This document shows positions 1 to 32,000 of a stretch of DNA of 32,000 nucleotides, one piece after another. Within the stretch, counting starts at the first letter, position 1; the number at the start of each line of letters is the position of its first letter. The position numbers and the translations under genes are program-made. Source of the stretch: an uncultured Clostridia bacterium (GTDB taxonomy: Bacteria > Bacillota > Clostridia > TANB77 > CAG-508); NCBI GenBank assembly GCA_934130435.1, contig CAKOYB010000003.1, positions 37,994 through 69,993 on the forward strand, given 5' to 3'. Below the pieces are notes generated by a model, which worked only from the letters and a program-made list of their open reading frames with translations, had not been told where the DNA came from and made no database searches.

Positions 1-1
1 C

Positions 2-895
2 CATTTTTTTATTTCTTGTAACTATAAATAAATTATTACAACCACTATAGTCTATTGATTGATATTTAAATTCTATCATTGTCTTTTTATTTTTAGTTAA
101 ACCACATTGTCCATTTTTGTTTAATACTAAAAATATATCTTTGTCTGTATTTTCAGCACTTATTCCACCTAGTCTAATAATTTCTCCATATTCAGGTTTA
201 TATAATAGTTTTCTTTTTGATGTTATATATCCATATCTAAAGCCTTCTTCTTCTTTATTACCTATTATGTATCCAGAGTATTTATATCCGTCCTTTTCTG
301 TATAATATTCATCTCCAGAAATATAGTCATATTCAAATTTAATTATTTCTGCGCCTTTATTGTTTATTACTCCAAATTTTCCCTCTTTCTTTGCTAATAA
401 TTCTCCTTCTTTGCAAGATAAACCTTCTATTGAATCATAGTCAGCTGTTGTAACAACTTTTCCTTCTAAATTAATTAGTCCATATTTTCCATTATTCTTA
501 TATTTTAACAAGCTTTTTTCGTATAACATTGTTGTAGTAATATTAGATAAGCTAATCGTGTCTAAATTTGGATATTTAGTAAATATTTCAGTTCCATTTG
601 CATTTATAACCTTTGTTTTATAGTCTGTATCACTATTATAGTTATAATAGCAAACAAATATAGGCTTTGAAGGATTCGGTATATGTATACTGTAATACTT
701 TGGTTCAATTATAATATTTCCTTCTGCGTCTATTACCCCAAACTTATTATCGCTTGATAATAAAAAATATCTTTCTTCCTCCACTTTTTCTATACTATAG
801 CTTGATTTGACTTCTAGATATATTTTTCTTCCAATTAGTGCTAATATTGATATAATTACAATTAATGCTAATACTATTCTTATTTTTTTTGACAT
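2..895 (-). CDS. WG (KWG) repeat-containing protein with N-terminal membrane anchor; the 3' end runs off the window
   Basis: Not in the ORF track because it runs off the left edge. My own minus-strand translation from the ATG at 893-895 gives MSKKIRIVLALIVIISILALIGRKIYLEVKSS..., a hydrophobic anchor. It is followed by repeated units such as NKFGVIDAEGNIIIEPKY, GKYGLINLEGKVVTTADY and GKFGVINNKGAEIIKFEY. No stop codon was seen down to position 2. Confidence 0.7.
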   Translation of the reverse strand, partial: MSKKIRIVLALIVIISILALIGRKIYLEVKSSYSIEKVEEERYFLLSSDNKFGVIDAEGNIIIEPKYYSIHIPNPSKPIFVCYYNYNSDTDYKTKVINANGTEIFTKYPNLDTISLSNITTTMLYEKSLLKYKNNGKYGLINLEGKVVTTADYDSIEGLSCKEGELLAKKEGKFGVINNKGAEIIKFEYDYISGDEYYTEKDGYKYSGYIIGNKEEEGFRYGYITSKRKLLYKPEYGEIIRLGGISAENTDKDIFLVLNKNGQCGLTKNKKTMIEFKYQSIDYSGCNNLFIVTRNKKM

Positions 896-918
896 TTTAT
901 TCTTCCCCCGATTGATAG

Positions 919-1077
919 TTATTCATACTCTTGCATTGTTTTTGGTTGGTTTTTATAATAAAAATATGTAGTAACAGTTGTATAAAGCTTAGGAATATAC
1001 ATTGTTATAATAATAAAAATACATATTGTTATTATTAGTGAAATAATATTTATTTGTTTGTCTGAATAAAAACTCAT
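919..1077 (-). CDS. small hypothetical membrane protein (52 aa)
   Basis: The 80-aa track ORF begins inside the upstream terminator hairpin. An internal ATG at 1077 is preceded by AAAGGAG (1083-1089). The product MSFYSDKQINIISLIITICIFIIITMYIPKLY... has one predicted TM helix. I recognise no homology. Confidence 0.4.
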   Translation of the reverse strand: MSFYSDKQINIISLIITICIFIIITMYIPKLYTTVTTYFYYKNQPKTMQEYE

Positions 1078-1107
1078 TTTTTCTCCTTTTTTTACATAAT
1101 AAGTATA

Positions 1108-1156
1108 GCAAAAAACAATAAAAAACTCAAGAAAATTATAAATTTCTTGAGTTTTT
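1108..1156 (-). terminator. rho-independent terminator downstream of the glucan phosphorylase gene (symmetric, could act in both directions)
   Basis: Stem AAAAACTCAAGAAA (1121-1134) pairs with TTTCTTGAGTTTTT (1143-1156) around an 8-nt loop. An A-run at 1110-1125 becomes the T-tract on the minus-strand transcript. Confidence 0.6.
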
Positions 1157-1173
1157 ATCATACTTTTTATTTG

Positions 1174-3741
1174 TTAGTTTACTAACCATTTTATCAAATT
1201 TAAGTTCTTAGAATTTAATAACATTTTATGCTTTGGAATAACCCTAAAGGTATATCCATAATTTCCTCCTGTTGTAAGCTGTAAATTTGCTTTATAATAA
1301 TATTCTTTATTTTCATCATCAGATCTTACTAGCTTCATTGGAATAATTTTTATATCTTCCATTGTTCCATTTTCATTTATTTTTCCTGAATAAGTTTCTA
1401 CTTCTATATTTTCTTCTGAAATATCTGGTAATTTCACTTTGCAATTTACTTCTATTTCGTTTCCAGCATCAATAGAGATATCCTCCAAATTATTAAACTG
1501 TTCAATAGATATTTTATCCCAACTTGCAAGTATTTTATTTTTCCAATCACTAAATTCTCCAACAGTAGATAAATCAGTATAGTATTTGTTGTACACTTTT
1601 GCAAGTGGCATATATAAATTATTTGTATAATCACATAGCATTCTAGATGTACTATATTTTGCTCCTGTTGAAACTATAGAATTTTTCATTATTTCCATCC
1701 ATTTATCTGATATGCCATTTCTATTTTTTTCATAGTAAGCTGGTATTATCTTATTTTCTAAAGTTTGATACATACTTGCTGAGTCAGCGTTATCTTGTAT
1801 CTCATAAGAGTCATATTCTGCATTTGTTCCTATTATCCAACCATTTTTTGTGTTATATCCTTCGGCCCACCAACCATCTAAAACACTAAAGTTAATAACT
1901 CCATTTATAGATGCCTTTTGTCCACTAGTTCCAGATGCCTCCATTGGTCTTCTTGGGTTATTTAACCATACATCTACACCACTAACTAAATATCTTGCTA
2001 AATAAATGTTATAGTTTTCTAGTAAGAATACTTTTCCTTTAAATTGAGGTTTCATAGAAATCTCATTTATGAATCTAATTAAATTTTGTCCTTCTTTGTC
2101 GGCTGGGTGTGCCTTTCCTGCAAATATTAATTGTACTGGTTTAGATTCATCATTTAAAATTTGAGTTATTCTTTCTAAGTCTTTAAAGATTAATGTTGCT
2201 CTTTTATATGTTGCAAATCTTCTAGCAAATCCAATAGTAAGTGCATTTGGATTTAATTTTGATGTTATCTCATTTATTTGATCATAACCAATTCCATTAT
2301 TTCTTAATCTTGTTGTAATATTTTGTTTTACTAATTGTAAAAGCTTTTCTTTTCTTTTTTGATGTTCCTGCCATAATTTATCATTTGGAATATTATATAT
2401 CTTCTTCCATGTATCTTCCTCTTGAATGCTATCTTGCCAATATGGAGTTAAATATTTATTGTATAATTCTTTTAAATTTGGTGCTAACCATGTGCATGTA
2501 TGTACACCATTTGTTACATATGTAATAGGAGATTCATTTGCAGCAATATCAGGCCATACATCACTAAATAATTCTCTTGATACTGCACCATGCAATTTAC
2601 TTACACCATTTTTTTGACCTGCAATCTTTAGTGCAAGAATTCCCATATTGAATCCACTGTCTATTGTATCATTTGGTTTCATACCTAATTTTAAGAAAGT
2701 TTCTTTGTCTATTCCTAATTTTGTCCAATATCCCTTTAAGTGTTTTTCTACTAATGGCATTGGAAATATATCATTTCCAGCTGGTACTGGTGTATGTGTT
2801 GTAAATACAGTTTGAGCTGATGTAATATCTCTTGCTATATCAAATGAAACTTTCTTTTCTTTTATTATGTTTTTCATTACTTCTAATAATAAGAAAGCTG
2901 AATGTCCCTCGTTCATATGATATACTGTAGGCTTAATACCCAATGTTGTTAATAAATTTACTCCACCTATTCCAAGAACTATCTCTTGTTTTATTCTCAT
3001 TTCTTGATCTCCGCCATATAGTCTTAATGTTATTTCTCTATATGAGCTATCTTCATTTTCTGGTATGTCTGAATCAAGTAAATATAGTTTTATTCTTCCA
3101 ACAAGTATTTGCCAAACTTTTAAGTATAAATTTTTTCCTGGCAATTTTAGTAAAATTTTTAAGTCTTCCCCTTTATCATCTTTAACAGGATTAATAGGAA
3201 GATTCATTAGTTCTATATCTTTATATATGCTTTGTTGATTTCCATATTCATCTATCTTTTGATGAAAATATCCATTTTTATAAAGTAATCCAACAGCTAC
3301 AAGAGGCAATCCTAAATCACTTGCTGATTTTAAATGATCTCCTGATAATATTCCTAGCCCTCCAGAATATATTGGCAAAGTTTCATCTAAGCCATACTCT
3401 GCAGAAAAGTATGCAATTAAATCACTTTTATTTTCTGGATACTTTTTGTTAAACCATGTATTTTTGCTGTTCATATATCCATCGAAATCATTTACTATTT
3501 TGTCATACATTTTTATAACTGTAGTATTTTGTTCTGCTTGTTCCAGCTTTTCTTGTGATACAAGTTTTAAAAATTTTACTGGATTCTTTTCAACTCTTTC
3601 CCATAAATCTATATCAATTTCTTTAAATATCTTTAAAAATTCTGTATTCCATGACCACCATAAGTTATTAGCAATTTCTGAAAGTCTTCCTATTCTTTTT
3701 GGAAGTTGTGGATTAACTGTAATTCTATTAAACATGTACAT
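1174..3741 (-). CDS. glgP: alpha-glucan (glycogen/maltodextrin) phosphorylase, GT35 alpha-glucan family
   Basis: 855 aa. It shows typical alpha-glucan phosphorylase blocks (YFSAEYG, GGLGILSGDHLKSASDLGLPLVAVGLLY, NEGHSAF, FARRFATYKR, KAHPADKEGQ, EASGTSGQKA carrying the PLP lysine region). GGAGG lies 10 nt upstream of the ATG. Confidence 0.9.
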   Translation of the reverse strand: MYMFNRITVNPQLPKRIGRLSEIANNLWWSWNTEFLKIFKEIDIDLWERVEKNPVKFLKLVSQEKLEQAEQNTTVIKMYDKIVNDFDGYMNSKNTWFNKKYPENKSDLIAYFSAEYGLDETLPIYSGGLGILSGDHLKSASDLGLPLVAVGLLYKNGYFHQKIDEYGNQQSIYKDIELMNLPINPVKDDKGEDLKILLKLPGKNLYLKVWQILVGRIKLYLLDSDIPENEDSSYREITLRLYGGDQEMRIKQEIVLGIGGVNLLTTLGIKPTVYHMNEGHSAFLLLEVMKNIIKEKKVSFDIARDITSAQTVFTTHTPVPAGNDIFPMPLVEKHLKGYWTKLGIDKETFLKLGMKPNDTIDSGFNMGILALKIAGQKNGVSKLHGAVSRELFSDVWPDIAANESPITYVTNGVHTCTWLAPNLKELYNKYLTPYWQDSIQEEDTWKKIYNIPNDKLWQEHQKRKEKLLQLVKQNITTRLRNNGIGYDQINEITSKLNPNALTIGFARRFATYKRATLIFKDLERITQILNDESKPVQLIFAGKAHPADKEGQNLIRFINEISMKPQFKGKVFLLENYNIYLARYLVSGVDVWLNNPRRPMEASGTSGQKASINGVINFSVLDGWWAEGYNTKNGWIIGTNAEYDSYEIQDNADSASMYQTLENKIIPAYYEKNRNGISDKWMEIMKNSIVSTGAKYSTSRMLCDYTNNLYMPLAKVYNKYYTDLSTVGEFSDWKNKILASWDKISIEQFNNLEDISIDAGNEIEVNCKVKLPDISEENIEVETYSGKINENGTMEDIKIIPMKLVRSDDENKEYYYKANLQLTTGGNYGYTFRVIPKHKMLLNSKNLNLIKWLVN

Positions 3742-3793
3742 TTTAATATTTCCTCCCTAGTACCTTAAATTTTTTATCTAAAAGTATAAACTT

Positions 3794-3822
3794 ATTATCT
3801 ATTAAAATAAAAAAAAAGTCAA
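3794..3822 (-). promoter_or_regulatory. candidate sigma-A promoter for glgP
   Basis: On the minus strand: TTGACT (3817-3822), 17 nt, then GATAAT (3794-3799). It sits about 50 nt upstream of the glgP ATG. Confidence 0.4.
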
Positions 3823-3829
3823 ATAATTT

Positions 3830-3872
3830 AAGAACAAATAAGAAATTTTTTTAATTATTCTTATTTGTTCTT
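3830..3872 (-). terminator. stem-loop between the hlyIII-like gene and glgP (probable terminator)
   Basis: A perfect 15-bp stem, AAGAACAAATAAGAA (3830-3844) with TTCTTATTTGTTCTT (3858-3872). On the minus-strand transcript the T-run is offset by about 12 nt, hence the moderate confidence. Confidence 0.45.
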
Positions 3873-3885
3873 TTAATAATTATAT

Positions 3886-4560
3886 TTAAATCACATAAAA
3901 TAATATACAGAAAAAATGAAATAAGCTTCCTGCTAGACATGTTAGATGGAAAATTGAATGCATCCATTTTCGCTTCTTTCCGACTCCATATAGTATCGCT
4001 CCTATTGTATAAAAAATTCCTCCTGCTACTAGTAAGATAAATCCATTCATTTTAATTTTTTCAACTAATAACGGCATTTTTAGCACAATAAACCATCCCA
4101 TAATTAAATAGCATATCATTGAAAATACTTTGTATTTTTTTAAATCTATTGAATTTAATGTTGTTCCAAGAATAGCTAGCCCCCATATTATACCAAATAT
4201 AGTCCATCCAACTTGTGGGTTTTGTTCTCTTAGTGAACACAAACAAAATGGCGTATATGTACCTGCAATTAATATAAATATAGAACAATGATCAATTATT
4301 TGAAATACTTTTTTAGCCAGTAGCTTACTGCTTAGTCCATGATATATACTTGACATTGTGTATAATACTAGCAATGTTACTCCAAATATTACCCCACTAA
4401 CAACTCCATAGGCATTGCCATGTTTGGCCGCAAATATGCTACATAGCACTATTGCAACTATTCCTAATACAGCTCCTACTATATGAGATACCATATTAAA
4501 AATTTCTTCTCCTTTAGTGTATGTAGGTAGAACTCTGTCTGCTAATTTCGTTCTTTTCAT
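3886..4560 (-). CDS. hemolysin III family (PAQR-type) integral membrane protein
   Basis: 224 aa, about 7 TM segments, with characteristic N-terminal EEIFNMVSHIVGA and C-terminal HSIFHLTC motifs. GGAGG lies upstream. It is only 12 nt downstream of the ABC genes, so probably shares their operon. Confidence 0.85.
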   Translation of the reverse strand: MKRTKLADRVLPTYTKGEEIFNMVSHIVGAVLGIVAIVLCSIFAAKHGNAYGVVSGVIFGVTLLVLYTMSSIYHGLSSKLLAKKVFQIIDHCSIFILIAGTYTPFCLCSLREQNPQVGWTIFGIIWGLAILGTTLNSIDLKKYKVFSMICYLIMGWFIVLKMPLLVEKIKMNGFILLVAGGIFYTIGAILYGVGKKRKWMHSIFHLTCLAGSLFHFFCILFYVI

Positions 4561-4572
4561 ATTTCCTCCATA

Positions 4573-6381
4573 TTATTCATTAAATTGGCTATTATATAAG
4601 TTTGCATAGAATCCGCCTTTAGCTAAAAGATTCTCATGTGTACCTTGTTCTACAATATCCCCATGATCAATAACTAAAATTATATCGGCGTTTTTTATTG
4701 TTGATAGTCTATGTGCAATTATAAATGATGTCCTTCCTTTCATAAGGTTATCCATTGCAGATTGTATTTGTATCTCTGTTCTTGTATCAATTGAACTTGT
4801 TGCTTCATCCAATATTAATATTTTTGGATTTGCTAGAATAACTCTTGCTATTGTAAGCAATTGCTTTTGTCCTGCTGAAACATTGCTAGATTCTTCATTT
4901 AATACAGAATTATACCCCTTTGGAAGAGTTTTTATAAAATGATGTACATGAGCTGCTTTGGCTGCTTCTATTACTTCAGAATCTGATGCTTGTTCATTTC
5001 CATATTTAATGTTTTCCTTTACAGTTCCAGAAAATAGCCATGTATCTTGAAGAACCATTCCAAATATTTTTCTTAAATCGCTTCTTTTAAATTCCTTTGA
5101 GCTTTTTCCATCTATTAATATTTCTCCACTGTCAATTTCGTAGAATCTCATTAATAGTTTTACTATTGTGGTTTTTCCTGCACCAGTAGGCCCAACAATT
5201 GCAATCTTTTGTCCTGCTTTTACTTTTGCACTAAAGTCTTTAATTATTGTTTTTTCCTTGTCATAGCCAAATTTCACATTTTTAAATTCTACATTTCCAT
5301 CTATTTGACTTACATCTGTGTTAGTTAAACACGTTTCTATTTCTTCCTCTTCTTCCAAAAATTCAAAAATTCTTTCTGCTGCAGCTATCATTGCTTGAAT
5401 TGTTCCTGATATTTGTGCAATTTGCCCTATAGGTTGTGTAAATTGTTTATTATAACTAATAAAACTTTGAATATCTCCTACAGCAATTTTACCTTGGATT
5501 GTAAAATATCCACCAACAATTGCAATGGCTACATATCCAATATTACCTATAAAATTCATTATAGGATGCATTAGCCCTGATAAGAATTGTGATTTCCATG
5601 CTGATGATTCTAATTCTTTATTTGCTTTTTTAAACTCATCTAATGTACTTTTCTCACTATTAAAAGCTTTTACTATTGTTAATCCGCCATATATTTCTTC
5701 AACTTGACCATTTACATGTCCTAAATAATCTTGTTGCTTTTTAAAATATTTCTGAGATTTTCCTGCAATTTGTTTTACTATTACTCCAGAAATAGGAAGT
5801 ATTATAAGTGATATTAATGTCATCTGCCAATTTATTGTAAACATCATTATTAGTATTCCTATTATTGTACAGATTGATGTTATTATTTGTGTAATACTTT
5901 GACTAAGATTCATTCCCACTGTATCAATATCATTTGTAATAATTGACAAGACCTCACCATTAGTTTTCTTATCGAAATAATTCATTGGCAATTTATTAAT
6001 TTTAGCTATTAGGTCTCTTCTTAATTTATATGCTAATTTTTGTGATACTCCAGACATTATAAAGCCTTGTATAAAAGAGCAAACTGCACTTATTCCATAT
6101 AAAGATAAGACTGTAAGTATAATTTTACCTAATTTAGTAAAATCAATTCCACCATTTCCTGAAATTTTACCAACTATTCCATTATATATCTCAGTTGTTG
6201 CATTTCCTAAAACTTTAGGTCCTACAATTACAAACACTGTACTTGCAACAGCAAATATAAGTACCACTAGTACTGCTAATTTATATTTTGCTAAATAGTT
6301 ATTAATAAGTTTTTTAGTTGTTCCTTTAAAATCTTTGGCTTTTTCTGTATTTTGTTTTCTCATTTCCATTGGTCCAGGCAT
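4573..6381 (-). CDS. ABC exporter subunit (fused permease and ATPase), consensus Walker B partner of a heterodimer
   Basis: 602 aa with a 6-TM exporter domain. Walker A is GPTGAGKTT and Walker B is ILILDEATS with the catalytic Glu. The signature is the atypical VSAGQ. Its start overlaps the upstream stop by 1 nt (ATAATG). Confidence 0.9.
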   Translation of the reverse strand: MPGPMEMRKQNTEKAKDFKGTTKKLINNYLAKYKLAVLVVLIFAVASTVFVIVGPKVLGNATTEIYNGIVGKISGNGGIDFTKLGKIILTVLSLYGISAVCSFIQGFIMSGVSQKLAYKLRRDLIAKINKLPMNYFDKKTNGEVLSIITNDIDTVGMNLSQSITQIITSICTIIGILIMMFTINWQMTLISLIILPISGVIVKQIAGKSQKYFKKQQDYLGHVNGQVEEIYGGLTIVKAFNSEKSTLDEFKKANKELESSAWKSQFLSGLMHPIMNFIGNIGYVAIAIVGGYFTIQGKIAVGDIQSFISYNKQFTQPIGQIAQISGTIQAMIAAAERIFEFLEEEEEIETCLTNTDVSQIDGNVEFKNVKFGYDKEKTIIKDFSAKVKAGQKIAIVGPTGAGKTTIVKLLMRFYEIDSGEILIDGKSSKEFKRSDLRKIFGMVLQDTWLFSGTVKENIKYGNEQASDSEVIEAAKAAHVHHFIKTLPKGYNSVLNEESSNVSAGQKQLLTIARVILANPKILILDEATSSIDTRTEIQIQSAMDNLMKGRTSFIIAHRLSTIKNADIILVIDHGDIVEQGTHENLLAKGGFYANLYNSQFNE

Positions 6382-8624
6382 TATCTATCACCTCCTAATT
6401 CTTTTTCAGAAAGTTGAGATAGTGCAATTTGTCTATATACTTCATTATCTTTTAGTAATTGTTTATGAGTTCCTTTTCCTACCACTTTTCCTTCTTCTAA
6501 TACTATAATTTGGTCTGCATTTAAAATAGTACTTATTCTTTGTGCAACAATAATCACTGTTTTATTCTTTACTTTTTGTGATAGAGCTTCCCTTAACTTT
6601 GCATCAGTTTCAAAGTCTAAAGCAGAAAAACTATCATCAAATATTAAGATTTCTGGATTTTTAGCAAGTGCTCTTGCTATTGATATTCTCTGTTTTTGTC
6701 CTCCACTTACATTAGTTCCACCCTGTGAAATCTCTGAATTATATTTATTTTCTTTTTCATTAATAAACTCTGTAGCTTGTGCTATTTGTGCTGCTTCTAC
6801 CATTGCTTCATCTGATATATCTTTGCTGCTATACTTAATATTACTTTCAATTGTTCCAGAAAATAAGATTCCTTTTTGTGGAACAAATCCTATAATATCT
6901 CTTAAATCCTTTTGTTTTATATCTTTTACATTTACTCCATCAACTTTTAGTTCTCCGCCTGTTACATCATAAAACCTAGGTATTAAATTCACAACTGTTG
7001 ATTTTCCACTTCCAGTACTTCCTATAATAGCTGTAACTTTTCCTGGTTCAGCAACGAAATTTACATCTTCTAATATTTCTGTATCTGCATCTGGGTATCT
7101 AAATGAGACATTTTTAAATTCTACTAAGCCTTTTTTGCTTTCATCTAATTTTTTTGTTTCTTTTTTATCTTTAATGCTTGGATCTTTTTCAAGTACTTCC
7201 ATAATACGTTTTGCAGAAACTGATGCTCTAGGTAACATTATAGACATAGCAGAAATAACTAAGAATGATATAACAATTTGCATCATATATTGAATAAAAG
7301 CCATCATGTCTCCAACTTGCATTGTTCCATTTTCTATGTGGTGTCCACCTACCCATATTACTAGAACTGACGCTCCATTCATAATAAGCATCATAAGTGG
7401 CATCATCATAGACATAGCTCTATTAACAAAAATATTTACTTTCATTAATGTATTATTATTAACTTCAAATTTTTCTTCTTCTCTTTGTTCTTTATTAAAT
7501 GCTCTTATAACTTGTATTCCAGTTAAAATTTCTCTTGCTCTTCCATTTAATTTATCTATTAGTTCTTGTAACTTTTTAAATCTTGGCATTGCAATTATAA
7601 ACAATGTTCCAACTACTAACAGAATTAAAAATACTGCTAAACCTATAATCCACACCATTGAACTATTTGTGTTAAATACCTTAAATAGTCCACCAATTGC
7701 TATTATTGGTGCATAAACTAATACTCTAAATAGCATTGCCATTAGTTGTTGAATTTGCTGAACATCATTTGTTGTACGTGTAATTAAAGAAGATGTTGAA
7801 AATTCTCTAAATTCTTTATTAGAAAAGCTCAATACTTTTTTAAATACTTTTTCTCTCAATGTTCTTCCAAGTTTTGCTGCAACTTTTGATGATAATAGCA
7901 TTATTATAACAGCTGAAGCCATTGATACGAATGCAACTATTAGCATCTTTATTCCTGTTAAAAATAAATAGTGTTTCTGTATTTTTTCTGTATTGATTCC
8001 TGCGCTTTTATAAATTTCTTTAATTCCGTTTGTAACTGATTGTTCTTTTATTGAGTCTGGCATTTTGGTTAATGTATCTGAGTACTTGGTTAAAACAGCT
8101 TTTAATTGGTCTTCTGGCATTTTTAGAAAAATTGATATAATGTTTGCATCTTTAAATATCTCTCTTTGTTCTTCTGGTAAATTTGCTATAAAGCTTTCCT
8201 TAATTTTGTCACTTACATTTTCGTTTGATAAAGCTCCATATTGAATAATTGGGTTCATTATGGCACGTTTTAATTGTTCATCTTCTGTATTTTTTAATAT
8301 ATATACATTTTTATCTTTAAAGTCATCTCCAATATATTTTTTAGCTATTTTTTCTTGTTCAATATTAAGGTCTTCTTTTGAAGAAATATAAGAGTTTTCT
8401 ATTAATTCTTTTTCTTCAGCTACTTTTAATAAATATTTATAGTCTGTTTCGTTTATAACTTTTGGTACTTTTTCTTCTATTCCACCTGCTTGTATTCCTA
8501 TATTAACAATTTTTGATGTATATTCTGGTAAGTTTAAATCTGCAGAAGCTTGTAAACATAGCAAAATTATGATAATTATTACTTTTCCCCAAGATTCTTT
8601 TAGATTTCTTAGAACTTTTAACAT
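6381..8624 (-). CDS. ABC exporter subunit (fused permease and ATPase) with a large insertion after TM1 and a degenerate Walker B
   Basis: 747 aa. Walker A is GSTGSGKST and the signature is the canonical VSGGQ. Walker B is ILIFDDSFS, with Asp in place of the catalytic Glu. An insertion of roughly 190 aa, hydrophilic and Lys/Glu-rich, lies between TM1 and TM2. Confidence 0.9.
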   Translation of the reverse strand: MLKVLRNLKESWGKVIIIIILLCLQASADLNLPEYTSKIVNIGIQAGGIEEKVPKVINETDYKYLLKVAEEKELIENSYISSKEDLNIEQEKIAKKYIGDDFKDKNVYILKNTEDEQLKRAIMNPIIQYGALSNENVSDKIKESFIANLPEEQREIFKDANIISIFLKMPEDQLKAVLTKYSDTLTKMPDSIKEQSVTNGIKEIYKSAGINTEKIQKHYLFLTGIKMLIVAFVSMASAVIIMLLSSKVAAKLGRTLREKVFKKVLSFSNKEFREFSTSSLITRTTNDVQQIQQLMAMLFRVLVYAPIIAIGGLFKVFNTNSSMVWIIGLAVFLILLVVGTLFIIAMPRFKKLQELIDKLNGRAREILTGIQVIRAFNKEQREEEKFEVNNNTLMKVNIFVNRAMSMMMPLMMLIMNGASVLVIWVGGHHIENGTMQVGDMMAFIQYMMQIVISFLVISAMSIMLPRASVSAKRIMEVLEKDPSIKDKKETKKLDESKKGLVEFKNVSFRYPDADTEILEDVNFVAEPGKVTAIIGSTGSGKSTVVNLIPRFYDVTGGELKVDGVNVKDIKQKDLRDIIGFVPQKGILFSGTIESNIKYSSKDISDEAMVEAAQIAQATEFINEKENKYNSEISQGGTNVSGGQKQRISIARALAKNPEILIFDDSFSALDFETDAKLREALSQKVKNKTVIIVAQRISTILNADQIIVLEEGKVVGKGTHKQLLKDNEVYRQIALSQLSEKELGGDR

Positions 8625-8675
8625 TTATTAATACTCCTTTCACTGCTATTTATTTTCGCATTTAAAATATCCTTT

Positions 8676-8704
8676 ATCATACTAAACATTCGTTCTTTTG
8701 TCAA
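8676..8704 (-). promoter_or_regulatory. sigma-A type promoter of the ABC exporter / hlyIII operon
   Basis: On the minus strand: TTGACA (8699-8704), exactly 17 nt, then TATGAT (8676-8681). It is about 50 nt upstream of the ATG at 8624, and AAAGGAG lies in between. Confidence 0.55.
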
Positions 8705-8744
8705 CCCATTTAAATATTTTTTTAATGGTATTTTTATAAAACAA

Positions 8745-8781
8745 GAATAAAAAACAGGGACTACATTTAATTGTAGTCCCT
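8745..8781 (-). terminator. rho-independent terminator of the SH3b-CAP gene
   Basis: Stem AGGGACTACA (8756-8765) pairs with TGTAGTCCCT (8772-8781). On the minus-strand transcript it is followed by GTTTTTTATT. Confidence 0.65.
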
Positions 8782-8920
8782 ATAAGCTAAATTTTCTTAT
8801 ATTGCCGATATTTATAGTTATCTTCAAAACATATAGTTTATCTTTTAAATTTAAATTGTAATGTATTTTTAAGGATTATTAATGCACCATTTATCTTTTA
8901 AACTTTGAAATTTAATTTTA

Positions 8921-9676
8921 TTATTTTCCAATAAACATTTGTACATATATTTTTCCGTATTTCGGGCTACTTACAACTCCTACTCCAGTATAATTGTAGC
9001 TACTGTTTAGAATATTTGCCTTATGTCCTGATGAATTCATCCATGCTGTTACAGCTGCACTATTGCTTGAGTTTCCTGCTATGTTTTCACCAGCTGTCTT
9101 ATACGAAACTTTAAAACTCTTTAACATGTCAAATGGAGAACCATATGTTGGTGAATTATGAGAAAAATAATTGTTGTTTACCATGTCTTGAGCCTTTATT
9201 TTAGCAACTCTTTGTACTTCACTATCAACTTTTAATGCTTTAAGTCCATTATTAGTTCTTTGTTTATTTATTAAATCAAACACTTCTTTTTCATCATTTG
9301 TCATATTTTCGTTATTTGAACTAGATTGTGAACTATTGTTGTTTTTGTTCGACCCCGAATTAGAGTATATCGGCTTAACATACTTTTTACTAACTGCTCC
9401 TATATGATCTCCCTCAACTTGAACAATATACCACTCTCCAACACCAGCAAATACTCTTATGTATTGATTTTTCTTTACAGATGTAACAACACCATATTTT
9501 GTTCCTGGACCACTTCTTACATTTAGTACAGTTGCTGTTACTATTCCTGTTGAAAAATCAACCTTGTAGTAATCTTGCATTCCAAACACACTTGAAATAC
9601 TAAATAAAGCAACTATAAGAACCAAAAAAATTGCTGCTTTAATAATATTATTTTTTTTAATTGTAATAAATCTCAT
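8921..9676 (-). CDS. secreted SH3b domain plus CAP/SCP (YkwD-like) domain protein
   Basis: 251 aa. It has a signal/anchor (AAIFLVLIVALFSISSVFG) and an SH3b-like block (ATVLNVRSGPGTKYGVVTSVKKNQYIRVF...WYIV). A Ser/Asn-rich linker follows. The CAP block includes FSHNSPTYGSPFDM...GENIA...WMNSSGHKANIL. Confidence 0.8.
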   Translation of the reverse strand: MRFITIKKNNIIKAAIFLVLIVALFSISSVFGMQDYYKVDFSTGIVTATVLNVRSGPGTKYGVVTSVKKNQYIRVFAGVGEWYIVQVEGDHIGAVSKKYVKPIYSNSGSNKNNNSSQSSSNNENMTNDEKEVFDLINKQRTNNGLKALKVDSEVQRVAKIKAQDMVNNNYFSHNSPTYGSPFDMLKSFKVSYKTAGENIAGNSSNSAAVTAWMNSSGHKANILNSSYNYTGVGVVSSPKYGKIYVQMFIGK

Positions 9677-9824
9677 AATTTTCCTCCTATTTAAACATAT
9701 GAATTTTTTATTTTATTTATTCAATTTTTATTTTATTTTACTAAAACAGAGTATATATATAACAGTTTTAGGAGATACTTTTTATATAAATATTTTAGCA
9801 AATTGCTGGAATGGAGGTTTTTAT

Positions 9825-9998
9825 ATGACTAACAAAGAACTTTTATATGTTGAAGATGCTTTAGGACACGAATGCTTTATGAAGACTGCTGCTGAAAATA
9901 CAGCTAATCAATTAACTGACATCAATCTTTCAAATTATGTGAAAGAATTAAGTAGAGAACACAATGATCTATTTAACAAATTTTTAAATTTATTATAG
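9825..9998 (+). CDS. small CotF-like / spore-coat-associated protein (57 aa)
   Basis: I trimmed the track ORF to the ATG at 9825, which is preceded by GGAGG (9813-9817). The product is MTNKELLYVEDALGHECFMKTAAENTANQL..., helical and Coat-F-like. It lies directly upstream of a clearer CotF-like gene. Confidence 0.5.
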   Translation: MTNKELLYVEDALGHECFMKTAAENTANQLTDINLSNYVKELSREHNDLFNKFLNLL

Positions 9999-10010
9999 GA
10001 GGAATTTTTA

Positions 10011-10256
10011 ATGAATGATAAAGAATTAATGGAAAAAGAATTACTTGTAGTTAAAGGTGTTACAGACTTATATCTTCACGGAACAATTGAATCTTCAACA
10101 GCTGAAGTGCATACAGCTTTTAAAGAAGCATTGAATAAATCTTTAGATATTCAAAACAAATTATATAACTTAATGGCAGAAAAAGGTTGGTATAATACTG
10201 AGATTGCTGATCAACAAAAAATTAATAATGCAAAGCAAAAATTTCAAAACAAATAA
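10011..10256 (+). CDS. spore coat protein, Coat F (CotF) domain
   Basis: 81 aa, MNDKELMEKELLVVKGVTDLYLHGTIESSTAEVHTAFKEALNKSLDIQNKLYNLMAEKGWY, matching the Coat F pattern. AGGAGG lies upstream. Confidence 0.7.
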   Translation: MNDKELMEKELLVVKGVTDLYLHGTIESSTAEVHTAFKEALNKSLDIQNKLYNLMAEKGWYNTEIADQQKINNAKQKFQNK

Positions 10257-10363
10257 GAATTTAATTTTTTATTTTCTTCAATTTATATTATTGAAAAAAA
10301 TTTTGAATTTTCAACTACAATGAGAAAATCTTAAAAAAACATAAGCAATTGTATCTTTTATAA

Positions 10364-10398
10364 AACAAAAAAAAGCAAGTTATCTTGCTTTTTTTTGT
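10364..10398. terminator. bidirectional rho-independent terminator between the convergent cotF-like and APH-like genes
   Basis: AAAAAAAAGCAAG-TTAT-CTTGCTTTTTTTT. The stem is GCAAG/CTTGC, extended by A/T pairing, with T-tracts available on both strands. Confidence 0.7.
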
Positions 10399-10418
10399 TT
10401 TAATTCTTTTGGACCTAA

Positions 10419-11180
10419 CTATTGAAAGTCTATAACATTTATCCAATTTTCTAAAAATTCATGTTCCTCTTTATTTTCTTTACTCATTTGAGCTGCTGCA
10501 ACTATTGGAATCCATCTTTGAATATTTGCTTTTGAAATTCCACTTTTTTCTGAAAATAAATTAACATATTTTTCTGCTAATTCTTTCTTTCCTGCAAGTG
10601 AGAATAGTAAAAATGTTTTTGCCACATCTGCTGATGCATTTCCTATTGTCACGTGTGCCCAGTCTATTACATAACTACTGCCATCTTCTTTTATTATTAT
10701 ATTGCTTGGATTAAAATCTCCATGACATATTTTGGTATGATTCTTCATTCCTTCTAATCTTTGTAATAATTCATATTTCGTTGTATTATCAATATTTTCT
10801 GTACATTCAATTTTTCTTTTATATTTATCTTTTATTCTATTTAATAAAGGTACTGTATTAGATAATATTTGCATTTGTATATCTACAAATAAATTTAAAT
10901 ACTCATCTTCTTTTTCTGGATGTTCTTCCATTAGTTTATTAAGTGGTGTTCCTTCTATATGTTCAGATACAAGAGCCCATCTATTGTCTATTTTTGTAAC
11001 TTCTAATAGTTTTGGAACATTCAATGTTGTTCCCTCTTCGACTCTTGCTTGGTTTAGTGCTTCGTTAAGTATATCTGCTTTTGAATAATTCTCAATAAAT
11101 AGCTTTATTGTTTTGTCTTCATCTTTATAAACAGTTTTTGTACTTCTTTGTGCTATCGGTTTTTCTAAATTGTATTTCAT
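10419..11180 (-). CDS. phosphotransferase of the APH / choline-kinase-like family
   Basis: 253 aa with the catalytic loop HGDFNPSNIII and the metal-binding VIDWAHV motif typical of the aminoglycoside phosphotransferase fold. Substrate unknown. Confidence 0.75.
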   Translation of the reverse strand: MKYNLEKPIAQRSTKTVYKDEDKTIKLFIENYSKADILNEALNQARVEEGTTLNVPKLLEVTKIDNRWALVSEHIEGTPLNKLMEEHPEKEDEYLNLFVDIQMQILSNTVPLLNRIKDKYKRKIECTENIDNTTKYELLQRLEGMKNHTKICHGDFNPSNIIIKEDGSSYVIDWAHVTIGNASADVAKTFLLFSLAGKKELAEKYVNLFSEKSGISKANIQRWIPIVAAAQMSKENKEEHEFLENWINVIDFQ

Positions 11181-11214
11181 ATTTTTTTCATCCTTTCTTA
11201 TAATATTAAAATTA

Positions 11215-13818
11215 TTATTCTCCGTAATATGCTTTTAAATACATTTCTTTTATTTCACTAATTAATGGATATCTTGGGTTAGCACCTGTACATTGATCGT
11301 CAAATGCTTGTTCAGACATCTCATCAAGTCTATCTAAGAAATTCTTTTCATCTATCCCATAGTCTTTAATAGTTTTCTTTATTCCTATTTTTTCTTTTAA
11401 TTCATCAATAGCTTTTATTAAATTATTCAAACTTTCTTCATCATTTGCTCCACCAAATCCCAAAGCTTCTGCAACTTCTGCATATCTTCTTAATGTATGT
11501 GGATGGTCATATTGTGGGAATGTTCCCATTTTATTTGGTACTTCTTCACTATTAAATCTTAAAACATAGTCTATCATCAATGCATTTGCAACTCCGTGTG
11601 GTATATGGTGAAATGCTCCAAGTTTATGTGCCATTGAGTGGCAAACTCCTAGGAATGCATTTGCAAAAGCCATACCTGCCATAGTTGCTGCATTAGCCAT
11701 TTTTTCTCTTGCTTCTGGATCATTCGCTCCATTTTCATATGCTCTTGGTAAATATTTAAATATATTTTTTAATGCTTCTATTGCTAAACCGTCTGTATAT
11801 TCTGTAGCCATCATTGATGCATATGCTTCTAAACAGTGTGTTACCGCATCTATACCTGATGCTGAAGTTAAGCCTTTTGGTGCATTCATCATCATATTGC
11901 AGTCTACAATAGCCATTTTAGGTAATAATTCATAATCTGCTAATGGATATTTTGTTCCTGTTTTTTCATCTGTTATAACTGCAAATGGTGTAACTTCTGA
12001 ACCTGTACCTGCTGATGTTGGAACTGCTATAAAGTAAGCTTTTTCTCCCATTTTAGGGAATGTGTATACTCTTTTTCTTATATCCATAAATCTCATTGCC
12101 ATATCTAAGAAATCAACTTCTGGATGTTCATACATAACCCACATTATTTTACCTGCATCCATTGCAGAACCACCACCAACTGCAATTATTGCATCTGGTT
12201 TAAAAGCGTTCATTGCTTTTGTTCCTTCTATTGCACATGCAAGTGTTGGATCTGGTTCAACATTTGAAAATGTTGTATGTTCAATTCCTAGTTCATCTAA
12301 TTTATTTGTTATTGGTTTTGTATAACCATTTTCAAATAAAAATGTATCTGTTACTATAAATACTTTCTTTTTATTCATTACATTTTTTAGTTCTTCTAAA
12401 GCCACAGGTAAGCAGCCTCTTTTTATATATACCTTTTCAGGTGCTCTAAACCAAAGCATATTTTCTCTCCTTTCAGCAACTGTTTTTATATTTAACAATT
12501 GTTTTATTCCTACATTTTCTGATACTGAGTTTCCACCCCATGAACCACATCCAAGTGTTAATGATGGTGTAAGCTTAAAATTATATAAATCTCCAATTCC
12601 TCCTTGAGAAGATGGTGTATTTATAAGCACCCTACAAGTTTTCATATTATTATAAAACTCTTCTATCTTTTCTTTTTCTGTAATTGTATTTATATATAAT
12701 GATGAAGTATGTCCTAACCCTCCATCTTCAATTAATCTTCTTGCTTTGCTAATTGCATCTTCAAAATCATTTGCCCTATACATTGCTAAAACTGGTGATA
12801 GTTTTTCGTGTGCAAACTCTTCTGATAATTCAACACTTTCAACTTCTCCTATTAATATTTTAGTGTTTTCTGGCACTTCAACTCCTGCTAAAGTAGCAAT
12901 TGTATGAGCTTTTTGTCCAACTATTTTAGCATTTAATGCTCCATTTATGATTATAGTTTTTCTAACTTTCTCTGTTTCTTCTGGATTTAATAAATAGCAT
13001 CCTCTTTTTATAAATTCTTCTCTTACTTTGTTATATACCTTATCTAGGACTATTACAGATTGTTCAGATGCACATATCATACCATTATCAAAAGTTTTTG
13101 AATGAATTATTGAATTAACTGCTAAAACAATATCTGCTGTTTCATCTATTATTGCTGGTGTGTTTCCTGCGCCAACTCCAAGTGCTGGTTTTCCACTTGA
13201 ATATGCAGCTTTAACCATTCCTGGTCCACCAGTTGCTAATATTGTATCTGCTGATTGCATTAATGTATTTGTAAGTTCAAGAGATGGAACATCAATCCAA
13301 GCAATTATATTCTCTGGTGCTCCTGCTTTTACAGCAGCTTCTAAAACTACTTTTGCAGCCTCTATTGTTGATTTCTTTGCTCTAGGATGTGGGCTTATAA
13401 TAATTCCATTTCTAGTTTTTAAACATATTAAAGTTTTAAAGATTGCTGTTGAAGTTGGATTTGTTGTTGGTATAACAGCTCCAATTATTCCAATTGGTTC
13501 TAAAACTTTTTTTATTCCATATGAATTGTCCTCTTCTACAACACCACATGTTTTTTCATTTCTGTATTTGTTGTAAATATACTCTGCTGCATAATGGTTT
13601 TTTATTACCTTATCCTCTACAATTCCCATCCCTGTTTCTTCTACTGCCATTTTTGCAAGTGGGATTCTTGCACTATTTGCAGCAATTGCTGCTGCTTTGA
13701 ATATTTGGTCAACCTTCTCTTGTGAAAATTTTGAAAACTCTTCTTGAGCTTTCTTAACTTTCTCAATAGCTTGTAGTAGTTTTTCTACACTGTCTATAAC
13801 TTCATACTCTTTGCTCAT
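11215..13818 (-). CDS. adhE: bifunctional acetaldehyde-CoA / alcohol dehydrogenase
   Basis: 867 aa. The N-terminal ALDH domain carries the catalytic Cys in FDNGMICASEQ. The C-terminal Fe-ADH domain has GGGSAMDAGK and histidine motifs CHSMAHKLGAFHHIPHG. GGAGG lies 6 nt upstream, inside the 3' end of the preceding gene. Confidence 0.95.
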   Translation of the reverse strand: MSKEYEVIDSVEKLLQAIEKVKKAQEEFSKFSQEKVDQIFKAAAIAANSARIPLAKMAVEETGMGIVEDKVIKNHYAAEYIYNKYRNEKTCGVVEEDNSYGIKKVLEPIGIIGAVIPTTNPTSTAIFKTLICLKTRNGIIISPHPRAKKSTIEAAKVVLEAAVKAGAPENIIAWIDVPSLELTNTLMQSADTILATGGPGMVKAAYSSGKPALGVGAGNTPAIIDETADIVLAVNSIIHSKTFDNGMICASEQSVIVLDKVYNKVREEFIKRGCYLLNPEETEKVRKTIIINGALNAKIVGQKAHTIATLAGVEVPENTKILIGEVESVELSEEFAHEKLSPVLAMYRANDFEDAISKARRLIEDGGLGHTSSLYINTITEKEKIEEFYNNMKTCRVLINTPSSQGGIGDLYNFKLTPSLTLGCGSWGGNSVSENVGIKQLLNIKTVAERRENMLWFRAPEKVYIKRGCLPVALEELKNVMNKKKVFIVTDTFLFENGYTKPITNKLDELGIEHTTFSNVEPDPTLACAIEGTKAMNAFKPDAIIAVGGGSAMDAGKIMWVMYEHPEVDFLDMAMRFMDIRKRVYTFPKMGEKAYFIAVPTSAGTGSEVTPFAVITDEKTGTKYPLADYELLPKMAIVDCNMMMNAPKGLTSASGIDAVTHCLEAYASMMATEYTDGLAIEALKNIFKYLPRAYENGANDPEAREKMANAATMAGMAFANAFLGVCHSMAHKLGAFHHIPHGVANALMIDYVLRFNSEEVPNKMGTFPQYDHPHTLRRYAEVAEALGFGGANDEESLNNLIKAIDELKEKIGIKKTIKDYGIDEKNFLDRLDEMSEQAFDDQCTGANPRYPLISEIKEMYLKAYYGE

Positions 13819-15259
13819 CTTTATCCTCCTTTTTTTTAGTTAAATTATATAAATTAATTGAATTTTTAATGTCTTGCTCTTTTGCTTTTTTTCCAAATTT
13901 GTCTATTTCTAGTACATTTTTGGGTCCATGGTGTATACATAAAGCCCCATTTAAGCATCCTCCATCACAAGCCATTCCTTCAAAAAAATTATCTAAAGAC
14001 TTACCCATTTTTAATTTTAATAGATTTATTTTACATTCTGAAATTCCATTCATTGCAACTGGTTTTATATTATCTATATTAAAATACTCTTTAGCAACGT
14101 TTTTTATTCCTTGGGTTATTCCTCCTGTTTTTGCAAATATTCTGCCATAAAAAGATGCATTATTTAGAACTGTTTCATTAAGTTTTTCCATTTCAATTTC
14201 TTTTGCATCAAATAATGCTTGTAATTCTTCAAACGATATAACTGAATCAATTGCACCTTTTGTTTTTTCTAATTTATATTCCATTTTCTTACTTGTGCAA
14301 GGTCCAATAAATATAACTTTTCCAGTTGGATCAGAATTTTTTATAAGTTGTGCAGCATATATCATAGGTGATACTGAATTTGATATATATTTTGTAAGTT
14401 CTGGAAAGTTTTTTTCTACGTACATCACAAAAGACGGGCAACATGAAGTAGTTAATATTTGTTTTTCTTTAAACTCCTTTGCTTCATTATACAATGCTAT
14501 ATCTGCACCTATTGCTGCTTCAACAACTTGGTGAAATCCTAATTTCATTATTCCTGTTACAATTTGTTCAGGTGTAACATTATCAAATTGTCCAGCTATA
14601 GATGGAGCTATAACTGCATAAACTTTGTATTTTTTGTTATTATCTGATTTCTTTAATATATCAATTGTTTCTAATATATATGATTTGTCTGATATTGCTC
14701 CAAATGGGCACTGATATACACATGCTCCACAAGATATACATTTATTATTGTCAATTTTTGCTTTTTTATTTTCATCTATTGAAATTGCATTAACTTTACA
14801 AGATTTAACACATGGCCTTTCTTGTTTTATTATAGCTGAATATGGACATACTGTTGTACATTTTCCGCACTCAACACATTTTTCCTTATCTACACTTGCC
14901 TTGTGATTTATTATTGAAATTGCTCCTCTTGGGCAAACTTCTACGCATCTATGTACTAAACATCCTCTACATGCTGGTGTAACATATACTCCTTCAGCTG
15001 GGCACTCATCACATGCTATATCTATAACTTCAACTGAATTTGGATTTTCTTTATTTTCTCCTAAAGCTAATGCTATTCTGTCTTCAATAATAGCTCTATC
15101 CTTATAAACACAGCAACGTGCAATTGGTTTTGGTCCCGGAGAAATTATTTTCGGAATGTCTTTATAACAAGAAACTATATCATCAGCATATGCTTTTTTT
15201 ATTACCTCTTTTAATACTTCATATTTTAATTGTTGTACATAAGTGTCAAATTTATTCAT
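13802..15259 (-). CDS. [FeFe]-hydrogenase-type protein (ferredoxin-like 4Fe-4S domains plus H-cluster domain), probable catalytic partner of HydS
   Basis: 485 aa. It has several CxxCxxCxxxCP motifs. H-cluster motifs are present as TSCCP (TTSCCPSFV), GPCTSKKME and EGMACDGGCLNG. The last 17 nt overlap the adhE start. Confidence 0.85.
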   Translation of the reverse strand: MNKFDTYVQQLKYEVLKEVIKKAYADDIVSCYKDIPKIISPGPKPIARCCVYKDRAIIEDRIALALGENKENPNSVEVIDIACDECPAEGVYVTPACRGCLVHRCVEVCPRGAISIINHKASVDKEKCVECGKCTTVCPYSAIIKQERPCVKSCKVNAISIDENKKAKIDNNKCISCGACVYQCPFGAISDKSYILETIDILKKSDNNKKYKVYAVIAPSIAGQFDNVTPEQIVTGIMKLGFHQVVEAAIGADIALYNEAKEFKEKQILTTSCCPSFVMYVEKNFPELTKYISNSVSPMIYAAQLIKNSDPTGKVIFIGPCTSKKMEYKLEKTKGAIDSVISFEELQALFDAKEIEMEKLNETVLNNASFYGRIFAKTGGITQGIKNVAKEYFNIDNIKPVAMNGISECKINLLKLKMGKSLDNFFEGMACDGGCLNGALCIHHGPKNVLEIDKFGKKAKEQDIKNSINLYNLTKKKEDKDEQRV

Positions 15260-15275
15260 TATTTAACCTTCCTTT

Positions 15276-16438
15276 TTAGTAATATTTAATACTAACTCTT
15301 TTTCCCATTAGTTCTAAGTTTTTTGAAAGTCTTTCTACTAATTTAAATTTTAACGTACTATCTATTGGTAATCCGCTATGTGCTTCGTTTACTGCTTGAC
15401 CCACAAAAAAGTTAACATCAGTTGCTTGTTCAAATAAAAAGTTTGCAAGTTGTGAAGCTCCATCCTTTTTCAAGAAATTCTTTGGTATATTACTATCTAT
15501 TTTTAAATACTCTTCTGAAAGTTCTATTAGTTTTCTTAAAGTTAATACCCCTTCTGTAGTTAAGTCTATACCTTTTATATACCCAATAGGTGGGATTTGG
15601 CTATCTATATAGTTCATATCGGTTTCTACTTTTTCATTTAAATAATTGGCTACAATTTGTGATGTTGTTCCCCCACATACAATCCTTATTCCGTCATTTC
15701 TTAGGAAATCTTCTACATATTTGTCACATTCTTCTCTTTTTACAGGCGGCCCAATCATAATATTCACTTTGCTTTCTTTTCTAATTTTTATTGCTGCTAC
15801 TGTTGTATCATCACCAGGCTCTCCCATATATAAAGCTTGACTAGAAGTTGCAAGTATATTTGCAACACATCTTGCTGACATTTGCGGTTTTATATTTTCC
15901 CTTAGGTAATCTATAATATCTTCTCTTTGCCACCCTAAATTTAATGTCTTTCCAATTCCGTGCATGTGGAACACCATCAGACATTAAAAGTATTATATCT
16001 TGATCATCTAATCTTAAATTTGTCTTATATATTTTTTTATTTAAAATGTTTAACTCTTTTCTTTCTAGTTCTTTTGGTTCTCCATTTGTAAAGAATATAC
16101 ACTTAGGATTATCAAATTCAAACATATATCCTTCTCCATCATTATTTATATGAATTACAGAGAATGTTGAATATGCCACTCCTCTTTCCCTACAGACAGG
16201 CAATGTTTGTACAATTGTTTCTATGCATTCTTCCATTGGAATATCATTTGATACCATAGTACTTAAAATTTTAGAAGTTAGAGTTGCTAAAATATTTGCT
16301 TTAACCCCGGCTTCCCATTCCATCTGCAAGCACTAATGTGGTATATCCATCCTTTTTTACAATAGAAACTTTATCTCCACAAAGCTCTTCTCCATATTTA
16401 TTAAATGATGTATAGCCATATTCAAGGAAAAGTCCCAT
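15276..16438 (-). pseudogene. PP2C/SpoIIE-type serine phosphatase, disrupted by two +1 frameshifts
   Basis: It is split over three frames. (1) 16438-16301 reads MGLFLEYGYTSFNKYGEELCGDKV...LADGMGSRG*. (2) 16329-15841 reads ...GVKANILATLTSKI...LLMSDGVPHA.... (3) 15977-15276 reads ...GIGKTLNLGWQREDII...KYY*. Removing one base near 16309 and one near 15960 restores a continuous DGMGSGVKAN...SDGVPHAGIGKTLNLGW protein. Its start overlaps the hydS stop (TAATG). Confidence 0.8.
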
Positions 16439-18138
16439 TATTTTTCTCCTTCATTATCTTCTTTTAATGTTTTTCTTAAATTAACTAATGCAACTTTAGC
16501 CTCTGCCGTTGTTTCTCCTAGAAGTGATGCAATTTCTTGCGCTACCCTCATTTGTTTTTTTATCACTTCGTCGGTTGTTGCAATAGTTTCTAGTTTCACT
16601 TCTTTTATTTTTTCATTATAATTAACTTTATCTGTAATGTCCTTCATAATTGCAAAAATCATATTATGTTCCTTCATATAATTAACTGATAATTCAATAT
16701 ATAAGTTTGTTTTTGAAATTTTAATTTGTTTTGAAAATACGTTTCTTTTTTCTGTAAGTGCTTCAATAAACTCAATATTTTCATCCATACAGTCAAGTAT
16801 TGAAGTTTCCTTTGGCTTAAATCTTTTAATTCCAATTAGATTCTTAGCTTTATTATTCATGTCTATTATGTTAAAATCTTTATCTATAACAATAATTCCA
16901 TTTGGACTATTTTTTATTATTTCATTAGACATATTCTCTGCTCTTTCTCGCATATATGGCAAACACATTTCTATATCTGCATATCCATTAATAACTGCCC
17001 ATGCTTTTTCTCTGCATGTTGAATATCCACATGCCCCACAGTTAAGTTCATCTTCTTTTGTATACTTTCCTGTTTTTGCTAATACTTCTTTTATTTGCTC
17101 TTCTGTAGGTTCTATATCATTAATGTTTTGTTTTTTATGATCATGTATAATGTTTATGCTTTTTTCTTCACTTAACTCTGTTTTTTTATCTATGCAAGAA
17201 TTATTTTTAACATAATTACGTATTTTAGAATTTGCAATTATTGCCGTATTATCTTTATTTAAACTACATGGACCATTAATGCAAGACCCTTGGCATGTAT
17301 TTAACTCAAGAAATACATTCTCTAGATTTTCTATACCTTTCAATGCTTCTTTACATCTTTCTACTCCATCTATAGCTATATATTCATATCCATCTATTAA
17401 TTTATCAAATGACTTGATTATTCCTCTGCTTATTGGAAAGAATCTTTCCTTGTTCCAGCTTACTTCTTCATTACTAGTTTTTTCTTCTATATTAATATTT
17501 TCTTCTTTAAATAGTTCAAGTAAATCTTCAAAAGTTAATACCCCATCTATTAATCCTGATTCTTTACATTCTTTTTTCTTTGCTATGCATGGTCCAATGA
17601 ACACAATTTTGCAATCTGGATTTTCTTCTTTTAAAATCTTTGCATGTGCAATTGCCGGAGAGTCAACTGGTGCCAAATATTTTAATGCATTTGGATAATA
17701 TATACTAATCATATTATTTACAGCTGGACAACAAGAAGTTATAAAGTTTTTATATTTTTTGCCTTTAAGCAGTTTTTCATATTCTTTAATAACTTTCTGT
17801 GCACCTCTTGCTGTTTCTTCGCCAAAAATAAAACCTATTTTTTTTAATGCTTCATTTATACTTGAAAAGTTTTTAATGTTAAAACTAGATACGAAAGATG
17901 GAGCAATACTTGCTATTACTTTGTTTTCTTTTAGTAAATTTTTAACTTCTTCTAATTCGCTATGAACTCTCTTGGCGTTCTGAGGACAAATTAATGTACA
18001 TTTTCCGCACAATATGCAGCGTTCTTCAATTATTTTTGCTTGATTTTTTTCTATTTTTATAGCCTTAACTGGACAATTTTTTAGACATTTATAACAATTT
18101 TTACATTTTGCTTCCTTAAACTCTAAATACTTTAACAT
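16438..18138 (-). CDS. hydS: sensory (group C) [FeFe]-hydrogenase with C-terminal Cys motif and PAS domain, copy 1
   Basis: 566 aa. Two N-terminal ferredoxin motifs (CKNCYKCLKNCP, CILCGKCTLICP). The H-domain motifs are TSCCP, GPCIAKKKE and NTCQGSCINGP. These are followed by CGACGYSTC-x16-C (Cx2Cx4Cx16C) and a PAS-like segment (NSPNGIIVIDKDFNIIDMNNKAKNLIG). This architecture matches that described for HydS of Thermotoga maritima. Confidence 0.85.
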   Translation of the reverse strand: MLKYLEFKEAKCKNCYKCLKNCPVKAIKIEKNQAKIIEERCILCGKCTLICPQNAKRVHSELEEVKNLLKENKVIASIAPSFVSSFNIKNFSSINEALKKIGFIFGEETARGAQKVIKEYEKLLKGKKYKNFITSCCPAVNNMISIYYPNALKYLAPVDSPAIAHAKILKEENPDCKIVFIGPCIAKKKECKESGLIDGVLTFEDLLELFKEENINIEEKTSNEEVSWNKERFFPISRGIIKSFDKLIDGYEYIAIDGVERCKEALKGIENLENVFLELNTCQGSCINGPCSLNKDNTAIIANSKIRNYVKNNSCIDKKTELSEEKSINIIHDHKKQNINDIEPTEEQIKEVLAKTGKYTKEDELNCGACGYSTCREKAWAVINGYADIEMCLPYMRERAENMSNEIIKNSPNGIIVIDKDFNIIDMNNKAKNLIGIKRFKPKETSILDCMDENIEFIEALTEKRNVFSKQIKISKTNLYIELSVNYMKEHNMIFAIMKDITDKVNYNEKIKEVKLETIATTDEVIKKQMRVAQEIASLLGETTAEAKVALVNLRKTLKEDNEGEK

Positions 18139-18149
18139 AAGAACCTCTT

Positions 18150-18392
18150 TTAAATTTTATTTATTACTTGTTTTTCAAAAATTTCTTCTATGGTTTCTGG
18201 ACTAACATTTGATATAAGTTTTCCATCTATTTCCATTGATACACCATTTGAGCAATTTCCTAGACAAAAACTTGCTTTAAGTTCTACCTTATCTCCTACA
18301 TTTTTTTCTTCAATTAGTTTTTTTAATTTTTGTACTACATCATATGATCCTTTTAAATGGCATGAACTTCCAACACATACCTTAATCTCCAT
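18150..18392 (-). CDS. thioredoxin-like [2Fe-2S] ferredoxin (NuoE/HndA-like), copy 1
   Basis: 80 aa with the Cys pattern CVGSSC...CLGNC. Confidence 0.8.
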   Translation of the reverse strand: MEIKVCVGSSCHLKGSYDVVQKLKKLIEEKNVGDKVELKASFCLGNCSNGVSMEIDGKLISNVSPETIEEIFEKQVINKI

Positions 18393-18472
18393 TTTTACAC
18401 TTCCTTTTCTTTTAAATTCTTTAATAATATTGATAATGAAGCTGATAAATCTTCATTTTTAATTGCTATATT

Positions 18473-19015
18473 TTATGGCACCTTAAGTTCTATAGGTGCA
18501 AAATTCCAAATTGCTTTTATTCCACATTCAACCATTTTATTGCAAACTTCTTGTGCTGCATTTTGTGGAACAGTAATTATTCCTATATGAATATTCATTC
18601 TCTTAATTAAATCTTCCATCTTGCTTATATAAAATATTTTTCTATTATCACATATTTTTTCATTAGTATCAAAAGCAATTAAAATATTTATATCATTTTC
18701 AAATCCATTGTAATTCATTAATGCTTGCCCTAGTTTTCCTGCACCTACTATCACTGCGTCTGTAGCATTGTTAAGATTTAAAAATTCCTCAATATCTTTA
18801 ATTAAATCATCTATTTTAAAACCAATACCTGGTTTTCCTTCATTTTTACTTACTAGTGCTAAGTCTTTTCTTACCTGAATTGAATTTAAGTTAAGAAAAT
18901 TAGACATTGTTGTAGAAGAAATAAATTTTATATTTTCTTCCTTCTTTTCTTTTAATATTCTAAGATATTTTGGTAATCGCTTAAGAGTTGCTTGTGATAT
19001 ATATACTTCTTTCAT
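18473..19015 (-). CDS. rex: redox-sensing repressor Rex, ended prematurely by an in-frame TAA, copy 1
   Basis: 180 aa. The N-terminal winged-helix block reads ATLKRLPKYLRIL...ISSTTMSNFLNLNSIQVRKDL. The Rossmann motif is VGAGKLGQAL. The ORF ends at ...NFAPIELKVP*. The next 25 in-frame codons (18398-18472) read NIAIKNEDLSASLSILLKNLKEKEV, which resembles the normal Rex C-terminus. Confidence 0.85.
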   Translation of the reverse strand: MKEVYISQATLKRLPKYLRILKEKKEENIKFISSTTMSNFLNLNSIQVRKDLALVSKNEGKPGIGFKIDDLIKDIEEFLNLNNATDAVIVGAGKLGQALMNYNGFENDINILIAFDTNEKICDNRKIFYISKMEDLIKRMNIHIGIITVPQNAAQEVCNKMVECGIKAIWNFAPIELKVP

Positions 19016-19046
19016 AATTGCTCCTCGATATTATTTTATCGATTTT

Positions 19047-25918: not shown

Positions 25919-27100
25919 TTATTTTTCCTCCTTTTCTATGAATTCTTCCCACAAAGGTGACATCTCTCTTAATTTATTAACTATTTCTACCAAGTTATCT
26001 ATTAAGTAATCTACTTCTTCCTTAGTATTGTATTTTCCTATTGATATTCTTAGTGATCCATGTGCTATTTCGTGTGGTAAGCCTATTGCTAATAATACAT
26101 GTGATGGATCAAGTGATCCTGATGTACATGCACTACCACTTGATGCACAAATTCCTTTTAAATCTAAATTTAATAGCAATCCTTCTCCTTCAATGAATCT
26201 AAATGAAATATTACTATTTCCTGGAAGTCTGTTATCCATATCTCCATTTATTTTTATGTATGGTATTCTTTCTTTTACTTGTTCTACATAGTAATCTCTT
26301 AATTCTTTTATTTGTTTATTATGTTCATCTAGATTTTGATAAGCAAGATCCATAGCTTTTCCTATTCCAACTATTCCTGCGACATTTTCTGTCCCTGCTC
26401 TTTTGTTTCTTTCTTGATGTCCACCAGAAATAAGTTTTTCAAATTGCACTCCTGATTTTACATATAATGCTCCTATTCCTTTTGGTCCATAAAACTTGTG
26501 TCCTGATAAAGATAAGCTATCAATATTTAATTTTTGTACATCTATTCTTATATTCCCGATAGCTTGTACTGCATCTGTATGAAAATATATGTTATTTTCT
26601 TTTGCAATTTTTCCTATTTCTTCTATTGGTTGTATTGTACCTATTTCATTATTTGCAAACATTATTGATATTAGAATAGTTGATGGTCTTATTTCTTTTT
26701 TTAATTCCTCTAGGTCAATTATCCCTTTTTCATTTACTGAAATGTAGCTTACTTCAAAGCCTTCCTTTTCTAGTTGTCTGCATGTCTCTAGAACAGCAGG
26801 ATGTTCTATTTTTGAAGTTATTATATGATTTCCTTTTTTCGTATTTGCTTTTGCAATTCCTTTTATAGCTGTATTATCGCTTTCACTTCCTCCTGCTGTG
26901 AAATAAATTTCATTAGGCTTACAATTTAATATTCTAGCAATTTTTTCTCTTGATTCTTCAACCACTTTTCTTGACTCTCTGCCTAATTTATATATTGATG
27001 ATGCATTTCCGTAGTTATCTTTTAAATAAGGTAACATTTCATTGAATACTTCATCATCTAGTTTGGTTGTTGCTGCGTTATCAAAATATATACTTTTCAT
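25919..27100 (-). CDS. nifS: cysteine desulfurase (NifS/IscS class)
   Basis: 393 aa. The PLP lysine motif is SLSGHKFYGPKG and the active-site loop is SSGSACTSG. Confidence 0.9.
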   Translation of the reverse strand: MKSIYFDNAATTKLDDEVFNEMLPYLKDNYGNASSIYKLGRESRKVVEESREKIARILNCKPNEIYFTAGGSESDNTAIKGIAKANTKKGNHIITSKIEHPAVLETCRQLEKEGFEVSYISVNEKGIIDLEELKKEIRPSTILISIMFANNEIGTIQPIEEIGKIAKENNIYFHTDAVQAIGNIRIDVQKLNIDSLSLSGHKFYGPKGIGALYVKSGVQFEKLISGGHQERNKRAGTENVAGIVGIGKAMDLAYQNLDEHNKQIKELRDYYVEQVKERIPYIKINGDMDNRLPGNSNISFRFIEGEGLLLNLDLKGICASSGSACTSGSLDPSHVLLAIGLPHEIAHGSLRISIGKYNTKEEVDYLIDNLVEIVNKLREMSPLWEEFIEKEEK

Positions 27101-27124
27101 ATTTTTCTCCTTCTCATACTAATA

Positions 27125-27161
27125 TAGTAGGAATTATACAACGGTTTTCCTACTATGTCAA
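27125..27161 (-). promoter_or_regulatory. consensus sigma-A promoter of nifS-iscU overlapped by an inverted repeat (candidate IscR operator)
   Basis: On the minus strand: TTGACA (27156-27161), 17 nt, then TATAAT (27133-27138). The inverted repeat TAGTAGGAA (27125-27133) / TTCCTACTA (27147-27155) spans the spacer and the -10 element. Confidence 0.6.
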
Positions 27162-27205
27162 TAGGAATTAAAAATAAAATAATAGAAGTCATATTTTGAC
27201 TCCTA

Positions 27206-27604
27206 TTATTTTAATAAATCTTCTAGAGTTTTGCTATCTATATATTCGTTGATTACATTATCTAGCCCCTTCCAAAATGAATATGTTTTACAATTTTTTT
27301 GCCTATTACATTCTCCTTGTTCAGTTAAGCAATATATTGGGGCTAAGTCTCCTTCAGTTGCTCTTAATATGTCTCCCACTTTATAATCTCTTGGCTGCTT
27401 AGACAATTTGTAACCACCCGTATTTCCTCTTGCGGTTTTTAAGTAACCTGCCTTATTTAGCAATGCTATTATCTGTTCTAAGTATTTATTTGAAATCTCC
27501 TGCCTTTTTGCAATATCTTTTAAAGATGTATACTTCTCATTACTATTTTGTGCTAGGTCTATCATTACTCGTAATGCATATCTGCCTTTTGTAGATATTT
27601 TCAT
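27206..27604 (-). CDS. iscR: Rrf2-family transcriptional regulator (IscR-like)
   Basis: I take the start as the ATG at 27604, with GGAGG at 27613-27617. The product begins MKISTKGRYALRVMIDLA, the Rrf2 helix-turn-helix. Three Cys (C..C....C in YCLTEQGECNRQKNC) are compatible with Fe-S ligation. It lies directly upstream of nifS-iscU. Confidence 0.85.
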   Translation of the reverse strand: MKISTKGRYALRVMIDLAQNSNEKYTSLKDIAKRQEISNKYLEQIIALLNKAGYLKTARGNTGGYKLSKQPRDYKVGDILRATEGDLAPIYCLTEQGECNRQKNCKTYSFWKGLDNVINEYIDSKTLEDLLK

Positions 27605-27625
27605 ATTTATTTCCTCCATTTAGTT

Positions 27626-27655
27626 ATTATACTACTAATCAAGTAGGATTTTCAA
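27626..27655 (-). promoter_or_regulatory. candidate promoter of iscR with an embedded CCTACT/AGTAG inverted repeat
   Basis: On the minus strand: TTGAAA (27650-27655), 18 nt, then TATAAT (27626-27631). The spacer contains CCTACT-TGATT-AGTAG, which shares the CCTACT/AGTAGG half-site with the nifS promoter repeat. Confidence 0.5.
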
Positions 27656-27702
27656 GTTATATTCGTTATCTTTATCTTAACTTTGTCTTGTAAAATTTTA
27701 TA

Positions 27703-28155
27703 CTATTTAATTAGTTCATCACTATCCATAATAATCGTAACAGGTCCATCATTGATTAAATTTACCTTCATATCTGCTCTAAAAATTCCTGTTTGTATTT
27801 CTAAATTTTCTTCCTTGCATTTACTAATCACATATTCATATAAATTATTAGCATATTCAGGTTTTGCTGCATTAATAAAATCTGGTCTATTACATCCTTT
27901 GCAATTAGCATATAATGTAAATTGAGGTATTAATAAAATTTTTCCTCTGATATCATTTATAGACAAATTCATTTTTCCTTGTTCGTCATCAAATATTCTA
28001 AGCTTAGATATTTTTTTTACCATAAAATCTGCTATTTCTTTAGTATCGCTTTGTTTTATACCTATTAAAATCATAAAACCATTATCTATTTCTCCCACTA
28101 TTTTATTATCCACTTTAACATTTGCTTTACTCACTCTCTGAATTACTAATTTCAT
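27703..28155 (-). CDS. dtd: D-aminoacyl-tRNA deacylase
   Basis: I take the start as the ATG at 28155, with GGAGG 9 nt upstream. The product begins MKLVIQRVSKANVKV and contains ...SQFTLYA...GNRP-like CNRPDF...VNLINDGPVTI, typical of Dtd. About 150 aa. Confidence 0.9.
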   Translation of the reverse strand: MKLVIQRVSKANVKVDNKIVGEIDNGFMILIGIKQSDTKEIADFMVKKISKLRIFDDEQGKMNLSINDIRGKILLIPQFTLYANCKGCNRPDFINAAKPEYANNLYEYVISKCKEENLEIQTGIFRADMKVNLINDGPVTIIMDSDELIK

Positions 28156-28202
28156 TTTTTTCTTCCTCCATACACGACTTTTAGATGTTTTTTCTTTCAA
28201 AT

Positions 28203-28847
28203 TTATATCGTACTAACCACTTTTTTTACTCTTTTAATAAACTCTTCTTTATTTGATAATGCTTGTCTCAATTTTTTGATTGCTTCATCAAATTCTCTAT
28301 CTTCCAGATATATCTTTGCATACCCATTTTCACCGTATTTTTCTGTTAAATGTTCATATACTCTTTCTACTTGTTCTTCTTCAGGTAATTCTGCATAATT
28401 TTTCTTTCCATAAGAATATGTTCTTTTTATTGTATTATCTATGTCTATAATTGTTCTATCTGCAGTACTAATAATCATTCCATATATACTTCTAGGTTTA
28501 TGATTGCTTGAGGCTCTGTGATCTTCTATTGCTTCTTTTATTATGTTTGTTTTTTCATCTGTAAACCATTGTTTAACTTTCTCATCTTTCATAAAAATTT
28601 CTGCAGATATCAATTCATGTGTTTTCCTATCTATATAATGTCCTAAATCATGATATGCTGCTATTGTATAAACCATATCTAAATTAACATCATATTTTTT
28701 TGCTAGTTCTAAACTTCTTTTTATTACTGTTTTTATATGTCCTATTCCATGTCCTTCCTCATTTCTGTCATATAATGGAAATATTTCGTCTTCTATGTAT
28801 CTTACTAATTCTTTATTTATATTATTGCTTTCTATAGTTATATTCAT
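28203..28847 (-). CDS. HD-domain phosphohydrolase
   Basis: 214 aa with H...HD signatures (HGIGHIKTV, AAYHDLGHYIDR). Confidence 0.75.
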   Translation of the reverse strand: MNITIESNNINKELVRYIEDEIFPLYDRNEEGHGIGHIKTVIKRSLELAKKYDVNLDMVYTIAAYHDLGHYIDRKTHELISAEIFMKDEKVKQWFTDEKTNIIKEAIEDHRASSNHKPRSIYGMIISTADRTIIDIDNTIKRTYSYGKKNYAELPEEEQVERVYEHLTEKYGENGYAKIYLEDREFDEAIKKLRQALSNKEEFIKRVKKVVSTI

Positions 28848-28885
28848 AATTTTAAACTCTCTCCTTCTTTTTATTTATAGGATCC

Positions 28886-29530
28886 CTATGTTTCATTTTC
28901 TATTTTATTTATTATTTTAGGTAATTCATTGAAACTCTTTATCTTATATTTAACATCTGATATATTTCCAAATCCATATTCTGCAAAAATAAAAACTGTA
29001 TTTGCTTCCAAAGAAGATTTCTTATCTAATAATGTATCACCCACATATATAGCTTTTTTTACATTATTTCTTTTCATAATTTCTTTTATTGCATCGGCTT
29101 TTGATATATTTAAGGCCGAAGCAGCTATGTAATCATCTACATAATCCTTAATTTCTATTTTAGGAAGAATTGTTTCTATGTAACCATAGCCACAATTACT
29201 TGCGATTGATATTAAATATTTTTTTGATAATTCTTTTATGGTTTCTTTTACGTTAGGATAAACATTTAAGGAAGATTCGTTTATTCTTTCATATTTTAGT
29301 TCATCCGCTTCTGCTAATACTTTTTCTCTTAATTCTTTATCTAAAAAGCTCATACATCTTTCTGCAAAATTTACTCTATTCAATCCTTGACTCATTTTAA
29401 TATCTTTTAATTTAACTTTTCTATCAATCCCTTTGTTTTTTAAAATTGTATTAATACTTTCATATACAATATCAACCGTATCACATATTGTTCCATCAAC
29501 ATCAAATATTATCATTTCATACTTTTTCAT
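28886..29530 (-). CDS. HAD-superfamily hydrolase
   Basis: Motif I is IIFDVDGTICDT, and the C-terminal motif is YVGDTLLD. I prefer the start at the ATG at 29530; the track TTG at 29542 overlaps the GGAG. Confidence 0.8.
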   Translation of the reverse strand: MKKYEMIIFDVDGTICDTVDIVYESINTILKNKGIDRKVKLKDIKMSQGLNRVNFAERCMSFLDKELREKVLAEADELKYERINESSLNVYPNVKETIKELSKKYLISIASNCGYGYIETILPKIEIKDYVDDYIAASALNISKADAIKEIMKRNNVKKAIYVGDTLLDKKSSLEANTVFIFAEYGFGNISDVKYKIKSFNELPKIINKIENET

Positions 29531-29552
29531 GTATTGTATCAACTCCTAATTA

Positions 29553-29757
29553 ATTTTTAGTTAATATATGTTTCGAAATAATGAGCCATGTATTATAAAA
29601 TAATTTCCATATCTTAGATTCTTCTAAAATTATAGCTTTAAAGTATATTTTCATTTTTGTTTACTATGGTTATTTCATCTTTATCTTTTGATACCATAAA
29701 ATGAATATCTGGTTTCTCCAAAATATCAGTTTTTACATAAACATATGTACCTTTCAT
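29553..29757 (-). pseudogene. fragment of an ACT-domain (ACT_7-like) gene, frameshifted and truncated
   Basis: A short ORF from the ATG at 29757 reads MKGTYVYVKTDILEKPDIHFMVSKDKDEITIVNKNENIL*. It resembles the N-terminus of small ACT_7 proteins. Similarity continues briefly in another frame (..ESKIWKLF..) and is then lost. This is a pattern-level call only. Confidence 0.35.
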
Positions 29758-29772
29758 ATTATTATATTTATA

Positions 29773-30090
29773 TCACAGATTAAAAATTCTTCTATAATTG
29801 TCATCTATACACATATTGTCTAATTCTGCAAAAGTTTCTGTTACATAATTTATTTGTTCACAAATGCTACCTGCTAAATATCCTACTATTCTATCTTTGT
29901 CTTGTGCAACAAAAACCATTTCATCATTTATCATATATTCAAAATATTCTTTTCCTTCCTTTTGAAAAGGCCATTCTTTTTTTAATGTGTCATCAAAATT
30001 TTCATATTCTAACTCAAATAAACTATTATTTAATTCTTGAATTGAAACTAAATCTTCTATAGTTGCCTTCCTTATTATAATTTTTTCCAT
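29773..30090 (-). pseudogene. GNAT acetyltransferase, 3'-truncated
   Basis: 105 aa. It begins as a typical GNAT (IRKATIEDLVSIQELN...VFVAQDKDRIVGYLAG...AELDNMCIDDNYRR). It stops exactly where the acetyl-CoA loop (R/Q-x-x-G-x-G/A) should follow, and no frame continues it. Confidence 0.6.
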
Positions 30091-30191
30091 ATAATCACAA
30101 ATTTCCTCTTAATCTTTACTGTACATAATGTATCATAAATTCCTTAATTTTACAATTAAATTGCCAATATTTCCAAACATATTTATCCTTT

Positions 30192-30827
30192 TTACTTAAT
30201 TACCACAAAATTTCCAATAAGAATAATATCAAGAGCGAACAAGGTGAATTCATATACTCTTGATATTATTTCTATATATTGAGTAGTATTCATATTAAAT
30301 GTACTTTTGTATATCTCATCTGTTAATATTGCATAACTATCTTTTGCGCCTCTTTCTTTCCATGTATCAGTTAATTCTTTTCTGTTATCTATTGCTTTTA
30401 ATCTTTGTGCAATCCATGTATCTTCATATCCTTTTCTTATGTATGTTTCATTTGCTCTATTAATAGCAAGTTCTGGGTTTACAATTTCTTCTAGTCTTTC
30501 ACTTCCTACTTGTGCTAACCACAATTTAAATGGTTCTGCTTTTGGTGAAGGTATAGATTGTATAATTCTTAATATTCCTTTTGTATTTGATGTTCTTATC
30601 TTTCTTATTTTTCCATCTTTAGCTTTCATTTCAACTAGGGTACAAATTGTACCCCAGTTATTATTTAATTCTTTATCTCTAGCTTTCAACTTTTTTATGT
30701 ATTGTTTTACATCTACAGAGTCTGTTAAGATTTGAACAACATCTTCTACTGAAAAATACCAATCTTCATTGTACCATTTCCTTCTTATTTCTTTTTCCTC
30801 AAATAAAGCCAATTTATTTTCTTGCAT
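30192..30827 (-). pseudogene. Bro-N domain (phage antirepressor / DinD-like) gene, probably 3'-truncated
   Basis: The N-terminal 180 aa read FEEKEIRRKWYNEDWYFSVEDVVQILTDS...RIIQSIPSPKAEPFKLWLAQVGSERLEE...WIAQRL, typical of this family. After ...FNMNTTQY the sequence turns into an unrelated hydrophobic tail (IEIISRVYEFTLFALDIILIGNFVVIK*). Confidence 0.6.
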
Positions 30828-30912
30828 AATACCACTTCCTTATTTATTTTTTGATATTATATAACATTTTTTTATTATCGTCAAACATTTGTTTTTGGCT
30901 TTTATAAAAATT

Positions 30913-30940
30913 AGCAGTTACTTAAAATCAAATAACTGCT
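30913..30940 (-). terminator. stem-loop downstream of the 2H phosphoesterase gene
   Basis: AGCAGTTA (30913-30920) pairs with TAACTGCT (30933-30940) around a 12-nt loop. On the minus-strand transcript it is followed by AATTTTTAT. Confidence 0.4.
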
Positions 30941-30955
30941 TTAATTATCTATCTC

Positions 30956-31444
30956 CTATTTCTTATTATTCTTATTCAGATTAATTTTCTTTACCATATC
31001 TCCTGGATAGTCAAATAATGCTACAGTATTAAATTCTAAAAAGAAAGATTTAAAGTTTTCTTTTAGTGTCTTTTGCAAATTCAAAACTTTATTATAGTCT
31101 TTATCAATATCTAAAGTCATATGAAAATTAAAATCATCTGGATTATATTTTTCTTTTGGAAATTCTCTATAAAATATTCTTTGCAATTCCATAATTTGTT
31201 GATTTTCTTCTATTGATAAGTATAAACAATAACTATTATGTTTTACATTCATAATTTTTATATCATTTACTTTTAATTGTATTTTATCAATATTTATACT
31301 TTCTGCTATTTTTAATATTTCATCTTGATTTTCCTTATTAGTAGCAAAAATAGTAAAATGATATGGTAAATTATCTATTTCATATCTCTTTTCATCATTA
31401 ATTTCATATGGCACTTTACAAGTATTTTCTTTGATATTACTCAT
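30956..31444 (-). CDS. 2H phosphoesterase superfamily protein (LigT / cyclic phosphodiesterase-like)
   Basis: 162 aa with two H-x-T-x motifs (YHFTIF and FHMTLD) at the spacing expected for the 2H fold. Confidence 0.55.
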   Translation of the reverse strand: MSNIKENTCKVPYEINDEKRYEIDNLPYHFTIFATNKENQDEILKIAESINIDKIQLKVNDIKIMNVKHNSYCLYLSIEENQQIMELQRIFYREFPKEKYNPDDFNFHMTLDIDKDYNKVLNLQKTLKENFKSFFLEFNTVALFDYPGDMVKKINLNKNNKK

Positions 31445-31502
31445 TAATTCTTCTACTTTTTTAATTTCATTTTTTTCTATACAGCTTATTAAAGTTATTC
31501 TC

Positions 31503-32000
31503 TTACTCTTTTTGTGTTTTTTCCACCCTTCTTAAATGAATTAAATAATATGCTAGTCCTATTTGAAAAATCATAAATATTGCAGATAATCCAAACATAT
31601 ATTTAATTCCCATTTCATACATTATTCCACAGAAGAATACTCCTATTGCTTCACCTAAAAATCTTATTATATATCTTATATTAGCAAATGATAATTGATG
31701 TTCGTTTTCTACACGATTTATATACACTCCATCACATATATTCTCATATGCAGTTGAAATAAGAAGTGACCATGTTATTGCTATTAAAGTTACATTTAAG
31801 TTGTTAGATATAAAAGCAATTACATATCCCATAAATCTTATTCCAAACTTTATTGTTATTGTTAAATAATCATTTTTAGGTGTTAAATATTTAAGTGCTA
31901 ATATTCCTATTCCATCTGCAATTAACCCAACAATTAGTAAATAGTTTGTAGCAATACTGTCAGAAAATCTAAAGTAATTCGTTAGTGTTAGCATTTTCAA
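31503..32000 (-). CDS. C-terminal part of a polytopic membrane transporter (MFS-like); the 5' end lies outside the window
   Basis: 165 aa visible, with 4-5 hydrophobic helices. The apparent TTG start sits at the window edge, so it is probably not the real start. Confidence 0.5.
   Translation of the reverse strand: MKMLTLTNYFRFSDSIATNYLLIVGLIADGIGILALKYLTPKNDYLTITIKFGIRFMGYVIAFISNNLNVTLIAITWSLLISTAYENICDGVYINRVENEHQLSFANIRYIIRFLGEAIGVFFCGIMYEMGIKYMFGLSAIFMIFQIGLAYYLIHLRRVEKTQKE

Follow-up and report, generated by a model that had tools for sequence, protein, structure and literature searches.

The locus raises a single question: is the TAA that ends this rex gene after 180 codons, directly ahead of what reads like the rest of a Rex protein, a real lesion, and if it is, what would remain of the repressor and of its hold on the fermentation genes behind it? 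The analysed stretch of 32,000 nucleotides (the window throughout) is 27.6% G+C, carries sporulation-type genes and holds two copies of the gene.

The rex reading frame and its orphaned 3' end

From its ATG at 19015 the rex ORF runs to a C-terminal end AIWNFAPIELKVP (...NFAPIELKVP) and is then closed by a TAA at 18475-18473 (Table 1). Translation of 19015-18395 in one frame gives a 180-aa protein, the stop, NIAIKNEDLSASLSILLKNLKEKEV and a second TAA at 18397-18395; only two bases (AA) separate this original rex stop from the ferredoxin ATG at 18392. Re-translation confirmed the positions that an initial annotation of this DNA had given for the stop, the 25-codon run, the second TAA and copy 2. 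Base composition gives an open run of 25 codons past a stop a probability of about 0.08, and the stops of 4 of 22 other genes are followed by 25 or more sense codons. Because 25 open codons are not significant by themselves, the case for truncation rests on the homology of the tail. Frameshifting at the rex stop was ruled out, the tail sitting in the zero frame. Reassignment of TAA was rejected as well, because TAA terminates 14 of the 22 other window ORFs.

Table 1. Positions of the rex genes, the surrounding operon and the duplicated segment within the window.
Feature	Position	Strand	Remarks
adhE	11215-13818	minus	
Group-B [FeFe] hydrogenase	13802-15259	minus	TIGR04105, monomeric [FeFe] hydrogenase
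hfsC PP2C gene	15276-16438	minus	SpoIIE
Repeat R, copy 1	16236-19267	minus	rex promoter region, rex, hfsA-like ferredoxin, hfsB/HydS-like sensory hydrogenase, first ~68 hfsC codons (to ...SNDIP, frame-corrected)
hfsB/HydS-like gene	16438-18138	minus	PF02906 + PF04060 + PAS
hfsA-like thioredoxin-like [2Fe-2S] ferredoxin gene, 80 aa	18150-18392	minus	PF01257
Orphaned rex 3' end, copy 1	18395-18472	minus	25 sense codons NIAIKNEDLSASLSILLKNLKEKEV and original TAA at 18395-18397
rex, copy 1	18473-19015	minus	180-aa ORF, cut short; winged helix and Rossmann NAD(H) domain
Premature stop TAA, codon 181 of rex copy 1	18473-18475	minus	from AAA (Lys), A to T at 18475
Val179 codon GTG of rex copy 1	18479-18481	minus	synonymous GTA to GTG at 18479
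Promoter-like TTGAAA-17-TAATAT with TG extension, upstream of rex	19047-19075	minus	kept in two related species
Unique segment U between the repeats	19268-22346	minus	FtsX-type permease C-terminal 330 codons fused to hfsC stub, 75-aa ORF, zeta-toxin-family protein, PHP-domain protein
Repeat R, copy 2	22347-25378	minus	differs from copy 1 solely at the equivalents of 19176 and 19238
Novel junction, 10-bp microhomology GATATTCCAA	22347-22356	minus	found both in hfsC (16236-16245) and, in other strains, in the intact FtsX gene
Orphaned tail and original stop, rex copy 2	24506-24583	minus	
rex, copy 2	24584-25126	minus	same sequence as copy 1; TAA at 24584-24586

The orphaned tail as the C-terminus of Rex

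The rex ORF contains a winged-helix domain (PF06971, residues 6-52, E = 1.8e-17) and a Rossmann domain (PF02629, residues 83-174). Its GxGxxG motif reads GAGKLG (residues 91-96), and G91, G93, G96 and D116 are invariant in 37 of 37 homologues. With any sense residue put at position 181, the repaired 206-aa sequence scores 247.3 bits against the NCBIfam equivalog NF003994 (cut-off 130), residues 4-205 covering profile positions 7-212 of 217. In a phmmer search of PDB sequences the repaired Rex aligned through the tail to 3WG9 (RSP, E = 3.6e-38), 2VT2 and 3IKT/1XCB; Phe189 of T. aquaticus Rex falls opposite Leu190. The initial annotation had proposed that the tail fits the Rex C-terminus, and the alignments to curated NF003994 and to the PDB Rex chains do run through it; the B. 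subtilis segment that it had given, NVPEHIRIHHIDLAVELQSL, is the one that lies opposite the tail in 2VT2.

In the alignment of the 37 homologues (sequences 66-97% identical), six tail residues are invariant (E188, D189, L190, S193, L194 and L197) and K186, N187 and S191 nearly so, while position 181 varies among relatives (K/Q/E/L/H/D). An AlphaFold2 model of the intact allele (mean pLDDT 83.6) has a strand at 184-187 and a helix at 190-204, both past the stop, and the best 39 PDB matches of this model in a fold search were all Rex structures. The C-terminal strand and the domain-swapped helix are thus encoded, yet the TAA at codon 181 cuts them off from the ORF in both window copies. The gene descends from rex, and the protein predicted from it is an incomplete Rex.

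A recent mutation private to the strain

Seventeen conspecific metagenome contigs from 17 samples, many of them pig gut, all encode a 206-aa Rex with Lys181. Codons 179-182 read GTA CCA AAA AAT in every one of the 17, as against GTG CCA TAA AAT in the window; T at 18475 occurs in the window and in contig L010 (see below) alone, the 17 other conspecific contigs having A. Two rex changes are private to the window and lie 4 nt apart: AAA to TAA at 18475 and the synonymous GTA to GTG at 18479, which turns AAGGTA into the Shine-Dalgarno-like AAGGTG. Each of the other variants across the 3-kb repeat is common to the window and some other strain, and the 78 nt past the stop are 100% identical in all contigs aligned there.

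A protein search gave eight 206-aa clusters that are 97-100% identical to the repaired Rex, with Lys at residue 181 in seven and Gln in one (P0006). One 180-aa cluster was found among the best 120 matches, and the more distant relatives listed have Rex proteins of 200-209 aa. Exact look-up of the 180-aa protein and of the hfsC'::ftsX' fusion ORF described below returned no record; the same strain was found via its AdhE and its zeta-toxin protein.

Because the 17 contigs have AAA and the tail is unchanged, we regard the lesion as recent and private to the strain, and not as a natural short form. On these alignments it is younger than the roughly 1% divergence between strains, and the ancestral codon 181 in the species was AAA (Lys). 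The suggestion in the initial annotation that the stop had replaced a Glu codon (GAA) does not hold for this species, in which 17 of 17 conspecific contigs have AAA. A recent lesion, one of the options it had offered, is what a tail free of substitutions and the AAA codon of the conspecific contigs point to. It had also asked after relatives that end at KVP with unrelated DNA downstream; none was found, the conspecific proteins being 206 aa long and the tail DNA identical.

Private nonsense lesions are ordinary in this AT-rich population. Among the other strains, hfsB Ser469 is changed from TCA to TAA in L006, and Glu83 of an HD-domain gene is replaced by a private TAA stop in L001. The rex mutation resembles such strain-level nonsense polymorphisms in being a private TAA and differs from them in striking a global regulator inside a duplicated segment. 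Two of the lesions, in rex and in hfsB of L006, affect negative regulators of adhE and hint at repeated loss; we treat this as a lead, not a result, since two cases are too few to argue for selection. A split hfsB in L015 was considered as a third regulatory knockout and rejected, the split being a scaffold gap of Ns.

The duplicated segment and its origin

Both rex copies lie in a direct repeat (R) of 3032 bp, of which 2940 bp match without interruption; its two mismatches fall at the far upstream end. Two haplotypes are found upstream of rex: type A, NifS-NifU-rex (L007-L009, L019), and type B, ABC-FtsX-75aa-zeta toxin-PHP-rex (L001-L006, L013-L018, L024). The window has the order NifU-R-(FtsX C-terminal part-75aa-zeta-PHP)-R-hfsC, in which both R copies are type A, nearest to L019 at 99.4%, and the intervening segment U is type B. 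There is a single novel junction, which joins hfsC to mid-FtsX. A single junction of this kind, at a 10-bp microhomology, points to one illegitimate recombination event, possibly a homology-facilitated capture of type-B DNA. The duplication also created a chimeric hfsC'::ftsX' ORF (21355-22440) and doubled the dose of hfsA and hfsB. We infer that the TAA arose on the resident NifU-rex haplotype and that the foreign-haplotype piece FtsX'-zeta-PHP was captured at the 10-bp microhomology, duplicating the 3-kb segment. The TAA in both copies would then reflect either a mutation older than the duplication or a later spread by gene conversion.

Consequences for the Rex protein

In all solved Rex proteins the C-terminal helices are swapped and stabilise the dimer, each reaching into the partner, where it lies between the DNA-binding domain and the Rossmann domain; the N-terminus of the swapped helix is part of the nicotinamide pocket, and through it the binding of NADH is relayed to the domains that contact DNA (PMC8063818, PMC8376106). 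In T-Rex, the T. aquaticus protein, the main chain of Phe189 touches the NADH carboxamide (PMC8063818). The 180-aa product retains the winged-helix and Rossmann NAD(H) domains without strand 184-187 and helix 190-204. Because the swapped helix stabilises the dimer, packs on the DNA-binding domain of the partner and contacts NADH, the 180-aa Rex is most likely a null or a severe hypomorph, with repression abolished or crippled. The domain-swapped role that the initial annotation had assigned to the helix agrees with both papers, and its view that the 180-aa product is probably impaired is supported by analogy with the homologue structures, given the loss of the swapped helix and the strand. A literature search returned general structural descriptions and no published C-terminal truncation experiment on Rex; nor did it return a natural or engineered Rex without the C-terminal helix. 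With Rex inactive, its regulon, probably including the rex-hfs-adhE operon, would be derepressed whatever the NADH/NAD+ ratio. The strain may have a second rex gene elsewhere in its genome.

The reading that we favour, with a probability of about 0.8, is that the rex lesion is a real, very recent, strain-private nonsense mutation (Lys181, AAA to TAA) whose product is most likely null or severely hypomorphic.

Alternative readings of the stop

A MEGAHIT assembly, ENA ERZ27287399, also contains this strain, with 0 differences over 15 kb; it is an independent assembly and not an independent isolate, and its reads are possibly shared. Contig L010 of that assembly (2,940 bp) corresponds exactly to the identical core of the repeat and carries GTG CCA TAA; it overlaps L023 by k = 141 and differs from the window repeat at three sites, each of which matches alleles of other strains. 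Since the short-read graph of ERZ27287399 merges the repeat into one contig and L010 differs at these sites, the two copies may not be truly identical. The stop might accordingly be present in one copy alone, the other being intact and a single consensus having been written into both places. The merged contig would allow this, and the three sites hint at differing copies or co-resident strains. We nevertheless consider it unlikely: T was chosen in both assemblies, always with the linked G at 18479, and the gapless resolution of the repeat in the window contig suggests long reads or some other independent resolution. The statement of the initial annotation that both copies carry the stop is correct for the window; it does not carry over to the second assembly, in which the copies are merged and not separable.

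A functional Rex might also still be made if the stop were bypassed or compensated, either because UAA is read through at a low level, to which the doubled gene dose may contribute, or because the tail is translated separately from a weak start. This would account for a perfectly intact tail, and the private GTA to GTG change makes AGGTG, 9 nt ahead of an ATA codon (Ile182); rex is duplicated, and recoding is apparently tolerated in hfsC of the same operon. An intact tail is, however, expected from a very recent mutation anyway, and the tails of other strains show no differences. ATA and ATT are very poor start codons in bacteria, and the foreign DNA at the duplication junction gives the repeat the look of a recombination accident and not of a selected amplification. 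TAA closes more window ORFs than any other stop; no tRNA gene, and hence no suppressor, was found in the window, and Rfam at gathering thresholds detected no recoding RNA element there. Nothing was found in favour of the readthrough that the initial annotation had left as an option, and we regard bypass as very improbable.

That the TAA is a sequencing, polishing or assembly error, the true genome having AAA at one or both sites, had likewise been offered as an option. Complete identity of the window copies over 2940 bp is suspicious, the three sites in L010 mean that at least one assembly smoothed some heterogeneity, and our conclusion is drawn from assemblies and not from reads. However, both linked private changes, GTG and TAA, occur in two different assemblies, and one base is substituted, with no homopolymer indel involved. 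The window sequence contains no Ns, and the remaining genes that were checked are no less intact than their counterparts in relatives. L023 (15,162 bp) is 100% identical to window positions 16376-1215 and L025 (3,453 bp) to positions 22487-19035, including the novel junction, so that L010, L023 and L025 together give the same R-U-R-S graph as the window. Because a separate MEGAHIT assembly also has the TAA and the repeat structure, an error is highly unlikely.

A more elaborate proposal would make the truncated Rex a split or dosage-rescued repressor, that is, a re-tuned redox switch instead of a broken one. In the split form, AGGTG would serve as ribosome-binding site for a start at the ATA codon, and the resulting 24-residue strand-helix peptide would dock in trans; such docking is conceivable, given that native Rex already swaps this helix between subunits. 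In the dosage form, rare UAA readthrough together with the doubled rex copy would keep a low level of full-length Rex. We give this proposal very little credence. A naturally short, functional Rex variant of the lineage, which deposition of the 180-aa protein as an ordinary entry in NCBI and ENA might suggest, is virtually excluded by the 206-aa conspecific alleles, the 200-209 aa of the distant relatives listed and the DNA past the stop, a conserved Rex C-terminus with 100% nucleotide identity.

Operon structure and the link to adhE

The rex gene heads the string hfsA-hfsB-hfsC-[FeFe] hydrogenase-adhE. Its promoter-like sequence is followed, just before the ribosome-binding site, by a palindrome, TCGATA-N6-TATCGA, and both elements are conserved. 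The ribosome-binding site of the ferredoxin gene, AAGGAAGTG, sits inside the orphaned rex tail; because the ferredoxin gene keeps this site of its own, the polarity of the rex stop should be small. A sister species has the order rex-hfsA-hfsB-(IS110)-hfsC-adhE, and in another related species adhE lies directly after rex. With rex-(hfs)-adhE synteny found in three species, the rex-adhE linkage is conserved.

Rex operators were scanned for in the forms TTGTGAA-N4-TTCACAA and TTGTTA-N6-TAACAA. Allowing up to three mismatches gave 18 matches against 14.9 expected, no enrichment, for a consensus that may not be that of the clade. No canonical operator with up to two mismatches was present in the intergenic DNA upstream of rex, the hfs genes or adhE, and direct Rex control of the operon stays putative for that reason. 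Deletion of rex in T. saccharolyticum raises adhE expression and ethanol yield, and the hfsABCD genes of this organism have a predicted Rex site (PMC5886521); adhE expression there likewise goes up when hfsA or hfsB is deleted (PMC5707799). The rex and adhE genes of C. thermocellum share an operon (PMC3804516). The conserved synteny and the published rex deletions make derepression of adhE and the hydrogenase in this strain plausible.

Comparison with known systems

The repaired Rex has the domain order of the solved proteins (3WG9 RSP; 2VT2 B. subtilis; 1XCB/3IKT T. aquaticus; 3KEO S. agalactiae), namely winged helix, Rossmann GxGxxG, beta-strand and C-terminal helix, and is 30-36% identical to them when aligned end to end. 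Unlike these, the predicted product of the window ends at residue 180, without the strand and the swapped helix. As in the engineered T. saccharolyticum delta-rex background (PMC5886521) and the C. thermocellum rex-adhE operon (PMC3804516), rex is physically tied to adhE in the window. Going by the engineered deletions, the expected phenotype of Rex loss is more adhE expression and a shift to ethanol. The window lesion differs from T. saccharolyticum delta-rex in that the nonsense mutation arose spontaneously, in a wild strain from the gut, and not by engineering, and its operon differs from those of the engineered-deletion systems in that no canonical TTGTTA-N6-TAACAA operator was found there. 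The hfs genes match Thermoanaerobacterium hfsABCD (PMC5707799) in the order of domain types (small [2Fe-2S], [FeFe]-hydrogenase-like plus PAS, PP2C/SpoIIE, [FeFe] hydrogenase), a likeness at the domain level only. In contrast to that system, rex, the hfs genes and adhE stand in one string in the window, and hfsC requires two +1 frameshifts.

The finding is most likely a natural knockout or hypomorph allele of a well-known regulator, ordinary in kind and well documented. If the nonsense allele is null, the strain would provide a naturally occurring rex knockout in a gut fermenter, with rex heading a hydrogen-sensor/hydrogenase/adhE string. Comparison with the near-isogenic Lys181 strains (about 99% identical, from many pig-gut samples) would reveal Rex targets in the lineage, and would tell whether loss of Rex moves electrons from H2 and acetate to ethanol in the gut, as in engineered biofuel strains. 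Because one base change (TAA to AAA) restores the protein, the allele also offers a ready-made test of the swapped C-terminal helix. For annotation, the 180-aa database entry deserves a flag as a truncated allele.

A candidate double frameshift in hfsC

The hfsC PP2C gene is broken into ORFs of 45, 162 and 233 aa by two single-C insertions. At each insertion a CGG codon comes to stand in the zero frame (16309-16307 and 15960-15958), immediately 5' of a Gly codon, and CGG is used 0 times in the 7,392 codons of 21 window ORFs. Once one C is removed per site, the ORF extends to 386 aa and can be aligned over its whole length with uninterrupted homologues, likewise of 386 aa, of which there are hundreds; the best is 89% identical and none reaches 90%. 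Both insertion sites are unchanged in 10 of the 10 conspecific contigs that span the gene. In the corrected frame the within-species pN/pS is 0.19, close to that of the neighbours, with 15 synonymous and 11 non-synonymous segregating sites (P = 4e-5 against neutrality). This pattern argues for purifying selection on hfsC and is more readily explained by two programmed +1 frameshifts at an unused codon than by a dead pseudogene. Glass-sponge mitochondria, in which +1 frameshifting occurs at rare CGG/UGG codons 5' of GGA, provide the closest precedent found (PMC5009743).

The reading frame of hfsC

The window hfsC-like reading frame (a PP2C/SpoIIE phosphatase) is broken by two single-C insertions, in the contexts AGC-C-GGG and GCA-C-GGA. 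Each places a zero-frame CGG immediately 5' of a Gly codon, and CGG is used at 0 of 7,392 codons in the window. Both insertion sites are fixed in the conspecific contigs that cover the whole gene (10/10). The frame-corrected protein (386 aa) matches hundreds of unbroken 386-aa homologues, with a top identity of 89%, and the corrected frame has a pN/pS of 0.19 within the species (P = 4e-5 against neutrality). This pattern makes hfsC a candidate case of double programmed +1 ribosomal frameshifting, which would occur at CGG as an unused or hungry codon. Precedent for +1 frameshifting of this type exists in glass-sponge mitochondria (PMC5009743).

Coordinates of the features discussed (window positions unless a contig is named)
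Feature	Position	Strand
hfsC-like gene, two single-C insertions	15276-16438	-
hfsC CGG codon, first	16309-16307	-
hfsC CGG codon, second	15960-15958	-
CGG site, hfsC stub of repeat copy 2	22420-22418	
Direct repeat, 3032 bp	16236-19267 and 22347-25378	
Novel junction	22347-22356	
Chimeric ORF hfsC'::ftsX'	21355-22440	
75-aa ORF, zeta-toxin-family and PHP-domain genes	19228-21297	-
rex promoter and palindrome	19020-19075; L021:7935-7995; L020:7935-7995	- (window)
Hydrogenase/adhE overlap (adhE start 13818)	13802-13818	-
Gene order compared in related species	L021:10713-13327 and L020:8001-11279	
hfsB of L006	L006:1423-3123	
HD-domain gene of L001	L001:960-1604	
HD-domain gene, window	28203-28847	

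Organization of the rex locus

The 3079-bp segment between the repeat copies (FtsX'-75aa-zeta-PHP) derives from the alternative population haplotype. There is only one novel junction, at a 10-bp microhomology (GATATTCCAA), and it yields a chimeric ORF. The structure was recovered in three MEGAHIT contigs of assembly ERZ27287399 (L010, L023 and L025). The zeta-toxin-family protein has 318 aa; its gene is overlapped on the 5' side by the 75-aa ORF and followed by the PHP-domain gene. The 75-aa ORF gave no family match and is possibly an epsilon-like antitoxin. This block and the upstream ABC/FtsX pair are carried by type-B strains and missing in type-A strains (NifS-NifU-rex), and the block therefore behaves as a variable island beside rex.

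The hfs module is evolutionarily labile and the rex-adhE linkage persistent. In a sister species (Rex 76% identical), hfsC is truncated at its 5' end and separated from hfsB by an IS110-family transposase, and hfsD is missing; in another species (Rex 69% identical) adhE directly follows rex, without hfs genes. In the window, the first 17 nt of adhE are also the last 17 nt of the [FeFe] hydrogenase gene. The hfsB/hfsC and 75-aa ORF/zeta-toxin pairs likewise overlap or abut, which suggests translational coupling across the entire rex-hfs-adhE string.

Three species share the rex promoter (TG-extended TTGAAA-17-TAATAT) and a perfect palindrome, TCGATA-N6/7-TATCGA, adjoining the rex ribosome-binding site. 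The palindrome is not of the Rex operator type; it could form a hairpin in the 5'-UTR or serve as a site for some other regulator.

Nonsense changes also occur in other strains of this species. The conspecific contig L006 has a private TCA to TAA change at Ser469 of hfsB. An apparent split of hfsB in L015 is merely a run of Ns and was rejected as a lesion. The HD-domain gene of L001 carries a private Glu83 to stop change; its window counterpart is intact.
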